A stretch of DNA of 63,640 bases from Catajapyx aquilonaris (taxonomy: Eukaryota): NCBI GenBank assembly GCA_000934665.2, contig JYFJ02002077.1, positions 1-63,640 of the forward strand, written 5' to 3'. Position 1 is the stretch's first letter. Every line of letters begins with the position of its first letter. Positions 1 to 63,640 of the stretch are shown piece by piece. The position numbers and the translations under genes were made by a program. The notes beneath the pieces were generated by a model. It saw nothing but the letters and a program-made list of their open reading frames with translations, was not told the origin of the DNA and ran no database searches.

Positions 1-266
1 ACTACTACCCTCCTGCACACCAGTAAGGCCAACTCTATCCTTTATTTCAATACCTACTTATGTTTAGAGGGTACATTACATACTTGGTCACCAATGCTTG
101 AAATTAGCCTCACTCACCAACACACTTCCACTATGCTTCGATGCCATTATTGATTGCAAAAATAAACAGGATAAGGCAAAAGGTGCAAAAGTTCGGAGGC
201 CCCCATCTGTAGTGCGGCATGAGAGGCACCTCAAAAATAATTTCCTACTGCGCATGGCTGAAATTA

Positions 267-877
267 CAGTAAAACTTCTATAAGTCGAATCTCCATGGGA
301 CCGGAAAAAAACTTCGAGTTATAGAAGATTCGAGTTAGGGAAGTATGGAATTTTTTAAGCACAGAACTCTATAAGGAAGGCTACCTTTCTATCCAGCGTC
401 GAAAGGTGTTCAAAACTTTAAAATAACTGTCACTATCACACTTACAATGTTCCTCATTGTTTTGTTGTAAAAAAAAACTCTGTTACGGACATTTGCCTAC
501 TCTTAGGTCCAAGGATTCAATTGTCGCAATCGAGTCAAACACTTCTGTTGGTATGTCTGGTAGACGGAGATCAGGAAAGAGTCGTTCTGTGCATGTGGCC
601 TATTCTATACTCTCGACCCTTCGCCTGGGAAATAAGACAATTTTCCGTACTCGCCAACATGAACTTCGACTTAGAGAGACTGAAAATGCAGTGATATCCC
701 ACAGCAAGGCCCTGCCTGCACTTCGAGTTATGGAGAACTTCAAGTTGTAGAAATTTGAGTTAGGGAAATTTATTTCCTATTATTTTACAGTGTGACCAAC
801 CAAGCTCGTCATTTTCTTCGACTTAATTTTAGAGAGAACTTTGACTTAGGGAAGTTCGACTTATAGAAGTTTTACTG
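267..877. mobile_element. pogo/Tigger-like MITE (family A, copy 1)
   Basis: TIR CAGTAAAACTTCTATAAGTCGAA ... TTCGACTTATAGAAGTTTTACTG, flanked by TA on both sides. Internal TTCGA(G/C)TTA repeats. A second copy lies at 10609-11131. Confidence 0.9.
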
Positions 878-978
878 TACTTTGTAGGAGAACTCACTTC
901 GCTGTGAATGGCCAATTGTGGTTAATGCAACCAAAGCTCAGAGTGCACACAACTGAGTTATTTTCACTCACATAACTA

Positions 979-1292
979 CACTGTAGGCTACTCCCGATTA
1001 TCCAGGCTAATGGCTGTGTGGATGTTGCTGGATAATCGGAAAACACACACTTGGAAAATGGTCCTAGATACCGTAAAATGAGCTATTCACGGGTTTTAAA
1101 TGAACAACTGTACATACTGTATTCTACTTTAAATAAGATTTAATCTAGATCTCTCTAGATGTTTAAAATTTGGAAAATGTCTCTTTTTTTTGCGAGAAAA
1201 ATTGAAATTTTTCCGGACTTTTATTTGTTTGGGCTATGCACAGATAATCTGAAACACGAATAATCTTAATCTGGATAATCGGGAGTACAGTG
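979..1292. mobile_element. Tc1/pogo-type MITE
   Basis: TA-CACTGTA..CTCCCGATTATCCAG at the left and CTGGATAATCGGGAGTACAGTG-TA at the right form imperfect TIRs with TA flanks. Confidence 0.75.
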
Positions 1293-1609
1293 TATTAAAC
1301 CATTGCAAAAATGCTTGTAAAAAATGATGTAAACACACACAAGTTGAATAAATACAATGATGCTGTCAACATCAAGGCATCATCTCTAAGGAAGACCTTC
1401 ACAATATAATTATGTTGGATCATGCTTAACTCCTGAGGACATGATGGCCTTGCAATGGCAGGAAGAATATAGGTTACTGTACCATTATGTTGGGTTGTCT
1501 TTTCAATGATTATAATTTTAAATTTGGTATATTTTAATTTGCGATCATCAGAGCCCAATAAAAAATAAATTGCAACTCATTAAAAATCACTACATACACA
1601 GTAAAGGCA

Positions 1610-1872
1610 TGGGCGGCACGGTGGTGTAGTGGTTAGCACCAAACCCTTCCACCTCTAAGGTCTCAAGTTCAATCCCTGGATCGGACAGAGGACGCTTCTG
1701 TGGATAGAGTTTTGATGGGTTCTCGCCGTGTTTGCATGGGTTTTCCCGTTACCTCCTGCTATCAAAATCCATCACAGCAAAAGCAATGATTAAAGTCAGT
1801 CAATTAAAAAGATGATCCCCTAAAAAGCCCAAGGAGGCTTATCAGGGGGTATCCATTAAAAGGCATCAAAAA
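1610..1872 (+). mobile_element. tRNA-derived SINE
   Basis: A box GGTGTAGTGG and B box GTTCAATCC in a tRNA-like head, followed by a conserved-domain-like body GTTCTCGCCGTGTTTGCATGGGTTTTCCC. Degenerate relatives at ~24480, ~37170 and ~61040. Confidence 0.8.
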
Positions 1873-2118
1873 GAATTAAGGTAATTATTGACAGCATCTA
1901 GTATGTTGGTTGGTACACAAGTTCAAAAAACAACATAATACATAGTGATCACTTACATAGATTCAAACCTGATTTAAATACTGCATGTGTAAACGATTAC
2001 ATCAGCCATATAAATAAGAATATACAAACTTGTGTAACAGTTATCACTTGAGCCATATAAATAAAAATATACAAACTTGTATAAAAGTCAAAAGTTTTCC
2101 ATCGTCCTACAATGATAT

Positions 2119-5100
2119 CTATCCCAGCTTGATAATTTCTTGGGTGCTCTGCATCCGTCGCAGCTTCTTGTAGAAAGTAACAGCAGCTGGGTGAGCCCGG
2201 ATGCAGTCTGGATTGAAGTCCAGCACTCGGAGAGACTTCATGCTCTTTGCACGGGATAGGGCGACATAGGCCTGACCAGACTCAAAGACCCTGCTGAGAC
2301 TCATCTCCACACAGTCCAGTGTCATTCCCTGAGATTTGTGTACTGATATGGCCCAAGCCAGTTTCAGTGGGATCTGCTTGCGGGATAAGGTTAATCCACC
2401 CGAGGAGCGGACAGACCACTGCTCATACTTGATAGTCTCTGTGCGGCCATTCAGGAAACGGACCTGAGGTAACCCTGTGAAAAAAGTTCAGATTATAGTA
2501 GTAGGACTCTCTTCCCTACTTATGGTTCTGGTTGAGAGAGACAATGACATGTGATTTTGTAGTTTTCATACTTGATAGCAGCTAACAGACTGCTAAGCCA
2601 CAAATGAGAAGCTTTGCACTCAAAAATAGTTATTCCCTGAACTGACAGCCATAGGTTCTTAAAATATACCATCCGTGTGTAAGTTTGATAGATAGTTGAT
2701 ATGGGGATTTGACGTAACAGTAATGCTTTGGTTGCCACTAGGCATCAACTCAAGGGGTTATTCACTTACATTTTTTGTGTACACGGACTACCTACAAAGG
2801 TGTACAAGGACTACCCTTAGTGAATAACCCCTTGCATCCACTGCACTGTGGGTTGAGAAGCTACTTTCGAAGAAATCCTTCTAAGGCTTATCAAAAATTT
2901 TAGAGAGCAAATATTCACTTCAATGGAAGTATCCCTTCAGAATTCAGATCATGAACTACAATTATCATCATATCCCAATAAGGCTTTGAGAATTACCAAT
3001 TTTGGCTTACTCGCACATGTGGTCAGTGGTTGAACCTTTTTTTAAAAATTGCCTCGACTCTCCTGCACTAGTTCAGTTGGATATATTCTTGCAATCCAAT
3101 ATTACCAGCTAATATTTTTTTGATATCCTGTAAGTTTCTTAGTGAAATTGAATTTCTACATAATGTGGACCATGTATGCACCTTGTAAAAGTATTATAAG
3201 ATTTTGGTGTAAGATTATGTTCTTACCATTTTCCTTAGAAAAACAGGTGACAACTCCCCTTGCTCCATTGACCAAACCCTGTGAGACATCCAGGTTTTTC
3301 AACAACATGACTTGGGCTCCAGTTTTTAGAGTCAGGGAGGAGGAAACCGGAGTTTGCTGGTCCAAAAACTTGTACAAGTTGGTGTCGCTATCTACTGATT
3401 TGAACTCCTTTGCTGCACCTAAATCATGATGAAATTAGACAACCTGAAGTATTGCAAGGTAACGGGGAACTCACCCGGAAGTCTATCCAGCTCAGACTGG
3501 TTCACTTGGTCAACGTCTTCTGTGTGTGTGCATAGTCGAGTAGCTTGGATCCCTTCTTGGCTTACACTATTGTGTGCAGTTGCTTTCAGCTTCTCTGCCA
3601 CTTTGGGGGGACACCTGAGGAGGAGTAATGTGTGTTTTGTTATTTTGTTTAAAAAATTGCACCTTGTTATTGTGGGGGTTCCAGGAAAAATATTTTGAAC
3701 AGAAAAAAGGGTTCTGCAACAAGCAAAAGACTGCAGACCAGTAGCTGACACCATCATGCTGTCAACCAGATAAGAGACCCACTTACTCGCCAAGTCGTAT
3801 CTGCTGCAGTAGCTGGACAAACTCTGCTTCAGACTGCCGCTTGACTGCAGTCAACTCATGGGTGAGCTGCAAGCATTTTTCCCAAGCAATGGATTGGAAG
3901 CAGAACTTTCGCTTCTGGTCTCCCTTAACTACAGGGGGAAGTTGCAAGAAATCCCCACACAAGATCAACTGAATGCCTCCAAAGGGCCTGTCATTTCCCC
4001 GCAACATCCTGGCAACTGCTTCAAGCTTCTGGAACATGTCAGCATCCACCATGGACACCTCATCCACTATTAAATGGCGGCACTTCTTCCAGTTGAAGTG
4101 AGCAATACGATTTGAGAGTGCCTTGTTGAAACACTGTTGTAGCGGGGCTTCTCCACTTCCGATCCCTGCAAAGGCATGAAGCGTGGTGCCACCTATCTGG
4201 CAAGCAGCCACACCAGTGCTGGCTGTGACGAAGGTACTCTCCGGTGGGAGGAGACCTACAATGCACTTGAGGAGGAATGACTTGCCTGTGCCTGCACTTC
4301 CTGAAAGGCAAGTTCATAAATAGATGTTAATAATCACATATTGCAACCTTGGATATAAAATGACTGAGTGGTGAGAGTGAGATACATTAACGAGGGCACA
4401 CAACTCTATCTGAAATTAATTCATCCATTCCTCTGATGCTCCTTTTCATGATTGTAATAATATTGCATTATGCTTCATGCCACAAGTCAATAACATGCTT
4501 TTATGCAACCACCATTATTTTGTTTTCACCAGATTATTCTTCGTGTGGAGGATCACTTAGGAGCCTTCACCCGAGCCATGTCATTCCATGTGTTTGGAGT
4601 GACCCAAAACCATAGCAGCCCTTATTGGTCAAGTGATCTTCACACATGTCAGGCCACACAATATTAGTAACTTTGTTTAGTAATAGAGATATTGGAGGGT
4701 ATGAGCACTGACATAATGGTAATGTAGTAACACAGGAGCAGCAGCAGTAGTAATGACAGTAAATCTATTAACCTGTGAAAAAGAGGCTTTTCCCACTCAT
4801 CACAGCACTGACGACATTCTTTTGCTCAGCAGTCAGTGTAGCCAGGCTCAGTGAATACAACAGCGGTTTTTTAGCCACAACACCGTGTTCTTTCTGAAAC
4901 AAGTAAAACAAGGGAAATCATACCAGGTGGTGACAGGCAAAACAAAATGACCTTACCTTGACAGAATTGTCCTCTTCTCGCATCCTCTTCCTTGGCAAAT
5001 TTGTCCTTTCCCTCATTGGTGTCACTTGGCCCTTTGCATTCTGAGCATCTGAAGCCTTTCCAATCTGCTTGCGAAGGCTATCCAGATCCTTGTCAGTCAG

Positions 5101-5558
5101 AGGACTAATCTCATCAAAACTTGGCTTCTTTTCGGTCAATAACCGCTGTCGGCATGTAGGATGCACGACATCTTTGTCAGCAGCCATCTTGGCACACAAA
5201 GTGCGCAGAAAAGTAAAGATCTGGCTAGGAGGCGCATCTGAAACCATCAGTTTTGCAGCTGGTTTTCGAATCTCAAATGTAGCTTTGCCCTCCTAAAAAT
5301 ATTTACGGTTTAGTTATTTGGCTCTCACGTGCATTGAAATGTCCAGGTTACCTTCATAAAACGTTTGTGAATAAGAGCTTCCTTCAGAGAATACAGGGAA
5401 GCAGTTTTCCCAGTCTCCACTCTAAGGAGCAGGTCCCTGAATTCATTACGCCCCATCAGAAGGGCAGCCTTCTTGTGGGTGGCGCGGTGTGAGTTTGGAT
5501 GCTCCACAACCAAGGTGCAAGTCACGCTCACACCACCTTCCTCAGGGCGAAAAGACAT
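2119..5558 (-). CDS. PIF1: ATP-dependent DNA helicase PIF1
   Basis: Spliced exons ~5558-5352, 5292-4956, 4893-4773, 4301-3787, 3616-3474, 3418-3226 and 2475-2119. Motifs: Walker [63 protein letters not shown] and [10 protein letters not shown]. Confidence 0.96.
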
Positions 5559-5599
5559 TGCTGATCACTCGACTGCAAAATAACAATAATTTATTAACA

Positions 5600-6300
5600 C
5601 AGGCTTGATAGAGCAGATCTGTGTGAATAAGTGAGGCACACCCTCTTGTCCCCACCGGTATGTTACCACTCTTCCAGTGCGAATCCTCACCTTGCAGCTG
5701 CGGTCAGATTCCCGGGTGAGGCGAGAAAGGCCAAAGGCGAGCCCAGTTGTAGTGAAGAAAGACAGGCGTGCTTGTCCCGCCCTTTTAAACCCTCCTCAGA
5801 GTTGTCGGTTGTACGGTTTTTTAAATGGCGCGTTGCCAACAGGCACCAACCGCCAACTGTCCCTTTGGATAAATAATTAAATAAGTGTGTTCCAGGGGAG
5901 CGTGTGGCTGGCCAAGTTTGGGTTAATCATTTAGAGGAGTTTCTTACGTAATTAATAAATAACAGTTTCTTGGCGTGACGTAATGCAGATCGATTTAGAA
6001 GGCAACCCTGCTTTGTCTACAGATTATGCGAGCATGGCCGCGCCCAGCCGTTGACTGATATGCCCTTTTCATCCTCGCTCTTCCTTCCTTGTGGCCGGAG
6101 TTGGGCTTACCACGCACCAGCGCAGGCCCTGCAGGAGGAAAGGCTGAAGGCGAAGGAAGTCCGGCCGTGGTCTGCGATGGTCTCGGGAGAGTGCAAAGGA
6201 GGAAGGAGGCCCAGTGACTTATTGTCACACCACTGTTGATTGCCTCTCGGGTTGTCGCTTCTTCGCCTGCAGAAAGAGTGTTTTCACTGGGGCGTGACTG
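5600..6300. promoter_or_regulatory. CpG-rich bidirectional promoter region PIF1/ADAM17
   Basis: The start codons point away from each other ~750 bp apart. CpG is locally abundant. E2F/CHR-like motifs (CCCGCCCTTTTAAA ~5776, TTTAAATGGCGCG ~5820) and a CRE-like TGACGTAA ~5976 are present. Confidence 0.6.
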
Positions 6301-6305
6301 GGGCC

Positions 6306-9300
6306 ATGGGGTTGACCAGAAGGACCCTGCCTTTCTCGGCACTCATTATTGCCAGCTTTCTTCACACTGTGTCTCCTGGTGAGTTTTGCTCTGGCTAATT
6401 GCCTGCAATCTTGCAGTGTATGAAATGCAATTTTTAAAAGCTAGAGTTACCTGAGTGAGAAGCAATCGAAAGTTAACAGTAGCTGGATACTTTGCCATAA
6501 AAGAATTGATTTTACTTGATCAACATAGGGGAAATATTACTTGAATATGCAGATATGTCAATTCTACCGTCCAGGTGTACACACAATGTTATTATGTTGC
6601 ATACGGCAGTGATTTGCTTCCTTGTGTGCATGACCTGCAGTCTTATCTGTTTTACACCCATATTATCAGCCCAGCCTACATAAAGCTTCTGCCGACAACC
6701 GATAAAAGTTACAGCTGTCAGTGGACAATGGATCATGACCAACATTACTATTCCATCAACATTTAAAAGTATTCATCTCAATTTATTTTTAACATTTGAT
6801 GCTGCAATTAGGCTTGGTATTAATTGACGAAAAGTGTTGCAAGAGAAGATTGACTTACATGCTGGTCAAGTCATGAGTGATTATTATTATTGGTAGCAGG
6901 AGAAAACAAATGTACCTCCTGAGTTAATTCTACCGGTGCCAGTCATTAAGCATTACTCTTTTGATTAGTTTCCCCACTGTAAATTATTATTTCATTGTGT
7001 ATAAGGTAATTATAAAATGAAGTGCAGCTTGGAACATTGAAGGATTTTTTTCCTAAACAGATGGGCCTGTTTTGTTTCCTCTCTTTTTTTCCTGCTGTTA
7101 AACAACTTACTTCCTGCAGGAAGCCAACTGTCAGGATCAATTTACAACAACTTGAGGTACTTTGAGACTCTCCCGGCATCTGAACTTAACCATCATGTAG
7201 TCAAGCGAGGAGTGAATCCTAGTCCTCACCCACTCAACACAATAAAGGAAGTTTCCTTCAAGACCATGGGGAGGTGAGATATATTGGTACTTTCATATTC
7301 TAGGTGGAGATTTCACAATCACACCATTTTTGCAGGAATTTTCGGCTGATTTTGTCCCCACAGAAAGAATTATTTCATTCTCAATTCAAAGCATATGATG
7401 TTGGCCGCGATGGGAAAGAAAAACCCATCACGATAAGTATGGTGACATTTACAAGACATTCAGTATGCTTGTGAATAAAATGTAGCTGACAAAACCATTT
7501 TTCACAGATCGAGACAATTTTTATGTTGGACGTGTGTTTGGAGAAATTGAATCTGATGCTAGGCTACATTTGGATAAAGGAGTAATGACTGGAACTATTC
7601 GCTTACCAGAAGATTCATATCATATTGAGGTGAGTAAGGTATATTTTGCTTGCAATTCAGGGTAAGAAAATTAAAATAGTTCCTTCACAATATTAAAAAT
7701 AGGTAGATCTATTACTCCCCAAATGGAGTGCAATAAAGTACACTGGTATAAAAAGGTACTTTTATTTGTTAAGATTGTCTTTTGGGTTATATTTGTCCAG
7801 AATTCCTTGTTCATACCAAGGACTACTGATAATTCCATTGCTTTTTTTGGAAATTGCAATATAAATGTAACAGTTCAATAGTATTCTTCTAGATGAACAA
7901 TATGGAAATTATTTTTTGGACATTATGATATCTTACTGACTTTCGCCTTGAGAGACATGTAGTATTACTTTACCTGCACAATTGACAGCCATCCTGGAGG
8001 CACCTGCCAGAGACAGACTATGACACCATGCTCGTCTACCGTGGCTCAGATGTGAAGTTCAGCTGGGAGAGTGACGAGCTTGATCCACAGGAGAGGAGAG
8101 TGTGTGGGTATGTCCAGGAAGAGGCCAACGCCACCAGGAGTGACACAGAGAAGGGCCAATGTGAAGAGGGCTGTGAAAGGGAGAAGAGGCAAGCCGACCT
8201 GTACGACTACACTCCAACCAAGACTCGTTGTCCCCTCCTCCTGGTGGCAGACTACCGGTTTTATCGAGAAATGGGAGCCAGCAACACTAAGACTACCATC
8301 AACTACTTGGTTATAACACTGCACCTGCTTATTAGCATGGCACCATTGCATGATCAAATATTGTAATGGCCTGATAGGATCTATGTAGGAAACAAAATAA
8401 CCATTGGCAGGGCAGACTGTGTCACAGTTACGGCGACCTGACCATAAAGGCCCCGCGCAGACTGAGAAGATTGTAGGAAGTTAAATATCCTGTATAAATA
8501 TTATGGCCAGGATTGAAGATGTAATAGAGAAGAAACTAAAAAACTCAGTAATTTAATGTGTGTCACAAGAGTGGAAAGAAAGAATTAACCTGGGGAGACA
8601 GTAGTTGGACTGCAATCATTATAAGTGGTGATAAATACTTGCAGTTGGGATACATGTCTGGTGGAGATAATCTTTAAAATACTGCTATGAAATAAATACC
8701 TTTATCGCATTGGAAAAGGTCATGTTAGCATGCAAACACACAAACAATAACATAGTATAGTCATATCCCTTTATAACGAATCTGAATATAACGGAAATCC
8801 TCGTATAACGGATTTTTTTTGGTGACCATCAGAGGCCCCATATAAACACATGTTAAAAATATCAGTTTTTAACGAATGGATTTTCGGTTTCGGTTCGCAT
8901 ATAAAGAAAAAATTTCACTCCTCCCGTCCCACCTCTCGGCTGAAAAAGGGCAGAAGTTGGCAAATCGGGCCATAAATCACCATCTGTGCGTTCCGGATTC
9001 TACTTCTTTTCACACATTCTGTCCAAAAGTTGATAATTTGGGGTCCTAATGGAAGGGAAAGGATTCTCTGGGAGGGCTCTTGGGCAGTGACTCTGAGCTC
9101 CGGGCAGTGACTTTGAGCTCCGGACTGGATTTGTTGCTAGCATGTGGGCCCCCCAGAGTAGGAGGCATGTGGTTAAAGCCTGGGAAAATTCATCTGAAAT
9201 ATGAGTAGCAAAACGAATCACATCTGGAACGGAATTGCTGGACTTGGACTTATCATATAAGCAGGTGGGATAAGTGCTTGGCCTGCATCTGGTGCAGTCC

Positions 9301-12300
9301 TCCGGTGTTTGTTCAGTCAGTGTGGCTGATCAGACGATTTGCTGTAGATTATTGTTGTTACCTTTGCGCCGTGCTTTGTGAGATAATCTAATTAAGTGCG
9401 GAAGAATTTTTAAACTATTTTCCCGCTACCAGGGCTTAATATAATGCCTAAATATTTAAAAAAGTTAGGTTTAAATGCGTTTTTTAATATAATGAAATTT
9501 GCATATAACGAAAGACTTTGGTTCCCTTCAATTTCATTAAGAGGGATTTGACTGCATATATTATGAATTGAGGCGCTCAGAGGAAGAACGGCATATCCCA
9601 ACTGACCTCCAATTTTGAGTTTGTAGTGCTGTTGTACTCTCCTTCCATCTACCTTTCATGTGCTGAAATACCAAATGAATTGGAACATGTCAAAGCTCAC
9701 ATATTCCACTTGTAAAATTTGTCCTTAGCTTTAGCTGCATGATAAGCAAAACACGAAAAGCCACTTTTCTCTAAATGAACTCTGGTTGGGATATGCCATT
9801 CTTCTTCTGAGCACCTCAAATATTTATCATGCATGTGCATTATGCCTTTTTCCTGAAATTTGTCAATAAGTGAGATTGTTTAGTTTTGTGATTACATCAT
9901 ATGCACCTATATCCTTGTTGCAGATAAGCCTGATAGATCGAGTCCACAAAATATATGAGGACACCCACTGGCGAGATCGTCCAGATGAAGAAGGTTTCAA
10001 AGGAATGGGATTTGTTATTAAGAAGATTGTGGTGCACAGTGATCCAACACAAGTGCGTCATGGAGAACTACACTACAATATGGCTCAGGACAAGTGGGAT
10101 GTTCGCACTCTGCTTGAGGTAAAACATCTGCTTGAGGTCTCAAACGAAGTAAAATTGTAAAGGCCAAAGGATTATTAGGACTCTCCTTCGTTTGTTGTCT
10201 TTGGCTTAAATGAAATGTATACCTCGTGATAGCTCTAAAGTGGACCCTCCAAAACAACAAATCTGTGTTGTGATTGCATGTAGATAGAGAGATTGATAGA
10301 TTATCCCCATCCTTACAACTAGAATTGCATATGCTTGCATCTGATATTTCCGTTGACACTTGCATGCCGGGAACGTAAGGAAGGATCAGGTATTCGTTAC
10401 CTGCTCTTTATTACTCATCTTCATTAGCTACTGGTATTAGTAGGGGATGTTAATAAAATCTTGAGATTGCCTGCAAGTAAGTTATGTACGTAAAATGCTA
10501 ATATTTTAAAGTAGTAATGAAGTTGGAGTAAGTGCATGACTTGCTTGAAGACTAAGATTCATTGTACAAAAGTTTTCTTGCATCAGCTGTGTTTTATAAA
10601 ACAAATTACAGTAAAACTTCTATAAGTCAAATCTCCATGGGTTTGGAATTTTTAAAGCACATAACTCTATAAAGAAGCCTACCTCTATATCCAGCGACGA
10701 AAGGTGTTCAAAACTTAAAAATAACTGTCACTATCACACTTATAATGTTCCTCGTTGTTTTGTTGTAAAAAAAACTCTGTTATTGACATTTGCCTACTCT
10801 TAGATTCAAGGATTCAATTGTCACAATCGAGTGAAACACTTCTTTCGGTACGTCTGGTAGAAGGAGATCAGGGAATTGAGCCTTTCTGTACATGTGGCCT
10901 ACTCTCGACCCTTCGGCTGGGAAATGAGAAAATTTTCCATTCTCGCCAACATGAACTTGGACTTAGGGAGACTGAAAATGCATTGATATCCCATCGTAAG
11001 GCCCTGCCTGCACTTCGAGTTATGGAGAACTTCGAGTTTTAGAAATTCAAGTTAGGGAAGTTGATTTCCTATTATTTTACATTGTGACCAACCAAGCTAA
11101 TCATTTTCTTCGACTTATAGAAGTTTTACTATATTTTGCTTTCTCTTTATAATGGGTATGCAAAAGGAATTCTATTAAGCTCTATCGTCTGAAGTCCATT
11201 GAGCCAGCACACCAGAACTTGCTGTATTCACTGGCATGTAAACAAGTGCCAAGTCAAATCTTTGCTTTTGATTTTCTCAAAACTTGTTTTTTGGACTGTG
11301 GATTTCTCTTATATGCCCACAATGTATGTACATTTTTCAAGAGAATGGGGTCAATTTGGAATGAGTCCCATTTCTAGGTGTTTTCACGTGGGAATCATTC
11401 TGAGTTTTGCCTGGCACACCTGCACACTCACTCTGGATTCACCACTGGTGGAGGCAGTGTACTTGGCTTGGCCTACATTGCCTCCGCCAGGTTTCACTCT
11501 GCGGGTGGGATTTGTTCTCAAGGTGCACCAACATTTTAAATTTATCACTCACTAAGTGGGGATGCATGTGTCATGATCGCTAACCAACAATATCAGTGTT
11601 ATCATCATTGCGTTTTTAAATGCTCCATTGATCCAGAAATTAGAACCTGAAACTGGACTTCTAAAATACCATGTGCCCTTCAAAAAGCATACTGGTGAGG
11701 ATCTGAAACTTTTTTGATGCTCCAAACAGAAGACATAAATGGTTAAAGTTTGTAACTAGCTGAGGGTCATGTGATTGCAGGTGACTTCATGAGTACTTAC
11801 ATTGACAGTGGAGGCATTGCCTATCTATGCTGTTGTCACTTTTCACAGCTACTGTTGCTTTATTGCTGTTGGATGTGACTGAATTCAAAGAGGAGGGTAT
11901 CACCTGACTTTCTGCAGCATTTTCAGCTAGAAGGGAAGCCCAAATAAGTGTCTAGCATGAGTAGAATTGAGTTGTCAGCAAGGGCATAGGCATGCATATG
12001 GTAGCACAAAGTCCTCATCAAACATGGAAATGGAGACATATTTATTGAGTCTTCCAACATTCTTTACATTCTTTTGGTTGAGTTGTTTATAAGAATCAGA
12101 AAATCAACTATTAGTGCTTTTTATGAACAGCCTGGAAATAGTTGAAAGGATTTAATAATATTGCAAACATGGTACATGGTGGATGGTGTTGTAAGCAACA
12201 ATAAATTGCAATATGTTTGTTCTGTACCACACATCTTATTTGCATTTGTTATAGTAATTAATGGTTTTAAATATGCAGGTACATGTACTAATTTACTTTA

Positions 12301-14797
12301 TTAAATCCTGATAAGTGTTCCTAATACTACTAATGGTGAAGGGTCTGCCCTTTTTTCCCTCCCTTTTCTGGTGCAGGTATTTAGTCGAGAGTACAGTCAC
12401 AAAGACTTTTGCTTGGCTCACCTTTTCACTGACCTCAAGTTTGAAGGTGGTATCCTAGGCTTGGCTTATGTGGGTTCCCCTCGTCGTAACTCAGTTGGAG
12501 GTATTTGCACTCCAGGTTGGTGGCTGGTTCTGGGTGTATATTGCTTGAATGTTGACATGCACTTGTATATGCAGTGCCATTCTTTTTGTAGAGTACTTCA
12601 AGAATGGCTACACTCTCTACTTGAACTCTGGCCTCAGCTCCAGTCGCAACCACTACGGCCAGAGAGTAATCACTAGGGAAGCAGATCTGGTGACAGCACA
12701 CGAATTTGGACACAACTGGGGTTCTGAGCATGACCCAGACATTCCTGAGTGTAGTCCAAGCGCAAGTCAAGGAGGATCATACTTAATGTACACTTATTCA
12801 GTCAGTGGATATGACATGAACAACAAGGTAACATGATGGTGTCTAAAGTACTGATTGTCAGGTGTTACCCTTTTTTTTAGTCAGGGTAGAAATTTGACAA
12901 AAGTGACCTAGTAATGTTCACTTGTAGGTGCGTGTTTAAAAGAAACGAGTCACAGAGTACTTGTAGACATAATAAAATAGAATTTCAATTATTTAGTTTT
13001 TACAGTCTGCTATTTACTGGTAGTACTATTTTCATGCTCATGGCATGGCCTAGATTCATAGTAAGATGTCCGTGACATTCAGAACTGCTCTTTTGACTGA
13101 GACTCGTTGAGACATATTTTTCAGTGGCATTCTGAAAGATTCCGTCTTGTCTTCATCTTGGTACTGGCCCTTGACCATTTCTGCCACTTATATACTGTGT
13201 AAAAAACACAACTTATACATGTATGTTGTATACTGCCCTAGTTCAAGGGGGTGGACCAAGAAGTTACGAATTGATTGTTCCCCCCAGAAACTGGGAGAAA
13301 GAGAATCAGTAATCACTACAAGTGAATGTTGCGCTGAAGTTGCTTTCAGGATTTTTTGTTTTGTTTTTTAAGTGAATACTGAGGTAGGCAACTATTCATG
13401 GGGCCCCTTGTCAGAGCCAAGTTTAATTTTCCACTTGTCCAGAATTGTATAATTAGTGCTTTTTTGTCAAATTCAGTCACATGAATGTGCCACTTTGGAG
13501 AAATACTCGTTGCACCTTGCAGAAATTTTCACCATGCAGCTTACGTTCAATACGTAAGGTTCTTTTGGCCAAGAGTGGTCGATGCTTTTCTGAACCAGAA
13601 GAATCCTTTTGTGGTAATCTACGTGTGGAAGGTGAAGAGGAGTGTGATGCTGGCCTCCTTGGAACAGAGGATTCTGATGCTTGCTGTGACAAAAATTGTC
13701 GGCTGCGACGTGAGCAAGGAGCTGCATGCAGTGACAAGAACTCCCCTTGCTGTCAAGCCTGTCAATTCCTGCCCGTAGGAAGCAAGTGCCGCCATGCACA
13801 GCTGGCCACATGTGAACAGGAGAGTCGATGCACTGGAAACTCAGCCGACTGCCCAAAATCACCCCCAATGCCAGATGGGACGGAGTGTCTGGAGAGGGGA
13901 AAGTGTGTGCATGGGAGATGCATGCCGTTCTGTGAAACACAGAGCAAGCAAAGCTGCATGTGTGATGACAGTAAGTGCATTTGGATTGTAGTGCAAACAT
14001 CCCCCATTTTACAGATGCAATCTATACATATACTAGATTTATAGCCTACATACTTTGTCTAAGGGCCACCAATTGTTCACAGTCATCGACATTTTTACTG
14101 GTTGGGTTTTAACGTGGGAGTTTGACCTGGAATTCTGACTCACTCTGTAGGCCTATATTATAATGATAAATGAGAAGTCATGCATATTTGCAATCTTGAA
14201 GAATGGTATATCTAAAATAACATTAGGAAACTTATGCAAAGTGAGGGAAAATATTTCCTATTTGCAGTTGCTACCGCATGCCGGCGTTGTTGTCGTCTGC
14301 ACCTGAATGCAACATGCATGCCAGTGGAGCCACAGGATACCCTTCCAGATGGCACTCCCTGCATACAAGGCTTCTGCAACAAAGGAGTGTGTGAAAAGAC
14401 AGTCCAAGATGTTGTAGAACGCTTCTGGGACATCATTGAGGATATCACCATTAACACAGTACTGCGGTTTCTACGTGATAATATTGTAGGAACAGTAGTG
14501 GTATCGTCTGTTCTTGTGTGGATTCCTGCCAGCTGTCTCATCAGTTACGTTGACCGGAAGCGTAGGCTGGAGTACCAGAGGGACAGGGAGTGGCGTAGAA
14601 GGAATGAGTTTATCCATCCATCTGACTCAAGGCAAGTTATACATCTCCGAAAGAAGAGAGGAGTTGGGGTAGGGAGCAGTAACATTGGTGGAGGAGGAGG
14701 GGAGCCTATGCCCATACCATCTGCACCTCCAGCAACTCCACGCTCGGAGATGGGTCACTCACGGATGACCCCTATGCACCATGTGGCGCCATTGTGA
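6306..14797 (+). CDS. ADAM17: ADAM17/TACE disintegrin metalloprotease
   Basis: Signal peptide exon [18 protein letters not shown]. Exons ~6306-6378, 7120-7272, 7336-7436, 7509-7629, 7989-8310, 9923-10118, [11378-11522 or 12377-12515], 12592-12827, 13523-13970, 14268-14797. Cys switch VCGY, furin site REKR, zinc motif [12 protein letters not shown], Met-turn YLMY, disintegrin domain, [13 protein letters not shown] (CANDIS-like) and a transmembrane helix. Confidence 0.96.
8758..9540. mobile_element. Degenerate pogo/Tigger-like element in ADAM17 intron
   Basis: Terminus TAGTCATATCCCTTTATAACGAA with repeated ATAACG(G/A)A subterminal motifs, which recur near 9505. Confidence 0.45.
10609..11131. 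mobile_element. pogo/Tigger-like MITE (family A, copy 2)
   Basis: Colinear with 267-877, with the same TIRs and TA flanks and small internal deletions. Confidence 0.9.
11378..11522 (+). CDS. ADAM17: Alternative duplicated ADAM17 catalytic-domain exon A
   Basis: TTTCTAG|GTG ... CAAG|GTGCAC. Open 145-nt exon encoding [48 protein letters not shown], homologous to exon 12377-12515 and with the same splice phases (0 to 1). Confidence 0.82.
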
Positions 14798-17021
14798 TTT
14801 ATCGCCCACCCTGCCTCGGAGGAGAGCGGTTGCGACCCTCCTTCAGACCAACATGAGGAGACTACAAGGTTGTGACTGCGGAAATGGAATATACATCAGC
14901 AGAAGGACGCATGTGGGGACTCAAAGTGAGGTTGCACTTTTCTAAAGTGAAGGTAGTTTTAGTGAATGAAGGGCACCAGGCTCATGTTTCTGGAAGTGAC
15001 AGTGAATTGTAGGGCTTTTCAGTAAGCAGGGTTTTAATTGCAAGACTTGCCATTACAGTCAAGCTCACATGAACCAGAACAGACACATTGGTAACATGTG
15101 AGTATAGAGCACTAATTGGACACTAACTTGTAAGATAATAGTGTCACTGATGGGATATTCACAAGGAGACAGAAAAGGAGAGCAAATTAACTAGCCCTCC
15201 TCTGTGGGTGCCCATCTTCTTGAGAGCCACCCTGAAGTGTAAAGCATTGAAAATGAATGCTTATGAACCAGCCTTTCAGATATTTCCATATGAACAGGAG
15301 CTATAGGATGATAAGACCCACTGTGAAGAGTAAAATATTGCTGTCAACTTTTAATTGCACAAAAAGTAGTGTTCAGCACACTTACCACAATAGGTTGTTA
15401 TAGTGAAACCTGTGTATAACGGACTCGGAATGCACTGGACTCCATTAAGGAACTTTCATGTGGCCCATTTAAGGCCATACTGGGGGCACTCACTCAGGTA
15501 TGGAGGTGCACACTGTGAAGAGTATGCATTTAAATATTCAGACCACATTCAGACTGACATCTCCACTGTTGTCATTACTAATCGAGGCACAATAATAATG
15601 TAATAATGTAAGCAAATGGGAGTAAGGTGTACAATGCGGAGGTGTACATTAATTTTGTGAGTGAGTACCTCTGTGATCCCTGAGCAGAATGTTCAGTGTA
15701 TTCTTGGTTCACATAACAGAAATATGTTCAGTAAGGACATTTTTTCAGAATGGAGCAGCTTCATTATATGTAGGTTTCACTGTGTTGTTATTTGCACTGC
15801 CATGAAGTGTTGCTGAATACAACCTACAGTACTGATTACTTATAATTAAGAATGCAAGGAAGAAAGTTGTCATGCTATGTATTAGGCAACATTGTTGACT
15901 GTATTAATTCCCCAAGGCAGGGAAAAATTATTAACTTTCTGGTCAGGACCTTTTCATACAAGAGAATACATTCCAACCAAGTCAGTATTTTGTATGTGTG
16001 TCAGCCATATGGCTGTGCCATAAAAGTATCAAGCCTCATTAAGATGATTCCATGTGTCATACATTCAACAATCCAGTTGAGCCCGTGAGTGACCATTGCA
16101 TGGATGTTACAGGGAAGCATGGGATTGGCACTCATATACCTGCATGATATTGATCAAGTTGATCTGTTCTATACATGATTTTTAACTGGATGACATTATT
16201 CATCTTGCAGCTGAACTCAAAGTTGCTGTCATTAATCTGTAATTAAACATTATTCTGGTCATACTCCATTGTGAATATAAAGTGAACCTGAACTTAAATT
16301 TTCCACTTGTTCTAGTACCAAGTCAAGAATTTCTCATGCTACTGTGTAATTGACATGAACAAGTAACCAAAGATAGATGCTAAATCTACTTTGCAGCATG
16401 AAATGCTATAGTATGGCACTAACATGAGTGGCATTATGACCTTGGCACTGAATTATTAATTACCACAATTTTGTCCACAGCTATGCTAGGTTTGCAAAAT
16501 TGTCAGAATTTATCAGTGACCATACAATAGCAGGCTATCATTTCATGCTGTAGCAGTAGGGATGTTACGTGAATGGCCATTGTACTTCAAAAAACCGGAT
16601 TATTCATAAATGTGCTGAATTTGTAACATTTTATTGAGGAGCTACTGTACAGTGATGCCACATTTTGTCTCCTAAGGTACTCAGTTTACTGCCATACTTG
16701 ATCATCTCAGCATTCACAATGTGCAATAAATAGTTCCATGCTAATTGGTGTGAAACTTCAGTGTTCAGTAAAATGAAGGTAACTAAAATTATACATACAT
16801 AAAGTATAATATGTAATCAGAAATGTACAAATGGTTGTGATTTTCCAGCACTTATGAATAGGTTCAGATTATTAATTTACATTAACTGTCAATAAAGCAT
16901 TTCCAAATCATTCAAGTATTATTTGAAATAAATACATAATAGTTGAACCTGCATGGCAGGGGTACACTTTGCCTTCCCACCAGCCCATATTCACCAGGTT
17001 CACACATGATCAGCAGCTCTC

Positions 17022-17607
17022 ACAAGGGAACGGTCAGGGTCGGTCGCCTCTGATTTGGTTGAAACTTGCTTGAGGGGTCATTCATGTGCGATAGACACCG
17101 TGGTGAAAGTTGTAGCTGACACTGTCCAGCTGTTTCCGAGATATGAGCGACAGAAACATCAGAAATTTGGCCCGGTATTTATTATGAGAGACCTCTCATA
17201 ATAAATACCGGAGCAAAGAAACAATGGAAAACGAAACTGTTGGTGGAGGAGTGGGGGATGGTGTATGCTGTATGAGTGTATGGGATCGGAAAAAAAAAGG
17301 GGGGGGGGGGGGNGGGGGGGAATCAAGGTAGAAGGGATTTGGAGCTGGCAGAGCAGCTCACGGCAAAATCACATGTCCAATGCTCTATGCACTTGACTAC
17401 CATCAGCTCTTCCTTGCATTCATCCCTTCTAGCCCGAACTCCTATGTGTGGGGCCAAAATTAGGATGTTTCTGTCGCTCATATCTCGGAAATGGTTGGAC
17501 AGTGTCAGCTAAAACTTTCACCACTGCACTGTGTCTATCACACATGAATGACCCCTCAAGCAAGTTTCAACCAAATTGGAGGCTACCGACCTTGACTGTT
17601 CCCTTGT
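17022..17607. mobile_element. Foldback/long-TIR non-autonomous element
   Basis: Imperfect inverted arms of about 150 bp (ACAAGGGAACGGTCAGGGTCGGT... / ...ACCGACCTTGACTGTTCCCTTGT), plus an internal hairpin at 17172-17211. Confidence 0.85.
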
Positions 17608-17921
17608 CAGAAGCGAGTCTCCCTTTCCATTTTCCATGCTTATATTCCTTTCCTCCCCTCTGCTGCTTTTCCACCTGTTTCCTACCCACCCCACTTTTTC
17701 CAGCATCACACAGGGTATCATTACACCTTTTCCTAAGAAAATTCTTTCGTGGTTTAGCCCACCAATTTTTTGCAGTTTATGTTTACGAGTTCTTGACGCC
17801 TGTTATTAGTTTACTGAAAAATTCATTAATATTCCATAAAAGGAAAGCTCATGAAGGTTATGATAAATCTTACTGCACATTGGCCGTCATAGCATGTTTT
17901 ATTGCTGCAATGTGACAATTA

Positions 17922-20620
17922 TTATGCTACAACCTTGGCCTCCAAACTAGAAACCACATCAGGTATCCTCTGCACAAGCTCCTTCTCTGTGAGTTTGAAG
18001 TCACTCTGGATCCAGTCTTCCTTGAGGATCTGCAGCACCTTGGTCATGGCCCGTCCTGATGGTACCCCTGCTTCTTTCAGAGCCTGTCCTCCCACAGGAA
18101 ACCTTGGTGTCTGCCACTCTTGCAATCCCTTCAGCAGGTTTCCATCTCCCCTGTATTTCAGCACCTCCCCCACCCATTCTCTGACGTCTGACTGCTTGCA
18201 CTTGGCTGTCAGGATCAATGTTTGGTATGGCCTCAGGCGGTTCTCAGAAGGTTTGTCCTGACGGTGCTCCACAACAAATAGACAACAGTCACGTTCAAAG
18301 CTGGACAGGCGGAGGCGAGAGTGCATGTGAAGGACTTCGGATTCATCCCTCAGAAGAGATGCCAAGAGGGTTACCGGCTGGAAGTTATTCAAAGGCAATT
18401 ATGTCAGTACATATATCTGAACTGAATTTAACCTGAAAAAGACAGAGTTCAGATTTCTGGTTTGGACCACTCAAGAGGGTGGTGCAATTCCAAACATGAC
18501 ACAAGCAAAAAGGTGTAAGACTAGAGATTAACTTTCCCAATCCCATGAGCCAGTCACACATGACTTATCACCACAGACCTACTTTTTGCATCCCTCTGTA
18601 AAGTACCACATAAAATGAGGGCTGTGGGGGAAAAACATGATAACTGACAAAAGAGTAATTTTTCAGGAGAGCGAATTGAAGTTTGAATTTGCTTAACAAA
18701 TCATAGGGAATGCTGGTTTTGATCTAGTCCGTGTGGCCGTCTCGTGCATGATACATTAACTTGGAGTATACCAAACTGTTTGTCATGTCTTATACATAGT
18801 TGCTAGGTGTTTAGGTAAAAAATGACAAAAATGTCAGTTATCATGTTTTTCCCCCACAGCCCTCAAATGATACTCACTGCAGGTTTGAAAGAGCTGGCTC
18901 TCTCCCACATAATGTTGAGTTGTTCCTTCCTGTCCAAGCAGTTCTCAGGTAGACCCATGTATGGCCCCAGCTCAAGTCCCATCATTAGCATGAGTAAGCC
19001 TACAGAATTGTTTCCAGAGAGAATCTTCCTTAGTTCACTCCACACTCTCTCCCCAGATATTCTTCCAAGACCATCCCTGCACTCTCGAATGGCCTCCAGG
19101 GTGTTTTTATCATGATTATCATGATCTCTGGAAATTCGGCCATGGAACCTAAAGTATCTGAAATGTTACAAAGCTAATTTGAGACACGCACAAGTTAGTC
19201 AACATAACTAACAATAAGAGACCTACAATAAAAAATAAAGAATACACCTTGCAAACATGGGGAGCCCATGGGAAGGGAAAGTCTGCAGTTTTCACTGCAA
19301 GAGATTATAGCAGCGGTTTCTCTGTCAAGGACAGTGCATGGAAGCTCATACAATATAATTATACAATGAAAACTGTGTGGCATATGTTCCATATATTTGG
19401 CTCAGTCATGTGTGTTCAATAGCAAACCTTACACATGTGGCAGGAACTTGTCATCAAAATTATAATATTCCACATCCAGTAATTTTAAAAAACTCAAACT
19501 GCTCCCAAGGTTTCCCTCAGGCTTACCTGAGAATGCGCAAGTAATCTTCCTGTATCCTCTTGGTTGGGTCCCCAACGAATGCTACTCTTCGTTGCTCAAT
19601 GTCTTTGAGGCCATCCACATAATCATAAACAGTTCCATCCAATCCAAGAAACAAGGCGTTAACAGTGAGGTCACGACGAGTTGCATCTAGCTGCCAAGAG
19701 GTGGTGAAGTCAACCTTGGCATGTCGACCATCTGTCACGAGGTCAACTCGAAGAGTAGTTACTTCAAAGTTAGCCTTGTCATTAATCCGGGCTGTGACAG
19801 TGCCATGAGATTCCCCTTTGGAATTAATAGTGCGGATTTGCTCAGAAGCAAACATGGACTTCATCTGATCTGGAGTAGCAGGCGTTGCGAAGTCAAGGTC
19901 ATGGGGCTGCACACCTGAAAGACGAACCATGAGAATAAATACACAAGTCAATCACGAATATGTGGGTGAAAAATGTTGCCCGAGAGGAAATAATTCAAAT
20001 AAATCAATGACTGCCTTTCCTAAATGCCGACTAAGGTCCTAATCAGCCAGAAAAATCTTCAGTGCGATCAGAGTCTGCACCTTTCACATGACAATACTTG
20101 CAACACATCTAGAAGTGGAGAGTGTGACACTGCTGCCGTACCTGTTAACTATTGTCACAAGTCATTTGTGGCCATGACATGTCAATACCCTGGCTAGAAC
20201 CTGCCACTGCAGCACAACCCAGCAAGCATGAGGAGTCAAATGGGAATTATATTTAGGCGGGATGTGCGACTGACCCATGAGCAGGTCCCTGACGGCCCCC
20301 CCTGCGATCCGGATCTGATGTCCGTGCCTCTGGAAGATGCCGGCCAGTGTGTCCAGCTCAGGGGTGAAAATGGACTTGAACTCTGGGCTGCCGGTGTCCA
20401 GCTTGAAGGTGGTGGGATCCATCTCGTCGCCGGTTGAGGTGTGGACGTCGCGTCGACAGCGGGGGTGGTGGTGTCGGTGACTGTGGGTGCAGGCAGGGGC
20501 CACCAGCGCAGTGGTCGTCCTCCTGCCCAGGCACCAGCAGCGGACGGTCGGCGATGCAGCAACGGCTGAGGCAACAACTGTCCGAAGCTGCAACACGCGC
20601 AACACACTGCAAGCCGCCAT
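17922..20620 (-). CDS. TRNT1: CCA tRNA nucleotidyltransferase 1
   Basis: Exons ~20620-20274, 19914-19527, 19158-18878 and 18380-17922. Motifs [43 protein letters not shown] and ISGERVW. Arg-rich N-terminal presequence. Confidence 0.95.
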
Positions 20621-21458
20621 TGGCCACTCGACAGCCCCCGCATGCAGCGACGCCGTGCGGTATCTTCACCTTTGATCTTCACCAACTACATGCCACTCTA
20701 CCGACGACAGGTGGCGTTGTCAAGGCGCCATGTTGGGTCCCACACATGTTGCCCTCTTTCAAATTATTTAGTCGCATCACAAATGTAACTTGCATTTGAC
20801 AATTTTTAGTAGACCGAAAATACAATATATGTGGCTAACGGCAACGAACAATGTGCAGGTCACCCATGTGGCAACCGGCCAATCGTCTTTTTAATTGATT
20901 TCTTGCCCTTGATTTTCACAGTACTTTAATCACGTGGTTACTTTGATGAAATGTTTTGCTGTGGATGTGGACGAAAGCACGTTAGTCTGGCAATCAGCTG
21001 ATTGTCGCCCGAGGAGGACCAGCTGACACCGTGTGTCGCCATTGGGCCGTAGAAAAGCGGTCGAGTGAATAAGGATCGGAGAGGGGACAGCATGCTGATG
21101 CGGAGGGCCACAAAAAACGAGGTCAAGCGGCAAGTTTGGTAATGGGACTTTTGCGAAAGCGCCTCCTCAGATGGTTTTTTTTGAGGCGGCCTGGTGGTGG
21201 TGGTGAAATATAAAGAAAGGTGTGTGGAAAGAAGAGAGAGAAAAACGGAGAGAAAGGTGAAGGAGACTCATACGCTGCTGATATGGAGAGAGAGAAAAAA
21301 GGAGTGTGCTTGTGTAGTAATGGAGTAATAGAAGGAGCAGGAAGTGAAAACTTGTGGTGGTCTGCATGTTTCATTATTTGCAGCTGGAGGAGGAGGAGGA
21401 GCAACTTGAATGAGTTGTGTAATTGGCAGCGGGCCAGGGGGAGACCAGCAATCTTTGA

Positions 21459-24400
21459 ATGATAAACTTGAGGCTGGGGTGTTTGCTTCTGATCAGTCGG
21501 TCACTAGCCAGCCAACCCAGCAGCAGCAGGTTTCCCTTTGTCTTCACCATGAGCAGGTACAGCCCACCTGATGTCAAGCTGCCCTTCAAGCACCTTCCAC
21601 TGCCCACTGGTAAGGTACCCACGGACAGGGAAAGAATGTGTTTTGTCAAGGTTAATGATCTTGAATTGCTGGATGGCATTTTGCAGGCCCTGCTGTTACA
21701 GTGTTGTACAGGCCCAGAAAGAAAGCGAATTATTTTTCTGACATCTTTTGTTTGTAAATGAAACCTGCGGTTTTACTGCAGATGACTATGTAAAAGAACT
21801 TCTAAAATTTTATTAGCAAGTTCAGTTTTAACCCATAGCAAAAAGTCACGTGCATTGTACGTAGCATTTCATTGGAATCTGTATTATTTGTGTGTGACGG
21901 GTCAAATTAATCAGTTTGGTGTCTGCATAGTGTCTAACAACATTTTAACATAAGTAGGTTCAATAATCTTTGGTCCATTCCTTGGACGCTTACTGCAACA
22001 GTAGCCAGACTACTATTTGGTCTCTGACAATCACTGAGGGAATCTCTCCAGAAATCTCCTGTTGCAATGATAGAGTCATTCAGGGATTCCCTTTAAAAAT
22101 GGCACAACTGAGAATGGCTAGCTAATTTCCTAGATTCCTACTAAGATTCTGAGGTGTTTTAAACCAAAGTCAGTAATAAATTGATAATTAATTTATGCAA
22201 AAAGGCAAAATGTTGGAAAAGTATTCCTCCCAAAAAGGGTATTTTTTTCCCAGGGAAAAAACACATTTTCTCTCATGATACCTCTTTCAAACACTCCCTC
22301 CTGTACAACTTTTTTTTCCTCTTTAAAGGAAAGTATCCAGTGGGATGTGTTGACATCATGACAGAATATTCAAAGAAGGGAACCTTCATGCGATTGTACT
22401 ACCCCACTACAGATGCAAATATTAAGGTACTTTTTTTTCATTCATGTCAAATTATTATTGAGCATTTCCCCAATTCACTGTATAACTGATATGTTTTGAG
22501 AAATTAATTCACAGTAATGCCAGTAAATTTTGTACAGTATGTTTTTAATTCTTCACATTGATTAACCCTTAACTACGTAGGTGGAGCCTGAGAGGCTCCA
22601 AGCACTATTTAAACGCATGGAACTTTTTCATTGAATTTTATTTTCCCCTGCCCTTCCATGACTTTGTCAGAAAAATCTTCCTAAGCATGAAAAGGAAAGA
22701 ATTTTTTTTAAAGTCCCTATTGTTTGGTTTAAAAAAATTCGTAACGAGGAACAGGTCACTCCTGGAACCGCTCAGGCTCTAGGTGAAGCCTGAGCGGCTC
22801 AAGCATGATGTAACCTTTTAATTAAGAATTTTTCCCTGTCGGAATATGCTGACTCAGCGTGTGATTTTTACGTTTTCGGAAGCCTAATGATCTGAACTGC
22901 ACTTTCTGTATGTGAAAAGTCCAATATAACAATTTAGTTGATAAGCAGAAATTTAAATATACCGTTGGAGCCTCTCAGGCTCCACCTACGTAGTTAAAGG
23001 TGTTTCGCCCACCTACGTAGTTAAGGGTTAATAAATCCTATTGCATTATAAATTGACAATTTAAAGTGTGACATTGAAATCAGTATAAGTTAATTCATAT
23101 ATCTAGCTGAACTGAAATTTAATAAAAAAATTTATCCACCTAAGGAACTATGTTGCAGTTGGCCTGATTGGATCCCCAGCAAGGAATATATTGAAGCATA
23201 TGGAAAACTGTGGAAGTCATGGTCCAACTTCGTCAACTTCATATATGAATGGGTTGTGGGTAAGGAACATTTATTTAATTGTCTTTTAAAATAACGATAA
23301 GCCCCTTTTTATGACTAAATGCACTGTGTTGATGCTATCCAGGCCTTGAGCCCATATTTCAGACAGGATATTTTCTCTAGTGATAAATATTCCTTAGGCC
23401 TGGTAATGGGTTGGTACTTTTGTGAATCTTAAGCAGTTGTCACCGCAGGTGCTATGAGCACCTATGGTTGCCTATGAAAATTCCGGAGTTGCTTCCGTAA
23501 TTAATAGGCCACAGCCGCTTCCTTCCGTCCCTATCCTATCCCAAAGAGCACAGTAAAATTAAAGCAAAGAGTTCCAGGCAAAACAAACTTCCCCCCTAAA
23601 GAGCCGATGGCTGATAACGGGGTATGAATTATTTATTACCTACGGTTGCCTATATTGTAATATGATAAAATAGGGCAATGAACATTAGACATGATCATGA
23701 TAATGCGTGTACTCTAGATTTTGCCAAAATGAAAAGTGAGCCATTCAAAGTTCTACCTATGCTATGTGTCGGCTCCTCTGGAACACTACAGGGTATGCCA
23801 GTTTAATTCAGTTCCAGTTTTAGTGAGCAATTGGCATCTCTGAAAATAGGGTATCATCAGGGATCTAATCCCTGGTATCATCTACCTTTGCTAGAAAAGT
23901 GACTGTTGCGGCCAATTTAAATAGGTAAAATTTCAACTTCATGAATTTAATCTTGCATGCATTCTTGTGTCTAACATAATTAATAACCATCTCCACTAAA
24001 AAATTTGCAATTCATAGCAAAATGGATTCAGGAAGTGTCATTTATGTAACAGTTATATAACAGTGAGGAATTGATGGAGGCTTGTTGTTATCTTTAAACT
24101 AAGGGTGAACCATGACTTCATGGAGCCCTAAGGCTAGGTCTTTTTCCAGAGTTAAACAATGGATATTGCAAGGGAATATTCATCACTTGTATTTTTGTTA
24201 AAATATGAGTTACAACATTGCATGACGGGTTTTAATATAGCACAAACCAAAGAGGTTATTATGTCAGAAACCGAAGGACTGCCCAGTTTTAAAGATAAGG
24301 TCATGAAATTCATGATTAAGTCCCTGGCCCACGCCATAAGGAATTTGTGTACTGGTATGCCTGAAAACTGCAATATTTGATGGTGATGACATTTCTAATT

Positions 24401-26902
24401 GGCAAAGATTGACGAGGATTTATAATTTTAGACTCAGTATAGATGACTAATGCAGTAATTAAATAGAGAGTGGTACACTTGTGTAGTGGTTATTACCACA
24501 GCCTTTCACCTCTGAGGTCCCCTGCTTAATCCCTGTATCAGACAGGGATTTATCATGTGCAATTAGTTTCAACCCTGGTTTTGGAACCAGCAAGACCAGC
24601 AAACACCAGCATGCTGGTAACAGCAAAACAGTGCCAATTCCCAGCAGACCAGCATGCTGGTACCAGCATACCAGCATTGCTGGTTTCAAAACCGGGGAAT
24701 GTCCCATATCCCCATACTTGCAATGGTTTTCTCTGAGTTCTCCTGTTTCTCCCACTGTCAGAATCTAACTCCACAGAAATTGATGAAAGTCTGTGTATCA
24801 AAGAGGATCCCCTATAAAGAGGCTACAGACCTATCTTGGGGTAACCGATTACTTTTATTATTGGACACTTGGCTGAAGCGTAGCCAGATAGCTATAGTTG
24901 CTTTGGTTCCTTCCCAATCACACAACAACTTTTATTATTTTGAATGTAATTACTACTAATTGTCATTAACAATTCATCATGATTACTGGTGGTAGTGTAA
25001 ATCAGGTTTATTTTATGCACATTTGGTAGTTCTACGTGCACTAAATTTCATTAGGAAAACTACTGTAGATTTACCAAAGAGCAGGAAAAACAATGATGGA
25101 GTAGTTCACAAATTCAATCTGACAGCATTGCAAGTGATTTTAATGTATATTAATAATTCACAGCCATAAGTCTAAAAGTTTAAACAAAATACCCCCACTT
25201 CTATCCCTATGCACTATAGTAAAAACAAGTGAGTGTTTGCAATCTGGAGATAGGGAGAACAACACATTTTACTTTCACTAAAAAATTCCCATTGCAATTT
25301 TTTAAAATGAACATATTCCTAGATCAGAAACGGCATCAAATTAGTTTTGTTACATTGTACAATGTACAGTACAGTCTTTTTGAGGTTTATGCAAACTTAC
25401 AAGGAAAAGGTAGATATGGCAAGATATCTCAGATTTTTCCCCATGTGACTTCACCATTTTCCTTGAGAAAGGGAAGTGTGACACACCCCCCCCCCCCCCC
25501 CCCCCCCCCCGAATAATGTATGTGTGGGAGGTGGGGAATTAAGGCCTTGCTTGCAAAGGTGCAGGGATTTTGTTATTACAGAATAATGGACAGCTGACAA
25601 TATTTAAGTCACAGTTACATGCAAATAAATATCAGTGTCTTAACAAAGCAGGTGAATGATTTATTTTATTTCCGTTCTGAGGTCCAGTCAAAGTGCCTGC
25701 TGCAGTGGGTGCTCCAATGAGGCAGAAAGGCGAACAACATCGGGTTATAGTATTTTCTCATGGATTGGGAGGTTGCCGTACAACATACTCCACCACCTGC
25801 ACTGAGCTTGCCTCCAGAGGATTTGTGGTTGCAGCTGTAGAACACAGGTATAATCATTAGTTAAAGTACCAGTACTTAAAATGACGTTCCTCATGTTTGG
25901 TGTTTGGCAGAGATGGAACGGCATGCATCACCTATCATTTGAAAAAGGATGAAAATGATGGACCAGTGAAGATTAAGTGGGTTCCACACACGTTCATTCC
26001 TCCTTCACAAAGGCAGTACCCTATTCGTAATGAGCAGGTTAATAACGGCAGTGTTTCTATCAAAAGAGCACATGATTTATGCTAACTGATAAGGCCTATT
26101 TCAGGTGAATCAACGAGTATCTGAATGCCAAGCTGCTCTGGAGTTGCTACACAAACTAAATGAAGGAGAGGAAATTGTTAATGTCCTGGGTGACACTATG
26201 GAGTTCAAACAGTTTGAAAACTGTCTAAATTTGACTCGACCAATAATGATGGGTCACTCTTTTGGAGGGGCCACAACAATCCGAGCTTGTGCCACTGACA
26301 ATCGATTCCAGTACATATACTTTTTAATTGTCATAATTAATGCAGCACTAATTCATTGTTCATTTATAGTGGAGGGGTAATTTTGGACTGCTGGATGTTC
26401 CCACTGAAGGAAGATCGCAAGGTTGCACCAACCATAACCCAGCCACTGTTGTTCATCAACATGGAAGGTTTCCAAACAAAAACTAATCTGAGTGTGATGA
26501 AGTGGTTTGAAGGCCCTGATAAGAAAGTCCTCACCTTGAGGTGAGTCATGATAATAGTCCTAATTTCTGCAGACCAATACATTTATCTTGTCACAGGGGT
26601 ACAGATCATACCAACCAAACTGATATCCCCTTCATAAGTGGCTATCGGATTGTAAAGTGGCTTCTGCATAGTGCAACCAAGATGGATGCGTATTTGGCCA
26701 AAGATCTTTCCAATGCACTGGCGATCACATTTATTCAGAAGACCTTAGGTATGTGCATTGAATACCGCATCATTGTATTTTCATAGCACATTGTGCGATT
26801 CTTGTTTCAGGTGATGCGATGTACATTGACCTGCAGCAGATAATTGATGACAACAGAGGTGATATCATTGAAGGCATTTCATTGCCTGATAATCACCTGT
26901 GA
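21459..26902 (+). CDS. Platelet-activating factor acetylhydrolase (PLA2G7/PAFAH2 family)
   Basis: Exons ~21459-21609, 22329-22426, 23145-23259, 25682-25847, 25911-26037, 26106-26310, 26380-26540, 26597-26748 and 26811-26902. Motifs [40 protein letters not shown], catalytic GHSFGG, LDCWMFP and GTDHTNQTD. Confidence 0.92.
22566..23027. mobile_element. piggyBac-like MITE
   Basis: TTAA-CCCTTAACTACGTAGGTGG ... CCACCTACGTAGTTAAGGG-TTAA, with a duplicated subterminal repeat at the right end. Confidence 0.9.
23476..23635 (+). mobile_element. SINE 3' fragment
   Basis: Near-identical to 41525-41690 (GAGTTGCTTCCGTAATTAATAGGCCACAGCCGCTTCCTTCC...GGGGTATGAATT). Confidence 0.85.
24470..24850 (+). mobile_element. 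Degenerate tRNA-derived SINE interrupted by a MITE
   Basis: Head GTGTAGTGGTTA..CCTTTCACCTCTGAGGTC resembles the 1610 copy, and the body GGTTTTCTCTGAGTTCTCCTGTTTCTCCCAC resumes after the insertion. Confidence 0.65.
24573..24697. mobile_element. Small CCC-terminated MITE (EnSpm/CACTA-like)
   Basis: TIR CCCTGGTTTTGGAACCAGCA / TGCTGGTTTCAAAACCGGGG, AA on both flanks, and internal ACCAGCA repeats. Confidence 0.65.
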
Positions 26903-27944
26903 TAAATTTGCGTCAGAATCAGTGAGAATAGGTTTTTAGAATGGACAACTGGTGCTTTAATTTTATTGAATGGTGTAGTACATACCTTGGTGCTGTGCAT
27001 TATTCCCATGCAACCTTGACAGGTGGGATATTTGCTATGAAAGATTAATATCGTAATTGAAGTACTTTTTATAACCACAATTTGTGAATAGTTTGTAATC
27101 TGTAATATATGGTGTGAAAATAATAACGATGTTACATCACTTGGTTTTTTTGTGTGCTTCTTACCAGTGCAAAGTGAGGTAATGCATGTTCTTGAGAAGT
27201 AGGCAATAAATTGCCTCACCACGTGGGTTGTGGCTTTTGTTATGAAAAAAAAGCCGACTGAGAAGTAGGTGCTGGAATTGGCGCAGATATTGGGAGCCCC
27301 AGATTGGGTTGGGCAACTCTTGCTCATGCACATGACCGCCTTTCACATTTGAATTCGGACCCTCTCGTGCCCTCTCTACAACCACCTGACCTCCTCCGAG
27401 GTCTGCAGTGGCGCCTTGTGGTCGGAAGGAGAAGCATGCGGGACAAGTGGGAAAAGCGAATGTCGTCCTTCCTGCCTGCCACCTGTCGGCCAGGCGACCA
27501 AATGCGTGGTTGAGGCCTGAGAGTGGTTCACGGTTCACGTGTACACTTGCTTCTGGTCCTTCCTAGTTCCTTCTTCTACTCTGAAGTCTGAACACTGGAC
27601 GTCGATTGTCAGCTGCAGAGCCAGTCGCGTCGGCGGTCCTACTCTGCGTCCGAATACACACGCGGACGCCCCCCCGCCGACTCGCCCTACGACACCGGCA
27701 CACTCTGGCTGGAACCGACGGACCGAGCAACGTCGTACTCGCAAACTGTTGGCGATTCCAATTTGCATAGGTGGGGGTGGGGACCATGCGGGAAGCGAGA
27801 GGCTGACCCAAACCGATGGCTGACATGCCGACTGGCAGGTGGTAGGCTGATGGTTCTAGCTGCTGCTTGATGCGGAAGTGGACTTGCCACTGCGACCATC
27901 ACTGCACGTCTTAGCAGGGGCTGCTGGGACGGGAGGACAGAGAA

Positions 27945-30900
27945 ATGTCTTGGGTTCAGTTTGTGTTTGGTCGCATACGGTCTCTGCTCCTTCTGCTCTT
28001 GGGATTGCTCAGGAGGGCCATTTGCTGTTTCCGCAGAAGGAGGAGGCTCTCAGACACGCCCATTCCCCTCACCTCGGTTGGTGTCAGTGCAGCTGCAGCA
28101 TCTACCCAGTCTTCAGTACGTATTATTTGTGACATCACACCACCCAGACTCTATGGCTGGCATTAGCCACATAATATTATTCTGTTATTCGCATGGACAG
28201 CACATTGAAGCAACTGCTGCAGCAAGCCATGACAGAGGTTCTAGAAAAAAAAAGGCTTTATTTTGATCCTGACCTGTATACTGGATCCTTCGGGATGCAG
28301 TTTCTGTAAAATGTGTCAACAGAATTACTGTGATTACAGAATGCAGAACTGACGAACTGGGAAAATTGGGAAGATCAGCCACTGTCAGTTGTGACAGACA
28401 AAGCGGCAACTGTTCAACAGCACATTGAGTCATACCGTATGAGCAGGCAGAAATCGTCTGAAGAAGAACCTGAGCCAGAGCCTGACTACTTTCAGGTACT
28501 TGCAGGTTTTCATAACATTTTCATGTCACATGAGACAACAGATACTGTGGAACCCCGATTATCCGTCACTCACAGGACCAGGGCATGGATGGAACACAAA
28601 AAAAGGTCGGCTAATAATCTGAGGATCAGAGAAAACTAATGAAACAACAAAAACATACGAGCAAAACATGAAATAATGTACAATATTGTGGTTTTCTAAG
28701 AAATAGTGAAGCGTTTAGCTTTTGCATACACACTCAACTGTACCGTATTTACATTTTAACTGAGGCAATACATAACGAATGTGTAGTGCATACAGAATTT
28801 AATGAGAAAACATGGGTTTATTGCTGGAGCGGGAAGGTCAGATAAGCTGAGAAGTTAGATGATAATAATAAGAGGTCGGATAATGGTGGTTCTACTGTAA
28901 CTAGTTGCAGACTCATTGCCAAATTTTGGCAACACTGCTTGGCCCACCCCCTCACTTGGAAGTAATTATGATAGATAGGCACCTACTAGTTGGAGCATAG
29001 GCTCTCCCTCTGCACACTATACTGCTTAGGGGGAAAGTAGTTCTACATGCTCCTTGGTGATGAGTCACCGTGTGGACAAAGCCCACCAGGGTGCTATGAC
29101 CAGCGCATGTCTCGCCTCCATTGACGTGGGTCCTACCCTTCTGACTACTTTATGTCGTCTAATTGTTGAAGGTGTAAAGTGAAAATCTATAGTTACTACT
29201 ACCTAGGCGATGTGTGTTGACGGACATTTAAATGGAAAGGGAGGATAAGGCTTTTAGGTATATTGATTGATGATTGATGTTAAATATCAACAGCTGTTTC
29301 TTACGCTGATGATGATAATGATTAGAAACCTATCAGGACAATTCCTACTTCCATTAAATATCTGCACATTTTCCAAGTCTTTCAAGGTGTGAAAGCAAGT
29401 CAAGTAGCTCAACTTCAGCAATCACTTCAGGCAAGGTCAATGGATGCAAATAGATACTGGTAGTGTCTTTTAAGTTTTAATTTCTATAATAACAGTTCAA
29501 ATGACATTTGCTGAAACTTGCAGATGGCAATTTGTTGTGCAACATGTACGTACTTAGTTGCATTAACCAGATTAATGCTTTTGTTATTATAATCTAGCTG
29601 GCAGTAGCTTTGATATGCCACATGTTGGACCTGCATTGGGAGAGAGGAAGCTGCCATGTCCCATTCCAAGTGAAGTGTAAAACAGCCTGAAATTCTGACA
29701 CATGAGGGTATCATGATCTCCACTTAATAGCAGAAATACTGTAGAATAAATTTTCTTTGCAGGACATGTCGCCTCATATCACCAGGCAAATGAAGATTCT
29801 ACTTAGAAAGCAAGAAGAAGAAGCTGCAGTGAATGAGATTTCCAGTCGCCTTGGACTTACTGCGGACCCAGCGCTATTCCCGGTGAGCAAATTTTCTACT
29901 TCTTGATATATTTAAGTTAATGTTGAATTGAAGTAAAAATATTAATATACGAGTAGATTTAAAATTTCAATTCAATTGTGATTCAACAAGCAGGGTATGG
30001 TTTTAAGGCTCTACACTAATAGAGGTACTCTTTCACACATATATGACTGATTGAAATATACCGTACCTTAGCAAATTATTAATTTGGAGAGAAAAAATTA
30101 CAAACCTAAAAAATCGAAAGATTAACACATCCCTGCAACAACATTACTCTTGAGTCACAAACACGCTGTAGGAGTTGCTTTTGTCTTTCATGGTAAGTTC
30201 ATTTGTGGCAGGATCTGTTGATATACAGGATGTCCTGTAAGTCTGGACCCATAGGATATGTCTGACTCTCAGAATGTCAATAATAAGTTGACTCGATCAG
30301 TATGTTGCTAAACTCAGCGCTGTCAGCACTGCACTGCTGCTGAGCTCTCCTATTGTTTACTTATTGTTATTTTATTGTTACTTGTTTATTTCACTGCGGC
30401 AATGTTACTATGGTTACATAGTAGCCCTGTACTGCAACACTGTGATATGAGAATACCCTAAGCCTGCCTAAGGGTCCAGACTTATGGAACAGGTAGGGCT
30501 TGTTTTATGGATTTTCATTTTATGAGCCTGTTTTGCTGGAATCTAACCCCATTCTAAAACAGGGCATATCAGCTTGAAAGCTGTCAAGGACCTGCATCAC
30601 CAGATGGAGAGACTCGACCAAGTGGAACCGTTCCTTTTTTCATTTACATGTCATTGGTACTCGAGTATAAATCTTGACGCGGTCATAAGCTGACAGATCA
30701 TTATGCTGATGTGTACCCTTAATAGGAATTATGGGACTTCATAACTAATAATAGCGGATGTGTACCCTGTTGCAATACTTGTAACCTGGCAAACTAAAGG
30801 GTGTGAATATATGAAAAGTGGGTAGTAAGAGACATTTTCATTTCTATCCAGAGTGCTGAACTTGAGGCATGGGAAGAGGAAGGAGGTGGATGGGAAGGTT

Positions 30901-31055
30901 CTTCAGAAGCTGATGGTTGGGACACGGAGCAAGCCCTGGAGGAAAGGCGACGGGAAGAACAGCAGAGACGCCAGATAGAGAGGCAGAAGAGGAGGATGGA
31001 AAAGGAGCAGCAAAGAGCCACCAGGGGAACAGTGTTGGGAACACGTCTGCGATGA
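27945..31055 (+). CDS. EBAG9: Receptor-binding cancer antigen expressed on SiSo cells (RCAS1/EBAG9)
   Basis: Exons ~27945-28115, 28339-28495, 29763-29882 and 30852-31055. N-terminal hydrophobic anchor, then CCFRRRRRLS, W-x-x-W, EPEPDYFQDMSP, SSRL, ELEAWEE and a C-terminal coiled coil ending LGTRLR. Confidence 0.88.
28545..28897. mobile_element. pogo/Tigger-like MITE
   Basis: TA-CTGTGGAACCCCGATTATCCG ... CGGATAATGGTGGTTCTACTG-TA. Confidence 0.75.
30226..30491. mobile_element. Tc1/mariner-type MITE remnant
   Basis: TA-CAGGATGTCCTGTAAGTCTGGACCC on the left and GGGTCCAGACTTATGGAACAG on the right. Confidence 0.55.
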
Positions 31056-31549
31056 CAGGTGTGGGAGGGAGGTGCTTGGAGATGCAGTTACACTTACAAA
31101 CTGTTGCTGTAACAGTCAAGGGAATAGGCTATGGTTGCAGACAGAGTGAAAAAATATTTTTAGCATGTGGCATCTTGTCAAGTGTCATGAAAAGGCTTCA
31201 AGTGTGGATCTGATGAGAGTTATGAATGGACATACAAAAGTTTGAAACTGAATTCTGCACACAAATTATGTCATTTGTGAATATGACTGCATGAATCATT
31301 TGTTTGGAGTACTGGTGTAACATCACTGGGCAATCATGGTGACACGAATGCAAAATATAGAAGGAAAGTGATTCCATGCATATGTACTTTTGTCTTGGGA
31401 AAGAAATGCGTCATATTTGAGCAAGACTTTATTTCCAATATCTGTACAAACATTATGACTCCATTTTATCCAGACAAATAATAGGCTAGGTAACAAAGTT
31501 GATAAAACATCCACAAAAGCAACAAAAAGGTTTCCACTGGGGGGGGAGG

Positions 31550-33304
31550 TCAGCAGTGATACAAGCAAGGTGACTGAAATACATTCACTTTCACTTGAAC
31601 TGCATCTGAAATTAAAGTTTGTTGTCCTATTATGTGGCTTTATGTTGCCTTGAATTATGCACTCACCTGGAAGTCTGTGCTTCAGTTTAATGGCAGCCCA
31701 TTCATCAGATCCATCGCAACAGTCACAAATTCCATCATTGACTCGGCTGGACGGTATCACAGCTGCAGCAGAGAAAAAACTAGTTTCACGTATTTGCCAA
31801 ACTGTCCCTTCTTTCATGTTCAATCATTGCATGCAATAGTATGTTATGATTTGAAATACTCCAGCGAAATATCACACAGCCTTCAAACTGCCATTAAACT
31901 GTGTAGTCTGTTGATACCAGGTAATATTTAAATAGCCCTTAAAGTAGCTGTTCAGAAGTACCTGCTTAATAATCAACAGGTTAGTGCCAAAGAATCACTA
32001 CACACTGAACACATGATACATTGATAATTCTCTTTTGAGACCAAACAAAACTTCTGGACAGGTTTCTACTGAAAAGTGCAGCAAGGGTAGAAGGGGCCTA
32101 TTGAGACAGGACATAATGAAACATTCTTGCCCTTTATCATGTCCTGTCTACTTGTGGTCAGTACCTTGTTAGTTACATTGTTCATACCGTTGAATGTTCT
32201 TTTTGCCTTTGTGAGGTTAGTTTACCCAAATAAGCTTACAGGAAATAGCAATGTAATCATTACACCTCATGTTTACAGGCTGGTGATGTCAAATAACAAC
32301 GGCAAACACGGTAAGATATTAGTATACCAGTGGCCTTATGGTGCATCACAGTGAGAATTCACACTGGTGACACAGGTCCCACCCAATTTGTCCTCTCAAG
32401 ACTATGACGAAGCTGTTGAAATTTTCGCCACTACCCTGGACCTTTTCTATACAGTACTATAATAGGAGACCCCCTGCACTGAAGTTGTGGTGGTTTCGTT
32501 AAGATAGATGCAGGAAGCAAACAATGCAGAACAAGATGGTTCCTAGCAAGCAGTCTTACAATTAGATTACCAATCTCATTAGAAATTGGCTGAGAGTGAT
32601 GCCGGTGTTTGGTCCCTGCAAAACAAAATGGCACAGCTCCCACACAGCCATCTCTATGCTATGATAGTATAGAAAAGGTCTACCTAGTGGTGGAAATTAC
32701 AGCGACATCACAGCCTGAAGTGAACAAATAAGATGAGATCAAACTCACTAGTGAGAATAATTCTAGTGATGCAGAATAAGGCACAAATAAGTTTTTGCTT
32801 ACATGGGAACTGGCTCCTGTAAACTTGGCAGGCAAATTTGCCCTTATCACATGCATTAGTCCCTGGTTCATCACTCCCATCCTCAGGGCAGTCACAATAA
32901 TCGTCATTGACCATGGCAAAGTCAATGTCAACTCCAGAACTCGTGCAGGTAAACTTCCCATTTTTCAGGTGGTACAAATGCAGATCAGTTGCCTTTACAC
33001 CTCTAACTACAGTGTTACGGCTCTTGGCTGCCTCTACTTCTCTGAAACTGTCAATGGGAGGTGCCTGCAATATGTTGTCTGTATCCACAATCTTGTCTCC
33101 CATGAAGCGGTTGTGCGACCGTCTGAGGTTAAATTCTGCTGTCATCTCATCTCCTAGCTGCTTCACAGAGAAGATCTGGTACAGAACAAATGCGGTTCCC
33201 AGAATGACTCCTATTAGGAGGGTGGCACGGAGCTTCTTCTTCGGGAGCCAGCGGGAAACAACTGAACTGCCTCTGTGACCCTTTCCACTGCTTCCAGGAA
33301 ACAT
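31550..33304 (-). CDS. Type II membrane protein with glucosidase II beta (PRKCSH-like) cysteine-rich domain
   Basis: Exons ~33304-32803, 31762-31667 and 31605-31550. Basic N-terminus followed by a TM helix (ATLLIGVILGTAFVLYQIF). Motifs VNDDYCDCPEDGSDEPGTNAC and IPSSRVNDGICDCCDGSDE. Ends QSPCLYHC*. Confidence 0.85.
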
Positions 33305-36289
33305 TTCTTTATGCTGTGCCCTGAAAAGCAGGAGTAAAAAGGAAATACTGTAGCATTATTACGACATTAATTTATAGTGATTTTCACAAACATAAGTTAG
33401 ATGGCCTTGTTATAATATTTCCTGGTATGCAATAATATAATAAACTCCTTGCAAAATCAGGCTACTGAATGATTAGGGCCACCATTTCCTCAAACCAATC
33501 CCTACCACCTCACCGACTAAATAAGTCCTCTCTACTAGCCGTGGTCGTCATGCCAGTGTGAACAGTCCGTCGAGGTATGGTCACAAAATGCCCAAAATCT
33601 TGTGACGGATGCTGCCCTGTCGCTTCCTGAAGGCGTGAGGCCCTTCCGCACCGATACTTCTCGCAATAAATACTCGCCCTCTTTGATCTTCAACATGCGC
33701 TTCCTCAGGTCAAACAATCGCAATGAAACATGCTAAGTAAACGGGATGATTGTTGGTACTAACAGGTCAGGTAGTTCAGTCGCCGGCGGCCGTCATTTTG
33801 GAGTACGGGGCAGGGTGGAAGGGTTTTAACTCCGTGGAAGGAGCCTCTTTTAAATCCTGAAACTCTCTTCAGCCAGGGGAAGATGCAATTTATAAAATCG
33901 GAAAATTTCGTTGCGTGATAAACAAACCACTCGGATTGTTCCGAGCAGACGGATCTGCAAACCCTGTCACTTCAGCTCCGAAGTAGCCGCTTCATTAACT
34001 GCTACTCGTGTCACGGCTACATTACATGAACGCGCTTTCATGATAGCGGCTATATTATCATCTTCTGGCATCTGGCAGGCTGCGAAGGACAGAGCAGCTG
34101 CGCTTCTAATAGCCCTTCCGACACCCCCCGAATCGCCTTGAGTGTAGAAGTGGCTAGTGGCTATTTGGGGAAGGCGACTGGCAAGCAGCAGATCGGACGG
34201 GGCAGTGGAGTCAAGTGAAGGGAACGGGCAGGAAGGGGTCGGGGCTGGCAAAAGGGTGTCCAGGGAACTACAAGGAAAAGAGGAAGGTGCGAGGCGAGGG
34301 GCCCCCCCCCCCCCATCCCCTCCTCAGCTCGGGTGGATGGACCTCCAGCACATGGTTGTGTCGAACGCCGCCAACATCGGACGGACGTAACGGTACGCTC
34401 AGGGATGCGGAAGAAGGTTACGGGGCGGGGAGGGGTGGAACGCAGAGAGAGAGAGAGGGGAAAAAAAGAGCTAGAGAGAATACAGTGGATGGGGGGAGGG
34501 GGAAATGGGGCGGTGGAGGTGGCGCAGAAGAGGAGAAAAAAATATATCAGGAGTGTAACCACACCCGGTTCTTGGTGGGTTTTGATTCCTTGGGCCCGAA
34601 TCGTACTGCTCGAGGGGAAGGAGGCGGGGGAGGATGGGGCGGGCTAGATGGCTACACAGTTTGGGTCAAGAACTTGCATGGGGAGGTCGGATGTTGGGAA
34701 ACAGCAATTTTTTCTCTCTCTCTGCTTCTCTCTCACAAGGTTGACGTGTTTGGTGGGGCAGCAGGTATACACTACTTGGATTTCTTCCGGCCTTGGAGAG
34801 TTTTGGAGTTTTTTGGGCCAGCTGAGTGGGAGGGGGGGAGGGAGGGTTGCAAGGCTCAGGGGAATTACTTGCTGCCTGGGAAAGTGTACTGGGGATTGGT
34901 GGCTGCAAATATGGGCATACCCGGGGCTGCGGATGGGACGGTCTGGTCAGCATGTCAGGCCTAATGCGCGCCGGAACAAGTGATGACCAATGTTGTTTCT
35001 ATGAATCAACAGATTTCTGCATTTGTTTTTTTCTTGCTGGGGTATATAAGTGGGAATATTTAAATCGGGGATGGTTAAGTGAGTCGTGAATTTCTTTTAA
35101 AATGTTTGCAAAATACTCCATAAGCACTTGACAAAGTACATGCCATGTTACTTGCTGCTAAGCATGTTGCCAAACTTCCTGTAAACAAGAATCTATAATC
35201 CTACACACTGCACACATTTTCCATACTCTTTCCATACATCATTCCCCTACTCCTTTGTTTCATATGTGGCAGCATGATACTATTAGAATGTCATGCCATA
35301 TTACCCAGCATTCTGTGCCATGCCGGTAAAACAGGGTTGATCTGATTTTAGAAAGCATCTGGTGGCTATTCCAGCATGTCGGTATAGAACAGGGTCTGTA
35401 TGTTACCTGTGAAAAGCATGCAATTTTTTTGAGCCATAAAGTACAGGACATTCTGTCCTTTATATCCTCTTCCCCCTCCAGCATCACCAGTTAGGAATAT
35501 CTGTTGTAAATCACTTGCCAAATGTCACAATAAATGTGCCCTCCCCGCCACTCCATTCCCTGAGGACTACGCAGTCAATGTGGTGCATTTATTTAAAAGT
35601 GTGTCACACTGTATTCTATAGGTTGGTTTTTATGCTAGTAGTGGTTAGCAGTACTGCAGTCAATAACTTAGTTTTTCATTTTCCTGCTAAGCTCTGCTAG
35701 CAGCCTGCCTCTGCTGATCAGCATTCTCCCACAAGCTTGCTCATGAAGCATAAGGAGGCAGCAACTTAGCAGACGGATGAAAAACCCACCCAATGTGTCT
35801 GTTTAGCTGCTTGAAGCAAGGCTTGAAGAATGCAGCAAAAATTCAAGACCAATCTCCTCTGACAAAGATTACAATAATCTGCTTCTTACAGTTGTTGTAA
35901 TGTGTTTGCATGGAAAAGGCTTATTAATCAGATTACTGTTTCTGGGAAATACTACCATCTGTTAATGCAAGGAGCTTGTATGTGTGCATATGAACTGAGT
36001 GGCACAGGTGACAATCTGAACATTTAATGGCAGTGACAGCCAGCTTTATCTTATCAGTATTTTTTAAAGCCACAGATGTTCAAGTGTGAAGTCATCATTA
36101 GCAACCATTTGTTTTTTCCTTGACTGCTTCTTGGAGCCAGGGTATAAAAGTGCCTCCCTGTTTATTAGACTCAAACAATAACTGCCTCTCCTTCTTTGTC
36201 TCCACCAGTCTCCACACATTATCTCACATTCCCTTCCCACCCTCACCTTCTCCAATTTCATGTAGTGGCAGATAGAGCCAACTGCATAA

Positions 36290-39200
36290 ATGAAAGACAA
36301 TGCAAGTGTCATGGTGAGCGAAGCCCCGGGAGCCAAGAAGAGTAAGAAGAGGAGGGAGCCCAAGATGAGGAAGTCCCGGGGTACCACTGGAGAAGCTGAC
36401 AGTCACTCATCATGCTCCTCCACAACCATGGCTCCAACTGTAGCTGCTGCCTCTGGGCAAGCAGCAGCCACAGCAGCAGCAGTGGCCATTCCAAAAGTGG
36501 CTGGCAAATCTGGACTCCCGCACTTCTCCTTGCGTAACTTGCTGTATGGTAGTCCTTTTGTGAACCGAAGACGGGGTCGCAATCCATCAGGAACTGCTCA
36601 GGGATTGCGCTTTGGAGGTGAGATTTATAATGTACTGCTCTGCTTCAGTTTCTGCTCTGAACATTAAATTTATGTGGGGAGACGAAGTGGCGCTGCGGAA
36701 ACATATGCGCCCACGGATGTTAAGGTCCCGGGTTCGATCCTAGCCTGGGGTTCCCCCCTTCATCTTGTGCAGAGTTGGGTCGTCTCTGGCTTCGTTTCGG
36801 GTGGAATTTCCTTAGATTAATCCACCCGGGGGAGTTCACAAAATGTACCGTTTGAGAATTGCACTTGCACCTTGCACATCCCCTCCCAGTCACCCTGCCT
36901 GTGGGGCTGGGCTACGTCAAAGGTTCCATCAGGACAAAATAAAAAGGTTCCCTCCCTATGGTACGGTGCAGGGAAGTTAAAAGCTTTTTAAAAAAATTTA
37001 AAAAACGTTAAATTTGTGATATATGCAGTAGTAATTATTACTTTGTGTTTTAATGCCATTGTCTCACTTTTATGGATAAAGACACCTATGCAAAGTGGTC
37101 AGGTGACTCCATGGCACTAATATTGCTGATGCGTAAGGGATAATATACTTATATCATTCTGAAAGCTCACTGGTGTAGTGGACTAGCCCACAGGAGTTCT
37201 GACTCGGATGCCTGTAGTTAAATCTCTGGGTTGGGGAAAGGAATTTTTAATGTAGCATTTTGGTAGCTTCTCTCTCTGTTGATGTGACGTTTGGTTCTCT
37301 CATTATTTTCACATTCAAAATCTCATAGCAATTAAGTTATTAGTAAAATAAAGGGGATTAAAGGATCCCCTGCTTGGCTACAAGCTATCACAATGTACCC
37401 TTTATCATCGTCATGATCCACTTACAAGTTAGTGCTTCTCTTTTCAATTAAAATCAGCATTTTTGTTTTAATGAATGAAGAATGAAAATGCAACTGCCAA
37501 GTACAATATCACCTGTTTGCCGTATGATTACATTGGAGCTGCGCATCAGAGTAGAGTATGCCTACACTGTGTCTTGCCACTAAATGTCTCATGTATGATG
37601 GTGAGAGTAGTTAGTGAAATTCTACCAGCTGCAACAAAAAAGATATTTCTGGACATGGGTTTAATGATTATGAATTATGTATCAAGGTGAATACACAAAA
37701 CACAACATAATTACTTATGACCTTATTTCATTAAACCTAAGGTTTATGGAAAAACCTTTCATGAACGAGTTTTTATAAGTAGATAAGTAAGTTTTATAAG
37801 TAGATTTTATTGGCAAGAAAAAACAGATATAAGGCAACATGGTAGGGGGGGGGGGCACCATGTTGCCTTATATCTTTGTTTTCTTGCCAATAAAATTTTT
37901 AAGATTTACTATATCACCTTTATGAAGTAAAATATCAGAGGTAACATCATTTGACCTACAAAACACAATTATTGTCGCTTTAGGAGCAGTTCAGGAGAGC
38001 CTGCGTTACTCAGAGAGCTCATCCCAGGAGAGTGGCTCAGTGGCTTGTGCCCAAGAGACTGGGTCATGCAAGGATCTGATGCATGGGGGCAGCAGGCAGA
38101 GTGTCACTGTCATGGAGACCACCAAGGTAAATCTTATTTCCCTGAATATGCAGCATGGGGGGATTGATTGGGGGATATTTTCAAGTTATTTTTGATGTCA
38201 TTAGCTTGTGGGTGTTTTGTCCTTCTACTAGGGCCAGTTGCACCAGAGCAAGATTCAGGTACAGGCTTGGGCATATAATACCTTGTTATTGTTAGTTGAT
38301 TGTTGCCAACAATTAACAACAAGGACAGACCTAAAGTGGGCTCGACACAGTCTGTCCGACTCTGACTCCAACCGGATTTGACCATCGGACCTTCTGTGTC
38401 AATGGCATTCCGTGTCGGATCCGATGTCGGAGCCAGGGAGGCCAGCTCAAGTCACCTAGGCAGGTCGGAGATGGGAGAGTGGGTGGGACAAAACGTCGGA
38501 TTGACTATGGGAATCACTGTTNGACCTGTCTGAAGAGGGTGTCCGATGTCTCTGAGTCAGAGAGTTGGAGTCGGACCGACTGTAGAGCCCACTTAACCCC
38601 TTCAGCCCCAGATCGGCCCGAACCACACAGTTTTCGGCTTACGCGTACTCCGAAGATACGGACAAGATATTTTGCAAATAATAACAGCTATACTTACGAG
38701 ATCTGGGAAAACCCTATGAATGTGTCTGGAACCATTTTACTCGTCTAGAAGTCCCTAAATTAATTTCCAAAAAGGGGCTATAATAACTCGAAATTGGACT
38801 ACTGCCGCCCAACTTTTAGGCTGATTTAATTATGAAATGCGTGAAAATATGCGGAGTAACAACCTTGAGAACCACGCCAGACGAATTTGCTGAAATCGTC
38901 GTACTTTGCGAGAAATAAATTAATATTTATTTGCGGCTTTCTAGTACTTAGGAAAACTCCTAAATGAGTATGAGATGAATTTTCAGAAATCGTCGTACTT
39001 TATGAGAAACAAATTTGGGAGTTTTCCGAAGTTTTCCGAAGTGCCACAAAGCCACAAATAAGTATTAATTTATTTCTCGCAAAGCACGACGATTTCAGCA
39101 AATTCCTCGGGTATGGTTTTCAAAGTTGTTATTCCGCATATTTTCACGCATTTCATAATTAAATCAGCCTAAAAGTTGGGCGGCAGTCGTCCAATTTCGA

Positions 39201-42200
39201 GTTATTATAGCCCTTTTTTGGAAATTAATTTAGGGACTTCTAGACGAGTAAAATGGTTCCAGACACATTCATAGGGTTTTCCCAGATCTCGTAAGTATAG
39301 CTGTTATTATTTGCAAAATATCTTGTCCGTATCTTCGGAGTACGCGTAAGCCGAAAACTGTGTGGTTCGGGCCGATCCGGGGCTGAAGGGGTTAACCGTG
39401 AACTTGAATCTTGCTTGAACCAGCCCTAAGATTCAGCTAGCAGCCTGTTTCTGCTAGTCAGGATTGTCCCATAAACTTTCTCATTGGTTACCAGTTGTTG
39501 CCAGCGGTGCTGCTAATTGGCAGTAGGACGAAACACTGACACAATTTCATTTCACACTAAAAGCTTTATTTATAAGCACTGAAGTGACAAAGGATTCCTT
39601 CCAGGATTGATTTTGTCTCTGTCCACCAAGTAATTGATGGAAACTGTACCTATTAGTATGAGAAGAAAACATTAAGCTCATTTTTTCTTTCTTTCTGAGT
39701 GGGTTAGTGAATTGTGAAAATCGGGGCTTGAACTTTTACCCATTTGATATATTTTTAGACTTAAACATGGCTCCAGGAGGAAATTGGAAGGGCATGAATT
39801 TTCATGTTACTTTTACAGCATATCTAGATCACGCCCAATTTTTTGAGTGGGTATAGTGTGAGATATGTACCCTAAGCTTGGAACAAAACCTTTGAACAGG
39901 GGACATTACTGCAACAACTCTACATGAAAAGGTCATCTTCAGAAAATAGTGCAAACATGTTAACACTTCAACATGCCTGTAAGGGCATAGCAAAAATATG
40001 TTCATTGTGTAATGGGTTTGGTCCCAGCGGAGAAATTTCAGTGCATTTCTGTTCCATGTATAACATAAACTATATTTAGTATTGTTTGTTTGTTTGTTGT
40101 TTTTTTCGAACAGAAAGAAGCAATTCCGCTCTAGAAAAGTTTCACACTATAAGTGTCCTCTTACATTGAGAAAAGTGCACTGATACTCACTTGCCTGTGA
40201 TACTGTTAGTTTGCAATAGCAATTGCAGGCTAAATTAAAGAGACAATTATAAGTTGATAACTACAAATTCCCCCAGGGTTATTTTGTGACTTACCAAACA
40301 CTGAAAGCACATTAATCGCCTATACCCCACCTGTTTTCTTATTCCATTAAAAGGCAATCTGCTGACTTGTACAATGACAGTGTATGCCTGTGAATGTGTT
40401 GATGTCCTAGAATTTCAAGAATGACTTGTACTTGGCATGAAGCCAGAGATAGACTTCTTTGTCTTGGGTTCAAGGAAAGGGAACCAGTGGAGATAATAAC
40501 GCATTTTCACTCTGTGATGAGTGCGATGTTGCATTATGATCCTGTAACTTGACAACAGGATATGTAGCTAAAATTGACCAAAATTGACTGGCACATGGTA
40601 ACAGTGTACAAGGGCTTATTGTTATGTTGGGAAGTTGCAGAGTGCTAGAGATGTCATTACTTGAATGGCAATCATTTGCACATTTTTAAATCCACCCCCC
40701 CACCCCCAACCCCCATTTTAAAATATCTCTTTTCTTGTTGTGTAGCTGCAGTGATTACTGTTATAGAAATGAAATTATCAGCAAATGCATGGGAAAAGCA
40801 TACCTGTGATTCACTGTTGTTAATCAAAATGCCTTCGTAACTGTACAATATGATAGAAAGGTTTTTGACCTAACCCATTTTACAGTTATTTATGAGGAGG
40901 TCATAATATTGCTCCTTGCAGGAAGAAACTGGTCCACAGATGGAGTGCCCCTTGTGCTTGGCTGAGATTTGCAAGTCTCATTTTCCTGATCTGATCAACT
41001 GCAGCCACCATGCATGCTACAATTGCTTGCGCTACTACCTGCGCATAGAGATTTCAGAATCACGTGTTAACATCTGCTGCCCTCAGTGCCCTGAACCTCT
41101 TCATCCAAATGGTGAGTTTTATTGGAGAATATTTTTGTTAGCAGTGTAACTACATTGGTATATCTTAATTCCCCAGACATGGCAATGATACTCAACAATC
41201 CAGCCCTGATGGAGAAGTATGAGGATTTCATGGTCAGGCGAGTGTTGGTGACAGATCCTGACACTAGGTGGTGTCCTGCTCCAGATTGTGGGTATGTTAG
41301 AATTTTCTCTTCAAGGACTCTTAGAAAACAAGACTGGGATAAATCCAGTTCTTGGAACCAAATTCATGCCTGTATTGCTCCTTGCAGGGTATTTAAAGTT
41401 AGTGGCCGAAGCAGGTTGGTGTAGGGGTTAAGGAGCCAGACTGCTAATCGGGAGGTCCTGGGATCAAATCCTGGGGCCGGCAACTCTGACTGTGGTTTTC
41501 TGTGGTTTCCCACGGTCCTTCCAGGAAAATTCCCGAGTTGCTTCCGTAATTAATAGGCCACAGCCGCTTCCTTCCGTCCCTATCCTATCCCAAAGAGCGC
41601 AGTAAAATGAAAAGCAAAGAGTTCCAGGCAAAACAAACTTCCCCCCTAAAGAGCCGAAAAATGGCTGATAACGGGGTATGAATTATTAAGTTATTATATT
41701 TAAAGTTAGTGATTGAAAGAACAGCCTCATAAAATTCACACCAAATACTGTATTTGAGAGACTGAAGCAGAGGGGCGTCCTTTATGTACGATTATTGCCA
41801 GGAATGTGATTTTCATTTTTCATTTTTAATTTTGAGGAATGCATAAGGTGTTGCAACAAGAGCTACTTTGAATATTTTTTTACATGGACAGTACAAATTC
41901 AGAGTGTGTACCTCATATCATGCATTAATGTTGCAATCATTTTGGCAACTGAAAGAAACATTTGGGTGGCTGTTTTGCCTAACACCTACCCATGTATAGT
42001 TCAGCGCTTCCGAATCTTTTTCACTGGCGACCCCAAAAATAATAATCATCTTGTAAAATTGCCCCCCCCCCCCCCCCCCNAGATGTGCACATTTTGATCC
42101 CCCAACATGAGCACGCAGGTAAACAGTGAAATGAAAATCATTGTGACTATTGTCGAGCATCTGAATTGTTCTGTAATGTAACTTATGAACTTAATTTTAC

Positions 42201-45200
42201 AAAAAGATATAATCATTTTGTGAAAATAATTTGCTACCCTCCCTCGCAACCCCAAATATTAAGTTTTCGACCCCAAATGGGGTCGTCACGCTCACTTTGG
42301 GAAGCACTGGTCTAGTTTGATCTGTCCTTCTGGTGGCCTTATTTTATTAAGAAATATTTGCAACATCTTTCTTAGATTCTTGCCTTAATTTTTCACCTGC
42401 TGCATTGTAGTAAAGTATGAATTTTTAGATGTAATTATTATTAACATTATTTTCTCATTTCTTTTGAAATAGGTATGCAGTAATCGCAACAGGTTGTGCA
42501 AGCTGTCCCAAGATTCGGTGTGAAAGGCCAGGATGTGGTTCATTCTTTTGCTATCACTGCAAGGCAGAGTGGCACCCAAATCAGACCTGTGATGCAGCCA
42601 GGGCACAAAGGTCACCAGATGTGCGCTCATCATCCATCAGCTTCCGACGTGGATTTCAACAGAGTGAGTGTAGACCATCTTAGTTGGAAGTTGATTTTGT
42701 TACAATTTACGTCACTTTAAAAGTGTAGGTGTGATGACTAAAAGTACATAATCTAATTATTCAACTTCAGTGAGCATAGCACAGGTGGTATCAGTGGCAG
42801 TAACCATTCTCTCTGGGGAGTTACAAATTTTTGTATCTTCTAGGTTACGGATAGTATCCATACTTAAAACTTTAAATGATGGGCATTACATATGCTGATA
42901 AGGCAGTGAAAATATTATGGATCGCATAAACATTCTGGCACAACAAAACATAGTTTCTCTGTGGCATTTTCAGTTGTCTGATGCACAGTGTGGCCAAACG
43001 CGTGAATGGTTGGACAATGGCTCCCACTCCACGCGTATTTGTCACGATGGGGTCATTACTTTCCTCTGATTTTTAAGACAAAACTAGCGAATTTCACTTT
43101 GAATGACAGACCAAACGAAGGACTAGATTCCCCAGTTATAGATTCACTTTGTTTTAAGTGCACATAATTGCACCTTTTGTCAGGGTAGCAGTATGCTACC
43201 TCTTTTTGGAAAAATGTGCAGTTATGTGCACTTAAAATGAAGTGAACATATAACTAGGGAGTTCAGTTGTTCGATTGGTGTGTGAATTGACGTTAAATAT
43301 TGTGAAATCCGCTACTTTTCGTCTTTGAAATCAAATCAATGACGTGACAAATGCCCGTGATGGAAGCCTCAACAAAGGTGCGCCTGGCACCGATATTTCA
43401 AGGTCACATTCAAATTTCTACATGAGAGTAAGTAGCACTTAGCCAGAGGTATTTTATGCACAGCTTAAAATCCTGTTAAGCCTGAATTTGGAAATGCGGT
43501 GACCTTTCTTCCATGACCATTCAAAGCCGACTCAATAGACACAACTACTGACACAAAACTGATAGACAAGGTGGCAGGCAAACACTCGACTTGAGTACCT
43601 GCCTGATATAAAACCTATCGCAATTGAACATACCAAAGTGATTATTATTATTGTTCAGACATTACTTTCTTACATTAGGGCAGATTTGACACGACTCGAC
43701 CAATTTGGTTTTTCCATTTTTGTCCAAGTGTTCTCGCGTTTGGACACACTGTGTGGTGTGATAAAAAATATTTGTTGCTATTTGTTCTCTTGAGTTGTGA
43801 AAATCTGGCATTGAAAGTCATATTTGTGATTTCTTTTCTTCTAAAATGAGATTTGAAAAAGCTGAAAAGACACTACTGTACACAGTGGTAGTCAGTGACA
43901 GTTATCAATAAAATATCTTCTCATACATAGGCATGAGATTTTTTCCAGTATTTTTCCAGAGAGATAAAATCAGTTTGTTAAAATTATTTGTTACCCACCC
44001 TCATGACCGATAGTTTGGGAAGCACTGCTTCATTTTTTATGGTTTTGGCATTATTATGGGATTGGTTTTCATGCAGTAAATATCTGACCTTTTTCCCCCC
44101 CTAGGAGATGACATTAAAACCTGCCCTCGGTGCCAGATGCTCATTGTGAAGATGGATGATGGTTCATGCAACCACATGACCTGTGCTGTATGTGGTGCTG
44201 AATTTTGCTGGCTCTGCATGAAGGAGATTTCGGACCTCCATTACCTTAGGTATGAATTGCATGAAGGGTGATTGAGATATGCTCAAGTTAATGATTATTA
44301 TGAAAGTAATGTTAATAATGATAATTAGCCCTAATGCATTTTTATTTCACATTTAACACATGTCAGTCCATCTGGTTGCACTTTCTGGGGGAAGAAGCCC
44401 TGGTCACGCAAGAAAAAAATACTCTGGCAATTGGGCACTTTGGTTGGGGCTCCAGTGGGAATTGGACTGGTGGCTGGAATTGCCGTGCCTGCCATCATCA
44501 TCGGTGAGTTATGATTGTAGTTAATTCCCATATCTCTTTAAAATGTAGTTCAAAGTATGAACTTATAGGGCCATAGTCACAAGAGGTAAAATGTGAAATT
44601 GTATACAGGCAATTCTAATACTGATATGAACAGTCCCCTTAAAGGGTTCAAGCCGAACTGGGTACAATAAATAAATTTAAAAAGTAAAAAATACTGAACA
44701 GTAATAGAAAACCTAACCAATGTTGATAATTCTATCCTGGAAATTGGAATCTTTCAAGCTGAAACTAACCATACCATGGCACTTGTCCCATAGGTGTGCC
44801 AGTGTGGGTGGGACGGAAACTATATGCTCGCTATCGCCTGGCTGACAAGCACCGTCGTAATCTGGTTATCACTGGAGGAGTTGCAGCTTCGGTGAGTAAT
44901 TAAAATTTATAAACATAAGTGTACAGTACCGCTCATAAAGAATGGCACGACTCTATGGACAAAATGTTTATTCTGTTCCCAACCCCTGGGTCACCAGCAT
45001 GTTTTTAGGGGTCATGAGGAAGGCTGGGAAAAGGCAATTAAAATCAAGAAAGAAACAAGGCAAAGTAAGAAAATTTAAGGGGGGAAATTCATCTCAAATC
45101 TATTTAAGCATTGTACCAGGTTGAACATTTTGGTAATTAAAAATTCCGGAAAAAGTCGGGAGGGGGTCATATGGGTTGCCCGAGATCTAGGACAAGTTGT

Positions 45201-48200
45201 CCATAGTGTCGCGATGAAATCAGGTTGGGAATCATGCTGGATAGGCAGAATAAACACTTCGCCCATAGAGTCGTACCATTCTTTATGAGCGGGACTACCG
45301 ACTGACTGAGGAAGCCAGCAATGAGTGTCTGGGTATAGACGTATAGCCCAATAAGCTGAAACTCCCACACTTATGCAGTACTTATTTACACTTGCCAACA
45401 GGCTGGCTGACAGCATTTGGTGTTACATACGGATTAAGGACCAGCTTTTTAATCTATTGCATCTGCCTATATAATCCTCTGTATGTTGTGGGTTGTATCA
45501 TGACACATTGTCTGTGCAACTTGTTAGCGGATGTGATGATCACGTTTGAAGGAGGAGAATCAAACATGTAGTCTTGGGATTGCATTATGACCCATATTAT
45601 TGGTGACCACAACATTCTAAGGCAGTGTTCCCCAATATTTTTCGCTGGCGACCCCAGAAAATTGTATTGCAAAATTCGCGACGCCCACTTGAACCACCAA
45701 CATGAAAGAATGTACTCTACACAGTGGTAGTCAATGACAATCACCGATAAATTAATACATCTTCTCATTTGTGCTATATGCGTCACCGGCTGGTGGTACA
45801 CGTTTTATTTATTTTCTCAGCGGCCTCTGGAGGGCCCATCCTGATTTTTGGCAGTCACTTAGACCATGATCTGTCCTTTCACATGGCACATCAATTTTCA
45901 AAATCGAAGATGCATCAATTTCTTTAAAATGAGGTCAAAGGTCACAGAAAGAAACTCCATGGCACGTGCATAAATTAAGGAATATTTTCATACAAGTGAC
46001 ATATCATGGTGCATCTAACTATGATCTACCCATACATATGCTCATTGTCCAAATGTGACCCATAGAGAAAAAGTTATTCAAGAAAATGTCCGAAAAATTG
46101 CGGCGCGTGCTGACCGAGAGCGACAATTCCCGTGACCTCTCGCGCCGAACAGATCGAACAAATTGGCATGTAATTTGGTCCAATACCATATCTCGATGAA
46201 ACCTACAATTCTGCCAAATTTGGTCAAAATCGGAGAAGGTAAGGTTTCATGAGTGATCGCCTTGACATGGATTTACCCTGGGGTATTTTTCCAGAGAGAT
46301 AGAATCATTTTGCTAAAATAATTTGTTACCCTCCTTCGTGACCCACAGTTTGGGAAGCACTGTGCTAAGGTCTCATCTGGCCATATTTTGTTTGCATTTG
46401 TGAGAGAGGGTGAGGACAGCATACATCTTATACTTACGTGTACAATCATGAGCAATATTTTAAATCATAGAAGTTGTGTTCAACAAAACAGTAGCATCAT
46501 AAACTTTATGAGGATTATAGCGACATTATTTCATGCTTATCTAGAATTTGTATGGTAGTATGACTGAAAGGTATGCCATTTTTGAGTTGAGTCACATGTG
46601 ATATACATATCTTTTATTGGATACTTCTGGTTTGTCAGCCTTCATACATTAGGTACACAATTTTGCATTGGCATAAGCATTGTAGAAAAGACCAAACTGA
46701 AGTGACTTCGTATACTTGACTTCTGGCCTGTAAGGTGAGCTCAGTTCTGGAGAAGGTAAATATGATAGGGAAAATTTGATCCATTTTCTTGACGAACATC
46801 AAGAGAGTACCTCATTGATGGTGGAAGCCTTTAGAGTACAGTACACAAGTTAGAGCATAGTCTCTTTCACAAGCAAGAGTTTGTGCATTTGGCTATTACA
46901 GAGCTACATAATACATACTTGTTCCCATTATAAATCTTCCATGATCTCTACAACATATTAAATAGAGGAGGAAAAATACATTGGAATGTGCGATATTTTT
47001 TTTTCCATGAAAAATTGTATGGTTAGTCACATAATCCACCTCAGTCTATATTCTTGATTATGTCATGTTACAAAAAGTGATTTTCTTGTATTGGAATCGC
47101 AAATAATATGCTAGTCAACTTAATTGTTCAATGCTACGTGCAGTTTTCAAAAGGAAAAAGAAGGTAACACACTCTTTTGCCATTGACACAGCTCCATAAA
47201 AATATAGCTAACTTGTGAGTTGCAGGCTGGTCATTTTCAGTTCTTGCCAATGGACACAATGTTGAGGATTACAAAGCATGTTATGGAAGAAAGTGACATT
47301 GCATACGTTGTACAGCTTATTGGGGATTGGGAATTAAGGCGTACATGATGAGCAACCTTAGTGGTTTTGGCAATCCATTAGCCTTCCGCCATACCTTCCC
47401 ATGGGTGCTTGGCTAAACCCCCAGTGGGAAAACCTAATGATCAACCTGTGAGTAACAAGACAATACTATTAGCACAGTTTTCTACAAGCAGTATTTACTC
47501 ATTAAATGAATGACCATGTTATTTTCTGAAACCTGAACTATTTTCCTGCTAATGCTAATTTGTTAGGTCATTATTATGTTGTGCATGTATGTTGGAGTTC
47601 CACTTACATGAACTAATGATCTATGAGTTATTAAGCTCAATTTCCCTACCTGCTTGATCCAAAACAAAGAAACTCGTCAAGCTCCAATTCATTTTTAAAA
47701 CGTCTCATTTTCTGCATAACTGCAACGAAATAACAAGGTCATAACCACAACTTAGCAAAAGAGCAAGCATACATCCAAAGTGAGATGCTGCTTTAGCTTA
47801 ATAATATGTTTGCTTAGCAACATATTTTGTGACAATTTCATTCAACAAGGAATAGCATATGTGCAGACACTCACTTGATTTTCATTATCCCACTGGGGAG
47901 GAAGACATAGAAGCCTAATTTTTTTAAATATATAGAGATGGGTCAGGGAGTGTAGAGGAAGGAGTCAAATGCTCTCAGAGAATGCCTTCACTGTCAAGAT
48001 CATACAGTAACTCCAAGAGCCTCTGCTCAGTAGTGGGGTGTCCCAGGGCAAGGTCAATGGATCCGACACAAAGTAGAAGGGCCAGCAGCTGGCTCTTGGT
48101 GTAGTCAGCCAGCAGCTGGGCCTTCCCATAACCATACTCAACCTCTACGTCTAATCCCAGGCGAGTTGCCCATTGGGTAAAGGCATTCCAGTAGTGGTCC

Positions 48201-51200
48201 AGGAGGCTGGCTGATTCCTCCCTGCGCAGCTGGGTGGGAAGAGAAGTGAGCAGGAGGAGGGCCAAGTCGTTGGTTGCTTGGCTGTATGTGATCATTTGCC
48301 AGTCTAGGATTCGGCAGGGCGGATCCAGGAGATCCTCAGATTCTGTGTTGCTTGCTTCTGGAAAGGAAAGTTATCTGCTTAATGCTGTGAGAAATGTTTG
48401 TGATGCATCAGAGCTGGTCATTCCTGCTTATTTGCACATGACAGACCCTAAAATAATTTTACGGTGTTGACAGTTTACAGAAGAGATGATTGCCTGTTTT
48501 TCAATTGTCACATAGAAAATAATAAGTTTCACTAGAGACTGCATGGAATACTTGGTTCCAAATTTTTTTTCAGGATGCATGTTTGTATATTATTCCAAAG
48601 CCAATGAGAAGCAAGGCTTTTGTGAGCAGGCACACATACATCAAAAGTATCTACCATTCTACAGGATCTACTATTTGAGGATAAATTTGACCATGCCATT
48701 TTATAGATGGAATTATGAGTTAGAAACAAAAATGAACATTAGTGCTGTGAATTTCCAAATAACATTTTTCAAGAGAGTATCGCTGTATCCTTTCCTAATG
48801 TATTAGACTAGTTATGTAAGAAAATTAGAAGGATAATGGACTTCATCTGTCCAAATACTGACCATTTGATGTGGAGGTGGCCTGTGCAAACATGAGGTTG
48901 TTACACCAGAAGTCTGTGTGCGTGAGAACTGCCAGGGGCTCCCTAGGCTGCAGCAATTGTTCAATCAATTCCTTTGATCTGCTCTTGAGGCATCTCAGCT
49001 TATCCAGCACTTGTGCATATCCTTCCTTGCTCTCCAAGAAGGCAGCTAGCTGGGGGAATCCCTTGTCTATGAGGTGTTGGTAGGAGTCTGTTGCCCTGTC
49101 AGTCCGAAACAAGAAAGGGTACTTGGATGGCAACCCATTTCCTCCATCTTTTTTAGCTGATCGGACTTTGAGTATTAGGGACATGGCATGAACTTGAGCC
49201 ACAGAGGATAATGCTGAACGAGCTTGGCCTACAGTCAGTCCATTGATGAAGTCAGGGGTAGAAAATCCTTCGGGGCAAAGATTCTCCAGGACTAGGACTG
49301 ATTCCAGGCCTTCCTGGTAACGGGCATAATAGCATCGAGGGATTGCCAGGCGGGGCTTTTCCTCGCCATCCAGGATAGCCTCAAGCTCAGGAACCACCTG
49401 GATAAACATGAGAAAAGAATTAGGTCTTTGTTACTGTGTGGATGAATGCATGGGCCTGCGTATAGCATATTGCAGTATTGAGAAGGGTTACGATGTACTT
49501 GCCTGAGTGTAGAATTGAATTTCTCGAAAATCAAACTGGGCCTCCTGCACAAAGAAGCGTGAGAAGGGGTCCTGAGGGAGCAGCTTCACCATCAGGTGGA
49601 GGCTGACAGGTTTGGAGTTAAGCTTGTAGGATACTTGGATAGCCAGCAAGTCACTGAGAAGGACTTCGCTGTTGGAGCATCCAGGCTCAATTTCAAAGTC
49701 ACCAACCTAGGGAGCAATACTTGCAATTACTTTCTGACTTAATAAATTATGGCTGGAAATATTACCTCCACTTCAATGTCATCTTCAGAGTTTTTAGACT
49801 GGCAGATGGATTTGCTGTGGTAGCAGTGCAGAATGGATTGCAGCCAATCAGACGTAATGGCTGGGTCTGGACCCGCAGGGCTGTCAGACATTGCTGTGCC
49901 GGTCTTGAGCGTGAATTTGAATGATTATGGACAGCAAGTCTTCCGTGCTGGTGCTGGGAATCGTTACCCAAACCTGTGAATTATGCATTAACTCGTGATT
50001 ACCTCAGACATTAGGGAACATGCGAAAGAGTGGAATTATGTTTTAAAGAGTCATGGCGAAGTTGTGCAGAGAGGGATATGTGCTACTGGTCAGGCTTGGT
50101 CAGTGAGCCGAGACATAATCTGCTAGGGTAAAGTCCTGCACATTTTTGCATGTAATTTACCCTCTCTCCGCCCCACTTTTTGTGGTCGGTGAAGTGCTGG
50201 GTGATGAGGACACAGTCACAGTGGGTGGGACAGACTGGGAGGGGAGGAGCTGGAGGATGTGATCCGGACATCCTGTCATTACATCAACCATCCGAGCTGC
50301 CCTGTGGTGAAAAAGGAGTAATGCCTGGTTGCCAGAGGACATTGCCTCTTATCAAACCAGATCTGTGGAGCCTTGTAGGGAATGGCCAGTGATGATGTAG
50401 AAAAATTGAACATGCAGTACGTGGTAATGTGCAGGGTTTCCAATTTTTTTTTAAAAAAAGCTAAAATTACATTATTGCGCGATATCGGGAAAAGGGCAGG
50501 TTTCCCGGGCCATTACACCACTCGTAGTGATCCCTGTCTTTTTATGTGCCGCTAGGAGAAATTGCCGAATTGGCGATAAGGTGGGAACATCGAAGTTGAG
50601 TGCCCGTGGGGCTGGAAAAAGTCCCAATTACTTACGAATCCCCCCCGAAACGAGTAGTTGGAAGGCACCATAAAACCCTGGGTTCAAGTGGAATCGATCC
50701 GAGAGAAGAGGGTTTTCCACTCCTGCTCTTCCCTCAGGATTGAGTGCTGTTGGAGGGNGGGGGGGGGGAATGGTGGGAGGAGAGGCCAGACCAGGGAAGA
50801 GGGGGAGGGTTTGTTTCAGAGGGGAGGGTCGGCAAGTTTATTCCCGGCACCCCTATTTTGCATACAGATGGGGTGGAGGTGGTTAGGGGTTGATGGCCCT
50901 CCAATGCAATTAACTTCTTCGATGGGGAATTTCTGGATGATGGGCTTGCTAGGAGACGGAGCAAAAGAGGGGGAGGGATTTCCCCACATTGCATTGGCGA
51001 CAATCAATAGGTTGCAGGGACAATCCGGAGAGCTTATGTGTGTGGAGGGGGGAAAAAGCAAGCTGCCATGCCACTCAAAGCAAATGGCACGTCCCTAATG
51101 CCCGGATTGATTTTTATAACTCGTTTTGTCAATATTGCGTACCCCCACGAGGTGACTGACTGACTGCCTTTGATCAATTGCGGATTTGCTGCGTTACGGA

Positions 51201-52083
51201 GACAGCGGTGTAGGTATGTTGGGGAAACATGGTGTCATTGCCAAGGCCATCCTGCGTCAATGGCAATGAAACAACAACCATACGTCATCAGCCGCTTAAT
51301 GATAATATTGTGTGCGGCTAATAGCGATGACGTTTAGAAAATGTCACGGGGTCGTAACGATAACATGGGACAGTCCAGATAACTACTGTTGTCCACTGTA
51401 CAGAAATGAGACTTACAGGTTTCAATTGGTGAAGTCACTCCGCCATTGTCTCCTGGTGCACGGAATTCCTTTCGCGTCGAACTCTCTTCCTTGTCTGCTG
51501 GTTTTCCTTATGACTTAGCGGGGGATTTTGGGGGATGGTCCTTTGCTGCTCCCTGCCGGGTTGCAGTCCAAACTCACCATCGATCTCTTTCCGTCTGGTG
51601 TTTCCACCCCTCTTCCGCACCCCACCCTACCCTTTTTTCTTTTTTTCCCCCCACCAAAGCGTGACGCAAGACCCGGGGCAATAACATGGGAGAAGAGTTT
51701 TTTTTTGTTTTTTTTTTTTCCTGAAAGAGAGGGATAAAAAGGAGCACTCGAAATTGTGGGGGGACAACAAAAAAGTTTTACTACTTTGCGGCGGCAGAGG
51801 CGGGAGGAATTGTTTCCCTCTGGGCGGTCGCTTTCACTTTTTCGAGTATTTTGGGGGGCGCCTCTTGCACTTTGGCGGAGGGAAATTGGATCGATTATTG
51901 TTCGGCGATGAATTCCTCTTTAATTAGGCTTTCAAAGGCGAGCACAATGGGGATGGGGAAATGGTGCTTATGAAATAAACATGGGGGCGAACGCGTTTTG
52001 AATTCATAGGCGCATTGCGTGATGGCCGAAAGTTTGGCAAAAATTTATGCAAAGGGAATATTCTGTATGATATTGCTGCGTAT

Positions 52084-52126
<43 letters not shown>

Positions 52127-55100
52127 GTACCCCAGAGCTGGCTTTCCAGTGTGGGGCAGGGGAATCAGTCAGCCTTTGACGTAAATGTGAGAGGGAGAAA
52201 GATCACATTTAAGATTTATTGGTATATAATTTAAGCTGATAGCGAATTTTTAAGGCAGACTTTATTAGAAGTAAATATCTGTTATATGTACACAAATATG
52301 ATTTGATGTATTACTGAGGATCAATTTATTAGCAAAATCTATTTTTACAGGTATTGGTTTCTCCACTTCTGGCTGGCCTGGCGGTAGCCATTGGAGTGCC
52401 CATCCTTCTGGCCTATGTGTATGGCGTGGTCCCCATATCCCTATGCCGCTCAGGTGGGTGTGGTGTCTCCACCTCTGCTTCAGGGGTCCGTTTTGACTTT
52501 GATGATGAAAATGACGTCATTGTTGGACTTGGAAGTCGTAATGCAGGTCAGTAGGAAATCACTCCAGTAATCTTGGGGTGCAAAGAAACTTGTGATAATG
52601 CGTGAAACGAAGTGTGCAAATTGGCTGCACTAAAGTGCCTTGTGATAGTGTTTTCCTTGTTTCAAAATTGTTGTTCAGTAGGCTACTCTCTGTTCAGTTA
52701 CCTGCCATGCAATGTGTTACAGGCACCAATTCAGTTTCATTTGTTTTGTGTTAATTAATGAATTGATTAAACGTTTCTGTAATATTCTCAAGTGGTGTGA
52801 AGGATTGCACTTAATTATTATGATTGTACAACTATACAGATGGAGTATCAGATGCAGCCAGCCAGCATGGAGTAAACCCTTCCATTGGAGAAGTGTCCTT
52901 TGGGCCCTCAGCGTCACTGTCCATGGGCAGTGGCAGCAACTTGGACCGCTTGGGTCGGGAGAGTGACAGGGAGTCTGCAAGTAATGTTGCATTGGCTGGA
53001 GCCAGCATAGCTGGGAGCATTGCTTCTTCAAACCTCATTGCTGGGAGTCACAAGTAGGTCTTGCTATGCTTTTGGTACTTTAAATTTATCATTGTACTGA
53101 GCCCAACTTTGGACATGTAAAAAGCCAAAAGTTATCATGCCATAAGCCCAGGTGGTGAATTAATGCCTGATTGCACCAATGAAATTACCGATCCGATAGC
53201 TCCTAACTGATTATTAGGATACATTAAAAGGGCTTGGAACAATCCATTAGGAGCTATTGGATCGGTTATTTCAGTTGGTGCAATCGGACATAACAATGGT
53301 TTTAAGAAAATGGCATTTGCATGCATGTTACAAGCTCTCTGTACATGTTAAAGGTCAAATGGACCATGGCTTTCTGTTTTCATGACATTAATAATACATG
53401 TCAGAATCATTGAAACTCCCTATCTGTTGCAGGCTGGAGGTCCAGGCAGACATTGCATCCACTAAACGCTTCAGCCTGACGAGTGAGACTGCCTCTGCAA
53501 CTGTGAGCCTTTCAGAACGATCTGCCACCATGTCAATGGCTGATGATGGAGCAGCTTCCACCCGAGCGTTGGCTGGATCTGTCCTCAGTTATAAGGTTTG
53601 TGCTTCAGTATGCACATGTCAGATGCATTTTTAACACCACTCTTTTAGATGGAAGAGAATCTGTCAAAACATGCAGGAGCTGCTGCTGCTTTGGCAACTC
53701 CCATGAGTAGTGAGAGCACATACACTCCAGTTGAGGTCCACATTGACGCAGCCAGCCAGAAGAGTGAGGAGGCCACACTGGCACCCTCCAGCCCAGTGTC
53801 CAGCTTTTCGGGTGATGACTTGCTGGCTGGGAACAGGCGGTCTGGTCGACGTAGGCTTGCTGTTGACAGACAGGTAAGGATGTCACATGTATGAGTAGAC
53901 CATCTAATGTTTCCTACACATGAGGTAACATATGATTTCACAGGCTAGGTAAGAAGTTTCATAATGAATTTTAGAACTTTTGCTGCGTTAAATTTTTGAA
54001 ATACAGGTGAGAATCCTTGATCCAAAATGCTTGGGACTAGAAATGTTTCGGATTTCACAATACAGTATTTGTATTCTTTCATCTATAAAATGAGACATCT
54101 TTGAGGTGGGATAAATGCTTTAACACAATATCCAAATACATTTCTTATTTGAGGTTAAACATAAACCCAGGCAGTTTTATATAATTTTAAATAATTTTGT
54201 ATGCATACAGATGCTGGTGTTGATGCTATTGATGTCGCACTCACATGAAATTTTCCATTTATGATGTGTCATGTCAGCACTCAAAAACTGTTTTGGAGGT
54301 TTATGGATAAAATATTTTCAACTTGTATTGAGAATGCATACCATTGATTTCTCGTCCAAAATTAGAAAACCATGTAACATGCTTTTTAAGGTTACTAATG
54401 ACACCATAAGTGCTGGTAATTGAAAGATTTGATGCAACTTGGAACTAAGTGCTATTAATTGTAGGCAGTGGTTGTGCTGTCAGATTATTATTCTCTGGCT
54501 GAATGAACTGTGACTGGGCATATTGTCCTCCTTTCAAGTACAGTACCTTGATTGACAGTCAACTAAATACCATTGAAATACTGCACATACTATGCTAGGC
54601 AGGTTGATCTTGCCGTGACTTCGTGTCCTTTTCATTAAAGCAGGTGAGTGAGAACAGCAGCTTAATGAGTACAGAGGATGCCACTTCTGAGCGGGTGCGA
54701 TTTGATGACAACGTGAGCTTCATTGACAGTCTCCCTGGGGAGGAGAGAGGGGATAGTCCCACCACCCCTGTTGCTTCTTGCCCTACTCCAGCCACCACTT
54801 ACCCTGGATCAACACCCAGTCAGGAAGGAGCTGAGAACGCAGCAGATTCAGTTCCACCTGTATCATCAGATCAAGCTCCTGTACGCCACAAAACAGGCAA
54901 GAACAAGGTGGGTGGTGAAGGAAGCCATAGGCGAGGATCACATGGCAGTTTCAGCCTACTCAATGGGTTCAGCTGGATGAGAGGGAGCGGTACTGCCATG
55001 GGGATGAGTGGGAGGCAGACTGGAGGAGGATCAGGGAGGAGGGGAAAGGTGGAGCAAGCCACACATGGCCCAACTGAGGTGCTTTGCATCAGAGGTGAGT

Positions 55101-55630
55101 TGCCTCTTTAGTCGTGGGATGTGTACAAACAGTACATTTTTTGACATGAGCTTGAAGTGCTGGGTTAACATCTAATGCCTTGCCCAGAAGCACCTTCTTG
55201 ATAACTAATATTGGGTCACACAATAGATGGACAATACACCTCAGGTACTGGAGTATGATGAGAAGTATTTCTTGAGCATAGCATTATTGCAGGATTAGAT
55301 CTTGATAAGGCATCCATATTTATCGACAAGGCTGTTACCTCTCTAATTATTTTATACACATTTAATTATTTTTCACTGATTTAGGACTCTGAATTAAAAT
55401 GGAGCTTTTGACCTCTAGGCTTTCCAGGCAAGGAGGAAGGATGCGTAGTAGTCGACATGGGGGAAGTCAGCCGTCCCCTTTCCGGGAAGCTGCCTCCAAT
55501 GGGAGCAGCAGCAGCAGGAAGTGGAGGAGGAGCTAGAAGAGAGGCCAAGAAGTCAGTCCCAACATTGGCTTCTGTTTCCTCACGCAAGTCAGGCCAGAAA
55601 GTTGGTGGGGGTATGAGTAGTCGCAGTTAA
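36290..55630 (+). CDS. RNF19: E3 ubiquitin-protein ligase RNF19 (Dorfin, RBR family)
   Basis: Exons ~36290-36618, 37984-38125, 40922-41111, 41178-41291, 42473-42664, 44105-44249, 44367-44503, 44794-44891, 52351-52546, 52840-53054, 53433-53595, 53650-53873, 54644-55094 and 55419-55630. RING1 [22 protein letters not shown]2 [30 protein letters not shown] and TM segments [19 protein letters not shown]. Confidence 0.93.
36677..37005 (+). mobile_element. tRNA-derived SINE (second family)
   Basis: A-box-like GTGGCGCTGCGG, B box GGTTCGATCC and an A/T-rich tail. Confidence 0.7.
37806..37895. repeat. Short hairpin/palindromic element
   Basis: TTTTATTGGCAAGAAAAAACAGATATAAGGCAACATGGT, a G-run loop, then ACCATGTTGCCTTATATCTTTGTTTTCTTGCCAATAAAA. 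Confidence 0.85.
38335..38593. mobile_element. PIF/Harbinger-like MITE
   Basis: TAA-AGTGGGCTC ... GAGCCCACT-TAA with internal (T)CCGA/TCGGA repeats. Confidence 0.7.
38597..39391. mobile_element. piggyBac-like foldback MITE with near-perfect long arms
   Basis: TTAA-CCCCTTCAGCCCC ... GGGGCTGAAGGGG-TTAA. The inverted arms run ~350 bp and the outer ~250 bp are almost identical. Confidence 0.93.
41402..41690 (+). mobile_element. tRNA-derived SINE (insect-type body)
   Basis: tRNA(Ser-like) head with GACTGCTAATC and B box GGATCAAATCC. Body GGTTTTCTGTGGTTTCCC..CCAGGAAAAT..AGGCCACAGCCGCTTCCTTCC. Partial copy at 23476. Confidence 0.85.
42010..42309. mobile_element. hAT (Charlie-like) MITE remnant
   Basis: Right end TTTGGGAAGCACTG and internal GCGACCCC motifs shared with 45623-46362 and with the fragment ending at ~44026. 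Confidence 0.6.
42984..43753. mobile_element. Non-autonomous Transib-like element
   Basis: TIRs CACAGTGTGGCCAAACGCGTGAA / TTCTCGCGTTTGGACACACTGTG, with 5-bp flanks TGATG/TGGTG. Confidence 0.75.
44924..45297. mobile_element. Tc1/pogo-type MITE
   Basis: TA-CAGTACCGCTCATAAAGAATGGCACGACTCTATGG versus CCATAGAGTCGTACCATTCTTTATGAGCGGGACTA. Confidence 0.8.
45623..46362. mobile_element. hAT (Charlie-like) non-autonomous element
   Basis: TIR CAGTGTTCCCCAA / TTGGGAAGCACTG, with 8-bp flanks TTCTAAGG/TGCTAAGG. Confidence 0.8.
47975..49891 (-). CDS. Ecdysteroid kinase-like (EcKL / CHK-kinase) protein, nested in RNF19 intron
   Basis: Exons ~49891-49766, 49706-49503, 49397-48862 and 48358-47975. Motifs [58 protein letters not shown] and ATNDL. 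Confidence 0.9.
52081..52125. repeat. (TTTA)n microsatellite
   Basis: About 11 tandem TATT units. Confidence 0.95.
53167..53287. repeat. Palindromic MITE-like hairpin
   Basis: GATTGCACCAATGAAATTACCGATCCGATAGCTCCTAA versus TTAGGAGCTATTGGATCGGTTATTTCAGTTGGTGCAATC. Confidence 0.8.
54004..54325. mobile_element. Tigger-like MITE (Tigger4/MER46-like)
   Basis: TA-CAGGTGAGAATCCTTGATCCAAAATGCTTGGGACTAGAA ... GGATAAAATATTTTCAACTTG-TA. Confidence 0.7.
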
Positions 55631-57481
55631 CACACAGCCCCCACACAGCCTGTGCCCTCTCAATTTAATGCCAACTGCTTTCTTCATGCCTGGTGGCTGA
55701 TAAAAAAGCGCATGAAAGAAAAAAGCTACACGTGTCCAAAGCTACACTGTGCCAATATTCCGTGGCCTGTTCCATGTACGCTGTTTCTTTAGTTAACTCC
55801 TTTTGATATTTTCTGAATTTTGAGGGGTGGCATATAATTTTAACAAGCGTAGGGTCGCGGTGTATAAAGTGGCACTGGTAAAGATGTTTACTGGACCACA
55901 AGCGTGTATATGTATTTGCTTCCGTGATTTTTGTGCAAGCATGGCAAAGGTGGGGACCCAAAATACAATTGTAATGGTGCTCTGGGTGACAAAGGGCAAG
56001 GGTTATCTCAGGACCTGTCTTCACAAGTAATGAAATGCATCGACCGTAATGGGCACAATCCTCATGAAGCCTTCGTGAGGAGTGGCCATGAAGACCAAGA
56101 TAGAAACGCTGCTCAGTTATTTCTAAACGAATTAGTCAATGGATGCAACATGTACTTACACACGAACCATTAGCAAGCTCTTTGTCCAGCACCCAGGGCA
56201 TCTTTCATGCAGCCTCCCCAACCCCCTTCCAGGTTCATATTGGAAAACACACGAGGAGAGTAAATAATAGGACAATGTGATGTGGTTATGGGGCTTGCTA
56301 TGACCAATGTTCAATGTCAAAATTCCTGCCAGAAAGGATCATGTATAAGACGAGGTTTGAATGCAATGATACTTGTTTTTGAGTTGTCATTGAATATTTT
56401 TTTAATGCAAATGTGTGATGGAACTAGAAAAAAGCACTTTGAAAATGGCACTGGAAGGGGTACACAAAAACCTATGTATAATTTTTTTTGTGTCCAGTCA
56501 CTTCCTTATTCATAGACTATTTAAGTGGTTACTCAGAGGAAAACAAAGTATAAGAACTAAGGGTGGGTTTTGCAAAAGTGCTTGGATACGAAGATAGGTT
56601 TGAGAATTAGGACGATTTCAGAGTTCTGTGATAAGAGGCTCTCTAAATTTAATGTTGAGGGGCTTTTTTAACCCACTGATTCTGTTGTGTGTTATGCAGA
56701 CATGTCTGAAGCCATTGAGAGTTGCTGGCAGTTTCAGGCCAACTGAATTAATGTTGCAAGACAAGAAGTGCAATTTGCTTCACCACTTTGCTAATCAGAC
56801 CAAATCCGTTTGGCAAGTGCCAGCAGTTCGCAAGGGGCTGTGTACTGAACTGATCTTGTATGTTTAGTCAAGAACAAAAAAAAAAGGTAGTTCTTTTCTT
56901 TGTGTGGACAACAGTAATATTTGGATTGCAGCCATAAGACTATGGTACTTCAACTTATGCATCCAATGTGGTTGTTCTCTTTGTAAGTCTTGATATTTAT
57001 CCAATGAACAAGTTTTGCTCACATGCTAAAAAGAGAAGAACATGCTAGTGCAAAGGAATGAAAAGTATGATAGATATTTATACTCAACTGTGTACTTCTG
57101 CGTGAAGGAATCAAAAGTCGTAGGTTGACGAGCAGGGAAACATTAGGCATATTCACAGCATTTTCATTACATTTCCCTCCCTACCCAGTTGTCATCCTTC
57201 CACCCATATTTCCTGTGTCCCTGCTATCAAATTTAAGAAGAAGAAAAATCGCTGCACAGTTCACTTTGTATCATTTTGTAATCTACCTTGCATCACCATT
57301 TTGGTGCACTCTTTAAAGGGGAAATAAAACCAAGTGGTGCTACATTAAAATCAATGTTAAATCCTATATATCTCTTTACCCTTTACAGTGATGTCTTGGG
57401 ATTTTTTTTTTAAATCGGCTGGAGAGGGGAATCAGTGTCCACAAGAGAGCACTTGTCAGTCATTAAGTCAGGAAGTAGGAT

Positions 57482-60249
57482 TCAGAGTTCATCATGAGTC
57501 AGCTGTGAATCAACAAATGACACTAATTCTTCCAGACTTCTGCCTCCGTTGTACTCTTGTACCAGGTGCCCATTGCGATAAATGTTCAATGTCGGGAAGC
57601 CCTCGATCTGAAAGGACAAGTCTCATAAGAAAAGCTGACAGGGTAGTGCAAAGTATCATCACTTATTAACTGAAAAACTACTGCTGTCAGGACATATCTC
57701 ATGGATATATGGTTATTCCATCCCATAACTGGCATGTTACTTTTTGGATATTGTACCACACTTACTCCTAACTCTATGCATAACTCCTTGTTGATGGTCG
57801 CTTGGCAATCAACCTGCGCCACTCTGACTCCCTTTCCACCTGCATATTTGGCGGCCAACTCCGCCCAGGTGGGTGCCAGCCTTTTACAATGACCACACCT
57901 ACAAAAAAGGAATGCCAATGTACTGCCAATTTCCTATCATTATCATCATGCTTACCATGGCACATAGAATTTGACAAAGACAAGCCCAGTTTGCACTCCA
58001 GATTGGAAGTTTTCAGCAGTGAGAAGCACTACTGGACTTGCTGGCTCACTTGCTCTTGGAGGTGGCGGCAGCTCTTGCTGCTCCTGTGCTTCATCGTCCA
58101 CACCCTGAGGATCACTCCTCATTCTGTTTACAAACTCCTTGAGATCTTGGTGGGTGCGTGGCCCCTTATATAATTCAACTTTTTTCCCTTGGCGGAACCA
58201 AAGCAAAGTTGGATAGCCCTTAATTTCATTTGCCTCGCAGGGTTCTCGGTGCTGTGTGCAGTCCACCCTCCCTATCCGCACCTTGCGATCATGCTCCAGG
58301 GACTTGCCTAAAGCCTCCCATGTTGGAGCCAGTTTCTGAAATGTGTTGTAAGATGCATTCTTTATGAAGTGATTCCAAAATTTCTGAAGGTTTTCAAAAA
58401 TGCCACAGCAATATCAACTTCTAGAGTGAACTTGTGGCCAGTCCTCAGTCATTTGCATTGCAATTTGACACAAATTCATTTATGGCTCTTAGCTATTGCA
58501 AGAAAATCAGGCATCATCTTCTACCATTGAGCACTATAAAAATTAACTATTCCAGCTTCCCATCAATTTCAACTGCTACTTTATGTTTGGAAAATATTGC
58601 AAATCTTTGATACTGAAAGCAGGATTTCATAGCTCAACAAGTTGGAAAAACTGTGCTTCACTTTTTAATTTAAAATTATGAGAACCATCTCCACTGAAAA
58701 TTGTCAAGTTTGACACTAAAACCGATCCTGATATAGATCCTTCAGAATACAACAAGTAACTTGATCAGTATTTTCTTCTCCAACCCCAACCAACACCTTG
58801 GTCCCTCCCAGAGCCATCCTACCTTACAATGACCACACCACGGCGCATAAAATTCAATGAAGTGGTCTCCCTCTCGGATGTGTTCTGCAAAGTTCTGGTT
58901 TGTTAGTTCGTAAACACCGGAAACTGGGCCTGGAAGCACTTGTGATTCCTTTCCTAGACCTTCTGGGACAGCATCTTTCCCCAGCTGCTCATGAAGGTAG
59001 GCCTTGAGGGCAGCCAATTCACGAGTTCCCCTGTACTTCACCCCTATGGTGGCCCCCCGTTCATAGTACTTCAAGGTGGGGTAACCTGTCACATCCTGAT
59101 CTGAGCAGAGGATGCTTTCCACTGTGCAGTCCACTTTGGCTATTGCTACTCGATCGTCGTCGTCGTCGTCATCCGAGTCTTCTTCTGAGCCAGGGGGATT
59201 AAGAGGAGCAGAGTTGTAATCATGAGCTAGCTTTTCCCAGGTGGGGGACAACCTCTTGCAGTGGCCGCACCTACATATTTAACATGGTGTTAGTGGTATA
59301 TTGTGGTTTAAATGTCAAATCACACTCCTTGTTTCCAAGGGAACAATGGTGCATATGGGCAGTGGTGGATCTAGCATGGACTTTTGAGAGGACAGTGAAG
59401 TAGGTGACTGAAGTTAGCACCACGATGAAAAAGTTACACATTTCAGATTCTCGTATCCCACCAGCAATGGCCGTTACCCTCTTGAGAGGTATGAGCCTTT
59501 CAATCCTTCAGTAATTAATGCAGGGCAAATAATAACCCCTGATTTGCACAATTGTAGTGGTTTAAAAAAAGTGTACAATTCTCCACAAATATACCTGCTC
59601 ACATTTGAGCACACTAAATCATGGCACAGCCAAGGCCAAAGCTAGCATCAACCGGTATCAACTTCCTGCAGAGGAACAACCCAAATCAGAATGGGAGCTA
59701 GTATGTTACACTACCACTACCCCACTTCCAAACTGCTGTTACTATTCATAGTTCGTTGCATGACTAGTATCTCCACTTTTTATACATATACATGACAATA
59801 GGTATGCAAATGAGCGTGGTAGAGTTGGCAAGATAACCCAGTTGGGAAGCATGCTGGCAACAGCACTGCAAATGGAAACTAAAAAAAAGTGTATGTGTGT
59901 GAGGTGGTGGCCCAAGTCCAAATCCCCAAAATGCCGTTACACTCTGCTGTCTATTCCCGCCACCGCTCGGCATACCAGGCCGAGGTTGATGGGCCGGTGG
60001 TGGTCGGGCCGAAATGCGATATGATCCAATGATAATACCGTACCACGGGGCGTAGAACATGACGAAGTGGTTGCTCTTGGCCAGCTCGGCTGCGAAGTTG
60101 TCTGAGCTGTACCCGAAGGCGTGTGACCCTCCCTCGGGGTCATCCGCGACGGCCACGGAGGCAGGGATGGCCAGGTGAAGGGCCACGAGGGCCGTCCACA
60201 GCGCCCCGAGGGTCGACCTGCACCGCTGGGTGATGTGCTCCTCCGCCAT
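57482..60249 (-). CDS. TXNDC5: Thioredoxin domain-containing protein 5 (ERp46/pretaporter)
   Basis: Exons ~60249-60044, 59270-58823, 58336-57956, 57897-57765 and 57607-57482. Signal peptide, three thioredoxin domains with PWCGHC, GYPTL/GFPTL motifs and C-terminal HDEL*. Confidence 0.95.
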
Positions 60250-60624
60250 TGTGATTGTGTGGTGGGTGGTGATCCCACTATCTGTGTGATATCGCCGGTT
60301 GAATGGTAAGGGGCCTGAGTGAGTGAGCCTTCAGCCAGCCAGACATGCGTCAGGTAACTGTGAGGCTGGTTGAGGCTCAGGGGGGCGGATATCTGCTTGT
60401 TGGGGGAGGGCCCATTCCTGCCGCTGCCAGTGACCGTGCTTGTGCGCGGCCCGAACGCACCCCAGGGCGCGATATTTGTAATGGAATCATGGAATTTGCC
60501 ACGTAGGTATGGCTTTCGTCCTTTGCAGCTGCAGTGACAGAGTATTAAATCTGGATGATTAAAAAAGCAGACGTAACAAGGATGTGGATATAACATACTT
60601 TTATTTCGTTTCCATCATACTTCC

Positions 60625-61613
60625 TCACATGCCTTTATAAAGCTTGAACTTCTTGAAATATTTCTGCACACTTTCCTTTGGATAGGGTTTGGCCACTAGG
60701 CATGTGGGAATGTCCTCTGGCTGCTCCACCCACAACTTATGGTCCACCTGGGCTTCCTTCAGAGACGACTCTAATTTACGTAAGCTGTCTTCATCTGGTG
60801 CCTTCATGGATAAATTAAGAACATTAACTTTTTCAATCCTATTTAAAGTTTATCAGTCCGTTTTTTGTCTTCTGCTAAAATTATCAGTGCCTATGCACAT
60901 AGTCACCAGAGTATACATCTAATAAGTTATAAGTTATAATTATAAGTTTATATTGCAGTGGAAGTGCCTCTCTTTTCTCGCACTCCAAAGTAAGCTTTGA
61001 TGTATGATATTAATAGTGTAACCGTGTAACTCATGAGAAAGCTTATGGGCAAATCTTCACTAGCAGATAAGTTTGCTGCTTCTATGGATTGTCCCCCTCT
61101 TTTGCATGAGTTTTGTCAGGGTTACCCCGTTTCCTCTCACTGTCTAAATCCATCAGCCCTACAGTCATTGAATAATGATAGTGTGAGGGGCTATTGTTAC
61201 AATGGATAATGGAAAAGGCCACAGGCCAATCACACGGTATGGTAAGCAATAAAATACATGAAGATTAGTTTCAAAACACAATATCTGTGAGCACATACAT
61301 GACAGTCATTATGGTTCTCAGGTAAAGCCACTTGATATGGTAGGAAATTAAGGCACCAGGCACTTACACAGCGCAGTTGAGTGTGCCCAGGCAATGCCAA
61401 TCAGTACATGAGCTGCGTTACTTTACTCGCCTCGAGGACAACCTTGTGCATGTTGTCGAGATCCTTGAGGTACTCCTGCACAGAGGGATCCGAGTGGAAC
61501 ATGTGCACCACTGCGGTGCAGGCGTGGCAGGCCTGGGCTATGACTGCGCCCACGGGCCACTTCAAGGTGGTGAGGAGGTCTCCTCGGACCACCACGTACT
61601 GCACCAGGGACAT
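60625..61613 (-). CDS. PTRHD1: Putative peptidyl-tRNA hydrolase PTRHD1
   Basis: Exons 61613-61431 and 60801-60625. Motifs VQYVVVRGDL..WPVGAVIAQACHA, MHKVVLE|APDE and LWVEQPEDIPTCLVAKPYPK. Confidence 0.93.
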
Positions 61614-61899
61614 GGTCCTTTCTTCTCTCCCTCCGAGTCCTCCTCTGGCACGATGACTGTCAGTGAGGAGTATTTTAACACGATTGTACCGGTTGCTTCT
61701 GTTGTCAGGGAAGTGCATCCGAATAGTACGTTACGTCACCACCCGCGAAGTTTCGGATGCGCTCATCACAGAATGCTATCTTTGATGCTATTTACGTCCC
61801 TAGTTATTCTGCAGAGGGACATTTAACATTGCCAGTACTTCCGGCATATGGGACCCATGTGGATACTGGTGTTGGGGGCATAAATTGATGCATTTTCCA

Positions 61900-62106
61900 C
61901 ATTTTCCCCCACCTGAGTGATCGGCCTGCCGCCGCTCGCCGTTGGGAGAATCTTTCCAGTTTCCACCTCACCTCCCACAGTCACCTCCTCCCGCCCGCCC
62001 GTCTCCGGTCTCCGGCATCGCGACCCTTCCCTGCCCTCGTCGTCTTCGATCTAACTACGGCGCCGATTCCGCCTGATAACCTGCTCCTCCTTCGACTCAG
62101 ATGCAC
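61900..62106 (+). other. Probable first exon of an unidentified gene divergent from PTRHD1
   Basis: CpG- and C-rich tract ending at a strong donor ATGCAC|GTAAGT. No further coding exon is recognisable in the window. Confidence 0.4.
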
Positions 62107-62980
62107 GTAAGTGTCACCGCGATCCCATAGACTGCACATGACCACGTGTGGCAGGGAGCACCCGGCCGTGAAGGGACGCGAGTGTTTTGGGTGACAGGGA
62201 CACTTGGCACGCCATAAGCCGGCGTTTATACCAAAGACCGTATATGCGTCTATACCATTGAGGCGTTACAGGTTCAGGTCAGCCCCCAGTGGCGCCTGAG
62301 GAGAGAGGGCATCTGGTTCATGGTTATAGTTGTCACTATGCCGTTTAAAGTGCTACCCTTACGCATAAAGAAAGAGTGTGCGGGGTGTGGGACCAGTATA
62401 TGTGCACGCTGGATTAAGGGAACCAGTAGTACAGTGTGTTTCAGAATTTGGCATACTGATGTAGGGGTGGAAACGTTGCTAATGCTTGAGGGGTTTCCCG
62501 CACCTTCCGCCTTCCACAGTAATGTAACCAAAGCAACTCCTCAGTCAGGTAGCTCTCTTAGTTTGTGTAATCACCAGAGCTCTCATGGGACCTTTAAAGT
62601 TGATCCTCAAGAGATCTGCAGCAAATAGAGTGAGACCTCAATTTATTGTTCCCACATTTATATTGCTTGCATCTATTGGGTTTTCCTCAGGTCCTGAGAA
62701 AAATTATGAATCAAGGTCTCACCGTAATCATTATCACAGATAAGGAACTGTATGCAGTGAAACCTGCTTTTGTGTGGACCCTGAATGTGATAAACTCTTG
62801 TCTACTCCTTTTTTTGGGGGTCTTCGCAGGTGGTTTTTAATGTATTCCTGTCACATACAATGAAATCTTGTTCATTGTGGACTGGAGCACAACTACTGTT
62901 ATACAGGAAATGTTGGGATTGTTTTGCATATGTATTGTTATTAAACTTATGACCAACTATGATAGATCATCAGCTAGGTA

Positions 62981-63640
62981 CGAGGTAGGCGCCAAAAGTT
63001 TCCGTCCTGGCTATGTTCCAGGGGTGATAGAGATGAAACAACTATAGTGTCAGGTAGTCCCAACCATGAGTTGAGGAATGTACAAGTTTCACCCGGCAAC
63101 GTCAGTCAGTCTCTTAGAAAAGTCAACTTTAGTTAGACGAGTTGCAACATGGTGAAAATCGAGTATCGAGAGTGATCAAGTTCCTCACCAAGGAAGGCCT
63201 TACTACGATGTCTATTAAACAGGCCTTGGGTGGTGTGTATGGTGAAGCTTCCTCTTCATATTCCACCATGAAGGAATGGGCTAAGCAGTTTCGTTTGGGT
63301 TGAGAGAACATCGAAGGCGGGCTATGCGACTTTCGGCCCTTGGAGGTGATGACTGCAGAGACCGTCTCTCTTGTGGAGGAGTAGGGGCTGCAAGCAGGCC
63401 CTTGGAGGTGGAGGAACTCTTGGGAAGGTTGTGGCTTTCAGACACCACCATTCCTCTCATTATTCATGAACACCTTCACATGAAAAAGGTCAGCACAAGA
63501 TGGGTGCCCCAACTTCTGTCCACAATTAAAAAGCAAAAATGCATAACATGTTGCGAAACGTTTTCGGACCTTCGCCGTGGCAAACAGAAAGAAGTACTGG
63601 AGTTCATCGTCACAGGAGATGAAACTATGGTCCCGTGCTA
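62981..63640 (+). mobile_element. Decayed mariner transposon (5' part, runs off window)
   Basis: TA-CGAGGTAGGCGCCAAAAGT terminus. Transposase remnant from 63149: MVKIEYR.VIKFL..G...EWAKQFRLG* ... IIHEHLHMKKVSTRWVPQLL ... IVTGDET, disrupted by stops and frameshifts. Confidence 0.92.

Follow-up and report, generated by a model that had tools for sequence, protein, structure and literature searches.

Among the surface proteins shed by ADAM17/Tace are TNF/Eiger and EGFR ligands, and how the specificity of this enzyme is set is largely unresolved. An ADAM17-like gene of Catajapyx aquilonaris raises the question of whether a single sheddase gene can supply two catalytic clefts. It contains two homologous exons in tandem, which the original prediction took to be mutually exclusive and to swap the substrate-binding strand of the enzyme. 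The gene lies within positions 1 to 63,640 of contig JYFJ02002077.1 (assembly GCA_000934665.2), a stretch referred to here as the window. The most probable answer, given a probability of roughly 0.8, is that the two exons (exon A and exon B) form an evolutionarily conserved, mutually exclusive pair in arthropod ADAM17/Tace, from which two sheddases would be made.

The gene and its duplicated exon

The features of the locus, all on the forward strand, are the following.

7128..14797, + strand: coding part within the window of the ADAM17-like (Tace) gene, from collinear tblastn matches, ORF and Pfam
9924..10118, + strand: upstream constitutive exon, ending KWDVRTLLE in phase 0; acceptor ttgcag/ATA, donor GAG/gtaaaa
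11378..11522, + strand: exon A (A-type alternative exon), 145 nt = 48 codons + 1 nt; acceptor tttctag/GTG, donor AAG/gtgcac
11523..12376, + strand: intron separating exon A and exon B, 854 nt
12377..12515, + strand: exon B (B-type, near-invariant), 139 nt = 46 codons + 1 nt; acceptor ggtgcag/GTA, donor CAG/gttggt
12592..12827, + strand: downstream constitutive exon, starting tag/AG TAC TTC AAG = (E)YFK
13526..13969, + strand: disintegrin/cysteine-rich exon, used as search query; Disintegrin PF00200, E=1.3e-12

When fetched insect ADAM17-like proteins were compared with the window by tblastn, collinear exon matches extended from 7128 to ~14665, and the terminal ORF ends with its stop at 14797; the first exon, with the signal peptide, was not located in this span. 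Pfam recognises Reprolysin_5, Reprolysin_2 and Disintegrin domains in the gene. The first two (E=1.6e-13 and E=6e-12) are found in the downstream constitutive exon, which encodes the zinc-binding consensus HExxHxxGxxHD followed by the Met-turn region (SYLMYTY), is 95% identical to the Gryllus protein and ends at 12827, with a donor GT at 12828. The upstream constitutive exon is 77% identical to the Gryllus and Schistocerca proteins, and the best identity of the disintegrin/cysteine-rich exon to insect ADAM 17-like proteins among the matches listed is 83%. In the C-terminal part a hydrophobic stretch is covered by collinear matches that reach the end of the insect proteins, and PF16698, the membrane-proximal domain of ADAM17, is annotated in the relatives. 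What follows the catalytic domain agrees with the ADAM17 plan of disintegrin-like and cysteine-rich/membrane-proximal domains, transmembrane helix and cytoplasmic tail. Every named protein among the 120 matches listed is ADAM 17-like/Tace, and in a PDB search ADAM17 chains outscore ADAM10 for exon A and exon B alike. The gene is assigned on these similarities to the ADAM17/TACE subfamily of the M12B (adamalysin) metalloproteases.

Re-translation returned exactly the coordinates, lengths, AG/GT ends and peptides originally predicted for the two exons, and reproduced their phases (0 after LLE, 1 before (E)YFK) and the 854-nt spacing. The two peptides are 54% identical by hand count, and their homology lies far above chance: in a six-frame scan of the window, an A-type profile built from other species matches exon A with E=6e-21 and exon B with E=1.6e-19, and as nothing else scores better than E=0.21, the window holds just two copies of this exon. 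Exon A is open in each of the three forward frames, so that its open frame alone is little evidence of coding; on the other hand, it keeps both cysteines, LGLAYIAS and GGIC, and forms an island of 53% G+C between flanking introns that both have 37%.

Translation of all four splice combinations bears out the claim that either exon alone preserves the frame while both or neither disrupt it. With A alone or B alone the frame is open between the WDVRTLLE and (E)YFK flanks; inclusion of both gives 10 stops, the first of them 2-3 codons into exon B, whereas if both are skipped, 5 stops appear and only 10 codons of the downstream exon are read before the first. At a minimum, then, the reading frame would keep the two exons exclusive, both being of 3n+1 length, and transcripts with double inclusion or double skipping would meet an early stop and presumably undergo nonsense-mediated decay.

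The exon pair in other arthropods

The same gene, exon position, flanks and two exon types are found in public insect 'ADAM 17-like protease (Tace)' isoforms. Among the fetched arthropod ADAM17-like proteins an A-type exon occurs in 37 and a B-type exon in 110, between identical flanks; all 37 A-type exons join the (E/K)YFK flank directly, and 87 of the 110 B-type exons are followed by EYFK. In two weevils, the isoforms X1/X2 of Sitophilus oryzae (P0128/P0127) and those of Rhynchophorus ferrugineus (P0125/P0124) are identical outside a single 49-column block at the exon A/B position, and further examples are Hetaerina americana X1 (P0022), Anabrus simplex X3 (P0010) and Nilaparvata lugens X3 (P0047). 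The pair is consequently not new to public data, as RefSeq-style isoforms X1/X2/X3 of several insects carry both types; a literature search, though, found no paper on it, and the database isoforms are automatic models. Five A-type proteins of 731-741 aa (P0053, P0065, P0089, P0098, P0136) are encoded on contigs of 2551-4254 nt, which are too short for introns and hence derive from spliced RNA. Three mis-merged gene models, from Blattella (P0129), Kerria (P0107) and Ephemera (P0130), contain the two exons together, A preceding B, and wherever the order is visible in insect models it is that of the window. Proteins with a single exon type, isoform pairs and RNA-derived A-type proteins all favour the mutually exclusive reading, and exclusive use of A or B is strongly supported by this comparison with related species.

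A-type exons are present in Odonata, Ephemeroptera, Orthoptera and Thysanoptera, and in further species that we take to be Blattodea, Hemiptera and Coleoptera; none was found in Diptera, Hymenoptera or other non-beetle Holometabola among the matches listed. Judged from this distribution, the exon pair is old and widespread across insect orders, and not unique to C. aquilonaris. The two types differ in their rate of change. Of 75 database B-type proteins, 56 have exactly the exon B peptide in the equivalent segment; pairwise identity averages 88% for the B-type, chelicerates included, against 64% for the A-type. This much faster evolution of A suggests a conserved housekeeping form accompanied by an adaptable second form.

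Should the preferred reading hold, insects would obtain two sheddases from one gene. In the annotation of this genome, exon A belongs in the gene model as an alternative exon and should be neither ignored nor merged with B, a merger seen in at least three models in public databases.

Origin of exon A

The window's exon A carries several marks of the insect A-type. Between the conserved Phe and LGLAY it has a loop of seven residues (TTGGGSV), a length seen in 30/35 non-redundant A-type exons, whereas the loop has four residues in 17/17 B-type exons. After LGLAY it reads IA, as do 30/35 A-type but 0/17 B-type exons, giving YIA where the B-type has YVG; it also has T-H, matching the A-type mark 'His after FT'. 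It scores 71.2 bits on the A-type profile and 52.7 bits on the B-type profile, a difference of +18.5 bits (exon B reaches 120.3 bits on the latter), and it keeps all 16 invariant columns of a 22-row alignment that includes its own row. No close orthologue, with more than 70% identity, turned up in either of two sequence libraries.

It may be asked, nonetheless, whether exon A is an orthologue of the insect A-type or arose by a separate, lineage-specific duplication, a rival explanation that touches its origin only and not its use. The trees cannot prove orthology. The closest neighbours of exon A in a large tree are A-type rows of Hemiptera and Orthoptera, a placement that has no support; in a reduced tree of 49 columns it lies between the A and B groups, joining the B side at a support of 54/74, and its union with the B group is not rejected by an AU test (p=0.588). 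The range of identities that exon A shows to A-type exons of other species (46-63%) brackets its identity to exon B, and repeated duplication is plausible, as annelids seem to have duplicated the same exon independently. Against this stand the +3 loop length and the YIA that exon A has in common with the A-type, the profile difference, and a genomic order, A then B, like that of three other orders. The B clade of the reduced tree, moreover, leaves out exon A with support of 100/95, and a basal position relative to the A group is what would be expected of an early-branching lineage. A separate duplication is therefore considered rather unlikely.

Splice signals and exon choice

The two exons differ in the strength of their splice signals. 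The pyrimidine tract of the acceptor is weak in exon A (57%) and strong in exon B (87%), and the exon A donor is also weak. Regulated alternative exons usually have weak splice sites. The B form would then probably be the default and the A form probably the regulated one, and the choice between them would be under regulation of some kind. The 854-nt intron between the exons is too long for steric exclusion. Docking-site/selector pairing of the kind described for Dscam1 and 14-3-3 zeta was not detected in the introns around the two exons, where the best inter-intron inverted repeats are of 12-13 nt at 85-92%; the intron at 12516-12591 showed no significant complementarity to the other two introns, its duplex energies being matched by 10/30 and 12/30 shuffles. 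The intron upstream of exon A also harbours an interspersed repeat:

10598..11142, strand not assigned: interspersed repeat with 34-nt terminal inverted repeats

A second copy of this repeat lies at ~381-880 of the window, with a mean column identity of 84%.

The weak signals could instead be signs of decay, if exon A were in C. aquilonaris a relic that is no longer spliced in, only the B form being made. Exon A is divergent, with 48 residues against 49 in the insect A-type isoforms. The His that follows LAHL is unique to it, Phe occupying this position in 34/35 A-type and 17/17 B-type exons; it also has SG where A-type exons read QT, and its end branch of 0.6 is the longest among well-aligned A-type rows. 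Loss of the exon, furthermore, may have occurred elsewhere, as judged from the orders that lack it among the matches listed. A relic would not, however, readily account for the retention of frame, 3n+1 length, AG/GT ends, both cysteines and the LGLAYIAS and GGIC motifs, nor for the G+C island, and weak sites are common in exons under regulation. A neutral stretch of 145 nt, in addition, would not be expected to stay 46-63% identical across orders whose divergence dates back hundreds of millions of years. Decay is accordingly a quite improbable explanation, and exon A is probably used in this species.

That exon A should serve mainly as a poison exon, lowering Tace output through the premature stop that follows its joint inclusion with B, is very hard to sustain, as this function needs no conserved protein, while across orders 16 columns of the A-type exons are invariant and a further 6 nearly so, and these exons occur alone, in frame, in full-length proteins.

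The catalytic cleft

The protein segment at stake can be placed on the catalytic domain of human ADAM17/TACE (PDB 1BKC, 8SNL and others), in which both of the segment's cysteines have counterparts in exons A and B. Residues 10-45 of exon B align to human residues 331-366 (E=2.8e-10) and residues 8-47 of exon A to 330-366 (E=2.9e-5). The aligned segment includes the human cleft residues Gly346, Thr347, Leu348 and Gly349; the zinc motif of the window gene lies in the next exon. In PMC12491190, ligands are described as hydrogen-bonded by the Gly346 carbonyl and by the backbone NH groups of Leu348 and Gly349, and the non-prime pocket as lined by Thr347 and Leu350; PMC4885070 describes the substrate as adding to the central sheet in antiparallel orientation.

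In the window the strand LGLAY is identical in exons A and B. The differences lie in the preceding loop, which is three residues longer in A through an insertion falling between human Gly346 and Thr347, in the residue equivalent to Thr347 (Ile in exon B, Val in exon A) and in the residues after LGLAY. The notion of a swapped substrate-binding strand thus has to be modified: the exon does form part of the cleft, but the strand itself is unchanged and only its loop and neighbours differ. The human sequence mixes the two types, FTYQDF being A-like and YVGSPRANSHGG B-like. We know of no alternative versions of the equivalent exon in the vertebrate ADAM17 gene.

The preferred reading, a conserved pair of mutually exclusive exons, may be set out as follows. 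Tandem duplication of an exon encoding the equivalent of human residues ~322-367 would have given rise to the pair. In the duplicated segment lie the Cys333-bearing strand, the loop ahead of the strand that lines the cleft, strand Thr347-Tyr352 and, up to Cys365, the loop that comes next. One copy would have become the near-invariant B form and the other the faster-evolving A form, with its longer loop right before LGLAY. Splicing of A or B would then yield two sheddases that differ at the upper rim of the substrate cleft and are otherwise alike, with zinc site, Met-turn and every other domain in common, and the two forms may differ in substrate or inhibitor preference. Such a switch, altering only the catalytic cleft rim by a loop longer by three residues before the Leu348/Gly349-equivalent strand and by residues behind that strand, would represent a natural experiment on the contribution of the rim.

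Relation to other exon-swap systems

Swapping of a short protein segment by alternative exons occurs in exon 9 of serpin-1 of Manduca and Bombyx, which encodes the reactive-centre loop, and in Dscam1, 14-3-3 zeta, the para sodium channel and vertebrate FGFR2 (IIIb/IIIc). In all of these, as proposed for the window pair, the exons are tandem duplicates of like length and phase, one is present per transcript, and a contact loop is exchanged while the rest of the protein remains constant. The window pair differs from them in that there are two variants only and that frame incompatibility can explain exclusion. To our knowledge, no case has been described in which the cleft rim of a metalloprotease is the swapped segment.

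A broader and distinctly tentative proposal is that the cleft-rim exon of ADAM17 is a hot spot at which dual-cleft sheddases arise, with an A form that has a substrate or inhibitor range of its own. On this proposal, work in Drosophila would have missed the second sheddase, no A-type exon having been seen in Diptera among the matches listed. At least one duplication, in the winged-insect ancestor, would have been retained in the form of an alternative exon, giving the A/B pair; a separate annelid duplication would have produced a canonical and an 'LGLSY' copy (gene models of Lamellibrachia, Owenia and Paralvinella), and ladybirds would have resolved the two forms into two genes. In ladybirds the two forms indeed appear to be divided between genes and not exons: A-type-only paralogues with FTHQTF and the 7-residue loop, in Coccinella (P0131), Harmonia (P0133), Henosepilachna (P0132) and a further ladybird entry (P0138), are separate genes with other flanks (WNVRHLLE), located on contigs other than those of the B-type gene of the same species (P0112, P0121).

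Host gene and reading frame of the exon pair

An ADAM17-like (Tace) gene lies on the forward strand of the window at about 7128–14797, as traced by collinear tblastn matches, and carries the Pfam domains Reprolysin_5, Reprolysin_2 and Disintegrin. When the disintegrin exon was searched, every named protein among the 120 matches listed was an arthropod 'ADAM 17-like protease', with a highest identity of 83% (best single exon), and the protein of Catajapyx aquilonaris itself was absent from those 120. The whole gene is about 70% identical to its counterparts in all insect orders alike. Translation of the window confirmed the original prediction of two homologous exons, A and B, in both position and sequence:

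9924–10118, forward strand: upstream constitutive exon, last base in phase 0, ending ..WDVRTLLE
11378–11522, forward strand: exon A, 145 nt, with AG/GT borders
12377–12515, forward strand: exon B, 139 nt, with AG/GT borders
12592–12827, forward strand: downstream constitutive exon, reading (E)YFK.. and holding both the zinc motif and the Met-turn region

The four possible splice combinations were joined by script. Exon A alone and exon B alone each give an open frame, whereas joining both brings a stop 2–3 codons into exon B and skipping both leaves only 10 downstream-exon codons before a stop; each exon being 3n+1 nt long, the full-length frame is kept by single inclusion only, as had been predicted. 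A profile of A-type exons (one of the two kinds found at this position in database proteins), built from other species and run against all six frames of the 63.6 kb, matched exons A and B only (E=6e-21 and 1.6e-19). A third copy was rejected, the next-best match reaching 8.6 bits (E=0.21); with two matches so far above chance, the pair is taken as real and complete. Exon A also stands out as a G+C island (53%, against 37% in the introns around it).

Two exon types across arthropods

In the fetched ADAM17-like proteins (given P-numbers here), the segment from ..LLE to EYFK.. exists in two kinds, A and B. The B type is nearly frozen: exon B of the window recurs unchanged in 56 of the 75 database copies of the first set, and spiders and one sea spider carry close variants of it. 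The A type, with a 49-residue consensus, was found in 37 proteins, joined straight to the same (E/K)YFK flank. Isoform pairs of two weevils, Sitophilus oryzae (X1/X2, P0128/P0127) and Rhynchophorus ferrugineus (X1/X2, P0125/P0124), differ solely in a single block of 49 columns that falls exactly on this exon. Several A-type proteins of 731–741 residues come from contigs of only 2.5–4.3 kb and must therefore derive from spliced RNA, while exon-only ORFs of genomic contigs show intron sequence on either side of A-type exons. The public models of Blattella (P0129), Kerria (P0107) and Ephemera (P0130) merge an A-type and a B-type exon into one protein, with A preceding B just as it does in the window; these mergers are likely annotation errors. 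These comparisons support the view, already put forward in the original prediction, that A and B are alternative versions of one exon.

Among the lineages checked, A-type exons occur in Odonata, Ephemeroptera, Orthoptera and Thysanoptera, and they are also found in species assigned to Blattodea, Hemiptera and Coleoptera. Given this spread, the pair is at least as old as the ancestor of winged insects. No A-type exon was seen among the listed Diptera, Hymenoptera and other non-beetle Holometabola, nor among the listed Daphnia, Artemia and springtails; since clustering at 90% may conceal isoforms, these absences only weakly suggest a real loss or lack. Mean pairwise identity is 64% among A-type exons versus 88% among B-type exons, and the faster evolution of the A type fits a conserved main form accompanied by an adaptable second one.

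Both isoforms are already public for several insects as automatic models X1/X2/X3. No paper on alternative catalytic-domain exons in ADAM17/Tace was found in a search that lay largely outside subscription journals and included PMC10970066. The window thus adds one more, divergent member to an existing and apparently undiscussed exon pair.

Affinity of exon A

Exon A has both features that set the A type apart from the B type, as shown in the table.

Table. Features separating A-type from B-type exons (35 non-redundant A-type and 17 B-type exons).
Residues separating the conserved Phe and LGLAY: A-type, 7 in 30/35; B-type, 4 in 17/17; exon A, 7
Ile-Ala after LGLAY: A-type, 30/35; B-type, 0/17; exon A, present

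Exon A is nevertheless divergent, with His in place of a Phe shared by every B-type exon and by 34 of the 35 of A type, and SG in place of QT. Neither an exhaustive HMMER search (92 matches) nor a word-based search (6 matches) returned a relative above 70% identity, so no close orthologue of exon A emerged. Trees of the 49 columns do not assign it to either group: it falls between A and B, the B clade leaving it out at 100/95 and a grouping with B receiving only 54/74; an early-branching lineage would give such a basal place. It could also be that exon A arose by an independent duplication and is not the orthologue of the insect A-type exon, since an AU test on the same columns did not reject its union with B (p=0.588) and its identity to exon B (54% by hand count) lies inside its 46–63% range to A-type exons. 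That origin is considered improbable in view of the A-type loop of seven residues and the Ile-Ala, and of the profile scores: on an A-type profile from which it was left out, exon A reaches 71.2 bits, compared with 52.7 on the B-type profile, and the corresponding values for exon B are 66.6 and 120.3 bits. By comparison with other arthropods, exon A is predicted to be used in transcripts of Catajapyx aquilonaris.

Position in the ADAM17 structure

Residues 10–45 of exon B align with residues 331–366 of full-length human ADAM17 (chain 8snl_A), and residues 8–47 of exon A with human residues 330–366, exon A having three extra residues between Gly346 and Thr347. A and B alike retain the two cysteines of the segment, which in the TACE structure take part in the disulfides Cys225–Cys333 and Cys365–Cys469. 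According to a review, PMC12491190, ligands in ADAM17 inhibitor complexes are hydrogen-bonded by the Gly346 carbonyl and by the backbone NH groups of Leu348 and Gly349, and a non-prime hydrophobic site is lined by Thr347 and Leu350; a structural overview describes substrates as extending the central sheet in antiparallel fashion (PMC4885070). The premise that this segment pairs with the substrate is sound on these two sources. The notion of a swapped substrate-binding strand was overstated: the segment does differ between A and B, but LGLAY itself is identical. What changes is the loop directly before the LGLAY strand (three residues longer in A), the equivalent of Thr347 (Ile in B, Val in A) and a 10-residue loop behind the strand.

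The catalytic residues lie in the common downstream exon, and the A and B forms should therefore both be active proteases. AlphaFold2 models were made for one beetle isoform of each type, P0128 for A (with 31 relatives) and P0127 for B (with 32). Mean pLDDT came to 43.0 and 46.5, respectively, with the catalytic domain below 50 in each, and both models were discarded.

Splicing

The pyrimidine tract is 87% for exon B versus 57% for exon A, and the exon A donor reads AAG|gtgcac. From its tract, exon B would be the default, and exon A, given its tract and donor, would need activation; transcripts with both exons or neither would be cleared by nonsense-mediated decay. Steric hindrance was rejected as the mechanism of exclusion, the intron between A and B being 854 nt. 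A crude, single-species test, which covered inverted repeats between the introns and the pairing of intron 12516–12591 with the other two, found no complementarity above chance, so that nothing points to a docking/selector mechanism, and Rfam gave no match in the window.

Possible repeated duplication of the cleft-rim exon

P0131, P0132 and P0133, from ladybirds, and P0138 represent ADAM17-like genes of their own, in which the A-type sequence is fixed and the flanks are different (WNVRHLLE upstream). A B-type gene exists beside them in the same species (P0112, P0121), and here A and B seem to have been divided among distinct genes. In annelids, models from Lamellibrachia (P0143), Owenia (P0152) and Paralvinella (P0135) contain this exon twice in tandem, one copy canonical (..GVLGLAYIGS..) and one divergent with LGLSY, which suggests a second alternative-exon pair at this position, possibly independent of the arthropod one. 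Should these duplications be of independent origin, protostomes would have duplicated the cleft-rim exon of ADAM17 repeatedly. In two environmental records (P0146, P0150), mollusc-like ADAM17 exon ORFs follow 3–5 units of 23 residues arranged in tandem (..C[VM]AHLFTDCMFQMFG.DLYFKDF..); what is repeated within the ORF is the exon's first half.

Other features of the window

Besides the ADAM17-like gene, the following were recognized:

2119–4313, reverse strand: PIF1-like helicase ORF pieces (PF05970, E=6e-45, plus a UvrD_C_2-like C-terminal part)
4918–5292, reverse strand: ORF weakly matching the LRR1 PH domain, near the PIF1-like pieces
19523–19951, reverse strand: exon with a PolyA_pol head domain (PF01743, E=1.7e-26), a domain found in tRNA CCA-adding enzymes
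25681–26380, forward strand: exons of a platelet-activating-factor acetylhydrolase-like gene (PF03403, E=9e-21 and 1.5e-19)

The PIF1-like pieces may belong to a cellular PIF1 gene or to a Helitron-type element. At about 17270–17300, in a Gly/Pro-rich low-complexity stretch, translations of all frames contain X, and this part of the window must therefore include one or more ambiguous bases. Within the intron that precedes exon A lies an interspersed repeat some 0.5 kb long (10598–11142) with 34-nt terminal inverted repeats that are 88% complementary; a second copy lies near the window start at about 381–880 (84% mean column identity), and the element looks like a non-autonomous, MITE-like DNA transposon.
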